A DNA stretch of 64,000 bases, from the sequence record PQ306573.1; one strand, given 5' to 3'. Both the position numbers and the translations under genes were made by a program. The stretch is from Escherichia phage vB_EcoM_PTE-Eco05. Below are positions 1 through 64,000 of the stretch, one piece after another. Positions within the stretch are counted from its first letter, which is position 1. Each line of letters starts with the position of its first letter. Under the pieces are notes generated by a model that was not told where the DNA came from, made no database searches, and saw only the letters and a program-made list of their open reading frames with translations.

Positions 1-31
1 CCAAGGTTCTTGGAATGCATTCAAAAATCAA

Positions 32-865
32 ATGATGGGTGTATATGTCCACCAAGATAACCCTGATGTCCAAATTTTCAAATGCTTCCATAATGGACGC
101 GAAACTCATTTTGAAGCATATATTGTTCCGGCAATCACTAATGTCCGTGAATTAGTCGGTGAACTCACTCCTGAAGATTTCACGTCTTCTTATGACCTTT
201 TAAAATACGCCAAGAAAAATTTGACTAAAGACCGTTTGAACGGGTTTTACTGGGCAACTCCTGAGATATGTCTTGCAATTAAGATGTCTCATCGTTTCAA
301 GAAAAATAATCCATTCTTTTTAAAGACTATGAACCATATTCAGTATCTTCGTGGTAAAGGTGTTACACTGAACGATGAACTTACTGAAATTATGCTGAAA
401 CGCCAGAAAGAAACCTTGAACTATGCTCACCCAGTTCTTGACACTTCTAAAAGTGCGTTCTTTAAAGATGACATCTATACATATGACCATGATACTATTC
501 ATGAAGCCATTGCACTAACAGACCGTCCAGCGTATACATTTTATATGAAAGATGGTTCTGAAGTCATGACCTCACGCGAGAAGTTCGAATCGTTACCGGA
601 AATGATTAAACTGGCCGGTGTATACGAAGAATCATGTGTACTAGCATTAGAACGTTCTCAGATTCCTAATGACTTTAAAATTAACCCTGAAGCCAGTTTC
701 ATGATGGCATTGGAAAAAGTCTGTACAAGCATCACCTCCGGTTGGTTCCGTGAGTATGCCTGGGAAAACTACAGCAAAGTAGTAAGTATGTACCAAAGCT
801 TAGGACATGATGATTACGTCAAACGTTTCAAACAAAATTTCCATATTGTAAAACCTTTCAAATAA
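32..865 (+). CDS. hypothetical protein; reading frame is open to the window edge, so possibly 5'-truncated
   Basis: 277-aa ORF in track; no stop between position 2 and the first ATG; sits upstream of nudE where T4 has e.x genes. Confidence 0.5.
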   Translation: MMGVYVHQDNPDVQIFKCFHNGRETHFEAYIVPAITNVRELVGELTPEDFTSSYDLLKYAKKNLTKDRLNGFYWATPEICLAIKMSHRFKKNNPFFLKTMNHIQYLRGKGVTLNDELTEIMLKRQKETLNYAHPVLDTSKSAFFKDDIYTYDHDTIHEAIALTDRPAYTFYMKDGSEVMTSREKFESLPEMIKLAGVYEESCVLALERSQIPNDFKINPEASFMMALEKVCTSITSGWFREYAWENYSKVVSMYQSLGHDDYVKRFKQNFHIVKPFK

Positions 866-936
866 TTTCGCAAAACTGTTTACACAATTATAGGATTATG
901 TTATAGTAAGTCCTATTAAAACATGAGGAGAATATT

Positions 937-1242
937 ATGAAATTAGGCGAAACCAACCGAATTGGTCTTTTAACAATATTTGCATCACCATTTTACGCAG
1001 CTCTTTCTGTTGCAGTATTACAAAAGGCTTACAGTATGGATGGTGTTCCTGGTTTTGTATTCTTATCACCGTTTTTATTATTCGTCGGAGCTTTGTTATT
1101 ATATGCCACGACTAGTTTCGACCATAATGTCTGGGTCAATTATAAATGTAAATTGACCGAAGAAGAACACGCAGAAGCTCGTAAAAAAGCTATTGAATCT
1201 ACCAATCTAGAAAATTTCATTAAAGAATGTCGAGGAAAATAA
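937..1242 (+). CDS. small membrane protein
   Basis: 101-aa ORF with two hydrophobic segments; GAGGAG RBS upstream. Confidence 0.55.
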   Translation: MKLGETNRIGLLTIFASPFYAALSVAVLQKAYSMDGVPGFVFLSPFLLFVGALLLYATTSFDHNVWVNYKCKLTEEEHAEARKKAIESTNLENFIKECRGK

Positions 1243-1243
1243 T

Positions 1244-1930
1244 ATGAATAGTTCTAAAGTGTTTAATAGTCAAGCTCGTGCAGTAGGTGGTTTTGCTCAT
1301 GCGATTAAAAACGACCAGATTAAAAACGAGCCTATGTTCTTTAACTGCGATTTAAATTTTGCTTTTGATAATGGCGGCCCAATTACTCGTAGCTTTATCC
1401 AAAATCTTCCTGACGATTGGAAAGACTCGGATGTAGTATTTGATTCACGAGTCCACATGCTGATGCCTGGTTGGTACCCTGCTATTCCTGGATATCACCA
1501 TGATGATATTCCTCGCCCTGATATTCCAGTTGGTCAACACTTTATTACTGCAGGACAACCTGACTATGACAATCCTCGCTATTTGTCTGAACATATTCTT
1601 GGTCTTGTTAACGCTGATGTGTGTCCTACTCATTTTGCAACAGGAACTGCAGAGTTCAGTCAGATTCCTGATGGCGAACTTATCTATCGTCAGTGGCACA
1701 AAGAAGTCCTCGAAAAAATTGAAAAAGGTGAACTAGAGAAATGGGAAGCTCCAGATCGTACTCTTCTTCAGTTTGATTGGCAAACATGGCACACTGGTTC
1801 TCGTGCAATTAGTAACGGATGGCGTTGGTTCGGACGTGTATCTCGTAGTACAGACCGAGTTAAAAAGATTACCAATGAAATTCGTGTCAACGCCCAAGTT
1901 TATCTGGAATTCCCTATGGAAGGCTGGTAA
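1244..1930 (+). CDS. hypothetical protein
   Basis: 228-aa ORF abutting the previous stop. Confidence 0.55.
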   Translation: MNSSKVFNSQARAVGGFAHAIKNDQIKNEPMFFNCDLNFAFDNGGPITRSFIQNLPDDWKDSDVVFDSRVHMLMPGWYPAIPGYHHDDIPRPDIPVGQHFITAGQPDYDNPRYLSEHILGLVNADVCPTHFATGTAEFSQIPDGELIYRQWHKEVLEKIEKGELEKWEAPDRTLLQFDWQTWHTGSRAISNGWRWFGRVSRSTDRVKKITNEIRVNAQVYLEFPMEGW

Positions 1931-2421
1931 TGATACAGAAAATTCACTGGTCAAACATGGACGATGGCGACGAAGGTATTTCATACTATTCAGTAGGATG
2001 GACAGGATGTCCATCCTACTTAGTGAAACACCATTGTCAAGCATTTAAAATCGACAAACCAGCAGGTATTATCGTGAACAGATACATTAATGGATATCAA
2101 CCTATCGATGAAGTAATACGAACAACTCAAGCTGAGCTTGAAAAGTTTTTCAATAAGTGCCAATGGATAACAGGATGGATTATATTTGTACCGTCGGTAT
2201 GGTTTTTCGGTACTAAGGTGAGTTCTTTCGGTTTTGTTGATATTATCGCTATCTTATTAGCATCTACTATCGTAAGTATTATTGGTGGTATTATTGGTGG
2301 AGGTACTGTAGGCATCATTATTAATCTTGTTAAAAGTAGTTTACAGGAACGTAAAGACAAGATAAAGGCCAAGAATAATGAAGTTGAACGTTTTATTACC
2401 GAATGCAGGAATTTGAGATGA
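1930..2421 (+). CDS. hypothetical protein with C-terminal Gly-rich hydrophobic segment
   Basis: 163-aa ORF; IIGGIIGGGTVGIII segment. Confidence 0.5.
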   Translation: MIQKIHWSNMDDGDEGISYYSVGWTGCPSYLVKHHCQAFKIDKPAGIIVNRYINGYQPIDEVIRTTQAELEKFFNKCQWITGWIIFVPSVWFFGTKVSSFGFVDIIAILLASTIVSIIGGIIGGGTVGIIINLVKSSLQERKDKIKAKNNEVERFITECRNLR

Positions 2422-2654
2422 GTATAGCAATTTACATTAAATCAGAATCATGTGATAGTTACCTGTACACATACGATAAAGATGTGTCAGAAGAAAAAAT
2501 CAAAGACGACCTTAATATGGACCTTGATATGTTCTGTCCTATTGCAGATTACAAACTTGCGGTCTCTAATAGTGAAAGTCCATCTAAAGAAACGCGCATT
2601 GAAGAATTTATGTCCGAATTAATGGCCAAATCATGGGACCGAGATGATGAGTAA
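2403..2654 (+). CDS. hypothetical acidic protein
   Basis: 83-aa ORF; start uncertain (alternative ATG at 2418). Confidence 0.45.
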   Translation: MQEFEMSIAIYIKSESCDSYLYTYDKDVSEEKIKDDLNMDLDMFCPIADYKLAVSNSESPSKETRIEEFMSELMAKSWDRDDE

Positions 2655-3102
2655 GAAAAATAAAGCGAAAGAACTATCAGCCGGTATTATTTTCCTTACC
2701 GAAGATAAAGAATTATTCATGGGGCGTGTAACTGGTTCTCGTCCTAAAGGTGCATTAGCTCATCGGTGGGATATTCCTAAAGGACGTGTCGAGCCCGGTG
2801 AATCTCCTATTGAAGCCGCTATTCGCGAATGCGAAGAAGAAACTGGGTTTACACAATATGACCCTGCCTTCCTGAAAGACCTAGGTGAACATCATTACTC
2901 AGACAATAAGAATATACATCTGTTCCTATATACCATCCCTGTAGAGCACGAGCAATTCAGAAACAGTATTTGTAATTCATATCATACATTCCCAGACGGA
3001 CGTCAGATTCCTGAATTTGATGCATTCGCTTTAATTAAACCTTCTCAATGGGAATATGTGATGGGCAAATCATTATATAAGGTGCTCACTACCCTACTAT
3101 AA
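2644..3102 (+). CDS. nudE: Nudix hydrolase
   Basis: 152 aa; Nudix box GRVEPGESPIEAAIRECEEETGF; directly upstream of lysozyme as in T4. Confidence 0.85.
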   Translation: MMSKKNKAKELSAGIIFLTEDKELFMGRVTGSRPKGALAHRWDIPKGRVEPGESPIEAAIRECEEETGFTQYDPAFLKDLGEHHYSDNKNIHLFLYTIPVEHEQFRNSICNSYHTFPDGRQIPEFDAFALIKPSQWEYVMGKSLYKVLTTLL

Positions 3103-3108
3103 GTAATA

Positions 3109-3136
3109 AATACCTCCTATAAACATGGGAGGTATT
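3109..3136 (+). promoter_or_regulatory. RBS-sequestering hairpin (9-bp inverted repeat AATACCTCC / GGAGGTATT) with late-promoter-like TATAAACA in the loop
   Basis: perfect inverted repeat read from sequence; SD GGAGG lies in the 3' arm; matches the known T4 gene e arrangement. Confidence 0.6.
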
Positions 3137-3625
3137 ATGAATATATTTGAAATGCTTCGTAATGACGAAGGTCTTAGACTGACTTTATACAAAGACACTG
3201 AAGGCTTTTGGACGATTGGCATAGGCCATTTGGTAACAAAGAACCCGTCTTTAGCCGTAGCTAAAGCTGAACTTGACAGAATGATCGGTCGTAAATGCAA
3301 CGGTACAATTACCCTTGATGAGGCTGAAAAGCTATTTAACGAAGACGTTGATAAAGCCGTTCGCGGAATCTTGGGTAATGCTAAACTTAAACCGGTATAT
3401 GATTCTTTAGATGCGGTTCGTCGATGTGCATTGGTCAATATGGTCTTCCAAATGGGTGTAGCAGGCGTCGCTGGTTTTACTAATTCTCTTCGTATGCTTC
3501 AACAGAAACGTTGGGATGAAGCGGCAGTAAATCTAGCCCAATCTAAATGGTATCGTCAGACACCTAATCGCGCGAAACGCGTAATCTCAACATTTAAAAC
3601 AGGAACTTGGAAAGCGTATATATGA
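3137..3625 (+). CDS. e: lysozyme (T4 endolysin)
   Basis: [23 protein letters not shown]... near-identical to T4 lysozyme over full length. Confidence 0.97.
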
Positions 3626-3903
3626 AAACATATAGTGAATTTTTATCAGAATCTATTCTTAGCGAAGCTACCGACACATTTGCAACTAAGCTAGGTGCAG
3701 CTTTGGTTGAAGCCGAAAGTCTATTAGCACGTATTTCTGAACTTGCTAGTAAGATAGATACTCGCAAATTTGAACGTACCAGCGATATCGCTAAGCTTGA
3801 AGCCTTGTTACGTATGTGCGATAAACCGGAAGAAATCGCTAAGAACGGCTCGCTGATGAAACAACGTCTTGAAAAATATATTTCAGGCGCTTCAGAAAAA
3901 TAG
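3622..3903 (+). CDS. internal-protein-like with capsid targeting sequence
   Basis: N-terminus [10 protein letters not shown] resembles T4 CTS MKTYQEFIAE; ATGA overlap with e stop. Confidence 0.55.
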
Positions 3904-3904
3904 T

Positions 3905-3934
3905 GTTTACTTCCTCCAAGGACTTTGATACTAT
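3905..3934 (+). promoter_or_regulatory. T4-type early promoter (GTTTAC, 18-nt spacer, TACTAT)
   Basis: GTTTAC at 3905-3910, TACTAT at 3929-3934; 10-bp inverted repeat TTCCTCCAAG / CTTGGAGGAA (3911-3920 / 3950-3959) pairs spacer with the denV SD. Confidence 0.5.
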
Positions 3935-3961
3935 ACATTCATCAACTACTTGGAGGAAATT

Positions 3962-4375
3962 ATGACTCGTATCAATTTAACACTTGTTTCTGAACTGACC
4001 GACCAACATCTTATGGCTGAGTATCGTGAATTACCACGCGTATTTGGTGCAGTCCGTAAACATGTTCAAAACGGTAAACGTGTAAAGGATTTTAAAATCT
4101 CTCCAACATTTATCTTAGGCGCAGGTCATGTAACATTCTTTTACGACAAACTCGAATTTTTACGTTTACGTCAAATCGAGCTAATCGCCGAATGTTTGAA
4201 ACGTGGTTTCAAAATCAAGGACACGACTGTCCAGGATATTTCCGACATCCCTGCCGAATTTCGTAATAATTATGTCCCGTCCGAAGCGTCCATTGCGATA
4301 AGTCAAGCACGCTTAGATGAAAAAATTGCTCAACGTCCGACTTGGTACAAATACTATGGTAAATCAATTTACTAA
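3962..4375 (+). CDS. denV: endonuclease V, pyrimidine-dimer DNA glycosylase
   Basis: [34 protein letters not shown]... near-identical to T4 endo V. Confidence 0.95.
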
Positions 4376-4381
4376 GGAAAA

Positions 4382-4642
4382 ATGAAAATGTATCAAGAAT
4401 TTATCATTGAAGCAGATGCCAAAGGTCCTAAATTTAAAGTTAAAGCTTTCATTGGTGATGCGGAAGATTTTGGCTCATTAAAACGTAATGGGTACTTTTT
4501 CTTAGGTGGCGATGGTAAAGAAATCAACACCTATGCAAAACGTAGTGAAATTGCTTATGTTGTAGCAAGTCCTAAAGTAGATGTTGACGATATTGGATAC
4601 GATTTTAACAACTTCGGAATTATTTCTGGCGGTAAAGCTTAA
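4382..4642 (+). CDS. internal protein with CTS
   Basis: N-terminus MKMYQEFIIEA. Confidence 0.65.
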   Translation: MKMYQEFIIEADAKGPKFKVKAFIGDAEDFGSLKRNGYFFLGGDGKEINTYAKRSEIAYVVASPKVDVDDIGYDFNNFGIISGGKA

Positions 4643-4705
4643 ATTGTTTACGCTTAAGTATTAATATGGTATAATTACTCTATCAAAACAAACAAGGAAA
4701 CAAAA

Positions 4706-5284
4706 ATGAAAACATATAAAGAATTTATCGCCGAGGCCTTTGCAGGAAAAGCTCAAGGCATTAATAAGGACGAGTGGACTTATCGTGGCGGAAACGGCTT
4801 TGACCCTAAAACAGCTCCTATTGAACGGTACTTAGCTACAAAGGCTTCCGACTTTAAAGCCTTCGCTTGGGAAGGACTTCGCTGGCGTAACGATCTAAAT
4901 ATTGAAGTTGACGGTCTTAAATTTGCTCATATTGAAGATGTTGTTGCTAGTAACTTAGACGCAGCTTTTGTTAAAGCCGACAGTGACCTTCGTCGTTGGA
5001 ATTTAAAACTGTTCTCTAAACAAAAAGGCCCGAAGTTTGTGCCTAAAGCCGGTAAATGGGTTATTGATAATAAATTAGCTAAGGCTGTCAACTACGCTGG
5101 TCTTGAATTCGCCAAACACAAATCATCATGGAGAAGTCTTGATGCAATGGCTTTCCGTAAAGAATTTGCCGATGTTATGACTAAAGGCGGCTTTAAGGCA
5201 GAAATAGATACCTCTAAAGGTACGTTTAAAGACGCTAATGTTCAGTACGCTTACGCCGTTGCCAATGCAGCCCGTAATTCCTAA
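4706..5284 (+). CDS. internal protein, IPIII-like
   Basis: N-terminus MKTYKEFIAEA; 192 aa, similar in size to T4 IPIII. Confidence 0.7.
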   Translation: MKTYKEFIAEAFAGKAQGINKDEWTYRGGNGFDPKTAPIERYLATKASDFKAFAWEGLRWRNDLNIEVDGLKFAHIEDVVASNLDAAFVKADSDLRRWNLKLFSKQKGPKFVPKAGKWVIDNKLAKAVNYAGLEFAKHKSSWRSLDAMAFRKEFADVMTKGGFKAEIDTSKGTFKDANVQYAYAVANAARNS

Positions 5285-5325
5285 TAAAGCTAATACTCAG
5301 ACCTATTTACATTTAAAGGAAACAT

Positions 5326-5628
5326 ATGAAAACATATCAAGAATTTATTACTGAAGCGCGAGTGAGTGCAGGTAAATTAGAAGCCGCTATAAATAAAAAG
5401 GCCCATTCATTTCATGATTTGTCCGATAAAGACCGTAAGAAACTTGTAAGCCTTTATATTGACAAAGAGCGTATTCTCGCTCTTCCTGGCGCTAATGAAG
5501 GTAAACAGGCCAAGCCTTTGAATGCTGTCGAAAAGAAAATTGATAACTTTGCTTCTAAATTCGGTATGTCTATGGATGACCTTCAGCAAGCGGCTATCGA
5601 AGCAGCTAAAGTAATTAAAGGTAAATAA
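5326..5628 (+). CDS. internal protein, IPII-like
   Basis: N-terminus MKTYQEFITEA; 100 aa, same size as T4 IPII. Confidence 0.7.
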   Translation: MKTYQEFITEARVSAGKLEAAINKKAHSFHDLSDKDRKKLVSLYIDKERILALPGANEGKQAKPLNAVEKKIDNFASKFGMSMDDLQQAAIEAAKVIKGK

Positions 5629-5741
5629 CAGTTTACTTTCTCCTAGAATTGTGATAGTATATTCATAATTACTTGGAGTGGTAAATACAGAAATGGACAA
5701 TTCATGCGCCACGGAATGGCCCAACCTAAAAGAGAAACTAA

Positions 5742-6281
5742 ATGAGAACATTTTTAACTGGACCTTATCTATCCCTGATGAATGCTTTTACACACCATTC
5801 TGATGCTAGAGTAGAAGAAATTTGTAAGAACGGTTATGTCCCACCATTTGAAGACGTACTCAAGCAGTACTGTACACTTCGACTAGACGGTGGACGTCAA
5901 TCAGGTAAATCGACCGCAGTAACTAATTTTGCTGTTAATTGGCTATATGATGGTGGAACAGTTATTGTTCTTTCTAATACTTCAGCTTATGCTAAAATTT
6001 CTGCTGGCAACATTAAAAAAGAATTTTCTCGTTATTCTAGCGATGATATTCGATTCCGTTTATTTACTGATTCTGTTCGTAGTTTTATTGGCAATGAAGG
6101 TTCTAAATTCCGTGGATTAACGCTTTCTCGTATTCTGTACATAATTGACGAGCCTATTAAAGCTCCTGATATGGATAAGATTTACAATGTCCATATTAAA
6201 ACAGTCCAACACTGTTGCAAAAGCAAATATTGCATCGGCGGTATTGCTCGTCCTCAATTTTTTGTGATTGGAATGCAATGA
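5742..6281 (+). CDS. hypothetical protein with P-loop-like GRQSGKST
   Basis: 179-aa ORF; Walker A-like motif. Confidence 0.5.
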   Translation: MRTFLTGPYLSLMNAFTHHSDARVEEICKNGYVPPFEDVLKQYCTLRLDGGRQSGKSTAVTNFAVNWLYDGGTVIVLSNTSAYAKISAGNIKKEFSRYSSDDIRFRLFTDSVRSFIGNEGSKFRGLTLSRILYIIDEPIKAPDMDKIYNVHIKTVQHCCKSKYCIGGIARPQFFVIGMQ

Positions 6282-6586
6282 TGACCACTATTGAAGTTTT
6301 TGAGTATTGTTATAACAGCCCAGTATGCAATAAAAGGGCTCTTGTAGAAAATTATGAGATTTACCATTTTAAACCTAAACGATATCGTTTGACTAAAGGT
6401 CCGTTCGCAGGGCAGCAGGTTCTTTGTACTGCTCCTAATGCACGGTTGATGACTAGTATTCCGCATTTCAAAATGGAATTTATTGATGGGCCATTTAAGG
6501 GATTAATCACTCAAAGTTTAATGGCGTTTAATTCCGTCCCATTTTTGATTAAAGAAAAAACTTGGATAAATTTATTTTCTAATTGA
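6278..6586 (+). CDS. hypothetical protein
   Basis: ATGA overlap with previous stop; 102 aa. Confidence 0.45.
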   Translation: MMTTIEVFEYCYNSPVCNKRALVENYEIYHFKPKRYRLTKGPFAGQQVLCTAPNARLMTSIPHFKMEFIDGPFKGLITQSLMAFNSVPFLIKEKTWINLFSN

Positions 6587-6592
6587 GGTTAT

Positions 6593-6955
6593 ATGAAAGC
6601 ATATCAAATTCTTGAAGGTGCACATAAAGGCACTATTTATTTTGAAGACGGTACTCAAGCCCGGATTATTGTCTCTAAGACTTTTAAAGAAGACGCTATT
6701 GTAGACCCGGAAATTTTCTACGGTTTGCATGCCCGTGAAATTGAAATTGAACATCAACCTAAAGTTAAAATTGAAGGTGGTCAACATCTGAACGTTAACG
6801 TTCTGCGTCGTGAAACTCTGGAAGATGCAGTTAAGCATCCGGAAAAATATCCGCAGCTGACCATTCGTGTATCCGGTTATGCAGTTCGCTTTAACTCTCT
6901 GACTCCGGAACAGCAGCGCGACGTTATCGCTCGTACCTTTACTGAGAGTCTATAA
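6593..6955 (+). CDS. autonomous glycyl-radical cofactor GrcA/YfiD-like protein
   Basis: C-terminal ~57 aa [59 protein letters not shown] matches E. coli GrcA including the RVSGY glycyl-radical motif. Confidence 0.85.
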
Positions 6956-7179
6956 TGGCTAAATTGATTATAGAAGGGTCTGAAGATGTTTTAAAATGTT
7001 TTGCCGCCTGGTTTAGTTGCTCAGGCGAGCAATCATTCATTGAAGCATTTAGAATGGGTGATATTACTGGAAACTATCCGACAACTGATATCACTGTACG
7101 TGGATATGGTATTAATGAGCCTATCCAATTGGTCGAATATGACCTTGCCACCGATGAGGAAATTCCTTATGTCGATTGA
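6955..7179 (+). CDS. hypothetical protein
   Basis: 74-aa ORF. Confidence 0.45.
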   Translation: MAKLIIEGSEDVLKCFAAWFSCSGEQSFIEAFRMGDITGNYPTTDITVRGYGINEPIQLVEYDLATDEEIPYVD

Positions 7180-7435
7180 AGACATCAAAGGCTACAAGCC
7201 GCATACCGATGATAAAATCGGTAAAGTGAACGCTATTAAAGATGCCGAAGTCCGTCTTGGATTGATGTTTGATGCTCTGATTGAAGAAGCATATATCTTG
7301 AAAGAAAATGAAACAGAGCAACAAACCAAAGAAGATATGGATGCAGTGCAGGCTCTTAAGTATGCTAAGCAACATCTAAAAGAAGCCAGCATGTGGGCAT
7401 GTCGTGCGGTATTTCGACCTGAGGAAAAATACTAA
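7170..7435 (+). CDS. hypothetical small helical protein
   Basis: 88 aa from ATG 7170; the track's longer ORF starts further upstream. Confidence 0.45.
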
Positions 7436-7650
7436 TGGCTTCTACTATTACTGGGTTATTGGACTTCCAAGAAAAGGTCAACAAAATTTGTAGTGAATAC
7501 TTAAAGTATCTTGAAGAAGACCTTGAAGACTGTAAGGAAGAAGGCGAAGAAGACTATGCTGACCAGCGTCGTCGCCAAATCGAAGAGATGAGGCATTTCG
7601 CCAATATAGTATCTAAAGAATCCTGGGCTTTAACTCCATTTTATCAATAA
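7435..7650 (+). CDS. hypothetical acidic protein
   Basis: 71-aa ORF. Confidence 0.5.
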   Translation: MASTITGLLDFQEKVNKICSEYLKYLEEDLEDCKEEGEEDYADQRRRQIEEMRHFANIVSKESWALTPFYQ

Positions 7651-7654
7651 AGTA

Positions 7655-7704
7655 GTTTACTTCTCCTCTAGTTGTGTTACTATAGACCTGTCAACTAGAG
7701 GAGA
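7655..7704 (+). promoter_or_regulatory. early promoter (GTTTAC, 17 nt, TG-extended TACTAT) inside a perfect 13-bp inverted repeat that contains the regB SD
   Basis: TCTCCTCTAGTTG (7662-7674) / CAACTAGAGGAGA (7692-7704); -10 lies in the 17-nt loop. Confidence 0.6.
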
Positions 7705-7711
7705 AATCAAA

Positions 7712-8170
7712 ATGACTATCAATTCGGATGTTTTTATCCGCCGTAATAAACTCCGTCGAATCTTTGAAACGGAGTTCCGCAAAATAAATGCCGGTATAAA
7801 AGATGCTGCAAAGTCTCTTGGACTACCAGGCTTTCATATCAAGTATTCTCAACATCTCTTAGATCGTGCCATCCAGAGAGAAATAGATGAGAATTACGTT
7901 TTTGAATTATTTCATAAAGTAAAAAATCACGTTAAAGAAGTTGCAGAATTTTTATCAATGCCGGCACGTCCGGATGTTGATGAAGATTTTGTCGAAGGTG
8001 TCGAATATCGCCCAGGCCGTTTAGAAATAACTGACGGAAATCTTTGGTTAGGACTTACAGTTTGTCGCGAAAATCCGGCATTCAAAATGAAGACTCTTCA
8101 ATGTAGAATGGCTATTATTAACAGTAAACGACTACCAGGAAAAGCTTCTAAAGCAGTGATTAAAATCTAG
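7712..8170 (+). CDS. regB: RegB endoribonuclease
   Basis: MTINSDVFIRRNKLRR...HLLDRAIQREIDE...LQCRMAIINSKRLPGKASKAVIK close to T4 RegB. Confidence 0.93.
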   Translation: MTINSDVFIRRNKLRRIFETEFRKINAGIKDAAKSLGLPGFHIKYSQHLLDRAIQREIDENYVFELFHKVKNHVKEVAEFLSMPARPDVDEDFVEGVEYRPGRLEITDGNLWLGLTVCRENPAFKMKTLQCRMAIINSKRLPGKASKAVIKI

Positions 8171-8178
8171 AGGTAAAC

Positions 8179-8721
8179 ATGAGAAAAGCACTACTCGCTG
8201 GTCTATTTGCTCTTTCGTTATCAGCACATAGCTCCGAGCATACTTTTAGTAATGTCCAACTCGATAACTTGAATTATGCTTATCAGTTTGGGGAACAGTT
8301 TTCTAAGGACGGAAAATTTAAAACGCATGAAAATATGCATAAGAAAGGACTTGGATACATAATGGCCGCAATACTATGGCAGGAATCATCTGCCGGTATT
8401 AATCTTAAAGATAAGAAAGGTCACCATGCGTATGGAATGTTCCAAAATTATCTACCAACAATGAGGGCAAGAATTAACCAGCTTGGTTATAATATGTCTG
8501 ATGCCCAAATTAAGAAAATGCTATCTAAGCGGTCTAATTCAGCCAGATGGGCTTATATCGAATTTTCTTATTGGTTAAATATACATAATGGGGATATAAG
8601 AAAAGCTATATCCTCATATAATGCAGGATGGAAGACAAGTGCTGGAAGTAAATATGCTTCTGAAGTCCTAGAAAAGGCTAATTACCTTAAATCAAATAAA
8701 CTACTGGAAATAAAAGAATGA
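8179..8721 (+). CDS. secreted lytic-transglycosylase-like protein
   Basis: signal peptide MRKALLAGLFALSLSAHS; WQESS...YGMFQ resembles SLT-domain motifs. Confidence 0.55.
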   Translation: MRKALLAGLFALSLSAHSSEHTFSNVQLDNLNYAYQFGEQFSKDGKFKTHENMHKKGLGYIMAAILWQESSAGINLKDKKGHHAYGMFQNYLPTMRARINQLGYNMSDAQIKKMLSKRSNSARWAYIEFSYWLNIHNGDIRKAISSYNAGWKTSAGSKYASEVLEKANYLKSNKLLEIKE

Positions 8722-9065
8722 CCAAAATGTTGGCTTTAATAGTTGGCTTGGTTTCATTTAACGCTCTTGCTAATACTACATATACTGATGTAACGGAGTA
8801 TACAAACAGAACGGCGTCTGATTATTGTGGTAAAAGTCGAGAGTGTAAAGTAGATTTTTCACAAAAATTGTTATATGCGTATAAAGACGGAGAAAAAGAT
8901 GGGGTGTCTAGTAGGTTCAAGGCGTCTACCTTAATTAAAAGATACTATAAAAAATGGCAAATATTAGAATGCTCGGTGGCGGAACCTAAAGATAAGGCAG
9001 CATGCAATTCTATGGTGGACCGTCTAGTTGACTCTTATACTAGAGGACTTGCAGCAAGTGATTAA
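8718..9065 (+). CDS. small secreted protein
   Basis: N-terminal signal-like MTKMLALIVGLVSFNALA; 115 aa. Confidence 0.5.
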   Translation: MTKMLALIVGLVSFNALANTTYTDVTEYTNRTASDYCGKSRECKVDFSQKLLYAYKDGEKDGVSSRFKASTLIKRYYKKWQILECSVAEPKDKAACNSMVDRLVDSYTRGLAASD

Positions 9066-9522
9066 AAACTATATCAAGGGCGATATTGTCGCCCTGTTTT
9101 CTAAAGGTAATAATATTGCTCACGGGTGTAATTGTTTTCATACAATGGGCGCTGGTGTGGCAGGACAATTAGCAAAGGCTTATCCAAAAATTCTGGAAGC
9201 CGATAAACTTCAAACCGAATTCGGAGACAAGTCTAAACTCGGGACTTATTCGGTTTATGAAAAATATTTTAAGACCCATAAAGCTTATTGCTTTAATCTT
9301 TATACACAGTTTGAGCCGGGACCTAATTTTGAGTACTCTGCTTTAATGAATTGTATAATAGAATTAAATGAATTCGGAAAGAATAAGATAACAAAGCCTG
9401 TAATTTATATGCCAAGAATTGGTGCAGGTATTGGTGGTGGAAACTGGGATGTCATCGAAGAGATTTTAGATACGTATTCCACTAAACTAGAAATTGTGAT
9501 TGTTGATTGGGAACCTAAATGA
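9028..9522 (+). CDS. macro-domain (ADP-ribose-binding/processing) protein
   Basis: GCNCFHTMGAGVAGQ and PRIGAGIGGGNW resemble macro-domain Gly-rich loops; track start is TTG and true start is uncertain. Confidence 0.7.
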   Translation: MTLILEDLQQVIKNYIKGDIVALFSKGNNIAHGCNCFHTMGAGVAGQLAKAYPKILEADKLQTEFGDKSKLGTYSVYEKYFKTHKAYCFNLYTQFEPGPNFEYSALMNCIIELNEFGKNKITKPVIYMPRIGAGIGGGNWDVIEEILDTYSTKLEIVIVDWEPK

Positions 9523-9701
9523 AATTAACTAAAGAAGAGAAAGCTAAACTGTTCGAACTTATCCATGACCTATTGGATGAACAAGCAGCCACCAATGCGT
9601 ACGATGAATATGCTCCTTTAACAGATGAAGAATATCACGCATTGATGGAATCATTTGACAGGAAAGAACAAGAACTCATTGACTACGTGAATTCACTATA
9701 A
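9519..9701 (+). CDS. hypothetical acidic protein
   Basis: 60-aa ORF. Confidence 0.45.
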   Translation: MKLTKEEKAKLFELIHDLLDEQAATNAYDEYAPLTDEEYHALMESFDRKEQELIDYVNSL

Positions 9702-9710
9702 GGGACTCTT

Positions 9711-10292
9711 ATGGCTAGTTTAATTTTTACATATGCCGCTATGAACGCTGGTAAGTCTGCTTCATTACTTACCGCCGCACATAACTATAAAGAACGTGGC
9801 ATGGGTGTATTAGTTCTTAAACCGGCTATTGATACTCGCGATTCAAAAGGTGAAATAGTCTCTCGTATTGGTATTCGTCAGGACGCCAATATAATTACAA
9901 AAGACATGGATATCTTTGAATTCTATAAATGGGCTGCAGCACAAAAGGATATTCACTGCGTATTTGTTGACGAAGCTCAGTTCTTAACTACTGAAAAGGT
10001 GTATCAACTTAGTCGTATTGTTGACGTATACAATGTGCCGGTAATGGCATACGGACTACGAACAGATTTTAAAGGTAATCTATTTGAAGGTTCTCAAGCA
10101 TTAATGGCTATTGCCGATAAGCTTGTTGAACTTAAAGGTGTCTGTCATTGTGGTAAAAAGGCCACAATGGTAGCTAGAGTCACGGAAGACGGACTTCCAA
10201 TTACGGATGGCAGTCAAATTGAAATTGGTGATACCGATAGATATGTGTCATTATGCCGGAAGCATTGGAATGATTTGACAGGGTTGTTATAA
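9711..10292 (+). CDS. tk: thymidine kinase
   Basis: 193 aa; P-loop NAGKSASLL, VDEAQF and Zn-ribbon CHCGKKAT...LCRKH. Confidence 0.95.
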   Translation: MASLIFTYAAMNAGKSASLLTAAHNYKERGMGVLVLKPAIDTRDSKGEIVSRIGIRQDANIITKDMDIFEFYKWAAAQKDIHCVFVDEAQFLTTEKVYQLSRIVDVYNVPVMAYGLRTDFKGNLFEGSQALMAIADKLVELKGVCHCGKKATMVARVTEDGLPITDGSQIEIGDTDRYVSLCRKHWNDLTGLL

Positions 10293-10319
10293 ATACTAAT
10301 ATCTAACCAAGAGGTATAT

Positions 10320-10532
10320 ATGCAGCAATTAAACGAAAGACAACTTCGTAATCTTACTGTAACCCAATTGGATGAAATCCGAAGAGAATTAGGACATTCT
10401 ATTTCTCATTTAAACGAGGATATCCGTCAAACTGGTTCTAAAGCTGATTATACACGCAAGCGCAAGCTGGAAAAATACCTCACAGATGTTAAGGCCGTCC
10501 AAAGGCGAAAAATAAATACTGGCCAAAATTAA
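10320..10532 (+). CDS. hypothetical basic protein
   Basis: 70-aa ORF. Confidence 0.45.
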
Positions 10533-10544
10533 CAGGAGGCCTAT

Positions 10545-10847
10545 ATGGCCTTAAGAGCGATAGCTGTCATGGCGATGCTGGGGTTTTTTGCAGCAACAAC
10601 TCCTATCGTTGGTACTGCATATATCGACCCATATTTTGATAACTTTATGGAATCAGGGATTAAAAACGTATATACTTTGTTTGAAATTCAAAATGTCGAG
10701 AATTCTGAAAAATTCTATAAGTATATGGCAAAGCATTACAAAAATAGCCCCTGTGATGATGCATTTGAATGTCATGAACAAGGCATAAAAACTGCCAGAC
10801 AATTTGCTGAGTTCATGAAAATAAAATTAGAGCCTACATCTATCTAA
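10545..10847 (+). CDS. small secreted Cys-containing protein
   Basis: signal-like N-terminus MALRAIAVMAMLGFFAA. Confidence 0.5.
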   Translation: MALRAIAVMAMLGFFAATTPIVGTAYIDPYFDNFMESGIKNVYTLFEIQNVENSEKFYKYMAKHYKNSPCDDAFECHEQGIKTARQFAEFMKIKLEPTSI

Positions 10848-10854
10848 TTTACTA

Positions 10855-10881
10855 GCCCCTTCCTTATGGTTGGGGCTTTTT
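10855..10881 (+). terminator. rho-independent terminator
   Basis: GCCCC...GGGGC stem followed by a T-run. Confidence 0.5.
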
Positions 10882-10882
10882 G

Positions 10883-10890
10883 TATAAATA
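10883..10890 (+). promoter_or_regulatory. T4 late promoter motif TATAAATA
   Basis: exact TATAAATA 25 nt upstream of the ATG at 10915. Confidence 0.4.
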
Positions 10891-10914
10891 TCCTTGTAAA
10901 CTAAGAGAGGATAT

Positions 10915-11472
10915 ATGAAATTTTTAAAATATGTAAGTTGGGTTGTTCTTGTTCCTATAGATTGGATCGCAGCGATTTTAGCAATTATTCTAGCACCATT
11001 TGTAGTTCCATTCCATAGTGAAAAAACCGGTAAACTACCTTATGGCTTTGACTGGATGATGACTTACGATAATCCTATCGATGGTGACCGCGGCCATGTT
11101 GAACGTTGGTCTAAAATACGTAAAATTCCTGTTATAGGTAAATATGCTCAACGCGTAGCTTGGCTATGGCGCAACAAAGCATATAATTTTTCGTATCATG
11201 TTTTAGGTCGCGAAGCTTCATCAGAATGGCACTATAAAGGCAACGCCGAAACTAAATCTGGATCTCCTGATCCGGCACATCATGGATATCTTTTAGTTTG
11301 GAACGAGTCGGCATGGGGATTATTCGCTGCTATACCTTATCTTAAGGTTGGTGGTATTACATTTTATCTGCGTGTTTACTGTGGTTGGAAACTTAAGAGT
11401 CTTTTGAGTCGTCCTATTCCACGCGCAATGCTTTCATTCCATATCAACCCTTTACGATATTACAAAAACTAA
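10915..11472 (+). CDS. membrane protein
   Basis: 185 aa; hydrophobic N-terminus. Confidence 0.55.
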   Translation: MKFLKYVSWVVLVPIDWIAAILAIILAPFVVPFHSEKTGKLPYGFDWMMTYDNPIDGDRGHVERWSKIRKIPVIGKYAQRVAWLWRNKAYNFSYHVLGREASSEWHYKGNAETKSGSPDPAHHGYLLVWNESAWGLFAAIPYLKVGGITFYLRVYCGWKLKSLLSRPIPRAMLSFHINPLRYYKN

Positions 11473-11474
11473 TC

Positions 11475-11507
11475 AAAGCCCCTTCCGAAAGGTTGGGGCT
11501 TTTTTGC
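11475..11507 (+). terminator. rho-independent terminator (GNRA-loop hairpin plus T-run)
   Basis: AAAGCCCCTTCCGAAAGGTTGGGGCTTTTTTG. Confidence 0.55.
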
Positions 11508-11571
11508 ATTTAGCAGTTTACTTCTCCTCAGGTTGTGTTATAGTAGACCTTACTTACTAGAGGAGAACGTT

Positions 11572-11751
11572 ATGTCACGTAAAGAAAAAATTTCTAAGTT
11601 AATGTTTTTGATTGAAGAGTACGCTAACGCTGTATCCGATTGGGAAAATGCTCATGGTTGCGAAGATGGAGACATCGACATTAACAGAGCTATGAAAAAG
11701 ATGGCTGATACGCACACCGAATTACAAATGTATGTTAACGAGATTATGTGA
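11572..11751 (+). CDS. hypothetical protein
   Basis: ATG 11572 with GAGGAG RBS; early-promoter-like GTTTAC at 11516. Confidence 0.45.
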   Translation: MSRKEKISKLMFLIEEYANAVSDWENAHGCEDGDIDINRAMKKMADTHTELQMYVNEIM

Positions 11752-11758
11752 GGATATT

Positions 11759-11965
11759 ATGCTTTACGATTATACTGGAAAATCCGAAGATGGTGTACTT
11801 GAACTTTTACCTGAAAGCGTTGAAGATGATGATACGGTGGTGATGTTTTGTAAAAATGGTCCTGGGGATAAGGGATGGATTTATCTTCGCCAAGAAAATG
11901 ACCTAATTGTTTTGGACCCTAAACAAGTTGAAGAACTTTATCAACATTTAAAACACAATCGGTAG
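11759..11965 (+). CDS. hypothetical protein
   Basis: ATG 11759 after GAGGA; the track's longer ORF starts at 11732. Confidence 0.45.
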   Translation: MLYDYTGKSEDGVLELLPESVEDDDTVVMFCKNGPGDKGWIYLRQENDLIVLDPKQVEELYQHLKHNR

Positions 11966-12244
11966 TTTACATCTTGATAGGACTATGGTATAGTAGTCCT
12001 ACCAAAACAAATGGAGAACAAAATGAAACTTTTGCTTATCGCTTATGTTGTAGTACAATATAATTATCCGATGTTTACTTATAACATGGTAAACGGCATA
12101 GTGAATCTTATTGAAACGAGTATGGTAAAATGACCTGTGAACAAGCTAATAAATTGATGGATATTATTTAATTTTATAGAAATCAGGTTGATGCGTGCCA
12201 GAATGCTTTGGTGAATTTTGTTGAAACTTTAATTGGTGAATAAT

Positions 12245-12778
12245 ATGAAAACTGTAATTGAAACAACCGAGTTGTTTGGTGATTTATGTATCGAAAAACG
12301 TGGTTATGTGTATGTTCTGACACAAGAAGATGATGCTGCTACTATTCTTCCTATGGAACTGGATAAGATTTTAAAACTCAATCCGTCTGGACGTCGTCGA
12401 GAGGTAATTAACATTGGTGAAGACCTCCAAGTTCGTTTTTATCCTGGTCTTTACAACGCGGCCAATATCGAAACTGAAGACGAATGTTTTTCTATTAATA
12501 ATTGGAAAACATTCGTCACTAAGGTGAAAGAATTAATGGAATCTGAAACAGCCAAAAAGGCCAAACTTCAATGGGCTAAATGCCGTAATGCTTTTATTAC
12601 AAATCAGGACCGCCCTGACTATACAACAGTCCTGGGAGTTAATCCTTCTTATGAAGACGGTGATGTCGTAGTTATTCGCCAAATTGATGACCTTCGTCAA
12701 CATATCATTACATTAGACAAAGATGAAGCAGTTGCTCTTAAAGCTTATCTCGATTCTATTATCCCAACTTTGAAATAA
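12245..12778 (+). CDS. hypothetical protein
   Basis: in-frame ATG 12245; track ORF begins at a TTG at 12233. Confidence 0.55.
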   Translation: MKTVIETTELFGDLCIEKRGYVYVLTQEDDAATILPMELDKILKLNPSGRRREVINIGEDLQVRFYPGLYNAANIETEDECFSINNWKTFVTKVKELMESETAKKAKLQWAKCRNAFITNQDRPDYTTVLGVNPSYEDGDVVVIRQIDDLRQHIITLDKDEAVALKAYLDSIIPTLK

Positions 12779-12787
12779 GGAATTATT

Positions 12788-13261
12788 ATGATTATCAATG
12801 AAAACTCTTGGCATTTTAAAATTTATGCCGCGTTCAATAGTACACGGAATCGCCCGAAAACGTTGTGTGCTTATTTTTGGAAAACGTTAATCCCGGTATT
12901 GTCTGTTTCAATTATTGGATTTGCGATTTTAGCAGCAGTCATAATCATTGGCCAGGAAATTTTAACTAAATTCTTTGTTTTTAGCAGTCTATGGACATTA
13001 GTTCCAGCCTCAATTGGTGTAGGCATTTTAATGGTAGCAGTCATGGCTTTTATTGCTGCTGGGTTGGTAATTGGTCCGTCTTGGTTGTTAGACAAATATA
13101 ACGACAGAAAATATTATAAAGAAATTGAGCTCATTGCACAAAACCAAGAACGAATTAAAAATGGACTGGAGCCTATTGAACGTAAGAAATCATTAATAGG
13201 CGAATACCTTAAAGCTCGTAAAGAAAAAGTCTGTCCTACTCTTGAATATAAGGCTAAATGA
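12788..13261 (+). CDS. membrane protein
   Basis: 157 aa with long hydrophobic segments. Confidence 0.55.
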   Translation: MIINENSWHFKIYAAFNSTRNRPKTLCAYFWKTLIPVLSVSIIGFAILAAVIIIGQEILTKFFVFSSLWTLVPASIGVGILMVAVMAFIAAGLVIGPSWLLDKYNDRKYYKEIELIAQNQERIKNGLEPIERKKSLIGEYLKARKEKVCPTLEYKAK

Positions 13262-14247
13262 TGAAAACGATTGTTAAGGCTTACTTTGGTAGCCACCTTT
13301 ATGGAACGTCTACTCCTGAATCTGACATCGATTTTAAAGAAATTTATGTCCCTCATGCTCGTGATATCTTGACCGGTAACGTTAAAGAACACATGAGCAA
13401 GAACACGAATAACACATCTTCTAAGAACACAAAAGACGACGTGGACCATGAGTTGTATAGTCTCAAATATTTCTTTAAACTATCTGCGGATGGTGAAACC
13501 GTCGCATTAGATATGCTTCACACTCCACAAAGTCTAGTAGTTAAATCTGATTTGCCTGATGTATGGAAGTATATTCAAGATAACAGGTCTCGTTTCTATA
13601 CCACTAACATGAAATCTTATTTAGGGTATGTCCGTAAACAAGCTTCTAAATACGGTGTCAAGGGTTCTCGACTGGCTGTTCTTCGTCAAGCCCTTAAACG
13701 TTCTAATGAATGGGGACAATACTTTGATAATGGTGCAGTAATTCGTTTATCACATATGAAGAATGTTCTGCCTGTAGGTGAATTTGCTTCGTGGGTTGAA
13801 ACCGAAAACGAGAAAACAGGTAAGCAAACATTCTATAATCTGTTAGACCGTAAATTCCAAGACACGTTAACCAATAAAGAGTTCAATGCCATCCTGGTTA
13901 AACTGGAAGAGAACTATGGTGAACGTGCTCGTAAGGCGGAAGCCAACGAAGGTATTGACTGGAAAGCATTGAGTCATGCATGTCGTGGTGGACTTCAACT
14001 ATTGGAAATTTACAAAACCGGCGACCTGGTTTACCCACTTCAGGATGCTCCATTTATTCTCGATGTTAAGCTTGGTAAACATACGTTTAAAACTGTACAA
14101 GAATTCCTAGAAGATATCGTTGAACAAGTTGAACAAGCATCAGAACAAGCCGCTAAGAACGGTATGCAACAAAAAGTAGATATGAGTTTCTGGGATGACT
14201 TCCTTGAACAAGTCTACTTAGAAAACCACAATTCGTACTATAAATGA
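13258..14247 (+). CDS. Pol-beta-superfamily nucleotidyltransferase-like protein
   Basis: GSHLYGTSTPESDIDF fits the G[SG]x9-13DxD nucleotidyltransferase signature. Confidence 0.6.
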   Translation: MMKTIVKAYFGSHLYGTSTPESDIDFKEIYVPHARDILTGNVKEHMSKNTNNTSSKNTKDDVDHELYSLKYFFKLSADGETVALDMLHTPQSLVVKSDLPDVWKYIQDNRSRFYTTNMKSYLGYVRKQASKYGVKGSRLAVLRQALKRSNEWGQYFDNGAVIRLSHMKNVLPVGEFASWVETENEKTGKQTFYNLLDRKFQDTLTNKEFNAILVKLEENYGERARKAEANEGIDWKALSHACRGGLQLLEIYKTGDLVYPLQDAPFILDVKLGKHTFKTVQEFLEDIVEQVEQASEQAAKNGMQQKVDMSFWDDFLEQVYLENHNSYYK

Positions 14248-14249
14248 TA

Positions 14250-14267
14250 AGGGCCTTCGGGCCCTTT
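14250..14267 (+). terminator. rho-independent terminator (UUCG tetraloop)
   Basis: GGGCCTTCGGGCCCTTT. Confidence 0.55.
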
Positions 14268-14353
14268 AGGGGGTGAAAATATTTTTAAAAAGTAGTGTAC
14301 ATGCTTTTAGGATATGTTATTATAGACCTATCAAAACAAGAGGAGAAAACAAA

Positions 14354-14572
14354 ATGAAAACCAAAATGTTAGAAATGATTCGTGAAGCTGGTGATAAAGG
14401 TCTTATGGTTAACACTCGTGATGCAGACCAACGTCAAGCATTCGGTGAACTGAAATCTAAAGGTCTTGTTAAAGCATCCTTGGGAATCGGTAATGCATTA
14501 CGAGTCACTTTGACTCCTGCTGGTAAAGCAGTGTTCTTTCAACCTCTTACCAAAAAATCTCGTCGCAAATAA
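14354..14572 (+). CDS. hypothetical small basic protein
   Basis: ATG 14354 after AGGAG; promoter-like GTGTAC-17nt-TATTAT at 14295-14323. Confidence 0.5.
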   Translation: MKTKMLEMIREAGDKGLMVNTRDADQRQAFGELKSKGLVKASLGIGNALRVTLTPAGKAVFFQPLTKKSRRK

Positions 14573-14642
14573 TTGTTTACTTTTGCTTTAAACATGTTAT
14601 TATAGACCTATCGAAACGAAATGAGTAAATTTGGAGAATAAA

Positions 14643-15623
14643 ATGTTCAACGTTCAAATCAAAAAAGGTATCTATCGTAATAACGAAATCTCTGGTTCTT
14701 ATGTCGCCACAAAGACATGGTTCCCGGCAAAGCTTAATCCTGAATGTTCCCACTTAGGTGACGGTAAAATTTTCGTTATGATTGATGGTTCTGAACGTGG
14801 AGTATGGGTCTTCAAATCAGACATCATAATGGAAGGAGTTGAGACATCACCAGTTGCAGTTGCTGAAAGCACTGAAGATATGAAAACTCGTATCAACAAA
14901 CGCTTTAAAGTAATGAACATGATGACGAATGGCATTATTGATGGCAAAATTCGTTCACTCATTATTTCAGGTGCAGCCGGTATTGGTAAGACGTATTCTC
15001 TGGATAAAGCACTTAATAGTGCTAATGATAACGGTTTCATCAAATACAAAAGCATTAATGGTAAAATCTCTGGTATTGGCCTTTACGAACAACTTTGGCT
15101 CAACCGTGATGCAGACAGCGTTCTCTTAATCGACGACGTTGATGTATTCTCAGATATGGACATCTTGAACCTTCTTAAAGCAGCATTAGATACCGGAGAT
15201 AAACGCAAAGTTTGTTGGAGCACTGCGTCATCTTATCTCGATGATAAGGGTATTGATAAAGAATTCGAGTTTGAAGGTACTATCGTTTTCATTACAAACG
15301 TTGATATCGATAAAGAGTTAGAACGCGGTTCTAAACTTGCTCCACACCTTCAAGCTTTAGTATCTCGTTCAGTGTATCTCGATCTTGGAGTACACTCTAA
15401 TGAAGAGATTATGGTTCGAGTTGAAGATGTAATATTATCTACTGACATGATGCAGAAACGTGGTCTGACGGATGCAGAAACGTATAAAGCATTGTCCTGG
15501 ATGAAGGCTAACGTATCTCGTCTTCGCAATGTATCATTACGTACGGCTCTTTATGTAGCAGATTTTATTTCAACTGATAAAGATGGTTGGGAGGAAATCT
15601 CTGAAGTAACTTTACTGAAATAA
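14643..15623 (+). CDS. AAA-type ATPase
   Basis: Walker A GAAGIGKT and Walker B VLLIDDVD. Confidence 0.65.
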   Translation: MFNVQIKKGIYRNNEISGSYVATKTWFPAKLNPECSHLGDGKIFVMIDGSERGVWVFKSDIIMEGVETSPVAVAESTEDMKTRINKRFKVMNMMTNGIIDGKIRSLIISGAAGIGKTYSLDKALNSANDNGFIKYKSINGKISGIGLYEQLWLNRDADSVLLIDDVDVFSDMDILNLLKAALDTGDKRKVCWSTASSYLDDKGIDKEFEFEGTIVFITNVDIDKELERGSKLAPHLQALVSRSVYLDLGVHSNEEIMVRVEDVILSTDMMQKRGLTDAETYKALSWMKANVSRLRNVSLRTALYVADFISTDKDGWEEISEVTLLK

Positions 15624-15761
15624 GCTTATAGGAAGTTCTGAGGTGACAAAAGCCATAAAGATGAATAATCATACGGCTTACCTCAAAGAAGGACACCAGG
15701 AACCTACTGAGGGCATAGGAATATTTAAAAATAATGATGTACAAATCAAAGAGGATATGTT

Positions 15762-16049
15762 ATGGATTTTATGCAAAAAATTAAAGCCGCAGTCGAACTC
15801 TATGCTCATCGTATGGTTAGTTCTACAATGCAATATAGCGAGGAGGTTCGCCAGGTCTCTTCCTTGAAAGGAAAAACTAAAGCCTTAATTACCTTAGATC
15901 GTTTGCAAAAGAATGCTATAGAGATGCTCCAGTACGACAAGGGTGTATATAAGAAAGAGCAGGAAGAGAAACTTAAATCTGAAAAATTACAAAAAATCCC
16001 GAAGTCTGTTTGGTTCAGTGGAAAAAATACCGAAAAAAGTTTCTTTTAG
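15762..16049 (+). CDS. hypothetical protein
   Basis: 95-aa ORF. Confidence 0.45.
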   Translation: MDFMQKIKAAVELYAHRMVSSTMQYSEEVRQVSSLKGKTKALITLDRLQKNAIEMLQYDKGVYKKEQEEKLKSEKLQKIPKSVWFSGKNTEKSFF

Positions 16050-16051
16050 TT

Positions 16052-16080
16052 GTTTACAAGGTCTATGGTTATGTTATTAT
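16052..16080 (+). promoter_or_regulatory. early promoter (GTTTAC, 17 nt, TG-extended TATTAT)
   Basis: flanked by inverted copies AGGTCTAT / ATAGACCT. Confidence 0.5.
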
Positions 16081-16107
16081 AGACCTATCAACTACTGGAG
16101 GTAAAAC

Positions 16108-16635
16108 ATGAACGCTAAAGATATTTTCAACCTGGTAAATTATAACGACGGTAAATTTAAATCTGAAGCACAAAGCAAGTTCTTTAATGACATTGCTTAT
16201 GGTAACGAGATTACCGTGGACGGAGGTCAGATTTTCAAATCTCGCTGGAATTGGATTGTTATCATCGATTCAGTTGGAATTGTGGAAGTCTACAAAAACA
16301 CTAACAAAAAACGTACATTATTCTGGTCTCGTGAAACTAACGAGCAGTACAAAAAGGATAAAGCATCTCGTTTATCCAAAGTAACCCAGGAAGATATCGA
16401 GTTTATCAAGAAAGATATCGAGATGTACGAAAATTTAATCGCTGAAGACCAGGCAGTACTCGATAAGTTTGATGAAATTAAAGCTTCTCGTGAAATCCCT
16501 GACTTCATGAAAGAAGCAGTAAACGAACGATACGCTCTCACTTCAGAACGTATTGCAAACTATACAAAACAGAAAGCAGAACGTATTAGTACTCTTCGGA
16601 AATTTGAAGAACGTTTAAAGACGGTTCACGCATAA
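16108..16635 (+). CDS. hypothetical protein
   Basis: 175-aa ORF. Confidence 0.55.
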   Translation: MNAKDIFNLVNYNDGKFKSEAQSKFFNDIAYGNEITVDGGQIFKSRWNWIVIIDSVGIVEVYKNTNKKRTLFWSRETNEQYKKDKASRLSKVTQEDIEFIKKDIEMYENLIAEDQAVLDKFDEIKASREIPDFMKEAVNERYALTSERIANYTKQKAERISTLRKFEERLKTVHA

Positions 16636-16697
16636 ACGCTTTACCCAAGGACGGGTTATAATGGTTTTGAGTTCCAATTCAATCTGAGGAAATAGTT

Positions 16698-17693
16698 ATG
16701 AGCATTACATCTGATGCGGTAAAACATGAAATTAACGGTTTATGTGCTTCACAGATTAAAGTATGGTTTAAAGACCATAACGATCGCAGAGCACTTAATT
16801 ATGAGCAAATTGCTATCCAAGTTCATCAATTACTGACTAGTAAATTTGATTTTCATATGCCGTCTGAAATCTATACTAATCTGCCGCGAGCACTTATTAA
16901 AGCGTGTAAAGGTTATGGAAAATCAATGGCTGATGGAATCTTCAGCGCGCTGAATAAACTTAACGTTCTGTCGATGATTAACTCTAACAACATCCTGCGT
17001 AATCTAGGACGTACTGATTTGTTCGGCCGTGAACAGGGTAAAATGCCTTTGAAATGGATTGTTGCTCATCTTAACGAGAACCAAACACGTTTTATGGCCG
17101 TAACAGCACGTTTACAAATGGGCCTAGATCGTCAGATGAACTTTAAAACTCATCAGCGTTATTCAGGTTCAACAGACTTTTATAAATGCGAGCTTCAAAA
17201 GGTTGCAGGTAAAACCGTTTTAGTGGTTCGTGTAACGTTTGAAGGACGACGTCAAGGATATTTTGACCTAATCGGCTCCGGTCTTAAACATTGTGGATTT
17301 ATCGACGAAGTTGATATCAAGCGAGACGGCGTTGGATACCGTATTGGGTATGTTTGTACTCTTAAAGAAGAGATTTCAGGACCAGCTCCAGGACTAAAAG
17401 ACGTTAGATATAAAGACGAGCTCGTTGAAGAAATAAAAGAAGTTGAATATGATATCAACCAAGAAGATGCTCTTAAAGACCTTATTGATGAACTGAACCA
17501 AGACGTTATTCCGGTTCAGAAATTTGAATCAAAACATGCTGAGCAAATCAAATACTTTGAAGCTTTGATTAACGAACTTAATGTAACTATTCAACAGACT
17601 GACGATGAAATCTCACGATTAGCAGGCTTAAACGGTAAAAATAAAACAGAACGAGCTAATCTTATTCAGGTAGTAAAACTTCTTAAGGAATGA
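16698..17693 (+). CDS. hypothetical protein with C-terminal coiled coil
   Basis: 331-aa ORF; middle-promoter-like CGCTTTA-13nt-TATAAT at 16634-16662. Confidence 0.55.
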   Translation: MSITSDAVKHEINGLCASQIKVWFKDHNDRRALNYEQIAIQVHQLLTSKFDFHMPSEIYTNLPRALIKACKGYGKSMADGIFSALNKLNVLSMINSNNILRNLGRTDLFGREQGKMPLKWIVAHLNENQTRFMAVTARLQMGLDRQMNFKTHQRYSGSTDFYKCELQKVAGKTVLVVRVTFEGRRQGYFDLIGSGLKHCGFIDEVDIKRDGVGYRIGYVCTLKEEISGPAPGLKDVRYKDELVEEIKEVEYDINQEDALKDLIDELNQDVIPVQKFESKHAEQIKYFEALINELNVTIQQTDDEISRLAGLNGKNKTERANLIQVVKLLKE

Positions 17694-17750
17694 TGTACAA
17701 CCAAGGATGGTTGGAGTATAATGAACCTATCTTAACGAGAGGAAAATATT

Positions 17751-18701
17751 ATGACACGTTCACATTACATTGAATACTTTGCCGGTCTTATCGCTAACGT
17801 TCATGCTCAGCGCGCTTCTGGTGCACTAGGATTTGATGTTCCACACCGAGATGTAGTAAGTGGTATTCTTCGCGATTTTGGTACATACACAGGCCAAGAA
17901 AATCATATCTGTAAAGATACTCAAAATGCATATTCTCATTCATTAGGGACACTGCTTCAATGGTTCAAACGTTCTCGTTTATTATCTTCTACTGTAGCTC
18001 GTGATAACATCAAAAACTTTATGAAGCCGAGCTTTATTAAATCTGTGACATCTAAAACCGATTTGGTTGAATTCACTATTGTTAATGATGTTAAAAAGAC
18101 TCATTTGGCTGATTGGTTATCTACCATTCCTGAAACTAAATTTGCTGATAAATTTGCTTGTGAATTCAATAACCAAGTGAATATGCTTTTTAAACATTCT
18201 CGTAAATTATTCACAGGTGGCGATGGTCGTACAAATAAAGTTCATGTTAAAGATTGGGTTACTGCAGTATTCAAACCAACTGGTAATGGTAACGCATCAT
18301 TGTCAATTGATATCCAGGTTCCTTATTACTACTCACGTAATCTCGGTACCATGAAAGCTGAAGAAATTAATAAGCATAACAAAACCGTTCGTTCGTTGTC
18401 TTATAAACTTATTACATTGTTAGAGACTATGGATGTTGTTGAAACGTTCGACGAATCCGAAGATAACGGTTCAATGTTATACAGTTCTCGTACCCGAATT
18501 AAGCTGAAGTCCCCTAACGAGTATAAGCCTAAGCCTATTAAAGAGCCTAAAGCAGAAAAAGTTGATAACTTAAGAGAAGAACGCGAATATCTCAAATCTC
18601 GTCTGAAAGAAGTCGAAGCCCAGATTGCAGAACAAACTAAATCGTTAAAAGCTCTGAATGCGAAAGCGGATGGTTTACGAAATGCCATTGAGGTTTTATA
18701 A
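17751..18701 (+). CDS. hypothetical protein with C-terminal coiled coil
   Basis: 316-aa ORF. Confidence 0.55.
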   Translation: MTRSHYIEYFAGLIANVHAQRASGALGFDVPHRDVVSGILRDFGTYTGQENHICKDTQNAYSHSLGTLLQWFKRSRLLSSTVARDNIKNFMKPSFIKSVTSKTDLVEFTIVNDVKKTHLADWLSTIPETKFADKFACEFNNQVNMLFKHSRKLFTGGDGRTNKVHVKDWVTAVFKPTGNGNASLSIDIQVPYYYSRNLGTMKAEEINKHNKTVRSLSYKLITLLETMDVVETFDESEDNGSMLYSSRTRIKLKSPNEYKPKPIKEPKAEKVDNLREEREYLKSRLKEVEAQIAEQTKSLKALNAKADGLRNAIEVL

Positions 18702-19006
18702 TGAAACTACGTCTTTTAGAGGATATTGATATGAACACTAATCACAGCTTGGTTAAGTTTATTGACGATAGTTCAAAGATTGAATTTGTTCAGCGAGATA
18801 AAATCCACGGTGAAGAGGAGTTCGTTCCTCCAGCATGGAACGAAATCATGAAAATGGTTGAACGACGTGAAAATGCTGCCAAATCGGCAGCAAAACATCC
18901 ATGTCCGGAATGTGGAACTATCCAAGTCCAACTGGTTAACTGGACCACTGATAACTTGAAATTGAAATGCCGTAAATGCTTCCACAAATTTGAGAGAACA
19001 TTATAA
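18701..19006 (+). CDS. small zinc-ribbon protein
   Basis: CPECG...CRKC. Confidence 0.5.
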   Translation: MKLRLLEDIDMNTNHSLVKFIDDSSKIEFVQRDKIHGEEEFVPPAWNEIMKMVERRENAAKSAAKHPCPECGTIQVQLVNWTTDNLKLKCRKCFHKFERTL

Positions 19007-19419
19007 TGAGATATAGCCTTCGTTGTTTTATTGCAGCTTTAGTTTTTGCCATCATTCCATTTATTTGGAACAACCAGAATACTTACATGGAAACTAAAGT
19101 AATTCCTGTGGAGGTAGTGGAATTAATTTCAGGTCAATCTACAGGAAAATATTCTAAATTAGAATTTATTGCCGTCTATAAAGATGAGCAAGGACGAGTT
19201 TTTGACAGGCGTGTATCACCTTCGTTTTATACGCTTCTGAATAAAGGTGATACGATAGCTATAGAAATTCGTGAGATGGATATCAAACAAACTACTAAAG
19301 ATAACCTGATTTGGTTCTTTGGTACGGTGTTGATGTTCTCTATCTGTATCACAGGTTTTATTACATGTATTGTATTTGGTGTTGCATATTTAATCGATGA
19401 AAGGAAAAATAATGTTTAA
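19006..19419 (+). CDS. membrane protein
   Basis: hydrophobic N- and C-terminal segments. Confidence 0.5.
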   Translation: MRYSLRCFIAALVFAIIPFIWNNQNTYMETKVIPVEVVELISGQSTGKYSKLEFIAVYKDEQGRVFDRRVSPSFYTLLNKGDTIAIEIREMDIKQTTKDNLIWFFGTVLMFSICITGFITCIVFGVAYLIDERKNNV

Positions 19420-19675
19420 AGTGTACGGGTATGACTCTACTATTCATAAATGCATTTATTGTGATAATGCGAAACGATTGCTGACTGTTAAGAAACAGCC
19501 ATTCGAATTCATTAATGTTATGCCAGAAAAAGGTGTGTTCGATGATGAGAAAATTGCTGAGCTTCTGGTTAAGCTTGGACGTGAATCACAAGTCGGATTG
19601 ACTATGCCTCAAGTGTTTGCTCCTGACGGAAGTCATATTGGTGGTTTTAATGAATTGCGAGAATATTTTAAATGA
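19412..19675 (+). CDS. nrdC: thioredoxin/glutaredoxin
   Basis: MFKVYGYDSTIHKCIYCDNAKRLL... near-identical to T4 NrdC; CxxC. Confidence 0.93.
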   Translation: MFKVYGYDSTIHKCIYCDNAKRLLTVKKQPFEFINVMPEKGVFDDEKIAELLVKLGRESQVGLTMPQVFAPDGSHIGGFNELREYFK

Positions 19676-20007
19676 ACGATATTGATTTCGCCAAAGCATA
19701 TAAATTTGTAGCAACTCTTCTCGGCCCTGACGCTCCTACTAAGCTTGAAGTTTTAAATTCTATTCCGACTTCATTGGTTCGAGATGCTGAAATATGGACA
19801 TGGGACGACCCGGCTGTTTGTGAAGACCTGTACATTCTGATGAATGACATGATGGTTAAAAAGCCTGAAACAATGGTTACCATTACCGTTGAAGAATATA
19901 ATCGCCTGCAAGCCATTGAAGAGCTTCTGTGGAACATTGAATCGGCTTTGCCATCCGGACTAGAATCCTGGATTGATTATGAAGAGCTCAATAAGCTCCG
20001 CGGTTAA
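19672..20007 (+). CDS. hypothetical acidic protein
   Basis: 111-aa ORF. Confidence 0.5.
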   Translation: MNDIDFAKAYKFVATLLGPDAPTKLEVLNSIPTSLVRDAEIWTWDDPAVCEDLYILMNDMMVKKPETMVTITVEEYNRLQAIEELLWNIESALPSGLESWIDYEELNKLRG

Positions 20008-20308
20008 ACCGTGGTATTCGGCTCGATGGGAGACTGTCGAGCCAGACGTCGAAACGGTTTACAACGACGAAGAACCATGTTATGATGAACCTTCAATAAA
20101 TGAATTAATTGATATGGAAATGGGAAGAGATTATTATGCAAGTTAAATTACTGTACCGTTTATTAAAAAATGGCAAACATGATTGGTATTTGCTTATTAA
20201 AACCGATCCGAATTTTTTCTCTGGACAACCATTTACAGTTCGTCCTACTAAACGTCAGCTTCGCAAAGCTAAACGTTCTCATCGTAACTTTTATAACGTT
20301 TACTAAAT

Positions 20309-20340
20309 TATAAATACCCTTATCTATTTAAGGTAAGGGT
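20309..20340 (+). promoter_or_regulatory. late promoter TATAAATA plus 7-bp hairpin occluding the gene 49 RBS
   Basis: TATAAATA at 20309-20316; ACCCTTA (20316-20322) pairs TAAGGGT (20334-20340). Confidence 0.55.
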
Positions 20341-20345
20341 TTATC

Positions 20346-20819
20346 ATGCTATTATCAGGCGCAAAATATAAAGAAGAAAAACAAAAATTTTATGATGCAC
20401 AGAATGGTAAGTGTCCTATTTGCCGCCGTGAATTAGACCCTGATGTTCAAGGTAACCATCTTGACCACGACCACGAATTAAACGGGCCAAAAGCCGGTAG
20501 AGTTCGTGGATTACTCTGTAATCTGTGCAATGCAGCAGAAGGCCAAATGAAGCATAAGTTTAATCGTTCCGGACTTAAAGGACGTGATGTCGACTACCTC
20601 GAATGGCTTGAAGCTCTTCTTGCTTATTTGAAACAAGATTATTCTGATAATAATATCCATCCTAATTTTGTTCCAGACAAAACTAAAGAGTTCTCAAGAC
20701 TAGGTAAAGAGGAAATGATGGCTGAGATGCTTCAAAGAGGATTTGAATATAATGAATCTGATACTAAAACACAATTAATAGCTTCATTCAAAAAGCAGCT
20801 TAGAAAGAGTTTAAAATGA
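20346..20819 (+). CDS. 49: endonuclease VII (Holliday junction resolvase)
   Basis: 157 aa near-identical to T4 gp49 (CPICRRELDP...HDHELNGPKAG). Confidence 0.95.
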   Translation: MLLSGAKYKEEKQKFYDAQNGKCPICRRELDPDVQGNHLDHDHELNGPKAGRVRGLLCNLCNAAEGQMKHKFNRSGLKGRDVDYLEWLEALLAYLKQDYSDNNIHPNFVPDKTKEFSRLGKEEMMAEMLQRGFEYNESDTKTQLIASFKKQLRKSLK

Positions 20820-22633
20820 AAATTGAAAAAGAAATTGAAGGACTGATTCATAAAACTAATAAAGACCTTTTAAACGAGAATGCTAATAAAGATTCTCGTG
20901 TTTTTCCAACTCAACGGGACCTTATGGCTGGTATTGTGTCTAAGCACATTGCCAAAAATATGGTCCCGTCTTTTATTATGAATGCGCATGAAAGCGGAAT
21001 CATTCACATGCATGATATTGATTATTCTCCTGCTCTTCCATTTACTAATTGTTGTTTAGTAGATTTAAAAGGAATGCTTGAGAATGGATTTAAATTAGGC
21101 AATGCTCAAATTGAAACGCCTAAATCGATTGGTGTTGCTACTGCAATTATGGCACAAATTACTGCACAAGTTGCTTCACACCAGTATGGCGGAACTACAT
21201 TTGCGAATGTAGATAAAGTACTTTCTCCTTATGTTAAACGCACCTATGCAAAACATATTGAGGATGCAGAAAAATGGCAAATCGCTGATGCGTTGAATTA
21301 TGCTCAATCTAAAACAGAAAAAGACGTATACGATGCATTCCAAGCTTACGAATATGAAGTAAATACTCTCTTTAGTTCAAACGGGCAAACACCTTTTGTA
21401 ACAATTACATTTGGTACAGGAACTGACTGGACTGAACGAATGATTCAGAAAGCAATTCTGAAAAATCGTATTAAAGGTCTTGGTCGTGATGGGATAACTC
21501 CTATTTTTCCTAAACTTGTTATGTTTGTTGAAGAAGGTGTTAATCTTTATAAAGATGATCCGAACTATGATATTAAACAACTTGCGTTAGAATGTGCAAG
21601 CAAAAGAATGTATCCTGACATTATTTCGGTTAAGAATAATAAAGCTATTACCGGTTCTTCAGTTCCTGTTTCTCCGATGGGTTGTCGTAGTTTCTTGAGC
21701 GTATGGAAAGATTCGACTGGTAATGAAATTCTTGATGGACGTAATAATCTTGGTGTTGTAACACTGAATCTTCCTCGCATCGCGTTAGATTCTTATATTG
21801 GAACACAGTTCAATGAACAGAAATTTGTTGAGCTATTTAACGAACGAATGGACCTGTGTTTTGAAGCCTTGATGTGTAGAATTAGTTCTTTAAAGGGTGT
21901 TAAAGCTACTGTTGCTCCTATTCTTTACCAAGAAGGTGCATTCGGTGTTCGTCTTAAACCCGATGACGATATAATTGAGTTATTTAAAAACGGTAGAAGT
22001 TCAGTTTCCCTAGGATACATTGGTATTCACGAATTGAATATTCTTGTCGGTCGTGATATTGGACGAGAAATTTTGACTAAAATGAATGCTCATCTTAAAC
22101 AGTGGACTGAAAGAACTGGATTTGCTTTTAGTTTATATTCTACTCCTGCTGAAAACCTTTGTTATCGCTTCTGTAAACTTGATACAGAAAAATATGGAAG
22201 CGTAAAAGATGTTACCGATAAAGGTTGGTACACTAATAGTTTCCATGTTTCAGTAGAAGAAAATATTACTCCGTTTGAAAAGATTTCTCGTGAAGCACCA
22301 TATCATTTCATTGCGACCGGCGGTCACATTTCTTATGTTGAACTTCCTGATATGAAAAATAACTTAAAGGGCCTTGAGGCTGTATGGGATTATGCTGCAC
22401 AACATTTAGATTATTTTGGTGTTAACATGCCGGTAGATAAATGTTTTACATGTGGAAGTACCCATGAAATGTCTCCTACCGAAAACGGATTTGTTTGTTC
22501 AGTTTGTGGAGAAAGTGATCCTAAAAAGATGAACACAATAAGAAGAACATGCGGATATCTTGGAACTCCTAGCGTTGTTCCATGGAATTTAGGTAAAATG
22601 AAAGAAATGGTAAAACGAGTAAAACATGCATAG
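20816..22633 (+). CDS. nrdD: anaerobic ribonucleoside-triphosphate reductase
   Basis: 605 aa; C-terminal Zn-ribbon and glycyl-radical motif RRTCGYLG; contiguous ORF, no intron. Confidence 0.95.
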   Translation: MKIEKEIEGLIHKTNKDLLNENANKDSRVFPTQRDLMAGIVSKHIAKNMVPSFIMNAHESGIIHMHDIDYSPALPFTNCCLVDLKGMLENGFKLGNAQIETPKSIGVATAIMAQITAQVASHQYGGTTFANVDKVLSPYVKRTYAKHIEDAEKWQIADALNYAQSKTEKDVYDAFQAYEYEVNTLFSSNGQTPFVTITFGTGTDWTERMIQKAILKNRIKGLGRDGITPIFPKLVMFVEEGVNLYKDDPNYDIKQLALECASKRMYPDIISVKNNKAITGSSVPVSPMGCRSFLSVWKDSTGNEILDGRNNLGVVTLNLPRIALDSYIGTQFNEQKFVELFNERMDLCFEALMCRISSLKGVKATVAPILYQEGAFGVRLKPDDDIIELFKNGRSSVSLGYIGIHELNILVGRDIGREILTKMNAHLKQWTERTGFAFSLYSTPAENLCYRFCKLDTEKYGSVKDVTDKGWYTNSFHVSVEENITPFEKISREAPYHFIATGGHISYVELPDMKNNLKGLEAVWDYAAQHLDYFGVNMPVDKCFTCGSTHEMSPTENGFVCSVCGESDPKKMNTIRRTCGYLGTPSVVPWNLGKMKEMVKRVKHA

Positions 22634-23456
22634 GTATTATATAATTTATAAAATAACAAATATAATTAATTCAAAGGAATATATCGGTGCTATGCGCACC
22701 GATAACATAAATGATGGTTATATGGGGTCAGGAACATTGATTCGTGCCGCTTTATTAAAATATGGTAGAAAAAATTTTAATAAAGAAATTTTACATGTTT
22801 TTGATAATGAAAAACAAATGTATGATAAAGAAGCTGAACTTGTAACCGAAGAGTATTGTCTAAAAGAAAATACATATAATATTAAACCTGGTGGAAAAGG
22901 TGGAACTGCCTATGAACAGACACTTGAACATCGCCGTAAAAATAGTTTAGCAAATAAAGGTAAAAAGAGAACAGAAGAAACTAAAATAGCTATTTCACGT
23001 GCTTTAAAGAAATATAAACGTACGCCAGAGCATCAAGCAAATTTAAATAAAGCCGTAAGCATAGCTATGAAGCGAAAAGATGTTAGAAGTAAATTAGCTG
23101 GAGAGCGGTCTGAGAAAGATAAATTATCTATATCAAACGGTGTTAAAAAATATTACAATTCTTTGAGTGAAGAAGAACGCGAACTTCATCGCAAGCGAAT
23201 TATTGAAGGTAAAAAGAATTCTCCCATGTCATTGGAATCTAGACAAAAGCTTTCAAAAGCTTTAAAAGGGCTTCAAGTTGGTTCAAAAAATCCAATGTAT
23301 GGAAAAATTTCTCCAACTAGCAAAACCGTTTCAGTTGACGGTATTAAATATGATTCAATTAAAAAGTGCTCAAATGCCATAAAAGTTTCTAGACATCTTA
23401 TACTAAAACGCTGTAATTCTACTGATGAAGCTTGGAAAAATTGGATATTATTATGA
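22626..23456 (+). mobile_element. free-standing GIY-YIG homing endonuclease gene (seg/mob-like)
   Basis: YIIYKITNIINSKEYIG GIY-YIG motif; basic C-terminal repeats; overlaps nrdD stop and nrdG start. Confidence 0.85.
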
Positions 23457-23923
23457 ATTATGACAGAATATACCCGTGCTGCTTTGTTAATGGTCCTGGA
23501 TGCAGGACAGTTCTTTTCGTTACAGGTTGTTTGCATAAATGCGAAGGGTGTTATAATAAATCAACATGGAATGCTAGAAATGGTGTTCCATTCACTAGTG
23601 AAACACTAGAACAATTGATTGAATGTTTGAATAATGATTATATAGAAGGATTAACTATAACCGGAGGAGACCCTCTCTATCCTGATAACCGAGATGTTAT
23701 TCATCGCATTGCTCAAACAGTAAAAAATCTTTATCCCAATAAAAGCATTTGGATGTGGACAGGATATAAGTTTGAAGATATTAAACAACTAGAAATGCTT
23801 AAATATGTTGATGTTATTATTGATGGGAAGTATGAGAAAAATCTTCCGACTAAAAAGCTGTGGCGAGGATCAGATAATCAGCGACTTTGGTCAAATACCG
23901 ATGGGGTGTGGAAACATGATTAA
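23453..23923 (+). CDS. nrdG: anaerobic RNR activating enzyme (radical SAM)
   Basis: MNYDRIYP...GCLHKCEGCYN close to T4 NrdG. Confidence 0.92.
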   Translation: MNYDRIYPCCFVNGPGCRTVLFVTGCLHKCEGCYNKSTWNARNGVPFTSETLEQLIECLNNDYIEGLTITGGDPLYPDNRDVIHRIAQTVKNLYPNKSIWMWTGYKFEDIKQLEMLKYVDVIIDGKYEKNLPTKKLWRGSDNQRLWSNTDGVWKHD

Positions 23924-24033
23924 ATTGAATTACATTATGGATACTATAAATGATATGATTTTTCGTTTTGGTCCAGAATTTTATTCGCAATATAGTTTAG
24001 TGCTTATCAATGCTTAGTTAATTAAGGGCAAAT

Positions 24034-24246
24034 ATGTATAAATTTCGTAAAGGTTTAGCTGATTTTCTTACAACTGTAACGTTCTTTTTGTTTATGGCAG
24101 TTGGAGCTATTTTTCTTATTCCTTTTACTGGTGTATTTTTCGTGATTAGTTTAATTTCTCCGGAAAAGGGTTTATCCTCCAGCGAATTCAATGAACGTTT
24201 GGACAAAATTACTAATAAACTGAATTCTGTTCTTGGCAAGGAATAA
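24034..24246 (+). CDS. small membrane protein
   Basis: 70 aa, two hydrophobic helices. Confidence 0.45.
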   Translation: MYKFRKGLADFLTTVTFFLFMAVGAIFLIPFTGVFFVISLISPEKGLSSSEFNERLDKITNKLNSVLGKE

Positions 24247-24248
24247 TT

Positions 24249-24557
24249 GTGGAACACAACAAGATTGAAATTTATGGCATCCCTGAAGAAGTTGGACGTT
24301 GTCCAGGATGTTATACTGTTACAAAACTTTTAAAGGAGCTCAATGCTCCTTATACATTTTATAAAGTCCTCACTAATAATGGTAAGATTGAATACGACCG
24401 TCCTTTAATCGTATCTCTTGCTAAACGTGCAGGATTCACTTCACTTAATATTCGTTATCCTGTCATATTTTTAAATGATAAGAAACAAAAGAATATTGCA
24501 GAGTTTAAAAAGTCCTTGATTTCATTAGGATATGACTCTGATATCATAGAAGATTGA
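24249..24557 (+). CDS. nrdH: glutaredoxin-like protein (NrdH-like)
   Basis: GTG start; CPGC redox motif near N-terminus; position downstream of nrdG as in T4. Confidence 0.55.
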   Translation: MEHNKIEIYGIPEEVGRCPGCYTVTKLLKELNAPYTFYKVLTNNGKIEYDRPLIVSLAKRAGFTSLNIRYPVIFLNDKKQKNIAEFKKSLISLGYDSDIIED

Positions 24558-24580
24558 CCAGGTGCCGCCTGGTCTTCTTT
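24556..24580 (+). terminator. rho-independent terminator
   Basis: GACCAGG-TGCCG-CCTGGTC followed by TTCTTT. Confidence 0.5.
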
Positions 24581-24724
24581 ATCTCATTTCTAATATAATC
24601 CATTGGAATCTTCACTTCACTATCTCCTTGGGCCCCTCTCAAATAAAAAATATTTTCATAAAACAGTTTTACATCCTCAATAGATGTGTTAAGATTAACA
24701 CCATCTACCGCAGAGGAAAACAAA

Positions 24725-24973
24725 ATGATTAGTCTGAATTCGAAGAAAGTTGTTCTATCTCTTAATGTAAATAACGAACGTCCGATATTCATTACCATTT
24801 CCGATTTGAACGTTGAAATTGCTAATGGCATCCGTACTTATCAAACGTCTAAAACACATTGGGACTATATCCCGATGTTGACGCTTACTCAGCGTTTAGA
24901 AGCAATTGGCCTTAAAGACCTTTCAGTAAGTGAAGTGAATTTTATCAAACGCGTTGTATCAATCAACCTCTGA
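24725..24973 (+). CDS. hypothetical protein
   Basis: 82 aa from ATG 24725. Confidence 0.4.
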   Translation: MISLNSKKVVLSLNVNNERPIFITISDLNVEIANGIRTYQTSKTHWDYIPMLTLTQRLEAIGLKDLSVSEVNFIKRVVSINL

Positions 24974-24980
24974 GGTAGCT

Positions 24981-25274
24981 ATGGGTAAAACATATCGTCG
25001 TAAAGATTTGAAAGTTCGCGATTATGACTATTTTGGTAAGCGTAAAGCTCCTGACGGTGTTAGCCACAAAGACATGGTTGAAAACATTTTCCGCTCAGAT
25101 AAATGGAAACGTATGAAAGGCGTTGATTCTGAAGTCAAGAATGAAATGAATCGACAACTCCGCAAAGAAGTTCGTAAGTTGAAAAAAGATGTTTACAGTA
25201 AAGAAGAGTATGATTATAATACTTCTCATACTGAAGCCAAACGTAAAGCTAACGAATGTTATCGTTACAGTTGA
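24981..25274 (+). CDS. hypothetical basic protein
   Basis: ATG 24981 after GAGG. Confidence 0.45.
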   Translation: MGKTYRRKDLKVRDYDYFGKRKAPDGVSHKDMVENIFRSDKWKRMKGVDSEVKNEMNRQLRKEVRKLKKDVYSKEEYDYNTSHTEAKRKANECYRYS

Positions 25275-25412
25275 GGAAATTATGAATATCAAACGAATGC
25301 TTTTTAAGAAGGGATTATACACTTTAAATGTTAATCCAAAGGGTGATACAACTAAATGGTCTGTAAATGACTGAATTAAGTTCATCGATGAAAATGGGGC
25401 CTGGGACACAAA

Positions 25413-25613
25413 ATGAATCCTGAATCTATGTTATCGCAAAAGCTTCGTGAAGAACGTGCCGAATTCTTTGCCAATATGAAACTCAACGGCGTTGAGGATG
25501 AAGACTTCTTACGCTGGTTCTGGATTTACAAATACAAAGAATGCCAGCACGCTGTACTACTGACTTGTGCAGTTATGTACGAAGGCTGGAAAGGCGCTAA
25601 AAAGTTCGGATAA
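25413..25613 (+). CDS. hypothetical protein
   Basis: 66-aa ORF. Confidence 0.45.
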   Translation: MNPESMLSQKLREERAEFFANMKLNGVEDEDFLRWFWIYKYKECQHAVLLTCAVMYEGWKGAKKFG

Positions 25614-25682
25614 CGATTTACAAACTCTTGAGAGCAGAGTATAATGCTCTCATTGGATAATAAAATAACCGAGGAAAATAAT

Positions 25683-26015
25683 ATGTCTACTAAAATCAAA
25701 AACGTAGTTAATTCTTTCGCTTTCGATAAAGTTGTTGCTCTTCTGGAATCCGGCAATATTGTTACTCCTCAAGTTCTTGACGCATGGGAATTCCGTCTTT
25801 ATGAAATCATGCAAAAACACGACCAGAAAATTGGACGTAATTCTATTCGCGAAATTCTAGTACAATATATTCTTTCTGAATTTGACGTTGCTGCATTTGG
25901 TGTTGAATCTAAAGCTTATCAGAAACATGAAATCTCTGAAAAGACTATCCGTCGTATGAAAAATCAGCGTAAGAAAAAATTCGTTGACCTGAAAATTGTT
26001 AAGGCGGCAAAATGA
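25683..26015 (+). CDS. hypothetical protein
   Basis: ATG 25683 after GAGGA. Confidence 0.5.
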   Translation: MSTKIKNVVNSFAFDKVVALLESGNIVTPQVLDAWEFRLYEIMQKHDQKIGRNSIREILVQYILSEFDVAAFGVESKAYQKHEISEKTIRRMKNQRKKKFVDLKIVKAAK

Positions 26016-26239
26016 GCGTATTAACAGAAACTTTGATTAATGACCTGCGTCTAGCTGGTTACGAAGTTGGTACAAATAGCCTAGGTCTTCCTCAGATTGA
26101 AGGTCCTGGATTTATTCTTGAATATGAATTCAAACAATGGTGGTTATATGCTACGGTTGACGATGCGTTAAATATTGATTTTGTTGACCAATTTGATTCG
26201 TTGGATGCTGCCTTATTTGCAGCAAAGGAAATAGAATGA
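26012..26239 (+). CDS. hypothetical acidic protein
   Basis: 75-aa ORF. Confidence 0.5.
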   Translation: MSVLTETLINDLRLAGYEVGTNSLGLPQIEGPGFILEYEFKQWWLYATVDDALNIDFVDQFDSLDAALFAAKEIE

Positions 26240-26394
26240 AACTATCTTGAATCGCTATAACCGAAGAAAAGTTTGGTGAATTTTAAGTCGACAACTTTAT
26301 GAAAGTTACGTATCTTTGATAGTATCTCGTGCTTTAAGATAGGTCTCTAAATATTATGATATAATAGACCTATGAATTGAGCCAAGAGGTACTT

Positions 26395-26952
26395 ATGACT
26401 GAACAAAAACCTAAAAATAACTATGTGAATAATAAAGAGCTTCTCGCCGCTATAATCGAGTGGAAAAAGGAGCTCTTAAATAATAAAGACCCAAACAAAA
26501 TTATTCGTCAGAATGATACCATCGGTTTAGCAATTATGCTTATCGCCGAAGGCCTGTCCAAACGTTTCAACTTTTCAGGATATACCCAGTCTTGGAAGCA
26601 GGAGATGATTGCAGATGGGATTGAAGCCTCTATTAAGGGACTTCATAATTTCGACGAAACTAAGTATAATAACCCACATGCATACATAACTCGAGCTTGT
26701 TTTAATGCTTTTGTCCAACGTATCAAAAAAGAACGTAAGGAAGTTGCAAAGAAATATAGTTACTTCGTTCATAATGTCTACGACAGTCATGACGATGATA
26801 TGGTAGCGTTAGTAGATGAAACGTTTATTCAAGACATCTACGATAAAATGACGCATTATGAAGAATCCGCTTATAAAGCTCCTGGGGCTGAAAAGAAGGA
26901 AGTTGTTAGCGATTCGCCTAGTTTGGATTTTTTATATGAGGATGACAATTGA
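26395..26952 (+). CDS. 55: late-transcription sigma factor gp55
   Basis: [29 protein letters not shown]...[28 protein letters not shown] close to T4 gp55. Confidence 0.93.
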
Positions 26953-27151
26953 CATCTCTAACTACTTAGAAGAACCTTTTGACGAAGCAATCCCTTATTT
27001 GGTAAAACTGTTGGGTCGTGAATTTAAAATTAATTTTGACATCGACCCTTTGAACCCACATGACGTGTCATTTTCGATAAATGGGACTCCGGTTGAGTAT
27101 GAGTTCTGTATTGAAGAGGATGGACGTTTTTATTTTAATTTAATGAGATAA
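26942..27151 (+). CDS. hypothetical protein
   Basis: 69 aa; start uncertain. Confidence 0.4.
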
Positions 27152-27152
27152 T

Positions 27153-27476
27153 ATGACTACCGAGATTATTGAAAATAAAGAAGCAGAAGATGCAGTAGCT
27201 AAAATGCTACAAGAAATCCAAAAGAAAAATGAAGCTGAAGCACGTAAAAAATCCGAAAAGATTCTTAAAAAGAATCGTTTTGAACTAAACCGTCTTTATG
27301 CTCATGCTCAAGAAGCAGCAATTCAAAACAACTTCGAAGCTTACGAATATGCTATTAAGAAATCTCGGGATATTCTACGACAACCATACAATGACAAGTT
27401 AATTAAAATCCAATGGGTTACTACTCGTCAGGCTATTGAGGACATCATTAATGGCGCTAGTTCAAACAAAGTTTAA
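27153..27476 (+). CDS. hypothetical protein
   Basis: 107-aa ORF between 55 and 47. Confidence 0.5.
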   Translation: MTTEIIENKEAEDAVAKMLQEIQKKNEAEARKKSEKILKKNRFELNRLYAHAQEAAIQNNFEAYEYAIKKSRDILRQPYNDKLIKIQWVTTRQAIEDIINGASSNKV

Positions 27477-27696
27477 ACGTCTGAAGCTGAACGCAGGGTT
27501 CACCCTTAAATTGGGAGGTCCTCTTTGTGTTAAAATTTCTGAAAAGGAATATCACGACGGTTCTATTACAGAAATTTGTCCGCCTATTGTAAAGGCAGAC
27601 CCAAAACAACTCGTGTGGGTCGATTCATTTCAAGTTAAGAAATGGTGGAAACGATGAGAGAAATTGATTTAGGCATTTTCTGAGAGGTGCTTATGC

Positions 27697-27869
27697 ATGA
27701 CGAACATCCCGACTTCTGAAAATTTCGATAAAATCCGTAAAGGCAAAGCAGAAAGAATGAGACGTTTTAAAGAGTCTTATGATAAAGCTAAAGCCGAAGG
27801 AACTATTACATACAAGCCCATTCGATTTAAAAGTTCAAATGAGCCTCTGTACGGTGTACTATGTGGATA
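27697..27869 (+). CDS. small basic protein (57 aa, below ORF-track cutoff)
   Basis: ATG 27697, stop 27867-27869, immediately followed by a terminator hairpin. Confidence 0.35.
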
Positions 27870-27893
27870 GGAACTCTTCGGAGTTCCTTTTTT
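27870..27893 (+). terminator. rho-independent terminator (UUCG tetraloop)
   Basis: GGAACTC-TTCG-GAGTTCC-TTTTTT. Confidence 0.6.
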
Positions 27894-27916
27894 GCTTTAT
27901 AAACGGATGATAGAAT
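27890..27916 (+). promoter_or_regulatory. MotA-box middle promoter
   Basis: TTTGCTTTA, 11 nt, TAGAAT. Confidence 0.5.
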
Positions 27917-27939
27917 GAATTAACTAATGAGGAAATAAT

Positions 27940-28959
27940 ATGAAAATTTTGCACTTAGGCGACTTCCATATCGGAGTCAAACAAGACGACCCATGGGTTC
28001 AAGATATTCAACGTGATGGTATTCGTCAAGCAATTGAATACTCTAAGAAACACGGGATTAAAACTTGGATTCAGTATGGTGATTGGTTTGACGTCCGTAA
28101 AGCAATAACACATCGTACAATGGAATTCAATCGTGAAATCGTTGATATGATTTCTAAAGCAGGCATTCACGTTCATGTCACGATAGGAAACCATGACATG
28201 GCGTTTAAGAATACAATAACACCTAACACTGTTTCTGAATTGTTAACTCAATTTGAAAACTTTACTATTTACGAGCATCCGACTACTGTAGATTTTGACG
28301 GATGTCTGATTGATATCGTTCCATGGATGTGTGAAGAAAATACAGGTGAAATCTTAGAGCACATCAAGACTTCTTCCGCAGCGTATTGTGTTGGGCACTG
28401 GGAACTGAATGGCTTTTATTTCTATAAAGGAATGAAGTCTCATGGGCTTGAACCTGATTTCTTAAAGACCTATAAACAAGTCTGGTCCGGCCACTTCCAC
28501 ACAATCTCTGAAGCTGCTAACGTCAAATATATTGGGACACCATGGACCCTTACTGCAGGCGATGAGAACGACCCGCGCGGATTCTGGGTATTTGACACTG
28601 ATGTTGAACGTATGGAATTTATTCCTAATGAAACAACATGGCATCGACGAATCACTTATCCGTTTAAAGGCAAAATCAATTATTCTGATTATACTAATCT
28701 AGCCGTACGTGTTATAGTATCAGAAATTGATTCAGAGTTGACTAAGTTTGAATCTGAACTTGAAAAAGTAGTTCACTCTCTTCGTATGGTTTCTAAAGTT
28801 GATAACAGTGTTGAATCTGATGATGACCAGGAAATCGAGATTAAATCACTTAAAGATATCATTAAAGAATATATTGACGCGATTCCAGATATCTCAGACG
28901 AAGACAGAGAAGCGCTGGTCAAATATTCCAACGAACTTTATATTGAGGCAACACAATGA
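27940..28959 (+). CDS. 47: recombination endonuclease subunit (Mre11-like)
   Basis: 339 aa; phosphoesterase motifs LGDFHIG, GNHD. Confidence 0.93.
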   Translation: MKILHLGDFHIGVKQDDPWVQDIQRDGIRQAIEYSKKHGIKTWIQYGDWFDVRKAITHRTMEFNREIVDMISKAGIHVHVTIGNHDMAFKNTITPNTVSELLTQFENFTIYEHPTTVDFDGCLIDIVPWMCEENTGEILEHIKTSSAAYCVGHWELNGFYFYKGMKSHGLEPDFLKTYKQVWSGHFHTISEAANVKYIGTPWTLTAGDENDPRGFWVFDTDVERMEFIPNETTWHRRITYPFKGKINYSDYTNLAVRVIVSEIDSELTKFESELEKVVHSLRMVSKVDNSVESDDDQEIEIKSLKDIIKEYIDAIPDISDEDREALVKYSNELYIEATQ

Positions 28960-29213
28960 CTTTAGATGAATTTAACAATGCTGGGCTCGGGCTTGAAGTT
29001 GAAATAGACGTTAAAGATGATGATGGATTCGAGAACACCATCAAGTATTGGATTGAGCCATTACGCGTTGAAGGCAATGAAGTTAAAGCAGTTCATGTCT
29101 GCACCGACTGGGCTATTGAATTTAGCTTTAATATAATGGACAACGATACTCCCGGCTCTATTCTTAAAATGGCTGAAGCGTGTATTGAGGATGCGTATAA
29201 TGACGAAGACTGA
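28956..29213 (+). CDS. hypothetical acidic protein
   Basis: 85-aa ORF. Confidence 0.5.
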   Translation: MTLDEFNNAGLGLEVEIDVKDDDGFENTIKYWIEPLRVEGNEVKAVHVCTDWAIEFSFNIMDNDTPGSILKMAEACIEDAYNDED

Positions 29214-29439
29214 TTATGAAATCCATCGTCATGAATTTAGTATTGGTGACGGTTATATTGGTATCGTTGAATGGACTGAGAATTACGAGGAGACAACTCC
29301 TCGTTTCTTTGGAACAATGTATGTTACCTGTGAGTATGCACCAGGTGTTGTTATGTATGCAGAACTAGATGAATATTTTGCTGATAGAGATGACATGTTA
29401 AAATATGTAGAGGACTTCATTCGAAGAGAATACATATGA
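29200..29439 (+). CDS. hypothetical protein
   Basis: in-frame ATG 29200. Confidence 0.45.
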   Translation: MTKTDYEIHRHEFSIGDGYIGIVEWTENYEETTPRFFGTMYVTCEYAPGVVMYAELDEYFADRDDMLKYVEDFIRREYI

Positions 29440-31124
29440 AATCATTTAAATTAAATCGTGTTCGTTATAAAAATATAATGTCTGTTGGGCAAAATTTTAT
29501 CGATATCCAATTAGATAAAGTCCAAAAGACCTTAATCACAGGTAAAAATGGCGGTGGTAAATCTACGATGTTAGAAGCCATTACTTTCGGACTTTTCGGT
29601 AAACCATTTCGTGATGTTAAGAAAGGACAAATCATTAATAGCACGAACAAGAAAGAGCTCTTAGTTGAGCTTTGGATGGAATTCGATGATAAAAAATACT
29701 TCATTAGACGTGGCCAAAAGCCCAATATTTTCGAAATCTCCGTTGACGGTGTTCGTCTCGATGAATCTGCCAGCAGTCGTGACTTCCAAGAAGAATTTGA
29801 ACGTAGCATCGGAATGTCATATGCGTCTTTTAAACAAATCGTTGTGCTTGGGACGGCAGGGTATACCCCTTTCATGGCTCTTAGCACCCCTGCTCGTAGA
29901 AAACTTGTCGAAGACCTTTTAGAAGTCGGCACACTCGCTGAAATGGATAAAATCAATAAGTCTCAAGTTCGCGAACTTAATTCTCAGGGACAAGTTCTTG
30001 ATGCCAAGAAAGATGGTATTATCCAACAAATTAAGATTTATAACGAGAATATCGAACGTCAAAAGAAATTATCTGGTGATAATGTAGCGCGTCTACAGAA
30101 TATGTATGACGACCTAGCCAAAGAAGCTCGTTCATTAAAAGCAGAAATCGAAGAAGCTAATGAGCGACTACTTAATATCGTTCTTGATGAAGACCCTACT
30201 GAGGCATTCAACAAGATAGGACAAGAAGCATTCTTGATTAAATCTAAAATTGACTCATATAACAAAGTTATTAAGATGTATCATGATGGCGGTACATGTC
30301 CTACTTGTGCATCACAGTTGCACCAGGGTGATCCTATTGTCTCTAAGATTACCGATAAGCTTCATGAATGTAATCACTCATTCGAGCAACTTACATGTCA
30401 CAGAGATAATCTGAGTGTCCTAGTGGACGAATATAGAGCTAATGTTAAGACTAAACAGGACCTTGCATCTGATATTCGTACCAAGAAACAAGCAATGATT
30501 GCCACTATTGATAAAGCTAAGAAAGTTAAAGCTGCAATAGAACAAGCCTCGGCGGAATTTATCGACCATGCCGATGAGATAGCTTTGCTTCAAAAAGAAC
30601 TTGATAAAATCATTAAAACAAAATCGGATATCGTTCTTGAAAAATACCATCGTGGTATTATCACAGATATGTTAAAAGATTCTGGTATTAAAGGTGCTAT
30701 CATTAAAAAATATGTGCCTCTGTTCAACAAGCAGATTAACCATTATCTTAAAATCATGGAAGCTGATTACGTGTTTTCTATTGACGAAGAATTCAATGAA
30801 TCTATAAAATCACGTGGTCGTGAAGAGTTCAGTTATGCTTCATTTAGTCAAGGCGAAAAAGCACGCATTGATATCGCGTTGTTGTTTACATGGCGAGATA
30901 TTGCTGAAAAGGTCTCTGGTGTTAAAATCAACACTCTGATTCTTGATGAGGTTTTTGATGGGGCAGTTGATTCTGAAGCTGTTAAGGCTATAGATACCAT
31001 TCTTGGAAGTTTACAAAATACTAACGTGTTCATTATTTCTCATAGGGACCATGACCCTCAACGTTATGGACAACATTTGCAAATGAGCAAAGTTGGACGA
31101 TTTACTGTAATGACTGTTTCATAA
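29436..31124 (+). CDS. 46: recombination ATPase (Rad50/SbcC-like)
   Basis: 562 aa; Walker A GKNGGGKST; coiled-coil middle with CxxC hook; C-terminal LILDEVFDG. Confidence 0.93.
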   Translation: MKSFKLNRVRYKNIMSVGQNFIDIQLDKVQKTLITGKNGGGKSTMLEAITFGLFGKPFRDVKKGQIINSTNKKELLVELWMEFDDKKYFIRRGQKPNIFEISVDGVRLDESASSRDFQEEFERSIGMSYASFKQIVVLGTAGYTPFMALSTPARRKLVEDLLEVGTLAEMDKINKSQVRELNSQGQVLDAKKDGIIQQIKIYNENIERQKKLSGDNVARLQNMYDDLAKEARSLKAEIEEANERLLNIVLDEDPTEAFNKIGQEAFLIKSKIDSYNKVIKMYHDGGTCPTCASQLHQGDPIVSKITDKLHECNHSFEQLTCHRDNLSVLVDEYRANVKTKQDLASDIRTKKQAMIATIDKAKKVKAAIEQASAEFIDHADEIALLQKELDKIIKTKSDIVLEKYHRGIITDMLKDSGIKGAIIKKYVPLFNKQINHYLKIMEADYVFSIDEEFNESIKSRGREEFSYASFSQGEKARIDIALLFTWRDIAEKVSGVKINTLILDEVFDGAVDSEAVKAIDTILGSLQNTNVFIISHRDHDPQRYGQHLQMSKVGRFTVMTVS

Positions 31125-31159
31125 ACGCTTTAACACGATGTGGTTATAATGACCACATC
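31124..31159 (+). promoter_or_regulatory. MotA-box-like middle promoter with a perfect 8-bp palindrome flanking the -10
   Basis: AACGCTTTA, 12 nt, TATAAT; GATGTGGT / ACCACATC (31137-31144 / 31152-31159). Confidence 0.45.
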
Positions 31160-31178
31160 AAATTAAATGGAGAACAAC

Positions 31179-31367
31179 ATGGAGTATTCAACTGGACAAC
31201 ATCTTCTCGTTGTCCCTGAAATTAAAAAATATGTTTTGACCAATACGTTTTCAGGTGAAGAACATATTGTCACTGAACAAATGCTCAAATCTGCTTTTAA
31301 AGATGAGTATAATAAAATAATGTCTAATCGCAATTCCGCATGGACAGTTACCGACTTCTACGAATAA
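31179..31367 (+). CDS. hypothetical protein
   Basis: ATG 31179 after GGAG. Confidence 0.45.
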   Translation: MEYSTGQHLLVVPEIKKYVLTNTFSGEEHIVTEQMLKSAFKDEYNKIMSNRNSAWTVTDFYE

Positions 31368-31379
31368 GAGAGAAATAAT

Positions 31380-31796
31380 ATGTTTACTACTGCTAAAGGT
31401 TTTACCGCTGCTGATCTGAAAGTTACTTCTATCCGTACTGACGCTAACCCGCATAACCATAATCGTGTTCGTAAAGCATGGGTCCTGCATTGTGATGACG
31501 CAAGTGCTAAAAAACTCCAATCTTTGCCACAAGAAACTCGTTTTATGATTTATGGTTTTATTGATAACGATGTGTCGGATATGTGGATTCATTTGATGCG
31601 TAAGCACTATAAAGATTCTATTGAAGCTGGCGGAAAAATCGTTCTTGATAAAGACGGTTCTGAACGCCTTGAAGATTTTTACTGTGTTGATGCCGACGAA
31701 CAACTAATTGCAGCTGGCGAAATTGTTGCTTCTAAAATTCCAGAATATATTGAATCACTGCCTGAAGCTATTAAAAAGCAGATGGTTGCTGCATAA
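31380..31796 (+). CDS. rpbA: RNA-polymerase-binding protein RpbA-like (call by position)
   Basis: 138-aa ORF between 46 and 45, where T4 has rpbA. Confidence 0.45.
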   Translation: MFTTAKGFTAADLKVTSIRTDANPHNHNRVRKAWVLHCDDASAKKLQSLPQETRFMIYGFIDNDVSDMWIHLMRKHYKDSIEAGGKIVLDKDGSERLEDFYCVDADEQLIAAGEIVASKIPEYIESLPEAIKKQMVAA

Positions 31797-31838
31797 TAAA
31801 TTTGTTATAAACTTTGAATTGTCTTGAAAGGAAATAAA

Positions 31839-32525
31839 ATGAAACTGTCTAAAGATACTATCGCTATTCTGAAAAACTTCGCTTCTATTAACTCTGGCAT
31901 TCTGCTGAGTCAAGGTAAATTTATTATGACTCGTGCAGTTAATGGCACCACTTATGCGGAAGCAAATATCTCTGATGAAATTGATTTTGACGTAGCACTT
32001 TATGATTTGAATAGCTTCTTAAGCATTTTGAGTCTAGTGTCTGATGATGCCGAAATTTCAATGCATACTGATGGCAATATTAAAATTGCAGATACACGTT
32101 CCACAGTTTATTGGCCTGCCGCTGACAAGAGCACCATTGTTTTTCCTAATAAGCCAATTCAATTCCCAGTGGCTTCTGTGATTACTGAAATTAAAGCTGA
32201 AGACCTTCAACAATTGCTTCGAGTTTCACGTGGTCTTCAGATTGATACAATTGCTATTACAAATAAAGATGGTAAAATTGTTATCAATGGCTACAATAAA
32301 GTTGAAGATTCTGGACTAACTCGTCCTAAGTATTCTTTGACTCTTACCGATTATGATGGTTCTAACAACTTTAACTTCGTAATCAATATGGCTAATATGA
32401 AAATCCAGCCAGGTAACTATAAAGTAATGTTGTGGGGAGCTGGTGATAAAGTTGCAGCCAAGTTTGAAAGCTCTCAAGTAAGTTATGTTATTGCGATGGA
32501 AGCCGATTCTACTCACGACTTCTAA
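31839..32525 (+). CDS. 45: sliding clamp
   Basis: MKLSKDTIAILKNFASINSG... near-identical to T4 gp45. Confidence 0.95.
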   Translation: MKLSKDTIAILKNFASINSGILLSQGKFIMTRAVNGTTYAEANISDEIDFDVALYDLNSFLSILSLVSDDAEISMHTDGNIKIADTRSTVYWPAADKSTIVFPNKPIQFPVASVITEIKAEDLQQLLRVSRGLQIDTIAITNKDGKIVINGYNKVEDSGLTRPKYSLTLTDYDGSNNFNFVINMANMKIQPGNYKVMLWGAGDKVAAKFESSQVSYVIAMEADSTHDF

Positions 32526-32600
32526 GTCAAAGCTTTACGTTTATTGTGATACGATTATGGAGGAGAAATCCTCCAGTTTAATGATAATGAGGAAAATTAC

Positions 32601-33563
32601 ATGATTACTATCAATTCCAAAGAACACATTCTAGAACAGAAATATCGTCCTTCTTCCATTGACGAATGTATTCTGCCTGCGTATGACCATGAAACATTCA
32701 AGTCTTTAGTATCTAAAGGAAAACTTCCTCATATTATTTTGCACTCTCCATCTCCTGGTACTGGTAAAACAACCGTGGCAAAAGCATTATGTAACGATAT
32801 CAACGCTGAAATGATGTTCGTCAACGGTTCTGATTGTAAAATTGATTTTGTACGTGGTCCGTTAACTGCATTCGCTCGTTCAGTCTCAATGGAAGGCAAG
32901 CCGAAAGTTATCGTTATCGATGAATTTGACCGTAGTGGCCTCGCCGAATCACAACGTCACCTTCGTACGTTTATGGAAGAATTCTCTAGTAACTGTTCTA
33001 TTATTATTACTGCTAACAACATCGATGGAATTATCGAACCGTTACGTAGTCGTTGTCGAGTTATCGAATTCGGACGTCCAACCGAAGAAGATAAAATCTC
33101 GATGATGAAGAAAATGATTCATCGTATGGTTGAAATCTGTAAGAATGAAAATATCGAAATCGCTGATATGAAAGTTGTTGCAGCTCTGGTTAAAAAGAAC
33201 TTCCCGGACTTTCGTCGTACAATTGGACAATTAGATCAGTACTCGTCTAAAGGTGTTCTTGATGCAGGTATTCTGTCTATCGTAACTAATGACCGTGGCA
33301 CAGTCTCTGATGTTATTGAAGCAATGAAGAACAAAGATATCAAACAACTTCGTGCATTAGCTCCAAAATATGCTGCAGATTATTCATGGTTCATCGATAA
33401 ATTAGTTTCAGAATGTTATGACCAAGTTGCACCTGGTAAAAGTATTATTTCGCTTTACGAAATTGCAGGCGAAAATAATAAGTTTCATGGATTAGCTAGT
33501 AATATTGAATTACATGTTATGTATATGCTTCTTCAATTGACTTGTGAATTGACTTGGAAATAA
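32601..33563 (+). CDS. 44: clamp loader large subunit
   Basis: [17 protein letters not shown]...[10 protein letters not shown]...VIVIDEFDR close to T4 gp44. Confidence 0.95.
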
Positions 33564-33564
33564 T

Positions 33565-34128
33565 ATGAACTTATTCGATGATGACGTCCGGCTTAACGAG
33601 CACCAAATTGCATGGAAGTCTAATGACGCTGATGCGATTCAAAAATGTGCTGATATGTTTAAAGAAAAACCTGAGAATGAATTCTTTAAAATCATTAATG
33701 CTATTAATGAAAAGAAATCTATGTCAATTGCTCAGGTCGACTACTCAAAATTTATGGTTGAGAACTCATTATCCCAGTTCCCAGAATGTATGCCAGCTGT
33801 TTACATGATGAACTTAGTCGGTTCTGAATTAAGTGATGAAGCGCACTTCAACTATATGATGGCGGCAATTCCGCGTGGTCGTCGATTCTCTAAATGGGCT
33901 AAACTAGTCGAAGACACTTCAGAGTTACTAGTTATCAAACTGTTGATGAAACGTTACACAATCAACATGAATGATGCTACCGAGTATAAGCGGCTCCTTG
34001 AAAAAAATAACAAGTTGCCAATAGTCCTTAAAGAACTGAAGGCCATGGTCACTGATGAGTTTCTCAAAGAAGTTACAAAAAATGTGAAAGAACAAAAACA
34101 ATTTAAAAAATTAGCATTGGAATGGTAA
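33565..34128 (+). CDS. 62: clamp loader small subunit
   Basis: 187 aa directly downstream of 44. Confidence 0.85.
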
Positions 34129-34130
34129 AA

Positions 34131-34499
34131 ATGATTGAAATTAAATTGAAGAACCCTGAAGATTTTCTGAAAGTCAAAGAGACTTTGACCCGTATGGGCA
34201 TCGCTAATAACAAGGATAAAGTTCTTTATCAGTCCTGTCATATCCTCCAAAAGCAAGGTAAATACTACATCGTCCACTTTAAAGAAATGTTGCGTATGGA
34301 CGGACGTCAAGTTGATATCGATGGTGAAGACTATCAGCGACGTGATTCGATTGCCCAGTTGCTTGAAGACTGGGGATTGATTGTTATTGAAGACTCTGCT
34401 CGTGAAGATCTGTTTGGCCTTACTAATAACTTCCGTGTTATCTCTTTTAAACAGAAAGATGACTGGACTTTGAAAGCAAAATATACAATTGGTAATTAA
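34131..34499 (+). CDS. regA: translational repressor RegA
   Basis: MIEIKLKNPEDFLKVKETLTRMGIANNKDKVLYQSCHILQK... close to T4 RegA. Confidence 0.93.
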   Translation: MIEIKLKNPEDFLKVKETLTRMGIANNKDKVLYQSCHILQKQGKYYIVHFKEMLRMDGRQVDIDGEDYQRRDSIAQLLEDWGLIVIEDSAREDLFGLTNNFRVISFKQKDDWTLKAKYTIGN

Positions 34500-34504
34500 A
34501 GCAA

Positions 34505-34523
34505 TGGGACTTCGGTCCCATTT
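34505..34523 (+). terminator. rho-independent terminator (UUCG tetraloop)
   Basis: TGGGAC-TTCG-GTCCCA-TTT. Confidence 0.6.
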
Positions 34524-34580
34524 GGAGTATAATAAGTTCATCAACAAACAAAAGACAATAACTCGTCTAAAGGAAATTAA

Positions 34581-37292
34581 ATGAAAGAATTTTACTTAAC
34601 GGTTGAACAGATTGGTGATTCAATTTTTGAACGTTACATCGATTCTAATGGCCGTGAACGTACTCGTGAAGTAGAATATAAACCATCACTGTTTGCTCAT
34701 TGTCCAGAAAGTCAGGCTACGAAATATTTCGATATCTACGGTAAGCCGTGTACTCGTAAGTTGTTCGCTAATATGCGTGCTGCCTCCCAATGGATTAAAC
34801 GCATGGAAGATATCGGACTTGAAGCACTTGGCATGGACGATTTCAAATTGGCGTATTTGACTGACACTTATAACTATGAAATCAAATACGACCATACAAA
34901 AATTCGTGTGGCTAACTTCGACATCGAAGTAACATCTCCGGACGGGTTCCCTGAGCCGTCACAAGCAAAACATCCGATTGATGCTATCACCCATTATGAC
35001 TCAATTGACGACAGGTTCTACGTATTTGATCTATTGAATTCTCCATATGGTAATGTAGAAGAATGGTCTATTGAAATCGCTGCTAAGCTTCAAGAACAAG
35101 GCGGTGATGAAGTTCCATCCGAAATTATCGATAAAATCATTTATATGCCGTTCGATAACGAAAAAGAATTGTTGATGGAATATCTCAACTTCTGGCAACA
35201 GAAAACTCCTGTCATTTTGACTGGATGGAACGTTGAGTCATTTGATATTCCATATGTGTATAACCGAATCAAGAATATTTTTGGCGAATCTACTGCGAAA
35301 CGTTTATCACCACATCGTAAAACTCGTGTTAAAGTTATCGAAAACATGTATGGTTCTCGTGAAATCATTACATTGTTCGGTATCTCTGTTCTTGATTACA
35401 TTGACCTTTACAAAAAATTCTCTTTTACCAATCAACCGTCGTATTCTCTGGATTACATTTCAGAATTTGAATTGAACGTCGGTAAACTGAAATACGACGG
35501 CCCTATTTCTAAGCTTCGTGAAAGCAATCACCAACGATATATTTCTTATAACATTATCGACGTGTATCGTGTATTGCAAATTGATGCTAAGCGTCAGTTC
35601 ATCAACTTGAGTTTGGACATGGGTTATTATGCTAAGATACAGATTCAATCTGTGTTTAGCCCAATTAAAACATGGGATGCTATTATCTTTAATAGCCTTA
35701 AAGAGCAGAACAAGGTGATTCCACAAGGTCGTTCTCACCCGGTTCAACCTTATCCTGGCGCTTTTGTTAAGGAACCTATTCCAAATCGATACAAATATGT
35801 AATGAGTTTCGACCTTACATCTCTGTATCCAAGTATTATTCGCCAAGTGAATATTAGCCCGGAAACAATAGCAGGAACGTTTAAAGTAGCTCCACTGCAT
35901 GATTATATTAACGCAATCGCTGAACGTCCTTCAGATGTGTACAGTTGTTCTCCTAACGGCATGATGTATTATAAAGACCGTGATGGTGTAGTTCCAACTG
36001 AAATCACTAAGGTCTTTAATCAACGTAAAGAACATAAAGGTTACATGCTTGCAGCTCAACGTAATGGTGAAATAATTAAAGAGGCCTTACATAATCCTAA
36101 TCTTTCTGTTGACGAACCATTAGATGTTGATTATCGTTTCGACTTCAGTGATGAGATTAAAGAAAAGATTAAAAAGTTGTCTGCTAAATCTCTTAATGAA
36201 ATGTTGTTTAGAGCTCAACGTACTGAAGTTGCAGGTATGACTGCACAGATTAACCGTAAATTGCTCATCAACTCACTTTATGGTGCACTCGGCAACGTTT
36301 GGTTCCGTTATTACGATTTGCGTAATGCTACTGCAATCACAACATTTGGTCAAATGGCTTTACAGTGGATTGAACGTAAAGTTAATGAATATCTGAATGA
36401 AGTTTGTGGTACAGAAGGTGAAGCTTTCGTTCTTTATGGTGATACAGACTCTATTTACGTATCTGCTGATAAAATTATCGATAAGGTTGGTGAATCTAAA
36501 TTCCGTGATACCAACCATTGGGTAGACTTCTTAGATAAGTTTGCACGTGAACGTATGGAACCAGCTATTGATAGAGGTTTCCGTGAAATGTGTGAATACA
36601 TGAACAATAAACAACACTTAATGTTCATGGACCGAGAAGCTATCGCTGGGCCTCCGCTTGGTTCTAAAGGTATTGGCGGATTTTGGACTGGTAAGAAACG
36701 TTATGCATTAAACGTGTGGGATATGGAAGGTACTCGTTACGCTGAGCCTAAACTCAAAATCATGGGTCTAGAGACTCAGAAATCTTCGACTCCTAAAGCA
36801 GTACAGAAAGCTCTTAAAGAATGTATTCGTCGTATGCTTCAAGAAGGTGAAGAATCATTACAAGAATATTTTAAAGAGTTTGAAAAAGAATTCCGTCAAT
36901 TGAATTATATTAGCATCGCGTCGGTATCTTCTGCGAATAACATTGCTAAATACGACGTAGGTGGATTCCCGGGTCCTAAATGCCCGTTCCATATTCGTGG
37001 AATTCTGACGTATAACCGAGCTATCAAAGGTAATATTGATGCACCACAAGTTGTAGAAGGTGAAAAAGTATATGTTCTGCCTTTACGTGAAGGAAACCCA
37101 TTCGGTGATAAATGTATCGCATGGCCTTCTGGTACTGAAATCACAGATTTAATTAAAGACGATGTACTTCATTGGATGGACTACACTGTTCTCCTTGAGA
37201 AGACATTTATTAAACCGCTTGAAGGATTCACATCAGCAGCTAAACTCGATTACGAGAAGAAAGCATCTCTGTTCGATATGTTTGATTTTTGA
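34581..37292 (+). CDS. 43: DNA polymerase (family B)
   Basis: 903 aa; exonuclease and polymerase motifs (FDIE, YGDTDS, KILINSLYG) close to T4 gp43. Confidence 0.97.
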   Translation: MKEFYLTVEQIGDSIFERYIDSNGRERTREVEYKPSLFAHCPESQATKYFDIYGKPCTRKLFANMRAASQWIKRMEDIGLEALGMDDFKLAYLTDTYNYEIKYDHTKIRVANFDIEVTSPDGFPEPSQAKHPIDAITHYDSIDDRFYVFDLLNSPYGNVEEWSIEIAAKLQEQGGDEVPSEIIDKIIYMPFDNEKELLMEYLNFWQQKTPVILTGWNVESFDIPYVYNRIKNIFGESTAKRLSPHRKTRVKVIENMYGSREIITLFGISVLDYIDLYKKFSFTNQPSYSLDYISEFELNVGKLKYDGPISKLRESNHQRYISYNIIDVYRVLQIDAKRQFINLSLDMGYYAKIQIQSVFSPIKTWDAIIFNSLKEQNKVIPQGRSHPVQPYPGAFVKEPIPNRYKYVMSFDLTSLYPSIIRQVNISPETIAGTFKVAPLHDYINAIAERPSDVYSCSPNGMMYYKDRDGVVPTEITKVFNQRKEHKGYMLAAQRNGEIIKEALHNPNLSVDEPLDVDYRFDFSDEIKEKIKKLSAKSLNEMLFRAQRTEVAGMTAQINRKLLINSLYGALGNVWFRYYDLRNATAITTFGQMALQWIERKVNEYLNEVCGTEGEAFVLYGDTDSIYVSADKIIDKVGESKFRDTNHWVDFLDKFARERMEPAIDRGFREMCEYMNNKQHLMFMDREAIAGPPLGSKGIGGFWTGKKRYALNVWDMEGTRYAEPKLKIMGLETQKSSTPKAVQKALKECIRRMLQEGEESLQEYFKEFEKEFRQLNYISIASVSSANNIAKYDVGGFPGPKCPFHIRGILTYNRAIKGNIDAPQVVEGEKVYVLPLREGNPFGDKCIAWPSGTEITDLIKDDVLHWMDYTVLLEKTFIKPLEGFTSAAKLDYEKKASLFDMFDF

Positions 37293-37332
37293 TATAATGC
37301 CAAGGACGGCCAACTAATTAAATGAGAGAAAT

Positions 37333-37968
37333 ATGAAAACTACACCAATCACTATCGCTATTGACGCAATCGTAAAACAAGCTTCATCTCTTGCCACTAT
37401 GGCTAAAGTAATTAGTCAAAACCCTGCTCGGTATAATGCTATTCTTGAAACTCTTCGTCGCCCTGGACTGAGTAATTATGAAAGTCGTGTAATTATTACA
37501 GGTGTTGGTAAGAACGCTAATATCGCAACTAAAGCTTCCGAGACTTTTGCTTCACTAGGTATTCCTAGCATGTATTTGAACACTGGGCATTATTCTCATG
37601 GTGACGCAGGATTTATTGCACCTAATGATGTATTAGTTCACATCAGCCGTTCTGGTAAGACTGAAGAAATGATAGGTGTTGCTAAACATCTTCGTATGAT
37701 TCGTCCTCAGGTTAAACAGATTCTGTTACATTGTAACCCTGACATTCCACAAGAATACGAAGCTCTTTTTGATTATACGTTCTGTACTGGTATCGCGGTA
37801 GAAGTTGACGAGAACTCTTTAGCTCCGACAATGTCTACTACATTGTTGTTAGCGCTTATCGATACGTTCGCTATCAACCTTTCGTCTGAACGTGGATTTA
37901 CCTCTAATGATTTCCTTAAGTTCCATCCAGGCGGTGCACTAGGTGCCATGTTACGAGGCGAACAATGA
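37333..37968 (+). CDS. SIS-domain sugar-phosphate isomerase, KdsD/GutQ-like arabinose-5-phosphate isomerase
   Basis: ITGVGKNANIATKASETFASLGIPS...HGDAGFIAPNDVLVHISRSGKTEE...LAPTMSTTLLLALID...HPGGALG matches API SIS motifs; no CBS domains. Confidence 0.8.
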   Translation: MKTTPITIAIDAIVKQASSLATMAKVISQNPARYNAILETLRRPGLSNYESRVIITGVGKNANIATKASETFASLGIPSMYLNTGHYSHGDAGFIAPNDVLVHISRSGKTEEMIGVAKHLRMIRPQVKQILLHCNPDIPQEYEALFDYTFCTGIAVEVDENSLAPTMSTTLLLALIDTFAINLSSERGFTSNDFLKFHPGGALGAMLRGEQ

Positions 37969-38107
37969 AAGCAATATCAATAGGACTTTTACTATTGATG
38001 CTTGTCATGACTATCTACTGGAGCTTAACGGCTCCAGTAATGATTCCAACACTTGTAATTGGATGGATTATGATTGGACTACAAGCAAAGTATGAATGCT
38101 TTAACTA
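37965..38107 (+). CDS. small hydrophobic membrane peptide (47 aa)
   Basis: ATGA overlap with upstream stop; MKAISIGLLLLMLVMTIYW... Confidence 0.35.
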
Positions 38108-38149
38108 GAATAGTGTACAATACTCCTACTTACCAATGAGGACTTCAAC

Positions 38150-39835
38150 ATGAAAAAAGCTGTTATTCTTGGTGCTGGACTGGCAACTCGTTTGTATCCA
38201 ATAACGCATCATATTCCTAAGGTGCTTGTTAACTATAAACAAGACACTATTCTGAGCAATTTGTATACAATTTATTCTGACCTTGGCGCAGATGAAATTA
38301 TTGTAGTAGTTCATTCAAAATTTGCTGAAACTGTTCGAGCTTATTGTGAGCAAGAAGGGTTCAATGTGACTATTCGTACAGTTGATGAAGCGTATGGTTC
38401 TGCTTATGCTCTTGCTAAATTACACAAAGATTTAGACGGCCATAATGTAATTGTTAACTGGTGTGATATTATTCCCGATTTTGGTTCATGGTCTTGGAAT
38501 GTTAACGCAATCTATGTTAAGGGTGATGAATGTCGGTATAATTTCGATGGTGAAAATATCACTAATGTAGGTGAAACAGGCGGTAATGTTGTAGGAATTT
38601 ATCAGTTCAAAGACTGGGAATTCTATATGGGTTCTACCGATGAGGAAATTCATGAATACTGCAAAGGACGTGATTTCGTAGAATTCCTTTACGGCAGCAC
38701 ATTCAATAAATCAGAGCTTATGAATCTAATTGATTTAGGTGATATGCCTAAACTTGAAAAGGCCCATGAAGTTCGTGAACTGAACCGTAGTTTTAATGCA
38801 GTTGAAATTGGCGAAGAAACTGTAACTAAATTCGCATTAACCGAACAGGGTCGAGCTCTTCAGAAAGATGAGATTTCGTGGTATTTGAAAGTGAAATCAG
38901 ATTCAGTTCCTCAGTTAGTTTCTGTTAATGAAAATAACTTTGAAATGGAACGCATTAAAGGTAAGCCGGCATTTGAATATATTAAATCAAAATCAAGTCT
39001 TGCTCGTCCACAAATTATTGATGCAATTTTAGATGCACTGAAATTCAGCACAGACACTTATTTTGTAAGTCCTGAAACTGTTCGTCGTGATTTCACTAAA
39101 GAATTCTATACGAAAGTTATTGATCGTTGTGAAAGCATTCAACCATTGATTGATTCATTTGGTAAAATCACACATGTGAACTACACTAAGATTGGACGTC
39201 TGAAGCCAATGCTGAAACAAGCTTTAGAACACCTTATTCGTTATCATAACCGTTCTCAGGGACAGTACTCTGTTATTCATGGTGACCCGAACTTCAGTAA
39301 TACTATGATTACTGATAACGGCGAAGTCAAGTTTATCGACCCTCGTGGATATTTTGGCGAAACCAAGATTTACGGGCCAAAATTGTATGATGAAGCTAAA
39401 GTGCTTTACGCTGTTTCAGGTTATGATGAATTCAATGCTAATCCGACCTGGGGACAGTTTACTATTGATGAAACAACTTGTAATGTGACTATTAACATCA
39501 ATCCATTAGTTTACAAATATGGAAAGATGAGTTCGTTTAACGAGTATCATCATTTGGCAGTGGCAATTATCTGGATTGCATTAGGTGGTTATTTCAAGAA
39601 TAATCCACTTAAAGCGGTAGCCGCATATTATAAAGGTATGGAACTTCTGACTAAGCAATTACGTAATATGGGCCGTGTACTTCAAGACGGCTCTATTAGT
39701 TATGACGTAGCAGAACCTGTAACGGCTACTCTGATTACAAAAAATCCTGGTAAATGGGTACTAACTGATAAAGAAACTGGTGTTTCCTATCGTCCAATCG
39801 GTGGCGATATCACTCATCAATGGGAACGAATCTAA
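38150..39835 (+). CDS. bifunctional NDP-sugar pyrophosphorylase / sugar kinase fusion
   Basis: N-terminal AVILGAGLATRLYPITHHIPKVLV nucleotidyltransferase motif; C-terminal IHGDPNFSNTMI and FIDPRGYFG resemble APH/choline-kinase-fold motifs. Confidence 0.75.
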   Translation: MKKAVILGAGLATRLYPITHHIPKVLVNYKQDTILSNLYTIYSDLGADEIIVVVHSKFAETVRAYCEQEGFNVTIRTVDEAYGSAYALAKLHKDLDGHNVIVNWCDIIPDFGSWSWNVNAIYVKGDECRYNFDGENITNVGETGGNVVGIYQFKDWEFYMGSTDEEIHEYCKGRDFVEFLYGSTFNKSELMNLIDLGDMPKLEKAHEVRELNRSFNAVEIGEETVTKFALTEQGRALQKDEISWYLKVKSDSVPQLVSVNENNFEMERIKGKPAFEYIKSKSSLARPQIIDAILDALKFSTDTYFVSPETVRRDFTKEFYTKVIDRCESIQPLIDSFGKITHVNYTKIGRLKPMLKQALEHLIRYHNRSQGQYSVIHGDPNFSNTMITDNGEVKFIDPRGYFGETKIYGPKLYDEAKVLYAVSGYDEFNANPTWGQFTIDETTCNVTININPLVYKYGKMSSFNEYHHLAVAIIWIALGGYFKNNPLKAVAAYYKGMELLTKQLRNMGRVLQDGSISYDVAEPVTATLITKNPGKWVLTDKETGVSYRPIGGDITHQWERI

Positions 39836-40221
39836 TGCACCGTGTAGAAAACATGCTTAATCTTTGTTTTGATGTCGATGATTGTATAACAGAGTGGAAT
39901 AACAATCGTGATTACGTGAACTTCAAACCAGACGTCGAAATGGTGTCTGCCATTAATGCTCTGTATGATGCAGGGCATACCATAACGCTTTACACTGCTC
40001 GCGGTATGAAGTCAGTAGGTCCTGGTCGTATAGCAATTGACATTCTCCCAAGTCTGATTCAGAACTTGGCAAACATTGGCTTGAAGTACCATAATTTGCT
40101 AACACATAAACCAGTATATGATTGGATTATCGACGACAAAGCTATGCGTCCTGACGAATTCAAAGCTCTTATGAATAAAGGCGAATTCGAAACATTTAAA
40201 TCGTATAAACCGAATCTATAA
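39835..40221 (+). CDS. HAD-superfamily phosphatase-like protein
   Basis: FDVDDCIT near N-terminus (HAD motif I-like), later TARG and WIIDD. Confidence 0.55.
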   Translation: MHRVENMLNLCFDVDDCITEWNNNRDYVNFKPDVEMVSAINALYDAGHTITLYTARGMKSVGPGRIAIDILPSLIQNLANIGLKYHNLLTHKPVYDWIIDDKAMRPDEFKALMNKGEFETFKSYKPNL

Positions 40222-40269
40222 TAATTTAAGTAAGACCTGCAAAAAAACCATCGCATCAATTAACGCGAG

Positions 40270-41439
40270 ATGCAAAAAATGAATACTTTTAAAATCGGAA
40301 CGAATTTTGATTTAGCTCTTCTTGATAAAATCGTAGAGCTCAATAAAACTTATCCTAATAGCTTGATAAATGAAGTATACGGCTCTACAAGAGAAATGGC
40401 TTTTGTAGCAGCCAGACCTGATTTTAGGCTTCCTGACGTTGACAAAAAGATGTTAGAAGATTACGTTAAACGTTGTAACGAATTAGGTATTTGCTTTAAC
40501 TATACACTCAACACGATAAATCCTGGTTCAAAAAGAGAACTAGTTGAGTGGAAGAAGAAAGCTATTCAGGATTATGTTCAGTATCTTTGGTCAATAGGCG
40601 TATGGCGTATTACTATCGCTAACCCTGTTGTTATGGAAATTGTTCGTGAAGTCAATAAAGACATTGAGATTGAAGTTTCAACAATTCTACATGTCGATGC
40701 TGTAACTCAAATCAAATACTTGCATGACCAGTATAATATCAAAAAGGTCTGCTGTGGAATTCATAAGAACCGTTCAGTTTCTTTCCTGAAGCGTGCAGCA
40801 GAGTTTTGCAATAAGAACAATATAATATTTGAAGTTCTTGTAAATGAGTTCTGTTCTAATGCTGGTAAAGGGTATACAACACATTGTAGCTATCGTGACT
40901 CTTGCTATATTTTCCATAGTACTGATGTTACAGCTGATGATGCTAAATCCTTAAACGGATATCCTATGCAGCACTGTATTAAAGCTCGTGATACAGACCC
41001 ATTTAACTGGTTGAGAACTCGTTTTGTTCGTCCTCAAGATTTGAAACTTTATAATGATATTGGTATCACTCAATTCAAAGTTTCAGGACGTACAGGTAGC
41101 ACAGACTACATTTTGAAAGTTCTTGAAGCATACGCTTCTGAAAAGTTTGAAGGTAATTTGTTAGAACTGTGGAAGCCTTTAGAGACTATTTTCACTCTTG
41201 AAAACGAAACTGAGTTTTCACATACAGTAAATATTGAAACCTCTTTGTTAGATGGCTTTTTAGAAAAAAGGTGGTTCAGACATCCAGATTTCGATTGTGC
41301 TAATGAAATCTGCGGGACGACGTGTACATATTGTGAAAGATATTATAAACGTCAATTATCTAAAAACGGGTTAGCAGAAAACTCTATATCTATTATTGAT
41401 ATAACTAACTCTGATGACGCTTTGAGGTACCCGGAATGA
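40270..41439 (+). CDS. Cys-rich hypothetical protein of the sugar/modification cluster
   Basis: 389 aa; NEFCSNAGKGYTTHCSYRDSCY and C-terminal CANEICGTTCTYCERYY. Confidence 0.55.
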   Translation: MQKMNTFKIGTNFDLALLDKIVELNKTYPNSLINEVYGSTREMAFVAARPDFRLPDVDKKMLEDYVKRCNELGICFNYTLNTINPGSKRELVEWKKKAIQDYVQYLWSIGVWRITIANPVVMEIVREVNKDIEIEVSTILHVDAVTQIKYLHDQYNIKKVCCGIHKNRSVSFLKRAAEFCNKNNIIFEVLVNEFCSNAGKGYTTHCSYRDSCYIFHSTDVTADDAKSLNGYPMQHCIKARDTDPFNWLRTRFVRPQDLKLYNDIGITQFKVSGRTGSTDYILKVLEAYASEKFEGNLLELWKPLETIFTLENETEFSHTVNIETSLLDGFLEKRWFRHPDFDCANEICGTTCTYCERYYKRQLSKNGLAENSISIIDITNSDDALRYPE

Positions 41440-41675
41440 TTTCTAGAAAAACTTTTAACCACCAACTTAATGAAGAGATTTTGACTATGAAACTGAACAC
41501 TAACGAACAAATTCTTAAAAGGGCCCTGATGGGCCTGTTTGAAACTAAAGCGGCTAAAGTGATTAAAGAACCTGTTCAATTGGAATACTACGCTGATGCA
41601 TTTCTTCATAGTGTTCTTGGAAGTATCGGTGCTGAAGCTTTACGTTATATCAACATTGTCAAGAAATTCAAATAA
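41436..41675 (+). CDS. hypothetical protein
   Basis: 79-aa ORF. Confidence 0.45.
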   Translation: MISRKTFNHQLNEEILTMKLNTNEQILKRALMGLFETKAAKVIKEPVQLEYYADAFLHSVLGSIGAEALRYINIVKKFK

Positions 41676-41717
41676 GCTTTACGAATTGAGTATATAATAA
41701 ATTGTATTGAGGTAAAC

Positions 41718-42434
41718 ATGGGAAAACATAACACAATGAAATATATCAAAGCCGCAGATTTTCAAGCCGCATTTAAAGCAGTCAATCGTGAAATTTTAGA
41801 AAACCCGGAATTCGTAACTGATTCTCGTATTGGACGTTGTAATGAAATTGGGTCTATGACAGTAGTTGTTGACACTCCATCATCATTCAAAATGACCGAC
41901 CCACGTATTAACCGCATCTCTTATGAATATGCCGAAGACTTCTGGAAGTTTATGATTTCTGGTGGTACCAACGCAGAAGAAGCGTTTAAGGCATATCCTA
42001 ATGTCGCTAAATTTATTTCTAAACCAAAATCAGATGTTTTGCCGGCGAACTTCAACACTTTCTATGGTCCTCGCATTGCGGCCCAATTACCAGCTCTTCT
42101 AAAAGAACTTAAAGAGAAGCCTAACTCTCGAAGAGTTGTGTTCCAAATTCTAGAAAGTTCTGATCAGGCTTTGCTTGATTCAGACGAAACGCTTGAATAT
42201 CCATGTACTGACTCAGTGACTTATTATATCCGTGATGGTAAGCTTTATACCCACTGTCATATGCGTTCTCAGAACTGCGCTGTTGTTATGCAGTTGGATT
42301 TTTATCTCCAAGGAAAATTACTTCATTATATCGCTAACGAATGCGGTGTAGAAGTTGGTGATTATACTCATACCATGGTAAGTGCCCATGTGTTTGAACG
42401 TGATTTTGATTATGTTAAAGGATTCCTTGACTAA
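41718..42434 (+). CDS. thymidylate-synthase-fold pyrimidine hydroxymethylase (divergent dCMP hydroxymethylase-like)
   Basis: NSRRVVFQIL and YPCTDSVTYYIRDGKL...MRSQNCAVVMQLDFY align with TS/CH core motifs incl. catalytic Cys; same position as T4 gene 42. Confidence 0.65.
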   Translation: MGKHNTMKYIKAADFQAAFKAVNREILENPEFVTDSRIGRCNEIGSMTVVVDTPSSFKMTDPRINRISYEYAEDFWKFMISGGTNAEEAFKAYPNVAKFISKPKSDVLPANFNTFYGPRIAAQLPALLKELKEKPNSRRVVFQILESSDQALLDSDETLEYPCTDSVTYYIRDGKLYTHCHMRSQNCAVVMQLDFYLQGKLLHYIANECGVEVGDYTHTMVSAHVFERDFDYVKGFLD

Positions 42435-43333
42435 TGGCTATTTTCCGCGTACCAATCTTGAGTATGCGGTCTTATGAAACTGGACAGTATGCTATCCTTA
42501 AGGATGGCAACTTCCAACTTCATTTGCACCGTGCTAATCCGGGTGATGTGATTACATATCCACGTAATGCATCTGATATTAAAGAATGCGAACGTCTTTT
42601 TCCAGAATTTAAGTTTGTTCCATTATGGTATAAAGATAACGCGTATAACACTCGTAAATATTTCTGGTCTGAAAATGAATTTGTGGTTGATTCATTAATT
42701 GCTTATTATGATTGTGATTTTCTAATCACAGATATCACTGGATATGACGGCGCTTTTGATGTGGAATTCAATTTCAATATCACTGCAGACCCTAATAAAC
42801 CACGTTTTTATATTGACGAATTCTTAAAAACTGATATGTTGTCGGTTAATCGTTCACTTCAAACTACTGTGTTGAATGAACGTCAAAAAGAAGTGCTGGT
42901 TAACGCAGGTGCAGATGGTAATAAGATTATCGTAACGCAGAAAGTTATACGTCCTTCCATCATGCAGCGTCTTGTAGGTGATTTGGCTCCTATTTATCTA
43001 GATGGTATTTTTCATCCATTTCGAATTAGTGACCCGTGCTATCGTTTTGAACAAGTGGTTGAATGTGCAATTCAATTAGGCCAACCGCTTTATATAACCG
43101 ATCCAAATAATAGCTTCGACAGAAATAAGTATCCTGAAGAAGCGCTGATTCGAATTTTTAAACCAACTAAAACAGAGTACTATCAAATTCTTAAAGGGCG
43201 TCCTAAAATTCAATATTTCGAAAATCCTGAAGAAGTATTCCATCCAGGTCTTGGTGAGTTCATCTACTTTAATGCTTTAATTTCTTCGCCGTATAATATA
43301 CCTAAATATGAAGATGTCGTAATCGAGGAATAA
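42434..43333 (+). CDS. hypothetical protein (candidate DNA sugar transferase by context only)
   Basis: 299-aa ORF between hydroxymethylase and kinase; no motif recognised. Confidence 0.5.
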   Translation: MAIFRVPILSMRSYETGQYAILKDGNFQLHLHRANPGDVITYPRNASDIKECERLFPEFKFVPLWYKDNAYNTRKYFWSENEFVVDSLIAYYDCDFLITDITGYDGAFDVEFNFNITADPNKPRFYIDEFLKTDMLSVNRSLQTTVLNERQKEVLVNAGADGNKIIVTQKVIRPSIMQRLVGDLAPIYLDGIFHPFRISDPCYRFEQVVECAIQLGQPLYITDPNNSFDRNKYPEEALIRIFKPTKTEYYQILKGRPKIQYFENPEEVFHPGLGEFIYFNALISSPYNIPKYEDVVIEE

Positions 43334-43334
43334 A

Positions 43335-43883
43335 ATGGCTAAAATTATTTTAGTAGATGGCCCAGATAATGCTGGTAAAACAACTTTCATTAATGACATA
43401 ATGGAAATTAGTGAAAGATATGTAAAGATTGATTTCCCTAAACGAACAGTTGATGGGCGTTTCGATGTTAAGTCTCGAAATGAAGTTGGCTGCTTCGAAA
43501 CGATGTTGAATTATTTAGACCCTACTAAGATTTATCTGTTAGACCGTGGATATATTAGTAACTGGGTTTATGGACGTATTCGACAAGATGCGGACTCGGT
43601 TCTTGACGTTTATGAACAGGATTATGTTCGTCTTTGCCAAAACCATGATGTGTTCACAATTATTTTAACACGTAACGAAATGACTGAAAGTTTTGAAGAC
43701 GACCTTATTACTTTGTCCTCATTCGGTTTTAATACAGTCATTTCACATTTTGAAGAGTTTGCAATTCATAACAAAATCCAAACGTATCAATTACTTAATC
43801 ATGATGGTGCTAACAAAGTTATAGGATTTAATGCAAGCGAACGTAATTATTTGATTACAGAAATTATCAAATGGGCTCGTTAA
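43335..43883 (+). CDS. P-loop nucleoside-monophosphate kinase-like protein
   Basis: ILVDGPDNAGKTT Walker A and LLDRGYIS (thymidylate-kinase DR-like). Confidence 0.6.
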   Translation: MAKIILVDGPDNAGKTTFINDIMEISERYVKIDFPKRTVDGRFDVKSRNEVGCFETMLNYLDPTKIYLLDRGYISNWVYGRIRQDADSVLDVYEQDYVRLCQNHDVFTIILTRNEMTESFEDDLITLSSFGFNTVISHFEEFAIHNKIQTYQLLNHDGANKVIGFNASERNYLITEIIKWAR

Positions 43884-43981
43884 GAGCCATTTAAAGTTTT
43901 AAATGCTGTATAACCCTTAGTATATAATCATCTTATCTTTTAAACATGAGTAAAATATAATGATGCCTATGGAAAAATACA

Positions 43982-45154
43982 ATGTCTGATTTAAAATCTC
44001 GTCTGATTAAAGCTTCTACTTCTAAAATGACTGCAGACTTGACTAAGTCTAAGCTGTTTAATAATCGTGATGAAGTCCCTACTCGTATTCCGATGTTGAA
44101 TATTGCACTAGGTGGTGCACTGAATGCCGGGTTGCAATCAGGCTTAACTATTTTTGCTGCTCCTTCTAAACACTTTAAAACATTGTTTGGGCTGACCATG
44201 GTTGCAGCATATATGAAGAAATATAAAGATGCAATCTGTTTGTTTTATGACTCAGAATTCGGTGCTTCAGAATCTTATTTTCGTTCAATGGGTGTTGATT
44301 TAGACCGTGTAGTTCATACTCCGATTCAATCTGTCGAACAACTTAAAGTTGATATGACTAATCAGCTTGACGCGATTGAACGCGGTGATAAAGTTATTAT
44401 CTTTATCGATTCAATCGGTAATACTGCATCTAAGAAAGAAACCGAAGATGCGTTGAACGAGAAAGTTGTAGGTGATATGTCTCGTGCTAAGGCACTTAAA
44501 TCTCTGTTCCGCATTGTGACTCCTTATCTGACTATTAAAGATATTCCATGTGTTGCAATCAACCATACAGCAATGGAAATCGGCGGATTGTATCCTAAAG
44601 AGATTATGGGCGGTGGTACCGGTATTCTTTATTCTGCCAACACGGTATTTTTTATCTCTAAACGTCAGGTTAAAGAAGGTACAGAATTGACCGGTTATGA
44701 CTTCACGTTGAAAGCAGAAAAATCTCGTACAGTTAAAGAGAAATCTACTTTCCCAATCACGGTTAATTTTGATGGCGGTATTGACCCATTCAGTGGCTTG
44801 TTAGAAATGGCAACTGAAATTGGATTTGTTGTTAAGCCTAAAGCCGGTTGGTATGCTCGCGAATTCCTTGACGAAGAAACAGGTGAAATGATTCGTGAAG
44901 AAAAATCATGGCGTGCTAAAGCTACTGATTGTGTAGAATTCTGGGGACCTTTGTTTAAACACAAACCTTTCCGAGATGCAATTGAAACTAAATATAAACT
45001 AGGTGCTATCTCTTCTATTAAAGAAGTTGATGACGCTGTTAACGACCTTATTAATTGCAAAGCAACAACTAAAGTTCCGGTTAAAACTTCTGATGCTCCG
45101 TCTGCAGCAGATATAGAAAACGACCTTGACGAAATGGAAGATTTCGATGAATAA
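43982..45154 (+). CDS. uvsX: RecA-like recombinase
   Basis: 390 aa close to T4 UvsX (Walker A region, acidic C-terminus). Confidence 0.95.
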   Translation: MSDLKSRLIKASTSKMTADLTKSKLFNNRDEVPTRIPMLNIALGGALNAGLQSGLTIFAAPSKHFKTLFGLTMVAAYMKKYKDAICLFYDSEFGASESYFRSMGVDLDRVVHTPIQSVEQLKVDMTNQLDAIERGDKVIIFIDSIGNTASKKETEDALNEKVVGDMSRAKALKSLFRIVTPYLTIKDIPCVAINHTAMEIGGLYPKEIMGGGTGILYSANTVFFISKRQVKEGTELTGYDFTLKAEKSRTVKEKSTFPITVNFDGGIDPFSGLLEMATEIGFVVKPKAGWYAREFLDEETGEMIREEKSWRAKATDCVEFWGPLFKHKPFRDAIETKYKLGAISSIKEVDDAVNDLINCKATTKVPVKTSDAPSAADIENDLDEMEDFDE

Positions 45155-45488
45155 TCTCGATGATTTGAATCTAGAAATCGTTGATGAATCCCCTTCTTCG
45201 GAAGGGGAGGACATTCGCAAAGAACGAGTGTTTAATGAATCTCTTAAAATTATCCGTTCAGCAATGGAAAATGTCATTCAAGAGATTCTGATTACACTTG
45301 AAGACGGTTCCCATCATATAGTCTATATTACAAAACTAGACTGGGTCGATGGTAAAATCGTAATGGACTTTGCAGTTCTTGACCAGGACAGAAAAGCAGA
45401 ACTTGCACCACATGTTGAAAAATGTGTTACAATGCAAGTACAACAAGCTTTTAATGAACGAACCAAGAAAAAATTTAAATTCTTTTAA
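45147..45488 (+). CDS. hypothetical protein at the T4 gene 40 position
   Basis: ORF between uvsX and 41; sequence not independently recognised. Confidence 0.45.
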   Translation: MNNLDDLNLEIVDESPSSEGEDIRKERVFNESLKIIRSAMENVIQEILITLEDGSHHIVYITKLDWVDGKIVMDFAVLDQDRKAELAPHVEKCVTMQVQQAFNERTKKKFKFF

Positions 45489-45497
45489 GGAGTTATC

Positions 45498-46940
45498 GTG
45501 GTAGAAATTATTTTGTCTCATCTAGTATACGACCAGGCTTATTTTTCTAAGGTCTGGCCTTATATGGATTCTGAGTATTTTGAGCGTGGACCGGCAAAAA
45601 ACGTCTTTAAAATTATAAAGAGCCACGTTAACGAATATAATGCAATGCCATCTATCAATGCATTAAAGGTGGCTTTAGATAACAGTTCTTTAACTGAAGC
45701 CGAATATAAAGGAACTTCAGACCTAATTGAAAAATTGGCTGATACTCCTGAAGACCACGAATGGTTGGTTAAAGAAACTGAGAAATATGTCCAGCAAAAA
45801 GCGATGTATAATGCTACGTCCAAAATCATTGAGATTCAGTCTAATGCTGAACTACCTCCAGAACAACGTAACAAGAAAATGCCTGACGTAGGAGCTATTC
45901 CTGATATTATGCGTCAAGCACTTTCAATTTCGTTTGATAGTTATGTTGGACATGACTGGATGGAAGACTACGAAGCACGCTGGCTTTCTTATCTAAATAA
46001 AGCACGTAAGGTCCCGTTCAAATTAAACATTCTGAATAAAATCACTAAAGGTGGTGCTGAAACCGGTACACTAAACGTTTTAATGGCAGGTGTTAACGTC
46101 GGTAAATCTTTAGGCCTTTGTTCACTTGCTGCAGATTATCTTCAAACAGGTCATAATGTTCTTTATATTTCCATGGAAATGGCTGAAGAAGTTTGTGCTA
46201 AGCGTATAGATGCAAACATGCTTGACGTATCACTCGATGATATCGATGATGGTAACGTATCTTATGCTGAATATAAAGCCAAGATGGAAAAATGGCGTTC
46301 AAAATCCACATTAGGACGTTTAGTAGTTAAACAGTATCCTACTGGTGGAGCTAATGCTAATACATTTCGTGCATTGCTTAATGAGTTAAAACTTAAGAAG
46401 AACTTTGTGCCATCTGTAATCATGGTTGATTACTTAGGTATTTGTGGGTCTTGTCGTATCAGAGTTTACACTGAAAATAGCTACACATTAGTTAAAGCTA
46501 TCGCAGAAGAACTTCGTGCATTAGCAGTAGAATCTGAAACAGTTCTATGGACTGCAGCTCAAGTAGGACGTGCAGCATGGGATGCTTCAGACATGAACAT
46601 GAGTGATATTGCAGAATCAGCAGGTTTACCAGCAACGGCAGATTTCATGTTGGCCGTAATTGAAACCGAAGAACTTGCACAAGCTGAACAACAACTTATC
46701 AAACAAATCAAATCACGATACGGTGATAAGAATAAGTGGAATAAATTCCTGATGGGTGTACGTAAAGGCAACCAGAAATGGATTGAGATTGAGCAAGAAG
46801 GCATGAACACACCTAACACAGTAAATGAAAACGCAGGTGCTCAGATGCGTCAGGCAGAGGTGAATCGTACGGAACGCGTAGGTAAAGCCAAAGCAACACG
46901 TGCTGACCTAGATAGCTTAGCCAATGAGTTAAAATTTTAA
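45498..46940 (+). CDS. 41: replicative DNA helicase
   Basis: GTG start; MVEIILSHLVYDQAYFSKVWPYMDSEYFE...GVNVGKS close to T4 gp41. Confidence 0.95.
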   Translation: MVEIILSHLVYDQAYFSKVWPYMDSEYFERGPAKNVFKIIKSHVNEYNAMPSINALKVALDNSSLTEAEYKGTSDLIEKLADTPEDHEWLVKETEKYVQQKAMYNATSKIIEIQSNAELPPEQRNKKMPDVGAIPDIMRQALSISFDSYVGHDWMEDYEARWLSYLNKARKVPFKLNILNKITKGGAETGTLNVLMAGVNVGKSLGLCSLAADYLQTGHNVLYISMEMAEEVCAKRIDANMLDVSLDDIDDGNVSYAEYKAKMEKWRSKSTLGRLVVKQYPTGGANANTFRALLNELKLKKNFVPSVIMVDYLGICGSCRIRVYTENSYTLVKAIAEELRALAVESETVLWTAAQVGRAAWDASDMNMSDIAESAGLPATADFMLAVIETEELAQAEQQLIKQIKSRYGDKNKWNKFLMGVRKGNQKWIEIEQEGMNTPNTVNENAGAQMRQAEVNRTERVGKAKATRADLDSLANELKF

Positions 46941-46946
46941 TAAAAA

Positions 46947-46966
46947 GGAGACTTCGGTCTCCTTTC
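46947..46966 (+). terminator. rho-independent terminator (UUCG tetraloop)
   Basis: GGAGAC-TTCG-GTCTCC-TTTC. Confidence 0.6.
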
Positions 46967-47028
46967 GGGGTTTACATCTTCCTCTAGGCATGATATGATG
47001 TACTTACACCAACCAAGAGGAAAACATT

Positions 47029-47403
47029 ATGAATATGTCTCAAGCAATTTTTACTGCAATCACCGAAAACACAACTGTTGAAGTAGTTTCTCCGCTGGCA
47101 ACCTACGTTATTCTTGCTCCTAAAACTATTGTATCTCGTATGGAAAACATGGGCAAACGTATCGTACAAATTGTTGGAGCCGGAAATCAAAAACTTGATT
47201 ATCTGCGAACCATCAAAGCTTATGAACATTTCCAGCTCGAAAAAGGTTCTCCTATCCAGGTAGAACTCGTAAATGGTGATATCGTTCGAGCAATGTTCCA
47301 TCATTTCTATGCATTGAATGACCCATCTAAAGCGGTTCGTTTGATTGCATATGACGCAAACCAAAACGAAATCAACGCAGATATATCTAAATTACGTTTT
47401 TAA
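47029..47403 (+). CDS. hypothetical protein
   Basis: 124-aa ORF. Confidence 0.5.
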   Translation: MNMSQAIFTAITENTTVEVVSPLATYVILAPKTIVSRMENMGKRIVQIVGAGNQKLDYLRTIKAYEHFQLEKGSPIQVELVNGDIVRAMFHHFYALNDPSKAVRLIAYDANQNEINADISKLRF

Positions 47404-47453
47404 GTTTACTTCTCCAGTAGTTGTGTTATTATAGACCTATCAACTACTGGAGA
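47404..47453 (+). promoter_or_regulatory. early promoter (GTTTAC, 17 nt, TG-extended TATTAT) inside a perfect 13-bp inverted repeat containing the downstream SD
   Basis: TCTCCAGTAGTTG (47411-47423) / CAACTACTGGAGA (47441-47453). Confidence 0.6.
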
Positions 47454-47458
47454 ACAAA

Positions 47459-47776
47459 ATGAAAACCATCGATTGTAAAGCAGAATTTAAGATTTTTTAT
47501 CACGGTTCAAGTAGTTCAGCTAACATCGAAAACATGCTTTGTCCTCCTGAAGAAACAGGAGTTCTGTCTGAAACTGGACGTAAGAAAAACTTGGATCGTG
47601 TATTCTTTACTGAAGATATCGGTTTAGCAAAGATTTATGCAGGACGAGCAGCACGCTCTTATGGAGGTGAACCACGTCTCTATCGAGTAATTTCTCCGGT
47701 AGATGTAGTTCAAATGAATGATACTAAAGGTGCTACAGTTTATCACGCTGAATGGGCATTTTGCGAGGAAATATGA
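47459..47776 (+). CDS. hypothetical protein
   Basis: 105-aa ORF. Confidence 0.5.
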   Translation: MKTIDCKAEFKIFYHGSSSSANIENMLCPPEETGVLSETGRKKNLDRVFFTEDIGLAKIYAGRAARSYGGEPRLYRVISPVDVVQMNDTKGATVYHAEWAFCEEI

Positions 47777-47961
47777 GCAAATTAACTAAAGTTACTTTTA
47801 TTGGCTGGTTTAAAAGCGGTGAGATGTTCACTAAAGATATCATGTTATCAGGTGATCGTGAAGAAATCGAGTGGGTTGCGGTACAACTTGCTGAAGTGAA
47901 CAACGCATTAGTTAAAGCATTTGTTAATGACGAGAAAGTTTTCGAAGCAGATTTTCGATAA
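47773..47961 (+). CDS. small protein, possible Dmd-like antitoxin
   Basis: 62 aa; FIGWFKSGEMFTKDI...AEVNNALVKAF resembles my recollection of T4 Dmd; lies between 41 and 61. Confidence 0.4.
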   Translation: MSKLTKVTFIGWFKSGEMFTKDIMLSGDREEIEWVAVQLAEVNNALVKAFVNDEKVFEADFR

Positions 47962-48032
47962 TTTTAAAATAACTGTTTACAAGCCCCACATACTGTGTTA
48001 CTATCTTTCTATCAACTACAGAGGAAATTGAA

Positions 48033-48401
48033 ATGAAAAAATTAATCGCTTTAGCAATGGTATTTGGATTAACCGGATGTGGTGCTCATGGCTTTATCCC
48101 TAATAACGTTGGCCAACTGATTTACAATCCGAATGTTAAACAATATGAACAACCTAAAGTTGAAGTGGAAGACCCGGTTACTGTAGGTAATCGAATGATT
48201 CAAGCTGATGCTCATGCTCAACGTTATCGTGATTCTGATACTGTAGCATTGTCAAAAGAACAACGCGTTAAAGAACATTGTCTACAGGCTACTGAAATCG
48301 CATTCATTCGCTATGTTGAAACAACTGGTAAAGAGCCTACCCAGAAACAAATCGCGAATAACTACGTCCAGTGTATTGAACGTTTAAACAAATTTAATTA
48401 A
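48033..48401 (+). CDS. lipoprotein
   Basis: signal peptide with lipobox LTGC. Confidence 0.6.
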   Translation: MKKLIALAMVFGLTGCGAHGFIPNNVGQLIYNPNVKQYEQPKVEVEDPVTVGNRMIQADAHAQRYRDSDTVALSKEQRVKEHCLQATEIAFIRYVETTGKEPTQKQIANNYVQCIERLNKFN

Positions 48402-48462
48402 TTGGTTTACACCAAAGTTAAAATAAGATACTATAAACATAACAAATCAAGAGGAAATTAAC

Positions 48463-48711
48463 ATGGAATTATTCGTAGCTAGTTCAGTAGCAGTTTTAAT
48501 CGCAGGTATTGGTTCAATCATCATTTACATGTTGCCTTGGGTAATCGCACTTATTCGTGGCACAAAAAGCACAACAGCAATCTTCTTTGTATCTTTGCTC
48601 TTTAACTGGACGATGATTGGTTGGATTGGAACTTTAATTTGGTCTATCGTTGCCGAAAAGAAATCTGCTCAGCAGCCTCAACAAGTAATTATTATTCGCG
48701 AAAAAGAATAA
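48463..48711 (+). CDS. small two-helix membrane protein
   Basis: 82 aa, two hydrophobic segments. Confidence 0.5.
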   Translation: MELFVASSVAVLIAGIGSIIIYMLPWVIALIRGTKSTTAIFFVSLLFNWTMIGWIGTLIWSIVAEKKSAQQPQQVIIIREKE

Positions 48712-48774
48712 ACTTGTTTACATTATAGATGGACTATAGTATAGTAGTCCTATCAAATCAACTAAGGAGTTAAA

Positions 48775-49068
48775 ATGAAAAAGTTATCATTGGCAGCAAT
48801 CTTACTTGCAGTATCATGTGCACCGGCTCCAGTTACGGCAGGTTATGATAAAGACCTCTGTGAGTGGTCAATGACTGCAAATCAAGAAGATGTTGAACAA
48901 CAAATCTTCTCTGATATCATGAACATCACTAAACGAGACCGTCCTAATATGGTTAATAAAGTTGTTGAACAACTTAAGTCTGGCGGTATCATGCAGTACA
49001 ACTATGTTTTGTATTGTGACCCTAATTTCGATAACAAAGATATCGTAACCGAAATCACAGGTGAATAA
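48775..49068 (+). CDS. periplasmic small protein, Spackle-like (by size and position)
   Basis: 97 aa with signal peptide MKKLSLAAILLAVSCAPA; T4 sp is in the 41-61 interval. Confidence 0.4.
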   Translation: MKKLSLAAILLAVSCAPAPVTAGYDKDLCEWSMTANQEDVEQQIFSDIMNITKRDRPNMVNKVVEQLKSGGIMQYNYVLYCDPNFDNKDIVTEITGE

Positions 49069-49069
49069 T

Positions 49070-49720
49070 ATGATTTATTACATGCACAAAAACGCACCAT
49101 TTAAATATGGTAAATTTCCTAATGCACAATGTTATAATATAACGCCGAATGAAAATAATAACGGATACCATATTGGTGTAATTTTTGTAATTGTTAAAGA
49201 TAACGAAATTGTTGCCTGGGCAGATTTTAAAGGTACAACATATGATGTTAATCCTGTGCCTTTCACATATTACAATATAATGGATTTGGCATATGATTAT
49301 AATTGGTTTAATCATGACACGTTGGCTCATATTGAAGGTGTAGGATTTGACATCTCTTATTCTAGCTATTCATTATGTCCTATGAGCCGAGCTCACGGTA
49401 AAGATGTATCATATCTTTCAATTCGGAAACGTGTAAACTTCAAACGCAGTACAGAGTATGTTGGTGGACTCTTTGTTAAAGATAATAAAATAACCCGTAT
49501 TAGTTATCCTTTAAGTGTAGGTCAAAAAGATGTTGATGTTGATTTAGACTTAACTGAAAGTAACATTAATCGTATTGCTTCTGTATATTTTGATATCGAT
49601 GAAAAAATTGTAGTGTGTGGATACGAATTACCACCTGAAGAAAAGGCTGAAACAATTGAAGTCGAATTAGAAATTTCTGTTGATGACCAAATATTTAATG
49701 CATTTATGAATCGAGGTTAA
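49070..49720 (+). CDS. hypothetical protein
   Basis: ATG 49070. Confidence 0.5.
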   Translation: MIYYMHKNAPFKYGKFPNAQCYNITPNENNNGYHIGVIFVIVKDNEIVAWADFKGTTYDVNPVPFTYYNIMDLAYDYNWFNHDTLAHIEGVGFDISYSSYSLCPMSRAHGKDVSYLSIRKRVNFKRSTEYVGGLFVKDNKITRISYPLSVGQKDVDVDLDLTESNINRIASVYFDIDEKIVVCGYELPPEEKAETIEVELEISVDDQIFNAFMNRG

Positions 49721-49721
49721 A

Positions 49722-49919
49722 ATGACTACTGCAATTTGCACTGGTTCTAAAATTAGTGTTTTTACAAGTTTTGAAGATTATGAAGTTGTTTCAAAACACC
49801 AATGCCATATTAGCGTAAAAGCTAATGATGGTGTAATTTGGAATATTCCACATTATGAAGACACTACATATGAAGTCACAGATGCGAACGGTGATAAAGC
49901 GATCTTTGTGATTGATTAA
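49722..49919 (+). CDS. hypothetical protein
   Basis: 65-aa ORF. Confidence 0.45.
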   Translation: MTTAICTGSKISVFTSFEDYEVVSKHQCHISVKANDGVIWNIPHYEDTTYEVTDANGDKAIFVID

Positions 49920-49938
49920 ATATACTCAGGAGGTACCT

Positions 49939-50406
49939 ATGGGTATTATTAACACTGCAATAGATTCAGTTTATGCATATAAGTTTATTCGACTAATGCA
50001 AAAACCTTTTACAGAATGGAAAGCGTACGAAGCCAAAATAATCGACGAACGTGGAAGTGTTCTTAAACGTCCTTCTACTCCTGAAGAGAAAGCGGCTTAT
50101 ACACCTTTTCATGCTTCAGTTCGTTCAATGAAGCGAATGATGAGCACTGTTCCGGGTCTTAATGGAATGGCCTCAATGATGTCTGCTTGGAGTGCTGTAG
50201 CTTCACGCTATAACATTACTGAAGAACAACAGAAAGAAATATTTAAAGAACTCCCTTTATTTGAGGATATGGTTGCTGGTGATTCAGGCGGCAGTCCTCA
50301 AGTTATTGCATCAGGAACAACTACAGGTGCAGTCGTAAATAAAGGTCCAGAACAAATTCCTTCCAAGAAAAGAAAGCGAATTAAAGTAAATATTAATAAG
50401 TTGTGA
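49939..50406 (+). CDS. hypothetical protein
   Basis: ATG 49939 after AGGAGG. Confidence 0.5.
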   Translation: MGIINTAIDSVYAYKFIRLMQKPFTEWKAYEAKIIDERGSVLKRPSTPEEKAAYTPFHASVRSMKRMMSTVPGLNGMASMMSAWSAVASRYNITEEQQKEIFKELPLFEDMVAGDSGGSPQVIASGTTTGAVVNKGPEQIPSKKRKRIKVNINKL

Positions 50407-50445
50407 TAAGATGGCCTTATTAATTTAAGGCCTCTGGAGAATACT

Positions 50446-51468
50446 ATGGCTGAATGGATAGATAATGAATTTGCTTATCGTGCGTTTTCTCACCTACCTC
50501 GTTTTAGACAAATCAATAATTCAAGCACATTTAAATTAACATTTCGTTGTCCAGTTTGTGGCGACTCCCAGACAGATGCAATGAAAGCTCGCGGTTGGTA
50601 TTATGGCGGTACTCCTGGTAATGTACATTGCTATAACTGTCAATACCACAATACAATTTCCGGATACTTAAAGGAGTATGATGAAGAGCTTTATCGCGAA
50701 TATCTAATGGAAGTTCGTAAAGAAAAAGCTAGAATGGAACCAAAGATTGAAAAGGTTCCTGAACATAAACCAGAACCGGAGAAAAAGACTATAAATTCTT
50801 TGCCGTCTTGTTCTCGTCTGGACAAGTTGCCTGAAGAGCATCCTATTGTGAAATATGTTAAGTCTCGGTGTATTCCTAAAGAATCATGGAACAGATTATG
50901 GTTCACATTAGAATGGCCTAAATTGGTCAACAAGATTCAACCTGGTACGTATAAGAAAGAGATTCCCGAACCACGTTTAGTGATTCCTATTTTTAATAAA
51001 GATGGGAAGGCCGAGTCATTCCAAGGACGTGCACTTCGTAAAGATGCTCCTCAGAAATATATCACTATTAAAGCGTTTGAGTCTGCAACAAAAATTTATG
51101 GTGTTGAACGTGTTAAGGAAGGGGACGTCTGGGTAATGGAAGGCCCTATTGATAGTTTATTCATACCAAATGCAATCGCTATTACAGGCGGCTCGATAGA
51201 TTTAGATGTGGTACCATTTAAAGAACGTCGGGTATGGGTAATGGATAACGAACCTAGGCATCCGGATACTATAGCTCGCATGAAGCGATTAGTTGATGCA
51301 GGCGAACGTGTCATGTTCTGGGACCGAGCTCCATGGAGATCAAAGGATGTGAACGATATGGTAATGAAAGAAAATGCAACACCACAAGAAATTTTAGAAT
51401 ATATGAAACAGAATATTTCAAGTGGGTTGCATGCTAAAATGAGATTATCTCGTTATTCGAAGATTTAA
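50446..51468 (+). CDS. 61: DNA primase
   Basis: Zn-ribbon CPVCGDS...CYNCQYH and TOPRIM region close to T4 gp61. Confidence 0.93.
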   Translation: MAEWIDNEFAYRAFSHLPRFRQINNSSTFKLTFRCPVCGDSQTDAMKARGWYYGGTPGNVHCYNCQYHNTISGYLKEYDEELYREYLMEVRKEKARMEPKIEKVPEHKPEPEKKTINSLPSCSRLDKLPEEHPIVKYVKSRCIPKESWNRLWFTLEWPKLVNKIQPGTYKKEIPEPRLVIPIFNKDGKAESFQGRALRKDAPQKYITIKAFESATKIYGVERVKEGDVWVMEGPIDSLFIPNAIAITGGSIDLDVVPFKERRVWVMDNEPRHPDTIARMKRLVDAGERVMFWDRAPWRSKDVNDMVMKENATPQEILEYMKQNISSGLHAKMRLSRYSKI

Positions 51469-51662
51469 ACAAGCCCTATAATAGCAAAGGCTAAATCAAC
51501 TACAGTATCCAATGGAACAGAAGGAACTATAATACCATGGGCAACTAACAATGGTGCAATCCCGAAGTTCCATGAAATAATGCCACCTACAACTATTGCA
51601 GCGATAGCAGTTTTCTTTTTATTGCCTTTAATAGCGTTGATTAACGATGGAAGTTTAAACAT
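51465..51662 (-). CDS. small membrane protein (only minus-strand gene called)
   Basis: 65 aa, two hydrophobic helices; AAGGAG RBS 7 nt upstream of the minus-strand ATG. Confidence 0.5.
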   Translation of the reverse strand: MFKLPSLINAIKGNKKKTAIAAIVVGGIISWNFGIAPLLVAHGIIVPSVPLDTVVDLAFAIIGLV

Positions 51663-51751
51663 AATATCTCCTTAGTTACCTATTATTTATTACGCTTTAT
51701 AAAATTAATGTTAGAATTAAACTCTCTTATACTGAATTGAAAGGAAAAATA

Positions 51752-52273
51752 ATGGCGCACTTTAACGAATGTTCACAACTTATTTCTGGTGTTGATAAAG
51801 CAGAAGAAGCTTATTTTAATGCTCTGATTCACGAAGATAAAGACCCACTGCAGGTAATGCTTGATATGCAGAAATCTTTACAGGTTCGTCTGGCAAATGA
51901 CAAGCCTGAACATAACAAACATCCTGATGAATTAGCTACCGCCGGTGATGTTGTTGATTGGCTGCGTAATCAGAAAGATTATATTGATGATGAATTCCGT
52001 GAACTGCTGACTTCACTTGGCGGTATGAGCAATGGTGAAAAAGCTGCCAGCAGTGTATGGAAGCCATGGAAAGCACAACATGCTGAATATCGTAATCGTC
52101 GTATCGATGAACTGTCTCCTGAAGACCAGCTCGAAATTAAATTCGAAATGATTGATATTCTGCACTTCGTTCTGAACATGTTCCAAGGTCTGGGTCTTTC
52201 TGCTGAAGAAATCTTTAAACTGTATTACCTGAAAAACCAACACAACTTTGAACGCCAGGATAATGGTTACTGA
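51752..52273 (+). CDS. 56: dCTP pyrophosphatase (MazG-like)
   Basis: MAHFNEC...LQVMLDMQ...LEIKFEMIDILHFVLNMF close to T4 gp56. Confidence 0.9.
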   Translation: MAHFNECSQLISGVDKAEEAYFNALIHEDKDPLQVMLDMQKSLQVRLANDKPEHNKHPDELATAGDVVDWLRNQKDYIDDEFRELLTSLGGMSNGEKAASSVWKPWKAQHAEYRNRRIDELSPEDQLEIKFEMIDILHFVLNMFQGLGLSAEEIFKLYYLKNQHNFERQDNGY

Positions 52274-52279
52274 TTAAGT

Positions 52280-52287
52280 TATAAATA
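52280..52287 (+). promoter_or_regulatory. late promoter TATAAATA upstream of soc
   Basis: exact TATAAATA about 32 nt upstream of the soc ATG. Confidence 0.5.
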
Positions 52288-52318
52288 CACCTGTAATTAA
52301 ACAACAAAGGAGTTAATT

Positions 52319-52555
52319 ATGGGTGGTTATGTAAACATCAAAACCTTTACGCGTCCTGCTGGTGAAGGTAAAGAAGTTAAAGGTATGGAAGTTTCTGTGC
52401 CGTTTGAGATTTATTCAAACGAACATCGGATTGCAGATTCTCATTACCAAATCTTTCCGTCAGAAAAGGCAGCTTATTCTGATGTCGTTTCTGATGCAGC
52501 AACTTGGAAAACTAAGAACGCTGCAATGTTTACCCCTACGCCAGTAAGTGGTTAA
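52319..52555 (+). CDS. soc: small outer capsid protein
   Basis: GYVNIKTF...HYQIFPSEKAAYS matches T4 Soc. Confidence 0.85.
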   Translation: MGGYVNIKTFTRPAGEGKEVKGMEVSVPFEIYSNEHRIADSHYQIFPSEKAAYSDVVSDAATWKTKNAAMFTPTPVSG

Positions 52556-52570
52556 ATAATTTAAGGAATC

Positions 52571-52598
52571 CTTCGGGATTCCTTTTTTTTTGTTTCCA
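52571..52598 (+). terminator. rho-independent terminator (UUCG tetraloop, 8-bp stem, T9)
   Basis: AGGAATCC-TTCG-GGATTCCT-TTTTTTTT. Confidence 0.65.
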
Positions 52599-52659
52599 CA
52601 GTTTACAACCACTAAAAACTGTGTTAAGATATTTTTACTTACTCAAGAGGAGAACAATA

Positions 52660-52886
52660 TGTTAAATCGTTGGATTAAACCTAATAACACATTAGGTGCT
52701 TTGATTGCTCAAGAAGTTTCATTAAAGTACGGTCTTGGATACTATGATGATGTAGTCGTACACTCATTCATGATGGATGGTGAAGACGTCAAATTTAATG
52801 CCGAAATCCGTTGGGATGATGGTGGTGTTCGTTTTGTTCGAGGAACAATTAATGCTTACGATGCTGAAGAAATTGTTTGCTGTTAA
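52660..52886 (+). CDS. hypothetical protein
   Basis: ATG 52660 after GAGGAG. Confidence 0.5.
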
Positions 52887-53100
52887 ACCAGGCGAAGGTA
52901 TGATGCCTATTCCTGATACACACGAAAAAAGTTGGGAATATATCGGTGACGGAATGATGGAAGAAGTTATTCGTCCAAAAACAAAACAGGTTAACGCTTC
53001 AAGCTCTTCAAGTTATAATCATTCATACGTATCGTCTTGGCCTGGTGATTCTGGGTCAAGTTATTCTGATTGTGGTTCAAGCTCAGGGAGCTGCGAATGA
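52851..53100 (+). CDS. hypothetical protein with Ser-rich low-complexity C-terminus
   Basis: NASSSSSYNHSYVSSWPGDSGSSYSDCGSSSGSCE; start uncertain. Confidence 0.4.
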
Positions 53101-53276
53101 ACAAGATAGTTAAATGGTTTAAAAGCTGGAATGATGGAGTCGGACCAGAAGATTGGTTAGATGTTCTTGAAGAGAATATGGCTAAAGAATTCCAGAAACA
53201 TGAAGAAAAACTCGTCGAAGATGAAGGCGAACGTATTGTAAAACTTTATATGGGTGAACCATCGAGGAAATTATAA
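53097..53276 (+). CDS. hypothetical acidic protein
   Basis: ATGA overlap. Confidence 0.4.
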   Translation: MNKIVKWFKSWNDGVGPEDWLDVLEENMAKEFQKHEEKLVEDEGERIVKLYMGEPSRKL

Positions 53277-53740
53277 TGGATGCTATGTTATTTAAAATGT
53301 ATTTGCTTGAAGCCAAGTCGTTTAAACATATACCAGTAGAAGATAAGACTCCACTAGAAATAGCTATTCTCATTAACAAAAGTCTAAATAATCCGCAATA
53401 TATCGTAGAAGAATTCTGCAAATTGCAGATTCCTAAAGGTTACAAAATTCGTGTAGAGCGAGTTGGAGCTATTACTCGTTCTAAAAATTCTCCGTTTAGT
53501 CTTGAAGAAGGCATAAAGGACTTAGGTTATGAATCTACGGAAAATGCCGTTTATGTGAATCCTGAAAAGCGTTTAGACTTGTTTGAAAAGCGAGACCACA
53601 AGTATTTTGCCAAAAAATACTTTATTACATCATTAGCAGATTTAATCCATTTGCAACGAGCTATTTGGAAATTTTTTAAGACAAAAGGTGTAGCGATAGA
53701 AACATTCTCCGAGCAGCCTAGTTTTTATTTAGGTGAATAA
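53276..53740 (+). CDS. hypothetical protein
   Basis: 154-aa ORF. Confidence 0.5.
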   Translation: MDAMLFKMYLLEAKSFKHIPVEDKTPLEIAILINKSLNNPQYIVEEFCKLQIPKGYKIRVERVGAITRSKNSPFSLEEGIKDLGYESTENAVYVNPEKRLDLFEKRDHKYFAKKYFITSLADLIHLQRAIWKFFKTKGVAIETFSEQPSFYLGE

Positions 53741-53921
53741 TATGGACCTTATGAGTATGTTTGACGAGCCTGAAGTTGAGGCTCCTAAAGTTCATCGTAG
53801 TGAACTTGTTGATGAACTAGATAGTATTATACAACGACACGGCTTTAGTTTACCTGTTGAAGCCCTGAAAGACCTTGCCTCTTATTATGACGACCCTCCA
53901 CCATGGAGTCCTTGGAAATGA
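53733..53921 (+). CDS. hypothetical acidic protein
   Basis: 62-aa ORF. Confidence 0.4.
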   Translation: MNNMDLMSMFDEPEVEAPKVHRSELVDELDSIIQRHGFSLPVEALKDLASYYDDPPPWSPWK

Positions 53922-54137
53922 AAGAGAAATTTAAAGAGAAATTCTTACTAGAAATCAAGGAAAAAGACTTTGAGACATGGTATCGAATGGTGAAAGGGTT
54001 GACATTGCTTTTTAAAGCATCGTTATTCATGTTAGAACAACCTGGCCCTGATGGTCCTTTAGTAGGAAAGCTTAAAAAGTAGTTTACATTCCCTCCTCTC
54101 GTGTTATGATAGGCTTATCTTTAAATGGAGGTCTATC

Positions 54138-54719
54138 ATGATATGTCAATCTGAACTTCAAGAACGCGAATATCTCGCAGCACTAATTGATGATAAATTC
54201 ACTAAACAAGAACAAAACATTCTCTGGGCTTGCACCGATTCTAAGGAAGACCCGGATTTCCACTATGAATTAGACCATCTTGTTCGTAAGCATATGACTT
54301 CTACAGTACCAGTAGAACTCTACCGCGGTGTAACTCCAGAAGAAGTAGAACGTCTTTCACTTCTTTCTGTTGGATGCCATTGGTCTCCTGGACGAGTAAC
54401 ATCGTTCACAACTGATTTCAGTACAGCTCGTCAATTCTCTGGGAGTTGGGAATATCAGACGTATACTATTCTTAGTCTCAGGAATGCTCCATTCATTTTT
54501 GATTACTACCAAAACATGGTTAACATTGTACTCGCCGGAAAGAACCCTAAGCATGTTATAGAAGAAAAGCGTGTTGACGTCCTAGATATGATTGAATCTG
54601 AACAAGAGTACATGGTCTCAGGTATCTCTAGATTTGAGATTGTGGAAATTGAAGACTTAGAATATGACCCTTTATCTCGATTATACAAAATCATTCATTT
54701 GAAAATGTTGAATTTTTAG
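54138..54719 (+). CDS. ADP-ribosyltransferase, ModA/ModB family (paralogue 1)
   Basis: R-S-E type motifs: LYRG, SFTTDFSTA, EQEYMV; tandem paralogue follows. Confidence 0.75.
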   Translation: MICQSELQEREYLAALIDDKFTKQEQNILWACTDSKEDPDFHYELDHLVRKHMTSTVPVELYRGVTPEEVERLSLLSVGCHWSPGRVTSFTTDFSTARQFSGSWEYQTYTILSLRNAPFIFDYYQNMVNIVLAGKNPKHVIEEKRVDVLDMIESEQEYMVSGISRFEIVEIEDLEYDPLSRLYKIIHLKMLNF

Positions 54720-54776
54720 TGTACAAACTCTTCCGATGATGATACTATAGACCTATCAACCAGAGGAGAAACCAAA

Positions 54777-55385
54777 ATGTTTATGCCGTATAACGAGTGT
54801 GAAATTGAAGAAATGGTTCGTCGTGCTCAAAACCCCGAATATCAAGATGTATTGCAGTACGAAATTGATAGTCAATTCAACGATAATGAACAAAGCATCC
54901 TTTGGCAGTGTATGGAAAACAAGCCAGACTGTATTCAACAGGAGTTAAGTTCAATCGTTCGTAGAAATTGGACGTCTTCTGTTCCTGAGACAATGTATCG
55001 TGGAATCTCTAAGAAAACTATGGCCACACTCGATGATAAAGGCATTGGTAGTATTATTAAATTTGACAGAGTAATGAGCTTCAGCCCAGTGTTCGGTGTA
55101 GCACGTAACTTTGCTTCATATAATTTTTACGGAACATTTAATATGTTCTGCATCAAAGATGCGCCATTTGCTTTCAACTTCCGTGAACATATGCTTAACA
55201 TGATTCTGGCTGCGCCATCTTGTGAGTTCAATGGAGCTTTCCCTGAAGCGACAAGACGGTCTAATGCTAGACTTATATCTGACGAATGTGAATTTATGCT
55301 CCCTATAGGGACTACACTGCGTGTAGATTCTATTATTCAAGATGGACGTTATACAATCTGGAATCTGTCTATTGTCAGTTACTGA
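54777..55385 (+). CDS. ADP-ribosyltransferase, ModA/ModB family (paralogue 2)
   Basis: MYRG, SFSPVFGVA, ECEFM. Confidence 0.75.
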   Translation: MFMPYNECEIEEMVRRAQNPEYQDVLQYEIDSQFNDNEQSILWQCMENKPDCIQQELSSIVRRNWTSSVPETMYRGISKKTMATLDDKGIGSIIKFDRVMSFSPVFGVARNFASYNFYGTFNMFCIKDAPFAFNFREHMLNMILAAPSCEFNGAFPEATRRSNARLISDECEFMLPIGTTLRVDSIIQDGRYTIWNLSIVSY

Positions 55386-55537
55386 CTGAATTGGAATAAC
55401 CGGATGGAACTCAGAACCATTATAACACATAAAAAATTAAAGCATTTTACGAAAAAAGAGTGTACACTACCTGAGGGCATGATATTATAAGCTTATCAAC
55501 TAAATGACCTAACGTCCGTAAGACAGAGGAAAATATT

Positions 55538-56284
55538 ATGTTATCAAATAATAAAATTAACAAAATCAATCGTCGTCTTGACCACACCAGAGCTTCTGCG
55601 AAGAGACGCTCTAAGGATTTTAACTTAGACTTTAATTACCTTAAAAACATTCTTGATCAAAAGGTCTGCGCTTACTCAGGTGAATCTTTTAATAACTCTG
55701 TTGAAGGTGAGAAATTATCCTTAGAACGTTTTAATAATGATATAGGCTACATTAAAGGTAATGTTATCCCGGTTAAGAAAAAATATAACACGGCTCGTTC
55801 TGATTTAACATTAGAAGAACTTATTGAGAAACGTGATGCCATTGCAAGACGTATCGCTAATCCTTCTGCCCGTAAAGTAGAGAAACTTAATCTCGATGAG
55901 AAGAAATGGGCCCAAATTAAAAAGGTTTATGGTACTATTTTAAAAATCCGAGCAAAACGTGAAAATCGTGTTAAGCATATGGCGAACATGATGAAAAATC
56001 AACCTTTATCTAACGAATCTAAACTTAGAATTGTTGCTTTGAAAGCACGCATTAATGGCTCGCATCAAGCAGAAGGCCATGAACTTACTAAACTCAACGT
56101 TCTTCTTAAAGGTTCTGACTGGAAAACTAAAACTAAATTAACTGACGCTGAATCGCTTTTCGATACATATGATAAAGTTATCCAAGGTCTGCAACGTTTT
56201 GAAAAGATTGGTTTCATTGGTAAATTAAAATTGAAACGCGGCTTACCACTTAGCGCATCATTATTCCAACTGATTAAAGGTTAA
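55538..56284 (+). CDS. hypothetical basic protein (T4 srd position)
   Basis: 248-aa ORF between mod genes and dda. Confidence 0.4.
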   Translation: MLSNNKINKINRRLDHTRASAKRRSKDFNLDFNYLKNILDQKVCAYSGESFNNSVEGEKLSLERFNNDIGYIKGNVIPVKKKYNTARSDLTLEELIEKRDAIARRIANPSARKVEKLNLDEKKWAQIKKVYGTILKIRAKRENRVKHMANMMKNQPLSNESKLRIVALKARINGSHQAEGHELTKLNVLLKGSDWKTKTKLTDAESLFDTYDKVIQGLQRFEKIGFIGKLKLKRGLPLSASLFQLIKG

Positions 56285-56286
56285 TT

Positions 56287-56598
56287 ATGGTTTATGTATA
56301 TGCAATAGTTTATCGAGATATGGAAGGATTTACTGTCCCGGTTCCACTTGATGAGCATCGTCCTGCAGTATTTTTTAGAAAGGATATTGCAGATAAAGTT
56401 TTCGATACTTTGAAAACACAGTATAAAACAGATTTAAAAATGGGAGTTCTAAGAATGGTCGAAACTCCGCGTAAGTTCTGGTTTAATAAGCTTGAAATGA
56501 AACACGTTAAACTAGATGCGGAGACGCAAAGATTGTATCAACGAATCCTGGACACAGGCCGTATTGTTAGTATTCCAATTGCAGGGACTTTACGATGA
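56287..56598 (+). CDS. hypothetical protein
   Basis: 103-aa ORF. Confidence 0.45.
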   Translation: MVYVYAIVYRDMEGFTVPVPLDEHRPAVFFRKDIADKVFDTLKTQYKTDLKMGVLRMVETPRKFWFNKLEMKHVKLDAETQRLYQRILDTGRIVSIPIAGTLR

Positions 56599-57908
56599 CA
56601 TTTGATGATTTGACTGAAGGCCAGAAAAACGCCTTCAACGTTGTTATGAACGCTATTAAAGAAAAGAAACATCATGTAACTATTAACGGGCCCGCTGGTA
56701 CAGGTAAAACAACCCTTACTAGATTCATCGTTGAAGCCCTTATTTCTTCTGGAGAATCAGGTATTATTTTAGCAGCCCCTACACATGCTGCTAAAAAGGT
56801 TCTAAGCAAACTTGCAGGTCAAGAAGCATCGACTATTCATAGCATTCTTAAAATCAACCCAACTACATACGAAGAAAACGTATTGTTTGAACAGAAAAAG
56901 GTTCCCGACTTAGCCTTGTGTCGTGTACTGTTATTTGATGAAGCGTCAATGTGCGACCGTCCTCTGTTTAAAATAATGTTAGCTAGTATCCCTAAATGGT
57001 GCACAGTAATTGGAATTGGTGACCGATGCCAGATTCGACCGGTAGACCCAGGCGAATCAACTGCGTATCTAAGTCCTTTCTTCACTCACAAAGACTTCGT
57101 GCAATGCAACCTTACAGATGTTAAACGTAGCAATGCACCAATTATTGATGTTGCGACTGATATTCGTAATGGCAAATGGATTTACGATAAAGTAGTTGAC
57201 GGCCACGGTGTTCATGGATATACAGACCTTAAATCGTATATGACGAACTATTTTAATGTCGTTAAAACTCCTGAAGACCTTTTCGAAAATCGAATGATGG
57301 CATTCACAAATAAGTCAGTGGACAAGTTAAATTCAATTATTCGCCGAAAACTTCTTGAAACAGAAAAACCATTTATTAAAGACGAAGTCATTGTTCTACA
57401 AGAGCCATTTACTAAGACATATAAGCTAGACGGTAAAAATATGACCGAAATGCTTTTCAATAATGGGCAATTCGTTCGTATTAGAGATGCTGTAGAAACG
57501 TCTACATTCGTTAAAGCACGTGGTGTTTCAGGCGAATATATGATACGATACTGGAATCTTACAGTAGAAACATATGGGGATGATGAAGAATACATCCGCG
57601 AAGATATAAAGGTTATTTCTTCTGAAGAAGAGCTTTATAAATTCAATTTGTTTTTGGCTAAGACCGCAGAAACATACAAATTCTGGAATAAAGGTGGTAA
57701 AGCTCCATGGAGCGAATTCTGGGATGCTAAACGTATGTTCACTAAGGTGAAGGCACTACCAGTATCAACCTTCCATAAGGCCCAGGGTATGTCTGTTGAC
57801 ACGGCCTTTGTTTATACACCGTGTATCCATTATGCCGATTCAGAACTAGCTAAACAGCTATTGTATGTCGGCACAACTCGTGGTCGTTTTGACGTCCATT
57901 TTATTTGA
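56595..57908 (+). CDS. dda: SF1 DNA helicase Dda
   Basis: MTFDDLTEGQKNAF...GPAGTGKTT close to T4 Dda. Confidence 0.93.
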   Translation: MTFDDLTEGQKNAFNVVMNAIKEKKHHVTINGPAGTGKTTLTRFIVEALISSGESGIILAAPTHAAKKVLSKLAGQEASTIHSILKINPTTYEENVLFEQKKVPDLALCRVLLFDEASMCDRPLFKIMLASIPKWCTVIGIGDRCQIRPVDPGESTAYLSPFFTHKDFVQCNLTDVKRSNAPIIDVATDIRNGKWIYDKVVDGHGVHGYTDLKSYMTNYFNVVKTPEDLFENRMMAFTNKSVDKLNSIIRRKLLETEKPFIKDEVIVLQEPFTKTYKLDGKNMTEMLFNNGQFVRIRDAVETSTFVKARGVSGEYMIRYWNLTVETYGDDEEYIREDIKVISSEEELYKFNLFLAKTAETYKFWNKGGKAPWSEFWDAKRMFTKVKALPVSTFHKAQGMSVDTAFVYTPCIHYADSELAKQLLYVGTTRGRFDVHFI

Positions 57909-57917
57909 GAGAAAATT

Positions 57918-58595
57918 ATGAGCACTGATGTTATTATAGATTTTGAAACATTCGGCAATACATCAAAAGCGGCTGTTATTGACCTTGCGGTTATTGCATA
58001 TAATTCCGACCCTGAAGTTGTTGAATCATTTGAAGAACTTGTTCAACGAGGTAAGCGAATTAAATTTAATTTAGCTTCTCAAAAAGGGAAGCGAGTTTTC
58101 GCTAAATCCACTATGAAATGGTGGAAAGAACAATCGGCTGAAGCGCGTAAAAACTTGGCTCCGTCTGAAGACGATGTCACTACGCTTGAAGGCATTAAAA
58201 TCTTTTTAGATTATTGTCGAGCTAATAAAGTTGACCAATGGAAATCACAGATGTGGTGCCGTGGTATGAGCTTTGACTTCCCAATCTTGGTCGATTTGAT
58301 TCGTGACCTCTATCGTGATGAAGGTGTTCTTGAACCAGAGATTGATACTGATAAATTAGAACCGGTTAAATTCTGGGCTCAACGCGATATTCGTACGGCA
58401 ATCGAAGCTTACTCGTTGACACGAGGATTAAGTATGTGTCCATTACCAATGGGTACGCTAAAAGGATTCGTTGCCCATGATAGTATTCACGATTGTGCTA
58501 AAGATATTTTGATGTTAAAATATGCTCAGCGTTATGCGCTTGGCCTTGAAGATGTCCCTGAGAATCCTGACCCGTTAAGTGTAAAACAGCGATAA
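57918..58595 (+). CDS. dexA: exonuclease A (DEDD 3'-5' exonuclease)
   Basis: IIDFETFG...WCRGMSFDFPILVDLIRD...GFVAHDSIHDCAKD close to T4 DexA. Confidence 0.93.
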   Translation: MSTDVIIDFETFGNTSKAAVIDLAVIAYNSDPEVVESFEELVQRGKRIKFNLASQKGKRVFAKSTMKWWKEQSAEARKNLAPSEDDVTTLEGIKIFLDYCRANKVDQWKSQMWCRGMSFDFPILVDLIRDLYRDEGVLEPEIDTDKLEPVKFWAQRDIRTAIEAYSLTRGLSMCPLPMGTLKGFVAHDSIHDCAKDILMLKYAQRYALGLEDVPENPDPLSVKQR

Positions 58596-58660
58596 AATCA
58601 GTTTACAACCAAGGATGGTTGGAGTATAATGAATTCAACTTAAACAAAGAGAGAAAAAAT

Positions 58661-59125
58661 ATGATTAATATTGGTGAAATTAAACGTGTATCGACAGCGT
58701 CTCGTTCTAAAGCTGCAGGAAAGCTGGTTGAAGTAGTAGGACTTCGTACTAATGGCATGGGCCGTATTAAAGAAGTTAAAGTTCGAATCATTCCTAGTTC
58801 TGGAAAAACTGAAACTCAGTTCGCCTATGTAAGTCCTAAATTCTTTGAAACTCGTGTAAGTGCCCACTTTGCTTCAAGCGATATCGTTGAGCCTACTACA
58901 CAGTTCAAATGGGCCCTTTGCAAAGGCGTTGAATTTATAACCGATAAAGAATTTGATTACATCGACGAATACGGCTATCCAAGCACAACTGATACCATGT
59001 GTGGCTTCATTAGTGACCAATGGGTTGAAGATGGTGAAAAGTTATACAATATCGTATTCTTAGGTGACTTCCGAGTTGTTAAAGAATCTGAAATCACTCG
59101 CTATGTGTCTCCTCGTAAAGCTTAA
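58661..59125 (+). CDS. hypothetical protein, tandem paralogue A
   Basis: shares VASRSK(A/V)AGKLVEV and GFISDQWVEDG(E/V)KLYNIVF with the next ORF. Confidence 0.55.
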   Translation: MINIGEIKRVSTASRSKAAGKLVEVVGLRTNGMGRIKEVKVRIIPSSGKTETQFAYVSPKFFETRVSAHFASSDIVEPTTQFKWALCKGVEFITDKEFDYIDEYGYPSTTDTMCGFISDQWVEDGEKLYNIVFLGDFRVVKESEITRYVSPRKA

Positions 59126-59134
59126 GGAATTATT

Positions 59135-59554
59135 ATGAATATTGTAAATCTCTCTACAGGTAATTACGTATATGTATCTGTTGCTTCTCGCTCTAAAGTT
59201 GCCGGGAAGTTGGTTGAAGTTCTTTCTGTGAGTGATCCGGTTTTTGGACGTAACGAAGTTAAAGTTCGTGATGCTAATGGTAATATTGGCTACGTCTCAA
59301 GCCAGTTCATTGAGCCAGAAGAACGTGCGTTCAAATGGAAACTGTGCAGGTCTGTTTTAGTTGTAAAAGACCATGAATTTACTATTGCTGCTGCAACTGA
59401 CGGGTCTCCATGGACAACGAATCAAGTTGCTGGTTTTATTTCGGACCAATGGGTAGAAGATGGTGTTAAGCTTTATAACATCGTTTTCGCTGGACAGTTC
59501 ATGGTAGTTCCTGAGTTCCAAATCAAAAAATATTGTCCAGCATCTTTTGCATAA
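59135..59554 (+). CDS. hypothetical protein, tandem paralogue B
   Basis: see paralogue A. Confidence 0.55.
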   Translation: MNIVNLSTGNYVYVSVASRSKVAGKLVEVLSVSDPVFGRNEVKVRDANGNIGYVSSQFIEPEERAFKWKLCRSVLVVKDHEFTIAAATDGSPWTTNQVAGFISDQWVEDGVKLYNIVFAGQFMVVPEFQIKKYCPASFA

Positions 59555-59613
59555 AGTTGTTTACTTCTCCTCCGGTTTTGATATTATAACCATATCAACC
59601 AGAGGAGAATAAT

Positions 59614-60081
59614 ATGTTAGTTTACCGCGTAGAACGTAGTTTTTGTACTCAACGTGAATCATTACCAGGAATTGCTATCGAAGATGGTAAAGCCGTCAGA
59701 ATTTGGGAAACCTCTTGGAATAAAGAACCTCGTTCGCCATACGGTTGGTCGGGCACCGACAACTCTGAAGAAACATGGGAGTTCCTTGATAAGCATGGAA
59801 TACTCTCAGGTAACTTCTACCATCACGGCGACAACTATAATGTCCCTAATCGTCCTACAGTAAATGAAGACAAACTCCTTGAACAAAATATCTTAAGATA
59901 CTATAGAATTGAGCACACATTTGAATTGAGTGAAGATTGGGCTCAAGGGTTCTATTTTGGATTTGAAAGTGTTGACGCGGTTTATGCATGGTTTGATGAC
60001 CAGGTGGATGTTGAACTCTTGAAAGCTAAAGGATACTACATCGCGGTCTATGAAGCACCTGATTTCATCCTCGGAAGTTGA
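59614..60081 (+). CDS. hypothetical protein
   Basis: 155-aa ORF; early promoter/hairpin at 59558-59609. Confidence 0.5.
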   Translation: MLVYRVERSFCTQRESLPGIAIEDGKAVRIWETSWNKEPRSPYGWSGTDNSEETWEFLDKHGILSGNFYHHGDNYNVPNRPTVNEDKLLEQNILRYYRIEHTFELSEDWAQGFYFGFESVDAVYAWFDDQVDVELLKAKGYYIAVYEAPDFILGS

Positions 60082-60195
60082 CAATTAATGTTTAGACGTT
60101 CATTGGCAGAACAAGTTGATTTTATTTTGCTAAAATGATGTACAACAACTATGGTCTATGATACTATAGACCTATCAAAACAAGAGGAGAATATT

Positions 60196-60423
60196 ATGAA
60201 ACGTCAAATCATTAAAAACGTAACTACTGATTCAAACATCGATGAGTTTGAAGATGTTCTGTTTAATCCTGATTTAGTTGTTGTACAGAAAAACTGGACT
60301 GAATTTTTATGCTACACTGAAGTGGTTTACGTTTACGAAAAACTCGGCGATGAAATGCCTATCTATGGTATCTTCCGTGAAATCACTGAAAACGGTACAA
60401 CTTATTGGAAGGAAACTTACTAA
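60196..60423 (+). CDS. hypothetical protein
   Basis: ATG 60196 after AGGAG. Confidence 0.5.
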
Positions 60424-60833
60424 TGGCTAATAAATTCCGCGTTAACTCATGGTACCAATTTAAAGATAAACGTGCCCAAGAAGAGTTTATTAAAGACCAC
60501 ACTGATAATGGGATTTATGCACGACGTCTTGGCATGGAACCATTTAAAGTATTAGATGTTGACCATCTTGGTCGTCCTACTAAAATTGTGACATCTACTG
60601 GCATGGTTGGATACGCAACAGGCGGTGATATCCTTGATGAAAACTTTATCTGGCTCTCCACGAATGAAGCAGAGTTCTTTGACGAAGTTGGAAATCCATA
60701 TCAAGAGTCTGAAGAGCAAGATTCTAGTGAACTTGACGAATTGTCTGAATTTCCGGTGATGACGATTACTATCGAAAATAACGTCCAGGCATGGTCTTTG
60801 TATCAAATGTTGAAAGCACATTTTAAGGAATAA
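60423..60833 (+). CDS. hypothetical acidic protein
   Basis: TAATG overlap; 136 aa. Confidence 0.5.
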
Positions 60834-60836
60834 TAA

Positions 60837-61016
60837 TGCCGTTATACGACTATAAATGTCAATCTGAAGATTGTGGCCATGAATATGAAAAAATTAAAAG
60901 GATTTCTGAACGAGAAAACGATGTTTGCCCTGAATGTCATCGTCTGTCTACTCGTCGGGTTTCTGCTCCTAAACATGTGAACGGTGGTTTTTACGACTTA
61001 CTTAAGAAGGGTTAAT
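60837..61016 (+). CDS. small zinc-ribbon protein (59 aa)
   Basis: CQSEDC...CPEC four-Cys ribbon. Confidence 0.4.
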
Positions 61017-61017
61017 T

Positions 61018-61443
61018 ATGGCTTTTAAAGGTTTTGAAGTTGGTAAGAAATATCGTATTATCAAAGGTCAAGAAGATAATTTCTTGAGAATTCTTAATAC
61101 GACTGGTAAACGTCTTAATACTAATCTGCATACTACTTTATTGTCCAAAGATTTTATTGTGGAAGAGATGATTGGTTACGGTGTTTCGGTTATTGCTGTA
61201 GAAGCCGTAGGCGATTATGGCCGAACTATTCATAGTATGCAAGGTGATATTCTGCTTTATGGTGCAGAATTTAAATTCTTTGAAGAAGTTCAGGAACCAG
61301 ATACAGCTGTCGATTTCAAAAAAGGCTCTATAGAATTTGTTGATGGTTCGGTGATCGTATCAGGCGATGTGGTCATTACAGTTAAAAGTGAACAAGGGCG
61401 TTTGGCTGCAATTGATGCACTTCAGAAAATTAAATTTAAATAA
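61018..61443 (+). CDS. hypothetical protein
   Basis: 141-aa ORF. Confidence 0.5.
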   Translation: MAFKGFEVGKKYRIIKGQEDNFLRILNTTGKRLNTNLHTTLLSKDFIVEEMIGYGVSVIAVEAVGDYGRTIHSMQGDILLYGAEFKFFEEVQEPDTAVDFKKGSIEFVDGSVIVSGDVVITVKSEQGRLAAIDALQKIKFK

Positions 61444-61460
61444 GGGCTTCGGCCCTTTTT
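61443..61460 (+). terminator. rho-independent terminator (UUCG tetraloop)
   Basis: AGGGC-TTCG-GCCCT-TTTT. Confidence 0.6.
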
Positions 61461-61484
61461 GCTTTAGATTTCGGATGATAGAAT
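61457..61484 (+). promoter_or_regulatory. MotA-box middle promoter
   Basis: TTTTGCTTTA, 12 nt, TAGAAT. Confidence 0.5.
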
Positions 61485-61506
61485 ACCTTCATAACGAGGA
61501 GACAAC

Positions 61507-63324
61507 ATGATTAAAAATGAAATTAAGGTATTGTCAGATGTAGAACATATTAAGAAACGTAGTGGTATGTATATTGGTTCTTCTGCTAAAGAAGCACATG
61601 AGCGTTTTTTGTTTGGTAAATATCAACAAGTTGAATATGTTCCTGGTCTGGTTAAATTAATCGATGAGATTATTGACAACTCGGTTGATGAAGCTATTCG
61701 TACATCATTTAAGTTTGCAAATAAAATTGATGTGCAAATTAAAAATAATCAAGTTTCGGTGGAAGATAACGGACGTGGTATTCCTCAAGGTTTAGTTACC
61801 GACCAAACAGGTGAACAAATTCCTGGGCCTGTAGCAGCCTGGACTATTCCAAAGGCTGGTGGTAACTTTGGTGATGATTCTGAACGCAAGACTGGTGGTA
61901 TGAACGGCGTCGGGAGTAGTTTAACTAATATCTTCTCTACGTTGTTTACAGGCATCACGTCAGATGGCGAAAATGAAATCACTGTTAACTGTTCAAACGG
62001 AATGGAAAACAAATCATGGTCTTCTAAGAAATCTAAAGGTAAAGGCACTAAAGTAATCTTCACTCCTGATTTCACTTCATTTGAAGAGCATAATTTATCT
62101 CAAATTTATTTAGATATTACTTTAGACCGACTTCAAACATTGGCAGTCGTTTATCCTGATATCAAGTTCACATTTAATGGTAAAAAGGTTGATGGTAATT
62201 TTAAACGATTTGCTAAACAATTTGGTGAAGATAACATCATTCAAGAAAATGATAAAGTCTCTATAGCATTCACAACATCACCCGATGGCTTCCGTCATTT
62301 AACTTATGTGAATAACATCCATACTAAAAATGGTGGTCATCATGTTGAATGTGTAATGGATGATATCTGCGAACATCTTTTACCGGGTATTAAAAAGAAA
62401 TATAAGGGTATTGAAGTCACTAAAGCTCGTGTTAAAGAATGCCTCACAATGTTGATGTTTATTAGAGACATGAGCAACATGCGTTTTGATTCTCAGACTA
62501 AAGAACGTTTAACGTCAACGTATGGTGATATTCGTAATCATATCCAATTAGATGCTAAAAAAATTGCTCAGGCACTTCTTAAAAACGAAGCCTTGATTAT
62601 GCCTATTGTTGAAGCAGCATTAGCTCGTAAATTGGCAGCAGAAAAGGCTGCAGAAACTAAAGCAGCTAAAAAGGCAACTAAAGCTAAGGTTCATAAGCAT
62701 ATTAAAGCTAACCAATGTGGTAAAGATGCAGATACGACATTGTTCTTAACAGAAGGTGATTCTGCAATTGGTTATCTCATTGATGTTCGTGACCGTGAAC
62801 TACACGGTGGATTCCCATTACGTGGTAAGGTGATGAATAGCTGGGGTATGTCATATGCTGATATGATGAAGAACAAAGAGCTCTTCGATATCTGTGCTAT
62901 CACAGGTCTTATTCTTGGTGAAAAGGCAGAGAATACGAACTATCGTAATATTGCAATTATGACCGATGCCGATCACGACGGTCTTGGAAGTATTTATCCT
63001 GCTTTGCTTGCTTTCTTTAGTAATTGGCCCGAATTGTTTGAACAAGGACGTATTCGCTTTGTTAAAACACCTGTAATTATTGCACAAATTGGCAAAACTC
63101 AAAAATGGTTTTATACTGTAGCTGAGTATGAAGAAGTTAAAGATACACTGCCTAAGCATAGTATTCGATACATCAAGGGATTAGGCTCCCTTGAAAAGTC
63201 AGAGTATCGTGAAATGATTCAGAACCCTGTGTACGACGTAGTTAAACTTCCTGAAAATTGGAAAGAACTCTTTGAAATGTTGTTGGGTGATGATTCAGAA
63301 CTTCGTAAAGAATGGATGTCCTAA
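61507..63324 (+). CDS. 39: DNA topoisomerase II large (ATPase) subunit, uninterrupted
   Basis: 605 aa colinear with T4 gp39 plus gp60 region. Confidence 0.93.
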   Translation: MIKNEIKVLSDVEHIKKRSGMYIGSSAKEAHERFLFGKYQQVEYVPGLVKLIDEIIDNSVDEAIRTSFKFANKIDVQIKNNQVSVEDNGRGIPQGLVTDQTGEQIPGPVAAWTIPKAGGNFGDDSERKTGGMNGVGSSLTNIFSTLFTGITSDGENEITVNCSNGMENKSWSSKKSKGKGTKVIFTPDFTSFEEHNLSQIYLDITLDRLQTLAVVYPDIKFTFNGKKVDGNFKRFAKQFGEDNIIQENDKVSIAFTTSPDGFRHLTYVNNIHTKNGGHHVECVMDDICEHLLPGIKKKYKGIEVTKARVKECLTMLMFIRDMSNMRFDSQTKERLTSTYGDIRNHIQLDAKKIAQALLKNEALIMPIVEAALARKLAAEKAAETKAAKKATKAKVHKHIKANQCGKDADTTLFLTEGDSAIGYLIDVRDRELHGGFPLRGKVMNSWGMSYADMMKNKELFDICAITGLILGEKAENTNYRNIAIMTDADHDGLGSIYPALLAFFSNWPELFEQGRIRFVKTPVIIAQIGKTQKWFYTVAEYEEVKDTLPKHSIRYIKGLGSLEKSEYREMIQNPVYDVVKLPENWKELFEMLLGDDSELRKEWMS

Positions 63325-63345
63325 GCTCCTTCGGGAGCTTCATTT
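63323..63345 (+). terminator. rho-independent terminator (UUCG tetraloop)
   Basis: AAGCTCC-TTCG-GGAGCTT then T-rich. Confidence 0.55.
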
Positions 63346-63366
63346 TAATTTTAATAAGGCTTAATT

Positions 63367-64000
63367 ATGAAAGTTATGTTTATCCCATCTCGCGCAGTCC
63401 CATTTAACCCAGAACGTGTACAAGGTGGTCTTGAAGCAGTACATTTAAATGTGTTGAAATATTTAGTTTCTATCGGTGCCGATATTGATTATATTGGTTT
63501 TGATAATGACACGTTTGGTGACTGGAAAGTTAATCATCATCCTGTTGGTCATCTGACTAAATTCAGTCTAGGTATGAGTTATACTATGGCTCGTAAGATT
63601 GTTGAACTAGCCGGCATTAATGAGTACGATTTCGTTGTTACAATGGAACCGACCAAACTAACCGTTCAGGCAATTAAAGACGCAGGTCTCTCTAAAGTTC
63701 ATAAGAATTTTATGGCAACACCATTTGAACCAGTATCTCGTGGCATTGTTCAAATTTGGGACCAGACTATTCAAATTCGTAAGAACGGTGGTAAGAGTTA
63801 TGCTCCTACTAAAGCCTTCCGTGAATTTGAACGCAAATATTGTTATATGACTTCAGGTCTGACTGACAAAATTGATTATGATTATTGGCGAGCAAATCCG
63901 TTGTTTGAAACCGAAGATTATCCGGTTATTTGTTTGAATGAGAAACCTGAAGTTCTTCCGGCGACTGATCTGATTATTAGTGCACAACGTTATGACACTA
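63367..64000 (+). CDS. 3'-truncated ORF, possibly glycosyltransferase-like (tentative)
   Basis: open frame to window end; N-terminus MKVMFIPSRAVPFNPERVQGGLEAVHLNVLKYL loosely resembles GT-B N-terminal domain; not rIIA-like. Confidence 0.4.
   Translation, partial: MKVMFIPSRAVPFNPERVQGGLEAVHLNVLKYLVSIGADIDYIGFDNDTFGDWKVNHHPVGHLTKFSLGMSYTMARKIVELAGINEYDFVVTMEPTKLTVQAIKDAGLSKVHKNFMATPFEPVSRGIVQIWDQTIQIRKNGGKSYAPTKAFREFERKYCYMTSGLTDKIDYDYWRANPLFETEDYPVICLNEKPEVLPATDLIISAQRYDT

Follow-up and report, generated by a model that had tools for sequence, protein, structure and literature searches.

The stretch analysed here, the window, is 64 kb of DNA from a Mosigvirus (RB69-like) phage, and shares 97.5% identity with phages mogra, G2469 and AV114. 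Four open reading frames (ORFs), all on the + strand (3622-3903, 4382-4642, 4706-5284 and 5326-5628), begin with a sequence resembling the capsid-targeting sequence (CTS) of T4, and denV stands between the first and the second. The preliminary description placed four ORFs with CTS-like starts at 3622, 4382, 4706 and 5326, and all are present. It gave their sizes as 94, 86, 192 and 100 aa. The last three lengths are correct, but the first ORF encodes 93 aa. The features of the locus are as follows.

3622..3903, + strand: IP93, predicted internal head protein of the RB69 ORF127c / Ip5 family, 93 aa (PHROG 3499 'internal head protein', 6e-46)
3906..3958, + strand: PeSL-like element upstream of denV, an early-type promoter TTTACT-N17-TACTAT inside a 10-bp stem (CTTCCTCCAAG/CTTGGAGGAA)
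3962..4375, + strand: denV, endonuclease V pyrimidine-dimer glycosylase, not an internal protein (Pfam PF03013, Pyr_excise, 8.5e-14; PHROG 1183, 3.8e-62)
4382..4642, + strand: IP86, predicted internal head protein of the RB69 ORF125c family, 86 aa, leader MKMYQEFIIE followed by ADAK (PHROG 2667 'internal head protein', 4.9e-20)
4647..4675, + strand: putative sigma-70-type early promoter TTTACG-N17-TATAAT with an extended -10 TG, upstream of ipIII
4706..5284, + strand: ipIII orthologue, 192 aa, leader MKTYKEFIAE followed by AFAG, basic, pI 9.6 (PHROG 5341, 1.9e-117)
5326..5628, + strand: ipII orthologue, 100 aa, leader MKTYQEFITE followed by ARVS, basic, pI 9.5-9.7 (PHROG 7857, 4.5e-55)
5631..5686, + strand: second PeSL-like element, TTTACT-N17-TAGTAT, between ipII and vs.8, on the right-hand edge of the variable block

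A common leader on unrelated proteins

We scanned the whole 64-kb window in six frames for the motif MK.Y.EF. There are four matches, all at ORF N-termini, and each is directly followed by [L/I]-x-E. When the window was simulated 300 times with a first-order Markov model, MK.Y.EF occurred 0.02 times on average (maximum 1), and the extended motif MK.Y.EF[L/I].E did not occur at all. These residues have known roles, since mutagenesis of T4 IPIII assigned Y4 and F7 to targeting and L/I8 and E10 to processing by gp21, whose site is L/I-x-E (PMC9026906). Y4 and F7 are in register from the first methionine in all four ORFs, and each leader ends in the processing site: LSE10 (plus LSE15) in IP93, IIE10 in IP86, IAE10 in IPIII and ITE10 in IPII. 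Between 6 and 10 of the 11 leader residues are identical, and identity among the four proteins is 11-20% past residue 11. A leader in common with unrelated mature parts is the defining pattern of internal proteins (IPs) (PMC3012670), and the four ORFs fit it.

The register also bears on the start of IP86, which is annotated at the second methionine in mogra and phi25-307. Only the first methionine aligns Y4, F7, I8 and E10, and MK(M/T)Y is kept in RB69 and other homologues. Hence, we place the start at the first methionine.

The same residues recur beyond this phage. Among 67 CTS ORFs adjoining denV in IMG/VR phages, 64 have L/I8 together with E10, positions that lay outside the search pattern used to collect them. 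Two of the three exceptions are members of the IP93 family that keep L13-N-E15. In this family E10 is absent from the homologues in RB69, P0015 and T2 (Ip5), and [L/I]-x-E15, in the form L13-x-E15, is invariant. The propeptide of IP93 is thus most probably 15 residues long, with a predicted gp21 cut after L13-S14-E15 and a mature protein starting with ATD.

Two internal proteins of T4 and two typical of Mosigvirus

All four ORFs match PHROG families of internal head or virion proteins (E-values from 1e-20 to 1e-117), and all four already bear such names in the RefSeq and GenBank entries for near-identical phages. Pfam has no family for any of them, the sole hit being a sub-threshold one to DUF7412 for IPII. 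They are very probably ordinary T4-type internal head protein genes of an RB69-like T-even phage, of an already known kind. The original reading of the leaders as CTSs, and of the ORFs as internal protein genes, is thus borne out by the PHROG matches, the orthology with T4 IPIII and IPII and the existing annotations. The suggestion of a diversified four-member set holds in part. The ORFs of 192 and 100 aa are simply IPIII and IPII, so the set consists of two T4 internal proteins and two typical of Mosigvirus, not of four novel ones.

The 192-aa protein shares 177 of 193 residues with T4 IPIII (91.7%) and the 100-aa protein 93 of 100 with T4 IPII (93%), and both match their PHROG families end to end. 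They resemble their T4 counterparts in length, CTS, basic character and adjacency (ipIII, then ipII). They differ in setting: the pair lies downstream of denV and not, as in T4, between e and denV; ipIII stands under a promoter and leader which serve ORF124c in RB69; and, according to published work on the genus, the cytosines of the phage are arabinosylated instead of glucosylated. The synonymous codons of ipII are 97% identical to those of T4 and those of ipIII 84%; for nudE, e and denV the figure is 43-59%. The pair may have come fairly recently from the T4 lineage, crossing a reported barrier to recombination. We considered the arrival of ipIII-ipII as one PeSL circle integrating at a CTS, and dropped this model because the left junction in phi25-307 lies in the 3' end of an ORF124c-like gene, not at a CTS.

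The other two proteins have their closest counterparts in RB69. IP93 is 90% identical to RB69 ORF127c and occupies the same position, its start overlapping the stop of gene e (ATGA), but its leader is nearer to the canonical CTS than that of RB69. Its identity with Ip5 of T2, PP01 and AR1 is 48%. Tequatrovirus, by contrast, carries ip5 at its other IP locus (57B-ip5-ip7). IP86 shares 95% identity with RB69 ORF125c and likewise keeps its position, just 3' of denV. Its family is present in 216 phage records, from Mosigvirus, VR20/SP18 and Salmonella STP4-a/Melville. This family is narrow. A search of 5.8 billion proteins returned 11 clusters for IP86 and 5 for IP93, all from T4-like phages, too few for deep alignments. 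On such shallow alignments, AF2 predicts three helices for IP93 (pLDDT 72, pTM 0.36) and a small alpha/beta fold for IP86 (pLDDT 69, pTM 0.59), and these moderate-confidence models gave no informative fold match. None of the four proteins resembles T4 IPI (Ip1), which inhibits GmrS/GmrD, in sequence beyond the leader, but they would follow the same logic of CTS-driven packaging and injected inhibition. T4 encodes ipI at the 57B-tRNA locus, outside this window; at that locus mogra, the closest relative, carries Ip7- and Ip9-like genes.

Proposed cassette exchange around denV

DenV of the window is 91% identical to that of T4 and 99% to that of RB69. The preliminary description remarked that denV sits within the set, unlike in T4; this is correct, as the T4 order is e-ipIII-ipII-denV. 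The position is nevertheless not special: it is the arrangement of RB69 and a common one among T4-like phages. We found 14 unrelated CTS families in about 35 T4-like loci, lying on both sides of denV; IPIII, for example, precedes denV in 4 loci and follows it in 7. Cassette content differs even among near-identical Mosigvirus genomes, and there are several cassette sets within the genus. In the window, the 97.5% identity to RB69 ends at 4734, the last CTS codon of ipIII, and resumes at 5703. The hyperplastic array of IP cassettes is a known one, of which this locus is a textbook case.

Two intergenic elements with a promoter inside a stem-loop border the variable block, as in the PeSL cassettes described in T4-type phages (Arbiol 2010; Comeau 2014). 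The element at 3906-3958 has a predicted RNA fold of -17.8 kcal/mol (z = -3.3; none of 200 shuffled sequences was as stable), and its promoter agrees with the T4/PST PeSL consensus TTTACW-N17-TAYWAT (PMC4122927). The element at 5631-5686 folds at -19.9 kcal/mol (z = -4.2) and is 93% identical, over 45 nt, to the T4 element between e and ipIII. We took the promoters of both elements as fitting the consensus. The array departs from PeSL cassettes in that one clear breakpoint, at 4734, falls within CTS codons instead of a PeSL. The best promoter match of the region (10 of 12 positions) is the one at 4647-4675. It is common to the RB69 ORF124c cassette, the identity to RB69 running through it before it stops at 4734. 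None of the four genes is preceded by a canonical late promoter (TATAAATA). The only exact match to TATAAATA in the region is inside ipII, and what lies upstream of e is limited to versions with one mismatch. Expression at the time of head assembly would thus depend on read-through.

In the model that we propose, the cassettes would have in common about 45 nt made up of ribosome-binding site and CTS codons, with promoter and stem-loop elements at the cassette borders. Through homologous recombination in the shared segments, cassettes would then be swapped, added or deleted on either side of denV. This raises the question of whether the leaders of IP93 and IP86 have a function of their own. One or both proteins could be cytoplasmic early proteins that are not packaged, their CTS-like N-termini being recombination leftovers of shared ribosome-binding-site and CTS DNA. 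The shared 5' segment is indeed a recombination joint (the breakpoint at 4734), denV-IP86 has an early promoter-type element in front of it, IP86 is annotated from the second methionine in some records, and the leader of the RB69 version of IP93 is degraded (MKTYMNFYQN, without E6, L/I8 and E10). We regard this explanation as very improbable, as the CTS is conserved at the level of the protein, on exactly the functional residues, and the codons differ. Even RB69 ORF127c and T2 Ip5 (with F4) keep positions 4 and 7 in addition to the invariant [L/I]-x-E15, and every IP86 homologue, down to 66% identity, retains Y4, F7, I8 and E10.

Packaged internal head proteins thus remain the preferred reading. 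In the proposed pathway, the CTS of about 10 residues would bind the protein to the scaffolding core during prohead assembly, and the prohead protease gp21 would cut after the Glu of L/I-x-E, at E10 in IP86, IPIII and IPII and most probably at E15 in IP93. The mature proteins would remain in the filled head and enter the host with the DNA. This analysis itself shows that the motif is present, that the genes have orthologues, that the locus varies and where the breakpoints lie; CTS function, gp21 specificity and the targets of Ip1-3 come from the literature. For T4 IPII and IPIII, processed presence in the virion and injection are established (PMC9391042, PMC9026906). Our literature search found no published virion proteomics for the families of IP93 (ORF127c) and IP86 (ORF125c). 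The head module, with gp21 and gp22, lies outside the window; the proteins of RB69, the type species of the genus, are 88% (gp21) and 76% (gp22) identical to those of T4, and to judge from these sequences the packaging machinery is probably conserved in Mosigvirus. We infer that all four proteins are packaged, cleaved and injected.

Internal proteins and host restriction

Proteins injected with the DNA would act before any phage gene is expressed. The preliminary description credited T4 with three internal proteins, at least one of them an anti-restriction factor. This count of inhibitors is out of date: Ip1, Ip2 and Ip3 have all been shown to be inhibitors, each of a different GmrSD type IV enzyme (PMC12373910). 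Enzymes of this family cleave sugar-modified phage DNA, and published work on the genus indicates that arabinosylated Mosigvirus DNA is still cut by GmrSD/BrxU. The target of T4 Ip3 is the two-gene GmrSD of ECOR17 (PMC9391042; PMC12373910) and that of T4 Ip2 is the single-chain GmrSD/BrxU of ECOR21 (PMC12373910). Judging from 92-93% identity to T4, the IPII and IPIII alleles of the window most likely inhibit two different GmrSD subtypes, as their T4 orthologues do.

The packaged proteins might instead be mainly structural or charge-neutralising, condensing DNA or filling the scaffolding core, and not inhibitors of host defences. IPII and IPIII have a strongly basic pI of 9.5-9.7, the packed DNA of T4 has about 1000 IP molecules embedded in it (PMC3012670), and Ip4-10 showed no reproducible anti-GmrSD activity (PMC12373910). 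But T4 Ip2 and Ip3 are active when expressed in the host without packaging, each rescuing plating on one specific GmrSD (PMC9391042, PMC12373910), and IP93 and IP86, with a mature pI of 6.3-6.4, are close to neutral, which makes them poor at neutralising the charge of DNA. The fast turnover of cassettes among near-identical phages also fits an arms race and not a structural role. A mainly structural function is therefore improbable.

For IP93 and IP86, inhibition of other first-response host defences is the most likely function that we would propose. It is an extrapolation for IP93, as Ip5 was among the Ip4-Ip10 proteins that showed no reproducible inhibition of 15 GmrSD groups (PMC12373910). 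Published work has also shown that McrBC is blocked by another CTS protein. A more specific and tentative possibility is that IP93 and IP86 are injected inhibitors of defences for which there is no known phage inhibitor, candidates being enzymes of the GmrSD, BrxU or McrBC type that cut arabinosylated DNA. If so, the four-member set and the two IPs of the ipI locus would form a lineage-specific anti-restriction kit, assembled by CTS-mediated exchange of cassettes.

This locus leaves the current understanding of internal proteins unchanged. They are the first counter-defence of the phage, arriving with its DNA, and set which wild E. coli a T-even phage infects. As it carries orthologues of IPII and IPIII, this phage is predicted to resist GmrSD enzymes of the ECOR21 and ECOR17 types, and its Ip5-like IP93 and its IP86 could reasonably be screened against orphan type IV restriction systems.

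Four capsid-targeting leaders around denV

Four ORFs of the window, named here by their length in amino acids (IP93, IP86, IP192 and IP100), begin with a capsid targeting sequence (CTS), the ~10-residue N-terminal leader of internal head proteins (IP). The features of the region are as follows.

2644-3102, nudE
3125/3137-3625, e, lysozyme gene
3622-3903 (+), IP93, 93 aa, CTS N-terminus
3906-3958 (+), PeSL-type promoter-in-stem-loop, z = -3.3
3962-4375, denV
4382-4642 (+), IP86, 86 aa, N-terminus MKMYQEFIIE
4706-5284 (+), IP192, 192 aa, N-terminus MKTYKEFIAE
5326-5628 (+), IP100, 100 aa, N-terminus MKTYQEFITE
5631-5686 (+), PeSL-type promoter-in-stem-loop, z = -4.2
5742-6281, vs.8
6593-6955 (+), vs.6/grcA

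Scanned in all six frames, the 64-kb window has MK.Y.EF at exactly four sites, all of them ORF starts and each followed directly by [L/I]-x-E. Such sites are rare by chance: simulating the window 300 times with a first-order Markov model gave a mean of 0.02 and a maximum of 1. The preliminary description had reported four such ORFs at 3622-5628, with denV inside the set, and the scan retrieved just those four. It had the last three sizes right; the first ORF encodes 93 aa, not 94, its sole factual slip. denV separates the first ORF from the second, in the local order nudE, e, IP93, denV, IP86, IP192, IP100, vs.8, vs.7, vs.6/grcA. As had been noted, this differs from T4 (e-ipIII-ipII-denV-vs.8). 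The order in RB69 is e-ORF127c-denV-ORF125c-ORF124c-ORF123c-vs.8.

The 3.7 kb around these genes match 840 phage records and are 97.4-97.6% identical, over their full length, to the Escherichia phages vB_EcoM_G2469, AV114, mogra and AV109. By classification, both mogra and Shigella phage phi25-307 belong to the Tevenvirinae, genus Mosigvirus (RB69 group). The earlier reading of the ORFs as internal proteins is supported by their matches to PHROG 3499, 2667, 5341 and 7857 (internal head/virion protein; E 5e-20 to 2e-117), and by RefSeq, where the counterparts in RB69 and phi25-307 already carry the name 'internal head protein' or 'internal virion protein'; none of the four has a Pfam model. It is also supported by orthology: IP192 is 91.7% identical to T4 IPIII and IP100 93% identical to IPII, their genes being plain orthologues of ipIII and ipII. 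IP93 is 90% identical to RB69 ORF127c, and IP86 95% identical to ORF125c. The four-gene feature is thus of a known kind, annotated before. Pairs of window proteins have 6-10 of their first 11 residues in common; past residue 11 they are mutually unrelated (11-20% identity).

Ip5 of T2, PP01 and AR1 is 48% identical to IP93. In T2, ip5 occupies the other IP locus (57B-ip5-ip7-trna.4), hence this family is found at different loci in different genera. In mogra, the closest relative, a second IP locus downstream of 57B (10732-11368, a sequence outside the window) encodes an Ip7-like (MKTYQEFIAEA) and an Ip9-like (MKTFNEFISES) protein. By analogy, the complete phage probably encodes about six internal proteins.

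Leader and processing

The first 10 residues of T4 IPIII suffice for packaging; residues 4 and 7 chiefly govern targeting, 8 and 10 govern processing, and the prohead protease gp21 cleaves after the Glu of L/I-x-E (PMC9026906). Y4, F7, L/I8 and E10 are present in all four window ORFs. RB69 gp21 and the scaffolding core protein gp22, whose genes are outside the window, are 88% and 76% identical to those of T4, so the T4 packaging rules should hold in Mosigvirus. Among 67 ORFs of IMG/VR phages that adjoin denV and match MK.Y.[ED]F, a pattern leaving positions 8 and 10 free, 64 have L/I8 with E10. Of the three that do not, two come from the IP93 family and retain L13-N-E15. The leaders of RB69 ORF127c (MKTYMNFYQNLSLNE|A) and T2 Ip5 (MKTFKEFATKTTITE|S) likewise lack E10 and keep [L/I]-x-E15, from which we infer a putative 15-residue propeptide in the IP93/Ip5 family.

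The mogra and phi25-307 annotations start IP86 at the second Met (MYQEF), removing two CTS residues. We rejected this start: the register is correct only from the first Met, and these annotations are therefore probably two codons short. The mogra record also names lysozyme e 'baseplate hub', and vs.8 and vs.7 'endoribonuclease RegB'.

Variable cassettes and mosaic divergence

The content of the interval between e and vs.8 differs within Mosigvirus alone, where several sets occur.

CTS cassettes from e to vs.8 (RB69 gene names shortened)
RB69: 127c, 125c, 124c, 123c
Window and mogra: 127c, 125c, ipIII, ipII
phi25-307: 127c, 125c, 124c-like, ipIII, ipII, 123c-like
Av-05: 127c, 125c, ipIII, 123c-like
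phiE142: 127c, 125c, ipIII

Across ~35 T4-like loci anchored on denV, 14 sequence-unrelated families of CTS ORFs lie on both sides of this gene; IPIII members are upstream in 4 loci and downstream in 7. A denV inside the CTS set is therefore the common state, and T4 is one configuration among others.

RB69 and the window are 97.5% identical in DNA from 2500 to 4734, a stretch that takes in IP86, the sigma-70 promoter between IP86 and ipIII (4647-4675) and 29 nt at the 5' end of ipIII. The match breaks off exactly where the CTS ends and restarts at 5703. Blocks of ~45 nt (RBS and CTS) are common to the cassettes; 5311-5357, for instance, has 95.7% identity with the leader of T4 ipIII. The PeSL element (an early promoter in or next to a stem-loop) after ipII, at 5631-5686, is 93% identical to the one between e and ipIII in T4. 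The variability of the cassettes, the breakpoint and the codon identities given below all agree with published IP polymorphism and PeSL-associated shuffling.

Synonymous-codon identity to T4 (2644-6955) is mosaic: 96.7% for ipII, 87% for vs.6, 84.3% for ipIII and 70% for vs.8, against 59.3% for denV, 57.6% for e and 42.9% for nudE. The higher values of ipII and ipIII imply a more recent shared history with the T4 lineage than that of their neighbours. This suggests that the T4 and RB69 lineages exchanged the ip block fairly recently, even though a recombination barrier between them has been reported.

The value for vs.6 is also far above those of its own neighbours; its 120-aa product, a T4 vs.6/GrcA-like autonomous glycyl radical cofactor, carries a glycine-radical domain at its C-terminus (RVSGYAV; Pfam Gly_radical 2e-18). 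Just upstream of vs.8, 5680-5751 (+) shows homology to DNA that in T4 encodes the vs.8 N-terminus, its reading closed by a TGA overlapping the vs.8 ATG. In phi25-307 (4395-4772) this vs.8-type leader runs in frame into a CTS ORF (MDNSWAMEWSKPRENK-MKTYQEF). The vs.8 start (ATGAGAACAT) is one base away from a CTS start (ATGAAAACAT) and so may mark an old recombination joint.

Expression and probable anti-restriction function

The start codon of IP93 and the stop codon of e overlap (ATGA, 3622-3625), so IP93 is probably co-translated with lysozyme. A mechanical ORF call places the start of e at 3125; the one resembling T4 (MNIFEML) is at 3137. In T4, e is preceded by two perfect late promoters (TATAAATA), whereas the window holds, at 3098-3125 (+), only versions with one mismatch (TATAAGTA, AATAAATA, TATAAACA). 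No exact late promoter was found upstream of the four IP genes; their synthesis during head assembly is thus something that we infer.

Structure gave no functional hints for IP93 or IP86, with shallow alignments, moderate-confidence models and uninformative fold matches. Ip4-Ip10 showed no reproducible interaction with 15 GmrSD groups (PMC12373910). T4 Ip1 inhibits the two-subunit GmrS/GmrD of CT596, Ip2 the single-chain GmrSD (BrxU) of ECOR21 and Ip3 the two-gene GmrS1/GmrSD2 system of ECOR17, without cross-protection (PMC12373910; PMC9391042; preprint). A further CTS protein, Bas37_0260, inhibits McrBC (preprint). Judging from their sequences, IP100 and IP192 most likely act like Ip2 and Ip3, respectively. 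Mosigvirus DNA has arabinosylated cytosines, yet GmrSD-family enzymes cleave it nonetheless (PMC6024577; PMC13390438), and anti-type-IV inhibitors are therefore to be expected in the phage studied here.

Follow-up and report, generated by a model that had tools for sequence, protein, structure and literature searches.

The vs.6 locus and its product

The window analysed here is a stretch of 64,000 nucleotides from Escherichia phage vB_EcoM_PTE-Eco05 (PQ306573.1). An open reading frame on its plus strand, present exactly as an initial annotation had described it, is identified by sequence comparison as the vs.6 gene of a T-even phage of the RB69-like type (Mosigvirus). Its main features are the following.

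6585..6588, plus strand: GAGG ribosome-binding site, read from the sequence, 4 nt 5' of the vs.6 ATG
6593..6955, plus strand: vs.6 coding sequence, 120 amino acids and a stop codon; orthologue of T4 Vs.6/Y06I, the phage autonomous glycyl-radical cofactor
6875..6877, plus strand: codon for Gly95 within RVSGY, the glycyl-radical site predicted by alignment to GrcA (6OWR) and pyruvate formate-lyase (PFL; 1H16)

The GAGG element overlaps the stop codon of vs.7 (TGA, 6584-6586), the stop codon of vs.6 overlaps the start codon of vs.5 (TAATG), and the order vs.8-vs.7-vs.6-vs.5-vs.4-regB is kept around the gene. Scans for sigma-70 promoters and terminators gave results at chance level. The gene is 98.3% identical in nucleotide sequence to vs.6 of RB69, and 114 of the 120 residues of its product (95%) are identical to those of T4 Vs.6 (UniProt P13316), with all six differences falling in residues 1-60. 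Similarity over the full length (phrog_1209, residues 1-120, 8e-63) and the place between vs.7 and vs.5 assign the protein to the T-even vs.6 group. The identity and function of this gene are already known from the T4 vs.6/Y06I family, and it is not a new gene.

The initial annotation had proposed a GrcA-like glycyl-radical protein, which is borne out by a match to the Pfam Gly_radical domain (PF01228, 2e-18, residues 60-101), by a match to the structure of E. coli GrcA (PDB 6OWR, 1.8e-42), and by the complete identity of residues 61-120 to E. coli GrcA residues 68-127, RVSGY included. Vs.6 combines the features of the GrcA/YfiD family (InterPro IPR011140), namely a C-terminal Gly_radical domain with RVSGY, a small free-standing protein and a GrcA-type N-terminal half. 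It is a stand-alone small open reading frame of GrcA-type size (about 14 kDa) with its own ribosome-binding site and stop codon, and the neighbouring small genes are unrelated to it. In the alignment to PFL (1H16), residues 57-120 are approximately 80% identical to the C-terminus of PflB. We take the counterparts of Gly95 to be G102 in GrcA and G734 in PflB. Cleavage of PFL occurs at residue 734 (PMC8683613).

The N-terminal half of Vs.6 also aligns over its full length with bacterial GrcA proteins, at approximately 30% amino acid identity. Residues Q5, R24, K29 and D34 are at least 90% conserved among 73 phage and bacterial members, and the N-terminal halves of Vs.6 and E. coli GrcA have in common an MxxxxQI start and the motifs ARxIVxK, ED and REx. 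GrcA requires this half (about 60 residues) to bind cPFL and to be activated efficiently (PMC8683613). An AF2 model of Vs.6 predicts a beta-sheet within residues 1-60, with strands at residues 2-6, 15-19, 22-27 and 47-50 (pLDDT about 88-91), a fold that conflicts with the disorder of E. coli YfiD residues 1-60 observed in solution by NMR (PMC8683613).

Mosaic structure of vs.6

Alignment with enterobacterial grcA, a check that the initial annotation had proposed, divides vs.6 into three segments.

6593..6772, plus strand: phage-type 5' half, residues 1-60 (180 nt), GC3 0.24, approximately 47% nucleotide identity to E. coli grcA
6773..6943, plus strand: host-derived patch, residues 61-117 (171 nt), 169 of 171 nt identical to E. 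coli grcA
6944..6955, plus strand: phage-type 3' end, GAG AGT CTA TAA, in which three of 9 nt differ synonymously from E. coli

Host-like codons in the C-terminal half had been noticed before, correctly, but the resemblance had been understated. The two patch mismatches, at 6787 and 6865, are both third-position T in the phage and C in E. coli, whereas the T4 patch matches at all 171 positions and lies inside E. coli allelic variation. Identity to grcA along the gene jumps from approximately 50% to 99% at one codon boundary. The patch is found in all 5,426 of the complete E. coli genomes searched, at 95-99% identity (best, 98.8%). Its codons favour CTG for leucine (five of six, against a background of 12% in the open reading frames of the window), CCG for proline (three of three, against 19%) and CAG for glutamine (three of four, against 33%). 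GC3 alone is a weak test here because the patch value of 0.37 is reached by 20% of same-size open reading frame windows, and the specific codons and direct nucleotide identity are the informative measures. At the other end of the tract, the sequence at 6944-6955 is common to Slopekvirus and Pseudotevenvirus copies of the gene, and by this comparison it marks the 3' edge of a conversion tract.

The initial annotation had also suggested a relatively recent capture from a host. That proposal stands for the internal 171-nt tract, from Escherichia, but not for the whole gene, because the 5' half and the final 12 nt are of phage type and are shared across phage genera. If a complete E. coli grcA had been acquired and its 5' half had since diverged faster, this would account for the near-identity and host codons of the 3' half, and for a 5' half that can still be aligned with GrcA at approximately 30% amino acid identity. 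However, the approximately 47% nucleotide identity of the 5' 180 nt is near saturation, and the same segment is 74-90% identical to its counterpart in vs.6 genes from other genera of phages, in which the 3' half resembles either a different host or no host at all (Klebsiella phage KP1079, 74%; T2, 90%). The return to phage-type sequence in the last 12 nt and the abrupt switch at a single codon boundary argue against this history as well. Capture of the whole gene is already contradicted by these observations, and we assign it almost no probability.

Roughly 1,600 vs.6 genes are known in phages, and searches with the patch extend the pattern to other phages. The E. coli patch is present at 99% identity or more in 377 phage records (T4 at 100%) and at 95% or more in 642, in just two records at 90-95%, and in 107 at 80-90%, which among the matches listed are Klebsiella phages. 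Conversely, the Klebsiella patch is at least 95% identical in 110 records, which among the matches listed are again Klebsiella phages, and its identity to E. coli phages among those matches is 86-88%. Klebsiella Jiaodaviruses carry the same phage-type 5' half joined to a 3' patch that is 93-97% identical to Klebsiella grcA and 85-89% identical to that of E. coli. One stretch of the protein reads LEDAVKH in the E. coli-type patch and LLDAVEH in the Klebsiella-type patch. In Klebsiella phage KP1079, GC3 is 0.22 for the 5' part and jumps to 0.61 for the patch; the grcA genes of Pseudocitrobacter and Enterobacter cloacae have GC3 values of 0.58-0.60. An assembly or contamination artefact is ruled out, since over 640 independent genomes of phages contain the patch.

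When one or two host alleles are compared per genus, identity to the patch is highest in E. coli (98.2-98.8%), followed by E. albertii (95.9%), Salmonella and Citrobacter (90-92%) and Klebsiella (86-87%). Identities between hosts in the 5' half and in the patch track each other and are congruent with species relationships, which argues for vertical descent in the hosts and for a host-to-phage direction of transfer. Movement from phage to host is ruled out on the same grounds. When the window is compared with T2, identity is 65-84% in the flanking genes, 90% in the 5' half of vs.6 and 98% in the patch (Fisher p = 0.001).

A history lacking recombination, in which purifying selection and codon adaptation to host translation brought an old phage gene close to its host counterpart, gains some plausibility from the high conservation of GrcA and from the 86-95% identity of enterobacterial hosts in the patch tract. 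The control provided by Cronobacter phage leB speaks against it. The 57 patch residues of leB are identical to those encoded here, and yet 26 of its 171 nucleotides differ, all synonymously, such that protein constraint does not explain the identity of the patch. If divergence ran at the leB rate, the probability of two or fewer patch differences would be 3e-10. In addition, T5-like and Krischvirus copies from coliphages are just 66-71% identical to E. coli grcA (3' 186 nt), the T4 patch falls within E. coli allelic variation, and the 5' half keeps a phage GC3 (0.22-0.24) while the patch has host composition, as the KP1079 value demonstrates. We therefore regard this explanation as very improbable.

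The best reading of these comparisons is that the radical domain has undergone separate host-to-phage gene conversions. Both the first 180 nt and the final 12 nt of vs.6 would represent an old phage-specific lineage common across Straboviridae, and the 171 nt of the radical domain would have been overwritten through homologous recombination with the chromosomal grcA of E. coli. In Jiaodavirus, the equivalent tract would have been overwritten from a Klebsiella-type grcA, such that the radical domain tracks the host genus. Separate conversions are favoured because the Jiaodavirus patch is of Klebsiella type behind the same phage-type 5' half, whereas the patches of Tequatrovirus and Mosigvirus could reflect one shared event plus phage-to-phage exchange. 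We further suggest, with somewhat better than even confidence, that the radical segment is a host-tracking cassette, repeatedly and perhaps continuously overwritten by the grcA of the current host during infection. Alternatively, just two or more past events may have occurred, instead of ongoing or adaptive conversion. No description of a host-tracking cassette in vs.6 was found in the searchable literature.

The N-terminus and the capsid-targeting question

Upstream of vs.6 lies a plus-strand cluster of internal-protein genes (3622..5628), identified by their N-termini and by PHROG internal head or virion protein matches, which provides a comparison set of capsid targeting sequences (CTSs).

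3622-3903, plus strand: internal-protein gene bearing a CTS
3962-4375, within the plus-strand cluster: denV, which interrupts the internal-protein genes
4382-4642, plus strand: internal-protein gene bearing a CTS
4706-5284, plus strand: internal-protein gene bearing a CTS
5326-5628, plus strand: internal-protein gene bearing a CTS

The initial annotation had likened the N-terminus of Vs.6 to an internal-protein CTS and had pointed to a 14 of 15 nt match at the gene starts. The resemblance to MKTYQEFITEA is real, and the nucleotide match is to the internal-protein-like gene at 5326. Vs.6 begins with MKAYQILEG, as does T4 Vs.6. If MKAYQILE were a functional CTS, the protein would enter the prohead scaffold, be cut by gp21 after E8 and be injected with the DNA. 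Several observations lean in this direction. Vs.6 has the MKxYQ start of T4-type IPI, IPII and IPIII (sharing M1, K2, Y4 and Q5 with their CTSs), and the determinants of the IPIII CTS map mainly to residues 4 and 7, of which Y4 is shared (PMC9026906). Residues I6-L7-E8 fit the gp21 site (L/I)xE, which the internal proteins likewise carry within their first 10 residues. Moreover, vs.6 lies about 1 kb from the internal-protein cluster, and four of the five occurrences of MK.Y[QK] in a six-frame translation of the window fall in the vs.6/internal-protein region.

Other observations speak against a CTS. As independent evidence, the 14 of 15 nt match adds little beyond four of five shared amino acids, because the shared residues together with an AT-rich codon preference leave a chance of synonymous agreement estimated at approximately 0.2. 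The four residues named above are the only ones that Vs.6 shares with the CTS propeptide pattern MK[TM]Y[QKS]EF[IL]xE. Among the CTSs of the window, RB69, T2 and KP1079, E6-F7 is present in nine of nine and Glu10 in eight of nine, whereas Vs.6 has I6-L7 and its putative cleavage site falls two residues early, at residue 8 and not 10. Matches to [LI]xE within residues 3-12 are common, occurring in 26 of the 115 plus-strand open reading frames of the window, and the (L/I)xE site is absent from the Vs.6 homologues of Karamvirus, Aeromonas, T5-like and Krischvirus phages.

The start of Vs.6 is also shared well beyond phages that possess a CTS system. MKA[YIF]Q[IV] is the generic start of phage GrcA proteins, T5-like phages included (MKAYQNLKS), and it aligns to the bacterial MITGIQITKA. 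Q5 is invariant in a 13-sequence alignment and at least 90% conserved in the 73-sequence alignment, and the Karamvirus start, MNAYQILNG, has neither K2 nor E8. Residues 2-6 form a strand in the confidently predicted AF2 sheet. Whereas IPI, IPII and IPIII are late, basic head proteins, Vs.6 is an acidic metabolic protein and belongs to the middle class in T4. An exact scan for the late promoter TATAAATA found none upstream of vs.6, the nearest being at 5388 inside an internal-protein gene, although the internal-protein genes also lack an exact match. Neither the presence nor the absence of Vs.6 in virions is reported in the literature found, T4 head reviews and a mass-spectrometry paper included.

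On this evidence the CTS proposal is not supported, and a functional targeting sequence is very improbable. The CTS-like start of Vs.6 is probably the ordinary first beta-strand of the GrcA family. Recruitment of this MKAYQILE start as a weak signal for capsid targeting is very unlikely, and much less likely than a host-tracking radical segment. More generally, a short N-terminal likeness to a T4 CTS is not evidence of packaging. We are fairly confident in the joint reading of vs.6 as a GrcA/YfiD-type spare part encoded by a mosaic gene, with an N-terminus that is ordinary for its family and is not a packaging signal.

A probable spare part for pyruvate formate-lyase and its wider meaning

Only two spare parts of this kind have been validated, E. 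coli YfiD and T4 Y06I; the PFL-activating enzyme (PFL-AE) activates both, and both restore O2-cleaved PFL (PMC8683613, which credits Wagner et al. 2001 for radical installation on Y06I and PFL restoration). During T4 infection, vs.6 RNA is early and the protein is of the middle class in proteomic data. By analogy with this 95%-identical T4 protein, vs.6 of the present phage would be expressed early to middle in infection, and the host PFL-AE would place a radical on Gly95 (RVSG95Y). Activated Vs.6 would then dock into host PFL broken by O2 at the radical glycine of the enzyme itself, thereby restoring production of acetyl-CoA and formate under microaerobic conditions. PFL repaired in this way could sustain the supply of ATP from fermentation. 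Because class III ribonucleotide reductase (NrdD) uses formate as its reductant, the formate released may also feed anaerobic dNTP synthesis by the phage NrdD.

20816..22633, plus strand: nrdD, class III anaerobic ribonucleotide reductase (Pfam NRDD, 2.6e-171), the other phage glycyl-radical protein

The initial annotation had rightly stated that the phage encodes NrdD, and it had raised the idea of a spare radical domain for this enzyme. Such a role, in place of one for host PFL, would be in keeping with the O2 sensitivity of NrdD, with the nrdD-nrdG-vs.6-nrdC-nrdH cluster of Aeromonas phage Ah1, and with a part in nucleotide metabolism suggested in an older genome paper (PMC1524935). However, Vs.6 has no similarity to the C-terminus of the phage NrdD (BLASTP E = 2.4), and rescue of NrdD by Vs.6 is for this reason unlikely. 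The radical motif of NrdD reads RRTCGYLG, whereas that of Vs.6 reads RVSGYAVRF. The strong likeness of residues 57-120 to PflB and the full identity of residues 61-120 to PFL-specific host GrcA point to PFL, with which T4 Y06I has been validated (PMC8683613). The Ah1 gene order is equally well explained if PFL supplies formate as the reductant for NrdD. A spare part dedicated to NrdD is thus a highly improbable alternative to one for PFL.

Vs.6 of the window resembles T4 Vs.6/Y06I in all of residues 61-120, in its MKAYQILEG start, in the vs.8-vs.7-vs.6-vs.5-vs.4 neighbourhood and in carrying an E. coli-type 171-nt patch. It differs by the six substitutions in residues 1-60 and by two third-position patch differences, and it belongs to a Mosigvirus in place of a Tequatrovirus. 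With E. coli GrcA/YfiD it shares the radical domain, the small stand-alone format and a homologous N-terminal half. That half is, however, divergent in Vs.6, seven residues shorter and written in phage codon usage, and the phage gene sits in an early/middle cluster without the host neighbours ung and eamB.

Mosaic genes of this type have a precedent in psbA of T4-like cyanophages, where photosystem genes undergo intragenic host-phage recombination and carry host-specific patches and composition jumps. In psbA, as proposed here for vs.6, a host-derived metabolic gene of a T4-like phage exchanges segments with the copy in its current host. The proposed exchange in vs.6 affects a single 171-nt tract whose limits lie where homology decays. 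The remainder of vs.6 is an old phage lineage, its hosts are enterobacterial and its product would repair an O2-damaged enzyme.

Read in this way, vs.6 gives the enterobacteria a clean case of gene conversion from host to phage within a metabolic gene, a counterpart to the psbA mosaics. In T4, the best-studied phage, 171 nt of the genome match a chromosomal gene of E. coli at every base, and this marker together with T4 genetics makes a tractable system in which to measure recombination between a virulent phage and its host chromosome. The patch is also a possible marker of host history for T-even isolates. If the host-tracking proposal is true, the spare part would stay suited to the PFL and PFL-AE of the local host, and the genus of a recent host could be read from the gene, with an Escherichia-type tract in Tequatrovirus and Mosigvirus and a Klebsiella-type tract in Jiaodavirus.

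The vs.6 gene and its family

The phage is an RB69-like T-even phage, a Mosigvirus. Sequence inspection confirms the reading frame of the initial annotation, a 120-codon ORF that begins with an ATG at 6593.

Features of the vs.6 locus
6593-6955, + strand, vs.6 coding sequence, 120 amino acids, stop codon overlapping the start of vs.5
6585-6588, + strand, vs.6 ribosome-binding site GAGG, by sequence inspection

A megablast search with 6593-6955 matched 790 phage records (best 99.4% identical; RB69 vs.6 98.3%). The annotated order in RB69 is e, denV, three unnamed ORFs with N-termini of the capsid targeting sequence (CTS) type, vs.8, vs.7, vs.6, vs.5, vs.4, regB, vs.1, vs and tk.4, and PHROG matches recover the gene set around vs.6 in the window. 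The vs.7 stop (TGA) runs into the vs.6 Shine-Dalgarno GAGG (6584-6588), and the vs.6 stop and vs.5 start share bases in TAATG at 6953-6957. Such overlaps suggest that vs.7, vs.6 and vs.5 are translationally coupled.

The product was correctly recognized as a GrcA-like glycyl-radical protein. Vs.6 matches Pfam Gly_radical (2e-18) and PDB 6OWR, Escherichia coli GrcA (1.8e-42), and its residues 61-120 equal GrcA 68-127 with no differences, RVSGY included. T4 Vs.6, also named Y06I, is identical at 114 of 120 positions (95%), and all six differences fall within residues 1-60. Homologues of GrcA occur in 1,588 phage records (tblastn). A 118-residue phage-type Vs.6 protein that NCBI labels ‘GrcA [Escherichia coli]’ (P0012) is encoded on a 167,969 bp contig; an E. 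coli assembly that includes the genome of a T4-like phage is the probable source.

Both the identity and the biochemical role of this family have been published, and the window gene is an orthologue in the already known T4 Y06I family. YfiD (GrcA) and Y06I are ~14-kDa ‘spare part’ proteins that receive a glycyl radical from the activating enzyme of pyruvate formate-lyase (PFL), and either protein recovers the activity of PFL cleaved by O2 at Gly734 (Knappe and co-workers, summarized in a 2021 JBC paper, PMC8683613). The radical domain of YfiD spans residues 61-127; residues 1-60 are disordered in solution by NMR, yet are required for binding of cleaved PFL and for efficient activation (PMC8683613). 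A 2006 comparative paper had pointed out that T4-like genomes conserve vs.6 as a Gly_radical ORF (PMC1524935), and time-resolved omics of T4 place its RNA in the early class and its protein in the middle class, with vs.1, vs.3, vs.4 and nudE (PMC9697503 supplement). AlphaFold2, given a 73-sequence alignment, predicts a four-stranded N-terminal sheet whose first strand is residues 2-6 (pLDDT ~88-91). This predicted sheet over residues 1-50 (6593-6742) contrasts with the NMR disorder of YfiD 1-60, and the N-terminal domain may fold only when bound to cleaved PFL or to the activating enzyme.

The phage does encode the class III reductase NrdD, for which Vs.6 had been suggested to supply a spare radical domain.

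20816-22633, nrdD, radical motif RRTCGYLG

This suggestion is not supported. BLASTP finds no similarity between Vs.6 and the window NrdD (E = 2.4), whose radical motif is RRTCGYLG, whereas the Vs.6 domain is identical to that of PFL-specific GrcA and ~80% identical to the PflB C-terminus. Formate, made by PFL, is the reductant of class III ribonucleotide reductase. A link between Vs.6 and anaerobic dNTP synthesis is thus more plausibly indirect, via PFL formate. In Aeromonas phage Ah1 (L012 1-2447), the vs.6 homologue lies within an nrdD-nrdG-vs.6-nrdC-nrdH cluster and overlaps the nrdG end, a gene order that connects this PFL-type spare part with nucleotide reduction under anaerobic conditions and that would be explained by PFL formate feeding the class III enzyme.

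The N-terminus and internal-protein genes

Four separate genes for internal proteins (IPs), each bearing a CTS, lie around denV shortly upstream of vs.6.

3622-3903, CTS-bearing internal-protein gene
4382-4642, CTS-bearing internal-protein gene
4706-5284, CTS-bearing internal-protein gene
5326-5628, CTS-bearing internal-protein gene

Their N-termini ([40 protein letters not shown]) belong to proteins that each match a different PHROG family. This proximity is one reason to read the Vs.6 N-terminus ([10 protein letters not shown]) as a functional CTS that directs packaging. The likeness noticed initially is real, in that the start resembles MKTYQEFITEA and shares 14/15 nt with the IP-like gene at 5326, although we estimate that this match in the DNA contributes little once the shared amino acids are taken into account. 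Vs.6 also shares Y4, and CTS targeting depends mainly on residues 4 and 7, with processing dependent on residues 8 and 10 (review of Black's work, PMC9026906). However, E6-F7 is present in 9/9 CTSs from the window, RB69, T2 and the Klebsiella Jiaodavirus KP1079, and Glu10 in 8/9, whereas Vs.6 has I6-L7 and a Glu at 8. The start is moreover family-wide: it reads MKAYQNLKS in T5-like siphoviruses, which are not known to have a T4-type CTS system, MKAIQIIEDF, MKAFQVMSGE or MYAYQIMSGE in other phage and metagenomic homologues, and MITGIQITKA or MIKGIQITKT in bacteria. Q5 never varies among 13 aligned sequences and reaches at least 90% conservation in the 73-sequence alignment, and the Karamvirus orthologue (MNAYQILNG) has neither K2 nor E8. 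The candidate protease motif [LI]xE occurs within residues 3-12 of 26/115 window ORFs. Loss of residues 2-6, the predicted first strand, would be expected to damage a conserved domain, although the homologous half of YfiD is disordered alone by NMR (PMC8683613). Finally, T4 Vs.6 is a middle-class protein, whereas IPI, IPII and IPIII are late (PMC9697503 supplement). We found no proteomics report for or against Vs.6 in virions in the literature searched, and consider CTS-mediated packaging very improbable.

The IP region itself differs from that of RB69. Identity is 97.5-97.9% over 3000-4734 and 5703-10882, whereas no RB69 sequence corresponds to 4735-5702 (window 4706-5702 compared with RB69 4307-5110), and IPs of 192 and 100 residues take the place of RB69 ORF124c and ORF123c. 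Homology ends exactly where the 10-codon CTS (MKTYKEFIAE) of the IP gene at 4706 ends. The regions encoding the mature parts of two IPs have thus been exchanged as one cassette, and the 30 nt that encode the CTS form one of its junctions.

A host-derived tract in the 3ʹ half of vs.6

Codon alignment with E. coli grcA, the nucleotide comparison initially proposed as a check, reveals an abrupt switch in identity. The 5ʹ half (6593-6772, 180 nt) is ~47% identical, whereas 169/171 nt match from GAA GGT (E61, 6773) to ACT (T117, 6943). The final three codons and stop (GAG AGT CTA TAA) differ at 3/9 positions and match the 3ʹ ends of Slopekvirus and Pseudotevenvirus copies; a nearly identical tract is thus flanked by phage-type sequence. 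The host-preferred codons reported for this half are also evident, with CTG for 5/6 Leu, CCG for 3/3 Pro and CAG for 3/4 Gln, versus 12%, 19% and 33% in window ORFs.

The tract is 98.2-98.8% identical to E. coli grcA, 95.9% to E. albertii, 90-92% to Salmonella and Citrobacter, and 85-87% to Klebsiella and Enterobacter, which points to E. coli itself as donor. The T4 tract matches two E. coli alleles at 100% and 99.4% and so falls within the variation of this species. Both mismatches in the window tract (6787 and 6865) are third-position, phage T versus E. coli C, and no allele among 5,426 complete E. coli genomes carries both (best match 98.8%); both appear to be phage mutations that postdate the transfer. 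In host-versus-host comparisons, identities of the two halves rise and fall in step, which indicates vertical evolution of the host genes and transfer from host to phage.

Recent capture from a host, as initially proposed, thus describes the 3ʹ half and not the gene. The 5ʹ half shares 90% identity with T2 and 74% with KP1079 but only 44-48% with any host, which contradicts whole-gene capture and implies that this half is common to phage genera by descent. Against T2, flanking genes are 65-84% identical and the tract 98%, with 18/174 differences in the 5ʹ half versus 3/171 in the tract (Fisher p = 0.001).

Two other causes of the nucleotide identity were rejected. Cronobacter phage leB encodes exactly the 57 residues of the tract, yet its DNA departs from E. 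coli grcA at 26 synonymous sites (34/57 third positions matching, versus 55/57 in the window), and at the leB rate the probability of two or fewer differences is 3e-10, which rules out protein constraint. Adaptation to E. coli translation is ruled out by T5-like and Krischvirus coliphage homologues, which are only 66-71% identical to E. coli grcA over the 3ʹ 186 nt.

Apparent host tracking among phages

In KP1079, vs.6 GC3 is 0.22 over the 5ʹ part and jumps to 0.61 over the tract, which is 93.0% identical to Klebsiella grcA but only 84.8% to both E. coli grcA and the window tract, and which carries the LLDAVEH variant of Klebsiella and Pseudocitrobacter grcA. Reciprocal searches covered 50,697 phage records. 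The E. coli tract matched 377 at ≥99%, 265 at 95-99%, only 2 at 90-95% and 107 at 80-90%, the matches listed in the last range being Klebsiella phages. The Klebsiella tract matched 110 records at ≥95%, the matches listed being Klebsiella phages, such as JD18 and Nispero (97%), whereas the E. coli phages listed reached only 86-88%. The 5ʹ half therefore appears to track phage ancestry and the 3ʹ tract host genus, a pattern that would require at least two independent host-to-phage replacements.

No host-like tract was found in Slopekvirus, Pseudotevenvirus, Karamvirus or Aeromonas phages (66-85% to every host compared). T5-like AKFV33 (L010 1501-1869) and Krischvirus KFS-EC (L011 1492-1908) each have a GrcA homologue too; these types infect E. 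coli yet lack an E. coli-like tract, and host tracking is thus lineage-specific.

The tract edges are points where phage-host similarity decays, which would fit homologous, or initially homeologous, recombination rather than illegitimate capture. During infection, T4 is known to recombine efficiently with short stretches of homologous DNA. In the literature searched, we found no earlier description of this host-tracking 171-nt conversion tract, which resembles the mosaicism of cyanophage psbA. It is a neat pattern of modest interest, and one that is easily tested by T4 genetics.

Follow-up and report, generated by a model that had tools for sequence, protein, structure and literature searches.

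Early Promoters Embedded in Shine-Dalgarno-Containing Hairpins of a T4-like Phage: Candidate Transcript-Origin Switches for Translation

Upstream of the regB gene of Escherichia phage vB_EcoM_PTE-Eco05 (PQ306573.1), an early promoter is enclosed in a long inverted repeat, the 3′ arm of which contains the Shine-Dalgarno (SD) sequence of the gene. This arrangement raises the question of whether the translation of regB, and of other early genes that are organized in the same manner, depends on the promoter from which the transcript originates. The window, that is, the whole stretch of 64,000 nucleotides that was analyzed, belongs to an RB69-like Mosigvirus (Tevenvirinae), a T4-like phage; the surroundings of regB are 99.8% identical to those in Escherichia phage AV109 and 98.8% identical to those in the Mosigvirus vB_EcoM_SA79RD. 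Along the + strand, which also carries the modules described below, the early genes e, denV, ipII, vs.x, regB, vs.1, vs and tk follow one another.

Promoters inside inverted repeats at regB and elsewhere in the window

Upstream of regB lies a T4-type early promoter with GTTTAC as its −35 hexamer (7655–7660), which starts 4 nt past the point where the preceding ORF on the + strand (7435–7650) stops. The 17-nt promoter spacer encompasses the 5′ arm of the repeat, TTCTCCTCTAGTTG (7661–7674), which consists of an anti-SD core and a distal stem; the TGT (TGn) motif and the −10 element TACTAT (7675–7683) are located in the hairpin loop; and the 3′ arm, CAACTAGAGGAGAA (7692–7705), includes the SD GGAG (7700–7703), followed by the ATG at 7712. 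The two arms form a perfect 14-bp helix with a 17-nt loop. A near-identical module, 40 kb away, precedes a gene of the phrog_2110 family that starts with the ATG at 47459. Here, the −35 hexamer GTTTAC (47404–47409) directly adjoins the stop of the upstream ORF (gap 0) and is followed by the 5′ arm TTCTCCAGTAGTTG (47410–47423), the TGn motif with the −10 element TATTAT (47424–47432), and the 3′ arm CAACTACTGGAGAA (47441–47454) with its GGAG at 47449–47452. This helix is also perfect and 14 bp long, so that the perfect 13-bp repeats described at both loci in a preceding sequence-only reading are real but one base pair longer than stated. The stems of the two modules differ at two pairs, both compensated (TC..GA vs. 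AG..CT), with zero uncompensated changes.

Additional copies were reported in the same reading at denV, 11516 and 59559, and all of these exist, although they are not of equal quality. The denV module (3905–3958) consists of GTTTAC (3905–3910), the arms TTCCTCCAAG (3911–3920) and CTTGGAGGAA (3949–3958), which form a 10-bp helix, and the −10 element TACTAT (3929–3934), with the ATG at 3962. The module upstream of a motB.2-like gene with the ATG at 59614 (59559–59609) contains GTTTAC (59559–59564) and the arms TTCTCCTCCGGTT (59565–59577) and AACCAGAGGAGAA (59597–59609), which pair at 12 of 13 positions with one C·A mismatch; in close relatives, the corresponding helix is a perfect 13 bp. The sole mismatch of this stem involves window position 59572, which is C in the window and T in three related contigs. 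By contrast with these good copies, the one at 11516–11567 is weak, with GTTTAC at 11516–11521, the 8-bp arms TTCTCCTC (11522–11529) and GAGGAGAA (11560–11567), the ATG at 11572, and an intrinsic terminator directly upstream. The basic anatomy proposed previously, namely a 5′ arm in the spacer after GTTTAC, a −10 element within the loop, and a 3′ arm that contains the SD, is seen at all five sites. Another weak copy (46970–47022) combines GTTTAC (46970–46975) with the 7-bp repeat TTCCTCT (46979–46985)/AGAGGAA (47016–47022) ahead of the ATG at 47029, and its SD is not predicted to be closed (0.57).

A second class of stems associated with early promoters spans the −10 element only and leaves the SD untouched, e.g., TAGGACTA/TAGTCCTA and AGGTCTAT/ATAGACCT. 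Such stems are located at 878–937, 11965–12023, 16052–16108, 48716–48775, 25616–25683 and 24667–24725 of the window and resemble the "AGNA-loop-TCNT" PeSL stems reported for PST/T4; at 16052 (nrdC.8) and 24667, an extra outer helix extends to the SD.

The long repeats of the window are far in excess of the chance expectation. When perfect hairpins with loops of 3–45 nt were counted in the window and in 100 dinucleotide shuffles of it, 2 hairpins of at least 14 bp were observed vs. 0.02 expected, 3 of at least 13 bp vs. 0.07, and 9 of at least 10 bp vs. 3.85. Another hairpin of the window, at 1992–2020, has a perfect 13-bp stem around a loop of 3 nt (AGTAGGATGGACA gga TGTCCATCCTACT); it is without a T tail and apparently within coding sequence; other perfect hairpins of at least 12 bp lie near 12497 and 22766. 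A search of the whole window against Rfam at the gathering score returned no matches.

For the 60-nt modules, the predicted folding energies lie between −17.8 and −21.7 kcal/mol, and the z-scores for regB, 47404, denV and 59559 between −4.9 and −5.9, whereas the fold of the 11516 copy is indistinguishable from shuffles (z = −0.85). We infer the positions of the start sites from promoter geometry: the 5′ arm ends 8–9 nt before the end of the −10 element, and the predicted +1, which at regB falls at about 7690, precedes the 3′ arm by 2 nt, i.e., lies between the arms. RNA that starts at the predicted +1 is unstructured (z of +0.65 and +0.87). The comparison of read-through and promoter-proximal RNAs that the sequence-only reading had suggested as a check came out as anticipated: across denV, regB, 47459, 11572 and 59614, the predicted probability that the SD is unpaired is 0.00–0.23 in read-through RNA, i.e., closed, vs. 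0.50–0.77 in local RNA, i.e., open. The same folding method yields −15.1 kcal/mol for T4 e, −19.5 for T4 49, −23.1 for T4 regB and −25.6 for nrdC.8. The e and 49 hairpins have been experimentally validated, with approximately 100-fold repression reported for e; given that the hairpins of T4 regB and nrdC.8 are predicted to be at least as stable as these, a physical effect on translation initiation is very likely, if read-through RNA exists.

The GTTTAC-type promoters are not called in a generic sigma-70 scan of the window, so the evidence for their identity is the T4 early consensus together with homology to the promoter of T4 regB, for which early promoter use is already known.

Covariation and the extent of the class

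Orthologues of regB and denV in other T4-like phages display at least eight distinct distal helices that are built on a common CTCC/GGAG core. Among the regB loci from IMG/VR, the hairpin is retained while the identity of the encoded RegB declines from 97% to 55% and the distal sequence varies, with stems such as TCTAGTTG/CAACTAGA, TCTTGACTG/CAGTTAAGA, TCTTTATG/CATAAAGA and TGTAAG/CTTACA, as well as a split stem with the inner part GGGCCAT/ATGGCCC; in the most distant locus (40% identity), the stem is absent, and an intrinsic terminator is located directly upstream. The denV loci have at least seven pairing solutions, and a second architecture was detected in which the 5′ arm covers the −10 element and the discriminator rather than the spacer, e.g., GATGTCTTCC/GGAGGACATC. 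Whichever architecture is used, the SD invariably forms the 3′ arm, with the 5′ arm always located upstream of the expected start. The window contains exactly four exact copies of GTTTACTTCTCC. The arrangement is nevertheless restricted neither to this phage nor to the exact GTTTAC-TTCTCC word noted previously: T4 has it with different sequences, and in some lineages the −10 element and discriminator are covered by the 5′ arm instead.

Across distinct haplotypes, the helix score of cognate arms exceeds that of swapped arms both for regB (11.2 vs. 7.5, p < 5e-5; 9 distinct stems) and for denV (8.1 vs. 5.2, p < 5e-5; 21 distinct stems). Covariation was further assessed in an alignment of 42 distinct modules that was anchored on [CT]TCC and GGAG only, leaving the distal stem free. 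In this alignment, 68% of the cells are paired, vs. 58.9% after shuffling (0 of 500 shuffles as high) and 42–51% in slid registers; the covariation score is 0.264, vs. 0.141 (0 of 500) and 0.086–0.131, respectively; and 86 cells are changed on both sides, vs. 49 and 31–36. A strand test based on the interruptions of the stems was abandoned because G·U and A·C pairs are tied at 6:6, which is uninformative; given this tie and the equally good folding of the antisense strand of the perfect stems, selection at the level of the sense-strand RNA is not proven.

Part of the covariation between lineages could reflect recombinational swapping of whole self-complementary cassettes rather than stepwise compensation. 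Two regB loci (L009 and L010, positions ~1390–1500) share the 3′ half of the promoter and the SD arm but differ in the gene that precedes them, and two mismatches (..CTGGATG) are present in the 5′ arm of L010; judging from the sequences, this difference looks like recombination or conversion within the promoter cassette. In the T4-type orthologues of the 47459 locus (L101–L106, ~500–600), the spacer is a T4 denV-type cassette (ATCTCCTGTAGG...), with a mismatched 3′ arm such that only TCTCC/GGAGA pairs, and an intrinsic terminator lies directly upstream. At the denV loci of 345–378 kb phages (L041 and L047–L049, ~520–600), a TTGAC(T)-N17-TATAAT promoter is located within a terminator hairpin (GGGTTGACTTCGGTCAGCCCTTTTT), a terminator-promoter composite in which SD pairing is absent.

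With respect to the generality of the arrangement, we scanned the + strand of the window and T4 (in three pieces, L152, L018 and L153) for units of the form GTTTAC (at most 1 mismatch)-N16–18-TAnnnT followed by an SD and an ORF, and obtained 24 and 36 units, respectively. The longest helix between the spacer and the 5′ UTR is greater in cognate than in swapped pairs, a control that preserves shared motifs, both in the window (p = 0.00125, or 0.00075 if the 3′ arm must reach the SD) and in T4 (p = 0.0002, or <5e-5 under the same requirement). When predicted SD masking is averaged over all units, it is not cognate-specific: SD openness with the cognate vs. a swapped upstream part is 0.409 vs. 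0.401 over the 24 window units (p = 0.6) and 0.359 vs. 0.403 over the T4 units (p = 0.04). Promoters bearing TTCTCC mask any GGAGAA, cognate or not, and longer RNA is generally more paired. Average thermodynamic specificity was discarded as a criterion, chimeric read-through RNAs masking the SD on average as well as cognate ones do, with the effect limited to a subset. The cognate upstream part ranks among the best 10% of upstream parts in 13 of the 60 units, vs. 6 expected, including regB, 47459, denV and 11572 of the window. Hence cognate-specific masking, as modeled here, distinguishes a class comprising approximately one in five early promoter units and is not a property of early promoters in general. 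The proposal of a recurrent module of early genes built on GTTTAC-TTCTCC accordingly needs to be narrowed: the module does recur and is conserved with compensatory changes, but only about 20% of the units are cognate-specific.

In T4, the members of this class include, by stem length, regB (15 bp, with two G·U pairs), ndd.4 (14), alc and alt.-3 (13), and nrdC.8 (12), followed by denV (10), e.8 and 30.8 (9), and imm.1, motB.2 and mrh.2 (8). Over both genomes, 8 of 9 stems of at least 10 bp are located within 7 nt of an upstream stop codon, vs. 18 of 40 weak units (p = 0.019, with the threshold chosen post hoc). A mutual exclusion of hairpins and upstream terminators was considered and rejected, given that stems of at least 8 bp accompany 3 of 10 units with an upstream terminator and 13 of 50 without one (p = 1.0); anecdotally, an upstream terminator is absent at all nine stems of at least 10 bp.

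Relation to late-promoter hairpins and PeSL cassettes

The underlying principle is known, as the sequence-only reading pointed out for T4 e and 49; soc and I-TevI are further examples, all of them on late promoters. As in the modules described here, the hairpins of these four genes bury the SD (and, in some cases, the AUG) in long transcripts, and the promoter lies between or within the arms, so that the proximal RNA lacks the 5′ arm and is translated. The difference lies in the promoter and in the direction of the control. The four T4 genes employ a late promoter (TATAAATA, recognized by gp55) and delay expression from the early to the late period, whereas the modules contain no promoter of this late type but a sigma-70-type early promoter, GTTTAC-N17-TGn-TAnnnT, such that a gene under this switch would be expressed only in the immediate-early window and only from its own promoter. 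By analogy, the module would be the same device equipped with an early promoter and with the logic reversed: instead of withholding expression until the late period, it would permit expression from the gene's own early promoter only. An early-promoter version is not listed in the 2010 review of T4 post-transcriptional control, and the accessible reviews give late-promoter cases only; an earlier explicit description is possible.

Anatomically, the modules are PeSL-like cassettes of T-even phages. PeSL cassettes, described in RB49/phi1, PST/T4 and nt-1/KVP40, are intergenic elements of ~55 bp that consist of an AT-rich region, an early promoter, a stem-loop, and an SD with ATG; they are repeated across the genome, and the stem is located between the −35 and −10 elements or spans the latter. 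Likewise, the modules combine an early promoter, a stem-loop and the SD/ATG in a short intergenic element and occur in repeated conserved copies (the four copies of GTTTACTTCTCC), with downstream genes that are mostly without known function. The PeSL papers, however, assign the stems a role in termination or attenuation and in recombination, and neither translation nor ribosomes are ever mentioned in them; moreover, the PST/T4 PeSL stems are placed upstream of the promoter or given as AGNA-loop-TCNT, whereas in the modules the 3′ arm is the SD and covaries with the spacer. What seems to be new here, as far as the sequences indicate, is the location of early rather than late promoters inside SD-masking hairpins, with both the principle and the PeSL cassette already known.

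Some of these hairpins have presumably been noticed before. In their 1986 sequence of the 58.3–65.5 kb region of T4, Valerie et al. reportedly noted stem-loops before ipIII, ipII, denV and orf61.9, which, together with those of Repoila 1994, are probably the hairpins at T4 denV and regB. To our knowledge, neither work proposed translational control by the promoter of origin. The IP-locus elements of Repoila et al. (1994) are commented on in Arbiol (2010).

A predicted dependence of translation on transcript origin and its alternatives

Read-through RNA is to be expected at these modules because the promoter of each strong module starts 0–4 nt past the stop of the preceding + strand ORF, with no terminator in between. 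Between the early promoter at 5631 and regB, the ORFs are packed, and terminator-like sites occur at chance level, none of them convincing. A MotA-type middle promoter (GCTT-N11–13-TAnnnT) was considered as a source of read-through into regB and rejected, the pattern being absent between 5631 and 7655.

We consider it fairly probable, within the folding model adopted here, that the modules are switches that make translation dependent on transcript origin. Under this model, the promoter spacer would encode an anti-SD sequence (TTCTCC or TTCCTC) followed by 4–9 more bases, and their pairing partners would be the SD, ~30 nt downstream, and the bases at the very start of the transcript. RNA arriving from upstream would contain both arms and immediately fold into a hairpin that buries GGAG and precludes initiation by ribosomes, whereas RNA from the module's own promoter would start between the arms, lack the 5′ arm and expose the SD. 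With the SD masked in read-through RNA and open in local RNA, RegB, DenV and the other products would be made solely from their own immediate-early promoters, and their synthesis would end when the promoter is shut off, despite continuing read-through.

The nuclease RegB adds another dimension to this model. This enzyme cleaves early SDs at GGAG, and secondary structure prevents the cleavage; the hairpin should therefore also shield read-through RNA from RegB, which would be unable to cleave the buried GGAG. The output of regB itself must be tightly limited, according to a review, which lists promoter shut-off at 2–3 min and cleavage by RegB of its own SD as the controls. This autoregulation acts on the same GGAG that the hairpin would mask, and the review gives no hairpin layer; the regB hairpin would thus represent a third layer of control beside promoter shut-off and self-cleavage.

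Several other readings of the same elements have to be weighed. The one suggested by the PeSL literature, that the stem-loop is a terminator or attenuator of upstream transcription and the cassette mainly a recombination substrate for gene shuffling, with SD pairing secondary, is in our estimate unlikely, but it has substantial points in its favor: PeSL-like elements, defined as cassettes of early promoter, stem-loop and SD/ATG, are reported in T-even phages, one RB49 stem-loop has been found to lower lacZ expression like a strong terminator, and shuffling of cassettes is apparent in two anecdotal cases (the L009/L010 pair and the T4-type 47459 orthologues with their denV-type spacer) and in the near-identity of the 7655 and 47404 modules despite their separation. 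Furthermore, the GenBank record of a relative, OL960576, automatically annotates the regB hairpin as a rho-independent terminator. In this record (L017), the promoter hairpins at 7640–7690, 9665–9713 and 18214–18251 carry that label (WebGeSTer), although they have no U-tract. Contrary to this annotation, an intrinsic terminator at regB was rejected, given the 17-nt loop, the 3′ flank AAUCAAAAUG without a U-tract and the negative terminator scan; the sequence 3′ of the 3′ arm is GGAGAAAUCAAAAUG. Neither a terminator nor a recombination site would require the SD to be the 3′ arm in every lineage and in both architectures. The covariation of the distal stems also speaks against this reading. Conceivably, a gene that is not translated could cause Rho-dependent polarity, in which case attenuation may itself follow from SD masking. 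That the element instead lacks any function in RNA, the pyrimidine-rich spacer happening to complement a GGAG(A) SD or the inverted repeat acting at the DNA level, would be compatible with the pairing of the TTCTCC/GGAGAA core across non-cognate promoters, with average masking that is not cognate-specific and with the tied G·U:A·C count. We regard this reading as improbable, given that the 4–9 bp distal to the core covary in register, that 14-bp stems are far above chance, that cognate arms significantly outperform swapped ones in both genomes and both orthologue sets, and that the G·U pairs of T4 regB would be mismatches in DNA.

Two further alternatives accept that the hairpin forms in RNA but assign it a different role. 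In one of these, the selected function is the protection of GGAG from RegB/S1 in long polycistronic RNA, such that downstream cistrons are kept intact, with the loss of translation as a side effect. The 16 RegB-resistant T4 RNAs in which GGAG is located in stable structures, known from the literature, are in line with such protection, and so is the form of the module SDs, namely GGAG followed by an A-rich tract. Compared with the RegB/S1 cleavage-site consensus, an unpaired GGAGRAYARAA, the 47459 SD GGAGAACAAAA (47449–47459) fits, and the 59614 SD GGAGAATAATA (59604–59614) matches at 10 of 11 positions. Against it, the denV gene of T4 has the hairpin even though its SD is a poor RegB site, owing to the 3′ sequence, and the window regB SD GGAGAAATCAA also matches the consensus poorly. 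On sequence alone, such a shield is inseparable from translational masking; as the primary function, we deem it rather unlikely, more so than the terminator account. The regB SD of the window (7700–7710) has a C at position 9 of the consensus; according to the review, the regB SD is cleaved by RegB in every phage tested. The other alternative is translational coupling, whereby a ribosome that ends at the upstream stop, 0–4 nt before the −35 hexamer, opens the hairpin at its base and thereby exposes the SD, so that read-through RNA is translated only if the upstream gene is. The enrichment of strong stems beside upstream stop codons (the 8 of 9 vs. 18 of 40 given above) and the pairing of the SD with the 5′-most bases of the 5′ arm, at the end closest to the stop codon, are points in favor of coupling. 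The 5′ arm, however, begins 7–11 nt past the stop codon, and, from the general dimensions of the ribosome footprint, a terminating ribosome would reach at most 0–4 of the 14 pairs, and none at regB, which makes coupling the least probable of these readings, and highly improbable in our view.

Returning to translational control by transcript origin, we tentatively suggest a wider form of it, with considerably less confidence than for the modules themselves: in T-even phages, roughly one in five early genes, with T4 regB, denV, alc, ndd.4, nrdC.8 and alt.-3 among them, might possess a conserved "own-promoter-only" switch, with a GGAG that is open, translatable and cleavable by RegB in local RNA, and closed, silent and RegB-resistant in read-through RNA. 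If so, an overlooked layer of the distinction between immediate-early and delayed-early expression would come to light, in which, for a defined subset of early genes, transcript origin decides both translation and inactivation by RegB, and the escape of GGAG sites from RegB in longer, later transcripts would be partly explained. A cis-acting rule would thereby be added to the best-studied phage gene-expression program, the automatic "terminator" annotations in many T4-like genomes would need correction, and part of the conserved PeSL-type cassettes would have a functional reason beyond recombination.

In a few units, the prediction is the reverse. At the window ATGs 12023, 25683, 48463 and 48775, and at T4 sp, rIIA.1 and trna.4, almost every swapped upstream part leaves the SD less open, by prediction, than the cognate one does, and these units may constitute an opposite class in which the SD is kept open in read-through RNA.

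Follow-up and report, generated by a model that had tools for sequence, protein, structure and literature searches.

Thymidine-linked ADP-ribose is removed alike by the macrodomain proteins DarG, TARG1, and SCO6735 (PMC9411070). SCO6735, a stand-alone macrodomain of Streptomyces, carries a glutamine (Gln85) at the position that is occupied by a lysine in DarG and TARG1. Its Q85A variant is dead, Asn27 and Gly128 are also needed, and the protein protects against DarT, which it additionally inhibits without catalysis (PMC9411070). It also possesses a longer mobile loop with Lys89 and Lys94 for DNA binding (PMC9411070). Mutation of the conserved macrodomain asparagine lowers activity in SCO6735 and DarG (PMC9411070), as well as in the AdfM protein of phage PhiKZ (PMC13309987). 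Uracil-linked ADP-ribose on RNA is likewise reversed by TARG1, DarG, and SCO6735, the latter being more efficient than DarG (PMC13036486).

Among phage proteins, the closest described system is Tk.4 of phage T4. In a HIDEN-SEQ preprint of November 2025, a T4 transposon library was challenged on a DarTG2-expressing host, and tk.4 was the single significant hit (10.1101/2025.11.20.689424). With tk.4 cleanly knocked out, T4 became DarTG2-sensitive, and the authors gave the gene the new name adfM, for anti-DarT factor Macrodomain (bioRxiv 10.1101/2025.11.20.689424). The removal of ADP-ribose from DNA by T4 Tk.4 was deduced in that study from structural similarity, and a likeness to the DarG of Mycobacterium tuberculosis was noted (10.1101/2025.11.20.689424). 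The PhiKZ protein gp104, also called AdfM in a 2026 Cell Reports paper, was found to remove DarT2 marks in vitro, and its conserved-Asn mutant was less active (PMC13309987).

The tk.4 locus of an RB69-like phage

The DNA analyzed here, referred to as the window, is a stretch of 64,000 nucleotides from Escherichia phage vB_EcoM_PTE-Eco05 (PQ306573.1). Over positions 7700-10300, DNA identity is 98.8% with the Mosigvirus Escherichia phage RB69 and as high as 99.3% with newer isolates, and by this similarity the window is assigned to an RB69-like T-even phage. A reading of the letters and open reading frames, made without database searches (hereafter the sequence-only reading), had located a macrodomain gene in the interval between regB and tk. 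The RB69 annotation agrees, as it gives the gene order regB, vs.1, vs, tk.4, tk.2, tk, in which the ORF under study is tk.4. These genes form a co-directional, tightly packed run. The features of the locus, together with two genes located elsewhere in the same window, are as follows:

7712-8170: regB (Pfam REGB_T4, E 6e-69)
8718..9065, + strand: vs (valyl-tRNA synthetase modifier), the upstream neighbor (PHROG 1256, E 2e-34; RB69 annotation)
9058..9522, + strand: tk.4 / adfM coding sequence with a GTG start and a TGA stop, 154 aa, a single macrodomain (RB69 and T4 alignments, Pfam Macro)
9519..9701, + strand: tk.2 (DUF7438), the downstream neighbor (Pfam DUF7438, E 1e-16; RB69 annotation)
9711-10292: tk (RB69 annotation)
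54138-54716: modB
54783-55382: modA

Both ends of tk.4 overlap its neighbors: the 3' end of vs and the start of tk.4 share 8 nt (GTGATTAA), while the stop of tk.4 and the start of tk.2 share 4 nt (ATGA). Such overlaps are typical of packed, co-translated T-even genes. A sigma-70 promoter scan returned a number of sites that was not above the chance expectation, and an Rfam scan of positions 8600-9800 gave no meaningful match.

The mechanical ORF spanning 9028-9522 (+ strand, TTG start, 164 aa) is indeed present, and its translation includes the segments HTMGAGVAGQ and RIGAGIGGGNW. The sequence-only reading had doubted the TTG at 9028 as a start codon, and this doubt was justified: from the comparison with related phages, the start of tk.4 is the GTG at position 9058, 10 codons into the mechanical ORF. 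In a three-way DNA alignment of the window, RB69, and T4, this GTG aligns with the ATG of T4, and an upstream extension of the T4 ORF is impossible because an in-frame TAG directly precedes that ATG. The annotated RB69 start lies at the position aligned with 9058 of the window, and the homologs, which number in the dozens, all begin with M/V-I-x-x at the codon aligned with this GTG. A conserved Shine-Dalgarno sequence precedes the GTG:

9043..9047, + strand: GAGGA, a Shine-Dalgarno sequence that lies within the 3' end of vs, 10 nt before the GTG (kept in the window, RB69, and T4)

This GAGGA is also kept in most of the T4-like relatives that have vs upstream. Since the start is fixed at the GTG of 9058, the Tk.4 protein is 154 aa long (9058-9522).

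The window protein has 99% identity with its RB69 counterpart and, in an ungapped alignment of 153 aa, 84% with T4 Tk.4. It shares with T4 Tk.4 the start position, the presence of vs upstream and of tk.2 and tk downstream, as well as N25, the YTQ motif, and the Gly-rich loops. The differences amount to 24 substitutions, including G127 in the window protein where T4 has a lysine, to the start codon (ATG in T4, GTG in the window), and to two extra small genes, tk.3 and tk.1, which lie between tk.4 and tk in T4. Judged by its full-length similarity, its neighbors, and its aligned start, the gene is the RB69-type ortholog of T4 tk.4 (adfM).

Tk.4 is a TARG1/ALC1-like macrodomain

The sequence-only reading had recognized a macrodomain from two Gly-rich loops and had proposed a profile search as a check. 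This search did return a match, as Pfam Macro (PF01661) was matched with 28.2 bits (E 1.9e-6; gathering score, 22) over positions 2 to 117 of its 118 positions. PHROG 335, which is labeled 'phosphatase', matches Tk.4 at 1e-66. When the sequences of the PDB were searched with the single Tk.4 sequence, BT1257, Poa1p, SCO6735, TARG1, and DarG were among the matches. A profile of 50 sequences of the Tk.4 family matched BT1257 (5e-17), TARG1 (2e-15), SCO6735 (3.5e-14), and M. tuberculosis DarG (4e-13). The AlphaFold2 model, built from an input alignment of database homologs only, reached a pLDDT of 96.2 and a pTM of 0.91 and has a predicted macrodomain fold. The best Foldseek matches to this model were TARG1, Poa1p, BT1257, and DarG, with DarG and the phosphatase Poa1p being structurally equally close to Tk.4. 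On the basis of profile, predicted structure, and conserved loops, Tk.4 is a macrodomain, far above chance, as the sequence-only reading had held. It belongs to the TARG1/ALC1-like class, its nearest structural neighbors being TARG1, DarG, Poa1p, BT1257, and SCO6735 and not MacroD, PARG, or the viral macrodomains.

It should be noted that the macrodomain idea is not new. The RB69 genome record labels tk.4 'phosphatase; contains A1pp phosphatase motif', and the A1pp domain in tk.4 orthologs was already present in a 2006 comparative paper, so the A1pp/macro annotation has stood for about twenty years.

The motifs that characterize the protein map to the window as follows:

9121..9132, + strand: H22-G23-C24-N25 motif, with N25 invariant in the family (invariant columns; hhalign to DarG macrodomains)
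9139..9168, + strand: Gly-rich loop 1, HTMGAGVAGQ (H28-Q37), aligning with CRMGAGIAVL of TARG1 and VGVMGKGIAL of DarG
9301..9309, + strand: Y82-T83-Q84, invariant in 50/50 aligned homologs, with Q84 at the catalytic Lys position of TARG1 (K84) and DarG (FPTK)
9415..9447, + strand: Gly-rich loop 2 (phosphate-binding loop), RIGAGIGGGNW (R120-W130)

Loop 2 aligns with PRIGCGLAGGKW of BT1257, PRIGCGLAGGTW of SCO6735, and PRIGCGLDRLQW of TARG1. Given the alignment of the loops at 9139-9168 and 9415-9447 with those of TARG1, DarG, and BT1257, Tk.4 is predicted to bind ADP-ribose or one of its derivatives. Invariant positions among the 50 Tk.4 homologs are N25, Y82-T83-Q84, G122, G124, and W130, and the family alignment shows conservation of Q84, N25, and G126-G128. 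N25 aligns with the conserved macrodomain asparagine (N27 in SCO6735, N23 in PhiKZ gp104).

The position of the catalytic lysine is where Tk.4 departs from TARG1 and DarG. In the profile alignment to human TARG1/OARD1 (4j5r), Q84 is matched to the catalytic K84 and G126 to D125; the Lys84/Asp125 dyad is absent from Tk.4, which has Gln84 and Gly126 in its place. The Tk.4 family was also compared by hhalign with an alignment of three DarG macrodomains and PhiKZ gp104 (probability 98.6%, E 1.4e-15), and this paired LYTQ with the invariant FPTK and N25 with the conserved Asn. The catalytic lysine of the DarG FPTK motif is absent from the Tk.4 family in this comparison, the glutamine being invariant. 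According to the profile alignment, BT1257 of Bacteroides thetaiotaomicron (2fg1/2afc), deposited only as a protein of unknown function, also has a glutamine at the Q84 position. Yeast Poa1p (6lfq), an ADP-ribose-1''-phosphate phosphatase, has a serine there within the N-terminal alignment stretch.

SCO6735 of Streptomyces coelicolor (5e3b) resembles Tk.4 in being a stand-alone TARG1-like macrodomain with a glutamine at the catalytic position, a supporting asparagine, and a PRIGxGxxGGxW loop. Its sequence is nevertheless distant (profile E 3.5e-14; 22% identity by Foldseek), and it is encoded by a cellular gene under a RecA-NDp-type promoter (PMC9411070), whereas tk.4 is a phage gene. The Gln-type features of SCO6735 (Q85/N27/G128) find their counterparts in Q84, N25, and G126-G128 of Tk.4, an equivalence that is indirect, with K84 of TARG1 and the DarG Lys as intermediates. 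Indeed, 5e3b was aligned directly to Tk.4 over the C-terminal PRIGCGLAGGTW loop only, and Q84 was therefore equated with Q85 of SCO6735 by combining the TARG1 K84 and DarG Lys alignments with the published account of SCO6735 (PMC9411070).

A family distinct from DarG and PhiKZ gp104

Approximately 2,800 of 50,697 phage records match the Tk.4 family. They comprise T4-like, Felix-O1-like, and Vi1-like phages, with hosts that include Pseudomonas, Vibrio, Acinetobacter, and even Bacillus. We also analyzed 80 bacterial relatives (35-45% identity). They consist of one domain, with a length of about 151 aa, and N-x-Y-T-Q is present in 73/80. The taxa represented include Rhodobacterales, Verrucomicrobiota, Planctomycetota, Desulfobacterales, and Bacteroidota. 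No DarT2 homolog was found within 4 kb of these 80 genes with one DarT2 query, a search that very divergent toxins could escape. Likewise, a tblastn search of the window with one Pseudomonas aeruginosa DarT2 as the query gave nothing at E <= 1, a single-query search that a very divergent DarT could escape; the neighbors of tk.4 are vs and tk.2.

DarG macrodomains are known from the structures of T. aquaticus (5m31/5m3e), M. tuberculosis (5m3i), and T. africanus (7omu), and their catalytic lysine corresponds to Gln84 in Tk.4. DarG also has a C-terminal DarT-binding domain, and its models span about 330-340 positions, whereas the 154 aa of Tk.4 are without this domain. The PADLOC DarG model was matched at E 8.7e-9 in its macrodomain part only (positions 4-145 of 329). 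The NCBIfam DarG model, which has a cut-off of 250, gave 31.8 bits over its positions 4 to 148 (of 338). We rejected the idea that Tk.4 is a captured DarG on the grounds of these weak matches restricted to the macrodomain part, the absence of the lysine, and the failure of one DarT2 query to find a homolog either near the 80 bacterial relatives or in the window.

PhiKZ gp104 is, like Tk.4, a phage-encoded single macrodomain that acts against DarTG2. However, it is a close relative of DarG (E 9e-25 to M. tuberculosis DarG) in which the FPTK lysine is present. It also undergoes import into the phage nucleus, a structure that T-even phages do not have. BLASTP of gp104 against the window protein yielded only a local match of 23 residues. 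The closeness of gp104 to DarG, its FPTK motif, and the shortness of this match rule it out as an ortholog of Tk.4. The name AdfM therefore appears to cover two unrelated lineages, a T4-type with glutamine and a PhiKZ-type that is DarG-like and has lysine. This difference in catalytic residues is of importance to questions of mechanism, to the design of inhibitors, and to nomenclature.

A hairpin within the tk.4 coding sequence

A terminator scan detected a hairpin near the 5' end of the gene:

9077..9095, + strand: hairpin AGGGCGAT-ATT-GTCGCCCT with an 8-bp stem and a 3-nt loop, followed by GTTTTCT; tk.4 codons 7-13

The window hairpin folds at about -13 kcal/mol, and T4 tk.4 carries the same hairpin. 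A set of 38 distinct 5' ends from T4-like tk.4 genes was compared, and 18 of them keep a stem of 6-8 bp. The folding energy is about -12 to -13 kcal/mol for most of the 18 and about -5 to -6 kcal/mol for two. The 20 sequences in which the stem is not kept fold between 0 and about -7 kcal/mol. Within the 18 hairpins, Gly8/Ala12 is encoded by GGC/GCC in 14 cases, and Gly8/Ser12 by GGA/TCC or GGA/TCT in the other 4. The outer pair is AAG...CTN or AAA...TTR, and the top pair is U.G, U-A, or C-G. The third-codon positions of the stem are fixed; the loop codon varies over six codons, as does Leu13, and Gly17, which lies outside the stem, is never GGC. Several T4-like lineages thus keep the hairpin through changes that compensate one another. 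It travels with tk.4 and not with vs, as it also occurs in one relative whose upstream gene is unrelated. Covariation over all 38 sequences was weak, with 71% of the cells paired versus 75% in a control slid by -3 columns. Because the hairpin is limited to certain T4-like clades, its case rests on the within-clade pattern.

This element could be a leaky (partial) terminator, or it could act on RNA stability or translation, and in one of these ways it could set the expression of tk.4 and of tk downstream. Sequestration of the Shine-Dalgarno sequence was also considered and was rejected: in the predicted RNA fold of the window, the Shine-Dalgarno pairs with the U-run that follows the hairpin (z -2.9), but that outer pairing is not predicted for T4.

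Proposed activity of Tk.4 and alternative explanations

We consider it probable that Tk.4 is a stand-alone glycohydrolase of the TARG1/DarG/SCO6735 class that clears DarT2-derived ADP-ribose from phage DNA. In a host with the toxin-antitoxin defense DarTG2, the DarT2 toxin would ADP-ribosylate thymidines of single-stranded phage DNA and block replication. Tk.4 would bind the ADP-ribose with its two Gly-rich loops and hydrolyze the thymidine-ribose bond, by which the DNA would be restored, and through such a reversal of DarT2 marks it would be an 'orphan antitoxin'. As the lysine of DarG and TARG1 is replaced by a glutamine, just as in SCO6735, Tk.4 is proposed to act like the latter. Catalysis would then be SCO6735-like and not Lys-based, with an essential Q84 that would be held by N25 and would position the distal ribose. 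The removal of thymidine-linked ADP-ribose by Tk.4 is what we infer from the T4 knock-out phenotype and from the activities of DarG, TARG1, and SCO6735, and this role of Q84 is suggested by the analogy with SCO6735. A non-enzymatic share in the anti-DarT action is possible as well, since SCO6735 inhibits DarT without catalysis.

An anti-defense function, with DarT-like systems as the suggested test, had been guessed by the sequence-only reading, and such a function has been genetically shown for the 84%-identical T4 ortholog (10.1101/2025.11.20.689424). This reading of the gene is supported but already published, given the 2025 T4 preprint on DarTG2. It is important to note that the genetic result concerns the T4 allele and comes from a preprint; through orthology, the protection would be expected to extend to the RB69-like allele.

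The structural closeness of Poa1p, which equals that of DarG, raises the question of whether Tk.4 could be a metabolite enzyme, that is, an ADP-ribose-1''-phosphate phosphatase like Poa1p or an O-acetyl-ADP-ribose deacetylase, with small NAD-derived substrates and not DNA. Poa1p H23 and S30, which are mutated in the deposited structures, as is F152, align with H22 and T29 of Tk.4. PHROG 335 bears the 'phosphatase' label mentioned above, and JGI calls relatives 'O-acetyl-ADP-ribose deacetylase'. Yet the 'phosphatase' and 'A1pp' labels stem from domain transfer with no assays behind them, and the sole reported phenotype of the ortholog is specific to DarTG2. To our knowledge, neither E. coli nor T4 has the Tpt1-type tRNA splicing step that makes Appr>p, and we know of no 2'-phosphate left by T4 RNA repair. 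A metabolite enzyme is therefore improbable, although Tk.4 might have side activities on small ADP-ribose derivatives, since Poa1p is as close as DarG and H23/S30 are aligned. Still less likely is an eraser of the marks made by the phage's own Alt, ModA, and ModB, or of ModB 'RNAylation' on host proteins, which would time the host take-over. The sequence-only reading was right that this phage carries ADP-ribosyltransferases of its own: the window also contains modA and modB, which, like tk.4, are in the pre-replicative part of the genome. However, Alt, ModA, and ModB modify arginine, and we are aware of no TARG1/DarG-class macrodomain that cleaves Arg-ADP-ribose. The Tk.4 family is spread over many unrelated phage groups among its ~2,800 records, and its occurrence is not tied to that of the T4-type transferases, as the family is present as a stand-alone gene in diverse bacteria too. 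The requirement in the T4 screen was, in addition, DarTG2-specific. The link that the sequence-only reading drew to these transferases, or to NAD-derived signals, is not supported, as nothing specific ties tk.4 to either.

Tk.4 could also be a broader nucleic-acid de-ADP-ribosylase, for which DarTG2 is one target and which would act on phage RNA (uracil-linked marks) or on DNA modified by other base-ADP-ribosylating toxins. The activity of TARG1, DarG, and SCO6735 on uracil-linked RNA ADP-ribose points in this direction (PMC13036486), as does the glutamine of SCO6735, which is common to the Tk.4 family. The stand-alone bacterial relatives without a darT2 homolog within 4 kb would fit a general protection. 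On the other side, the literature found does not connect phage defense with any such bacterial toxin that acts on uracil or RNA, and CmdT targets adenine in a modification described as irreversible (PMC13036486). We give this explanation little chance as an account of the gene in its own right. As an addition to the anti-DarT role, a broader role on nucleic acids is plausible by analogy, and the substrate range of the Tk.4 family may be wider, for example with uracil-linked ADP-ribose on RNA. The clearing of DarT2 marks from phage DNA by a stand-alone glycohydrolase is thus the activity that we favor.

Beyond what was found in print, the additions made here are modest: an active site of the Gln type, a lineage apart from that of DarG and the PhiKZ protein, and a conserved hairpin. 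The joint proposal, in which the T4-type AdfM is a separate Gln-type family with a probable SCO6735 mechanism and maybe wider substrates, and in which the tk.4 hairpin is a regulatory RNA, is put forward as tentative and, taken as a whole, somewhat doubtful. The case illustrates that a reading of raw sequence can correctly flag an anti-defense gene while adding little to the biology. The RB69-like phage appears to hold an intact anti-DarTG2 factor. As a separate observation, the AdfA of the window phage is the RB69 allele, which has been reported to be inactive against DarTG1.

Hairpin within tk.4

The macrodomain gene tk.4 (adfM) carries a short inverted repeat inside its coding sequence:

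9077-9095, + strand: hairpin with an 8-bp stem and a 3-nt loop, lying inside codons 7-13 of tk.4 and followed by a U-rich tail to ~9103

Sequence comparison revealed that this hairpin is kept in T4, in RB69-like, Dhakavirus-like, and RB49-like phages, and in further T4-like phages. Among the T4-like tk.4 genes, the stem shows compensatory changes (GGC/GCC versus GGA/TCC, and AAG..CTN versus AAA..TTR), and synonymous sites are fixed within the stem only. The remaining tk.4 lineages among the T4-like genes compared do not have the hairpin, and neither does tk.4 of Citrobacter phage Moon. In the Moon record (L004), vs and tk.4 are separated by another gene, and the depositors annotated a terminator at 49-69, just 3′ of vs and within the start of this intervening gene.

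Genomic context of tk.4

Two genes lie 5′ of tk.4, both encoding products with an apparent Sec signal peptide at the N-terminus:

8179-8721: vs.1, signal peptide MRKALLAGLFALSLSAHS
8718-9065: vs, signal peptide MTKMLALIVGLVSFNALA|NTT

The putative signal peptide of the SLT-like vs.1 product would be consistent with a periplasmic role, while that apparent on vs, a "valyl-tRNA synthetase modifier", is unexpected. In minimal medium, vs was the most depleted T4 gene (HIDEN-SEQ preprint, bioRxiv 10.1101/2025.11.20.689424).

Many of the close relatives compared (records H8-H23) match 7700-10300 in two pieces, over a span of ~3,016 bp versus 2,601 bp in the window, and therefore have an insertion of ~415 bp. 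It corresponds to about two extra small hypothetical genes and is absent from both the window and RB69.

ADP-ribosyltransferase, srd, and AdfA genes of the window

The window also encodes ADP-ribosyltransferases, srd, and a homolog of the anti-DarT factor AdfA:

49082-49717, + strand: gp61.2 (AdfA) homolog, 98% identity to the RB69 counterpart
54138-54716, + strand: modB, ADP-ribosyltransferase, 95% identity to RB69 modB
54783-55382, + strand: modA, ADP-ribosyltransferase, 93.5% identity to RB69 modA
55538-56281, + strand: srd, 100% identity to RB69 srd

At residue 164, the AdfA of the window has Arg where T4 AdfA has His; the RB69 allele with Arg at this position is reported to be inactive against DarT1 (PMC11825919). 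The gene for AdfN (30.3) lies outside the 64,000-nt window.

Tk.4-like genes in other phages and their annotation

In the unrelated Acinetobacter phage Liucustia (H56) and Vibrio phages Ceto and Bennett (H61, H64), a Tk.4-like macrodomain gene adjoins genes annotated as nicotinamide phosphoribosyltransferase or ribose-phosphate pyrophosphokinase. These neighbors hint at a tie between Tk.4-like macrodomains and phage NAD/ADP-ribose salvage modules.

It should be noted that tk.4 is annotated inconsistently across public records (NC_055742.1, NC_055708.1, and OL964745.1; L005, H27, and H34). The CDS start is placed 87 nt too far downstream in IME341, and no tk.4 feature is listed for ATK47 despite a 98.7% match. 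A T2 RIL-seq preprint labels tk.4 a "putative thymidine kinase". In one "T4" record, the gene is split into two pieces, each annotated as a macro-domain protein, which may reflect a frameshift.
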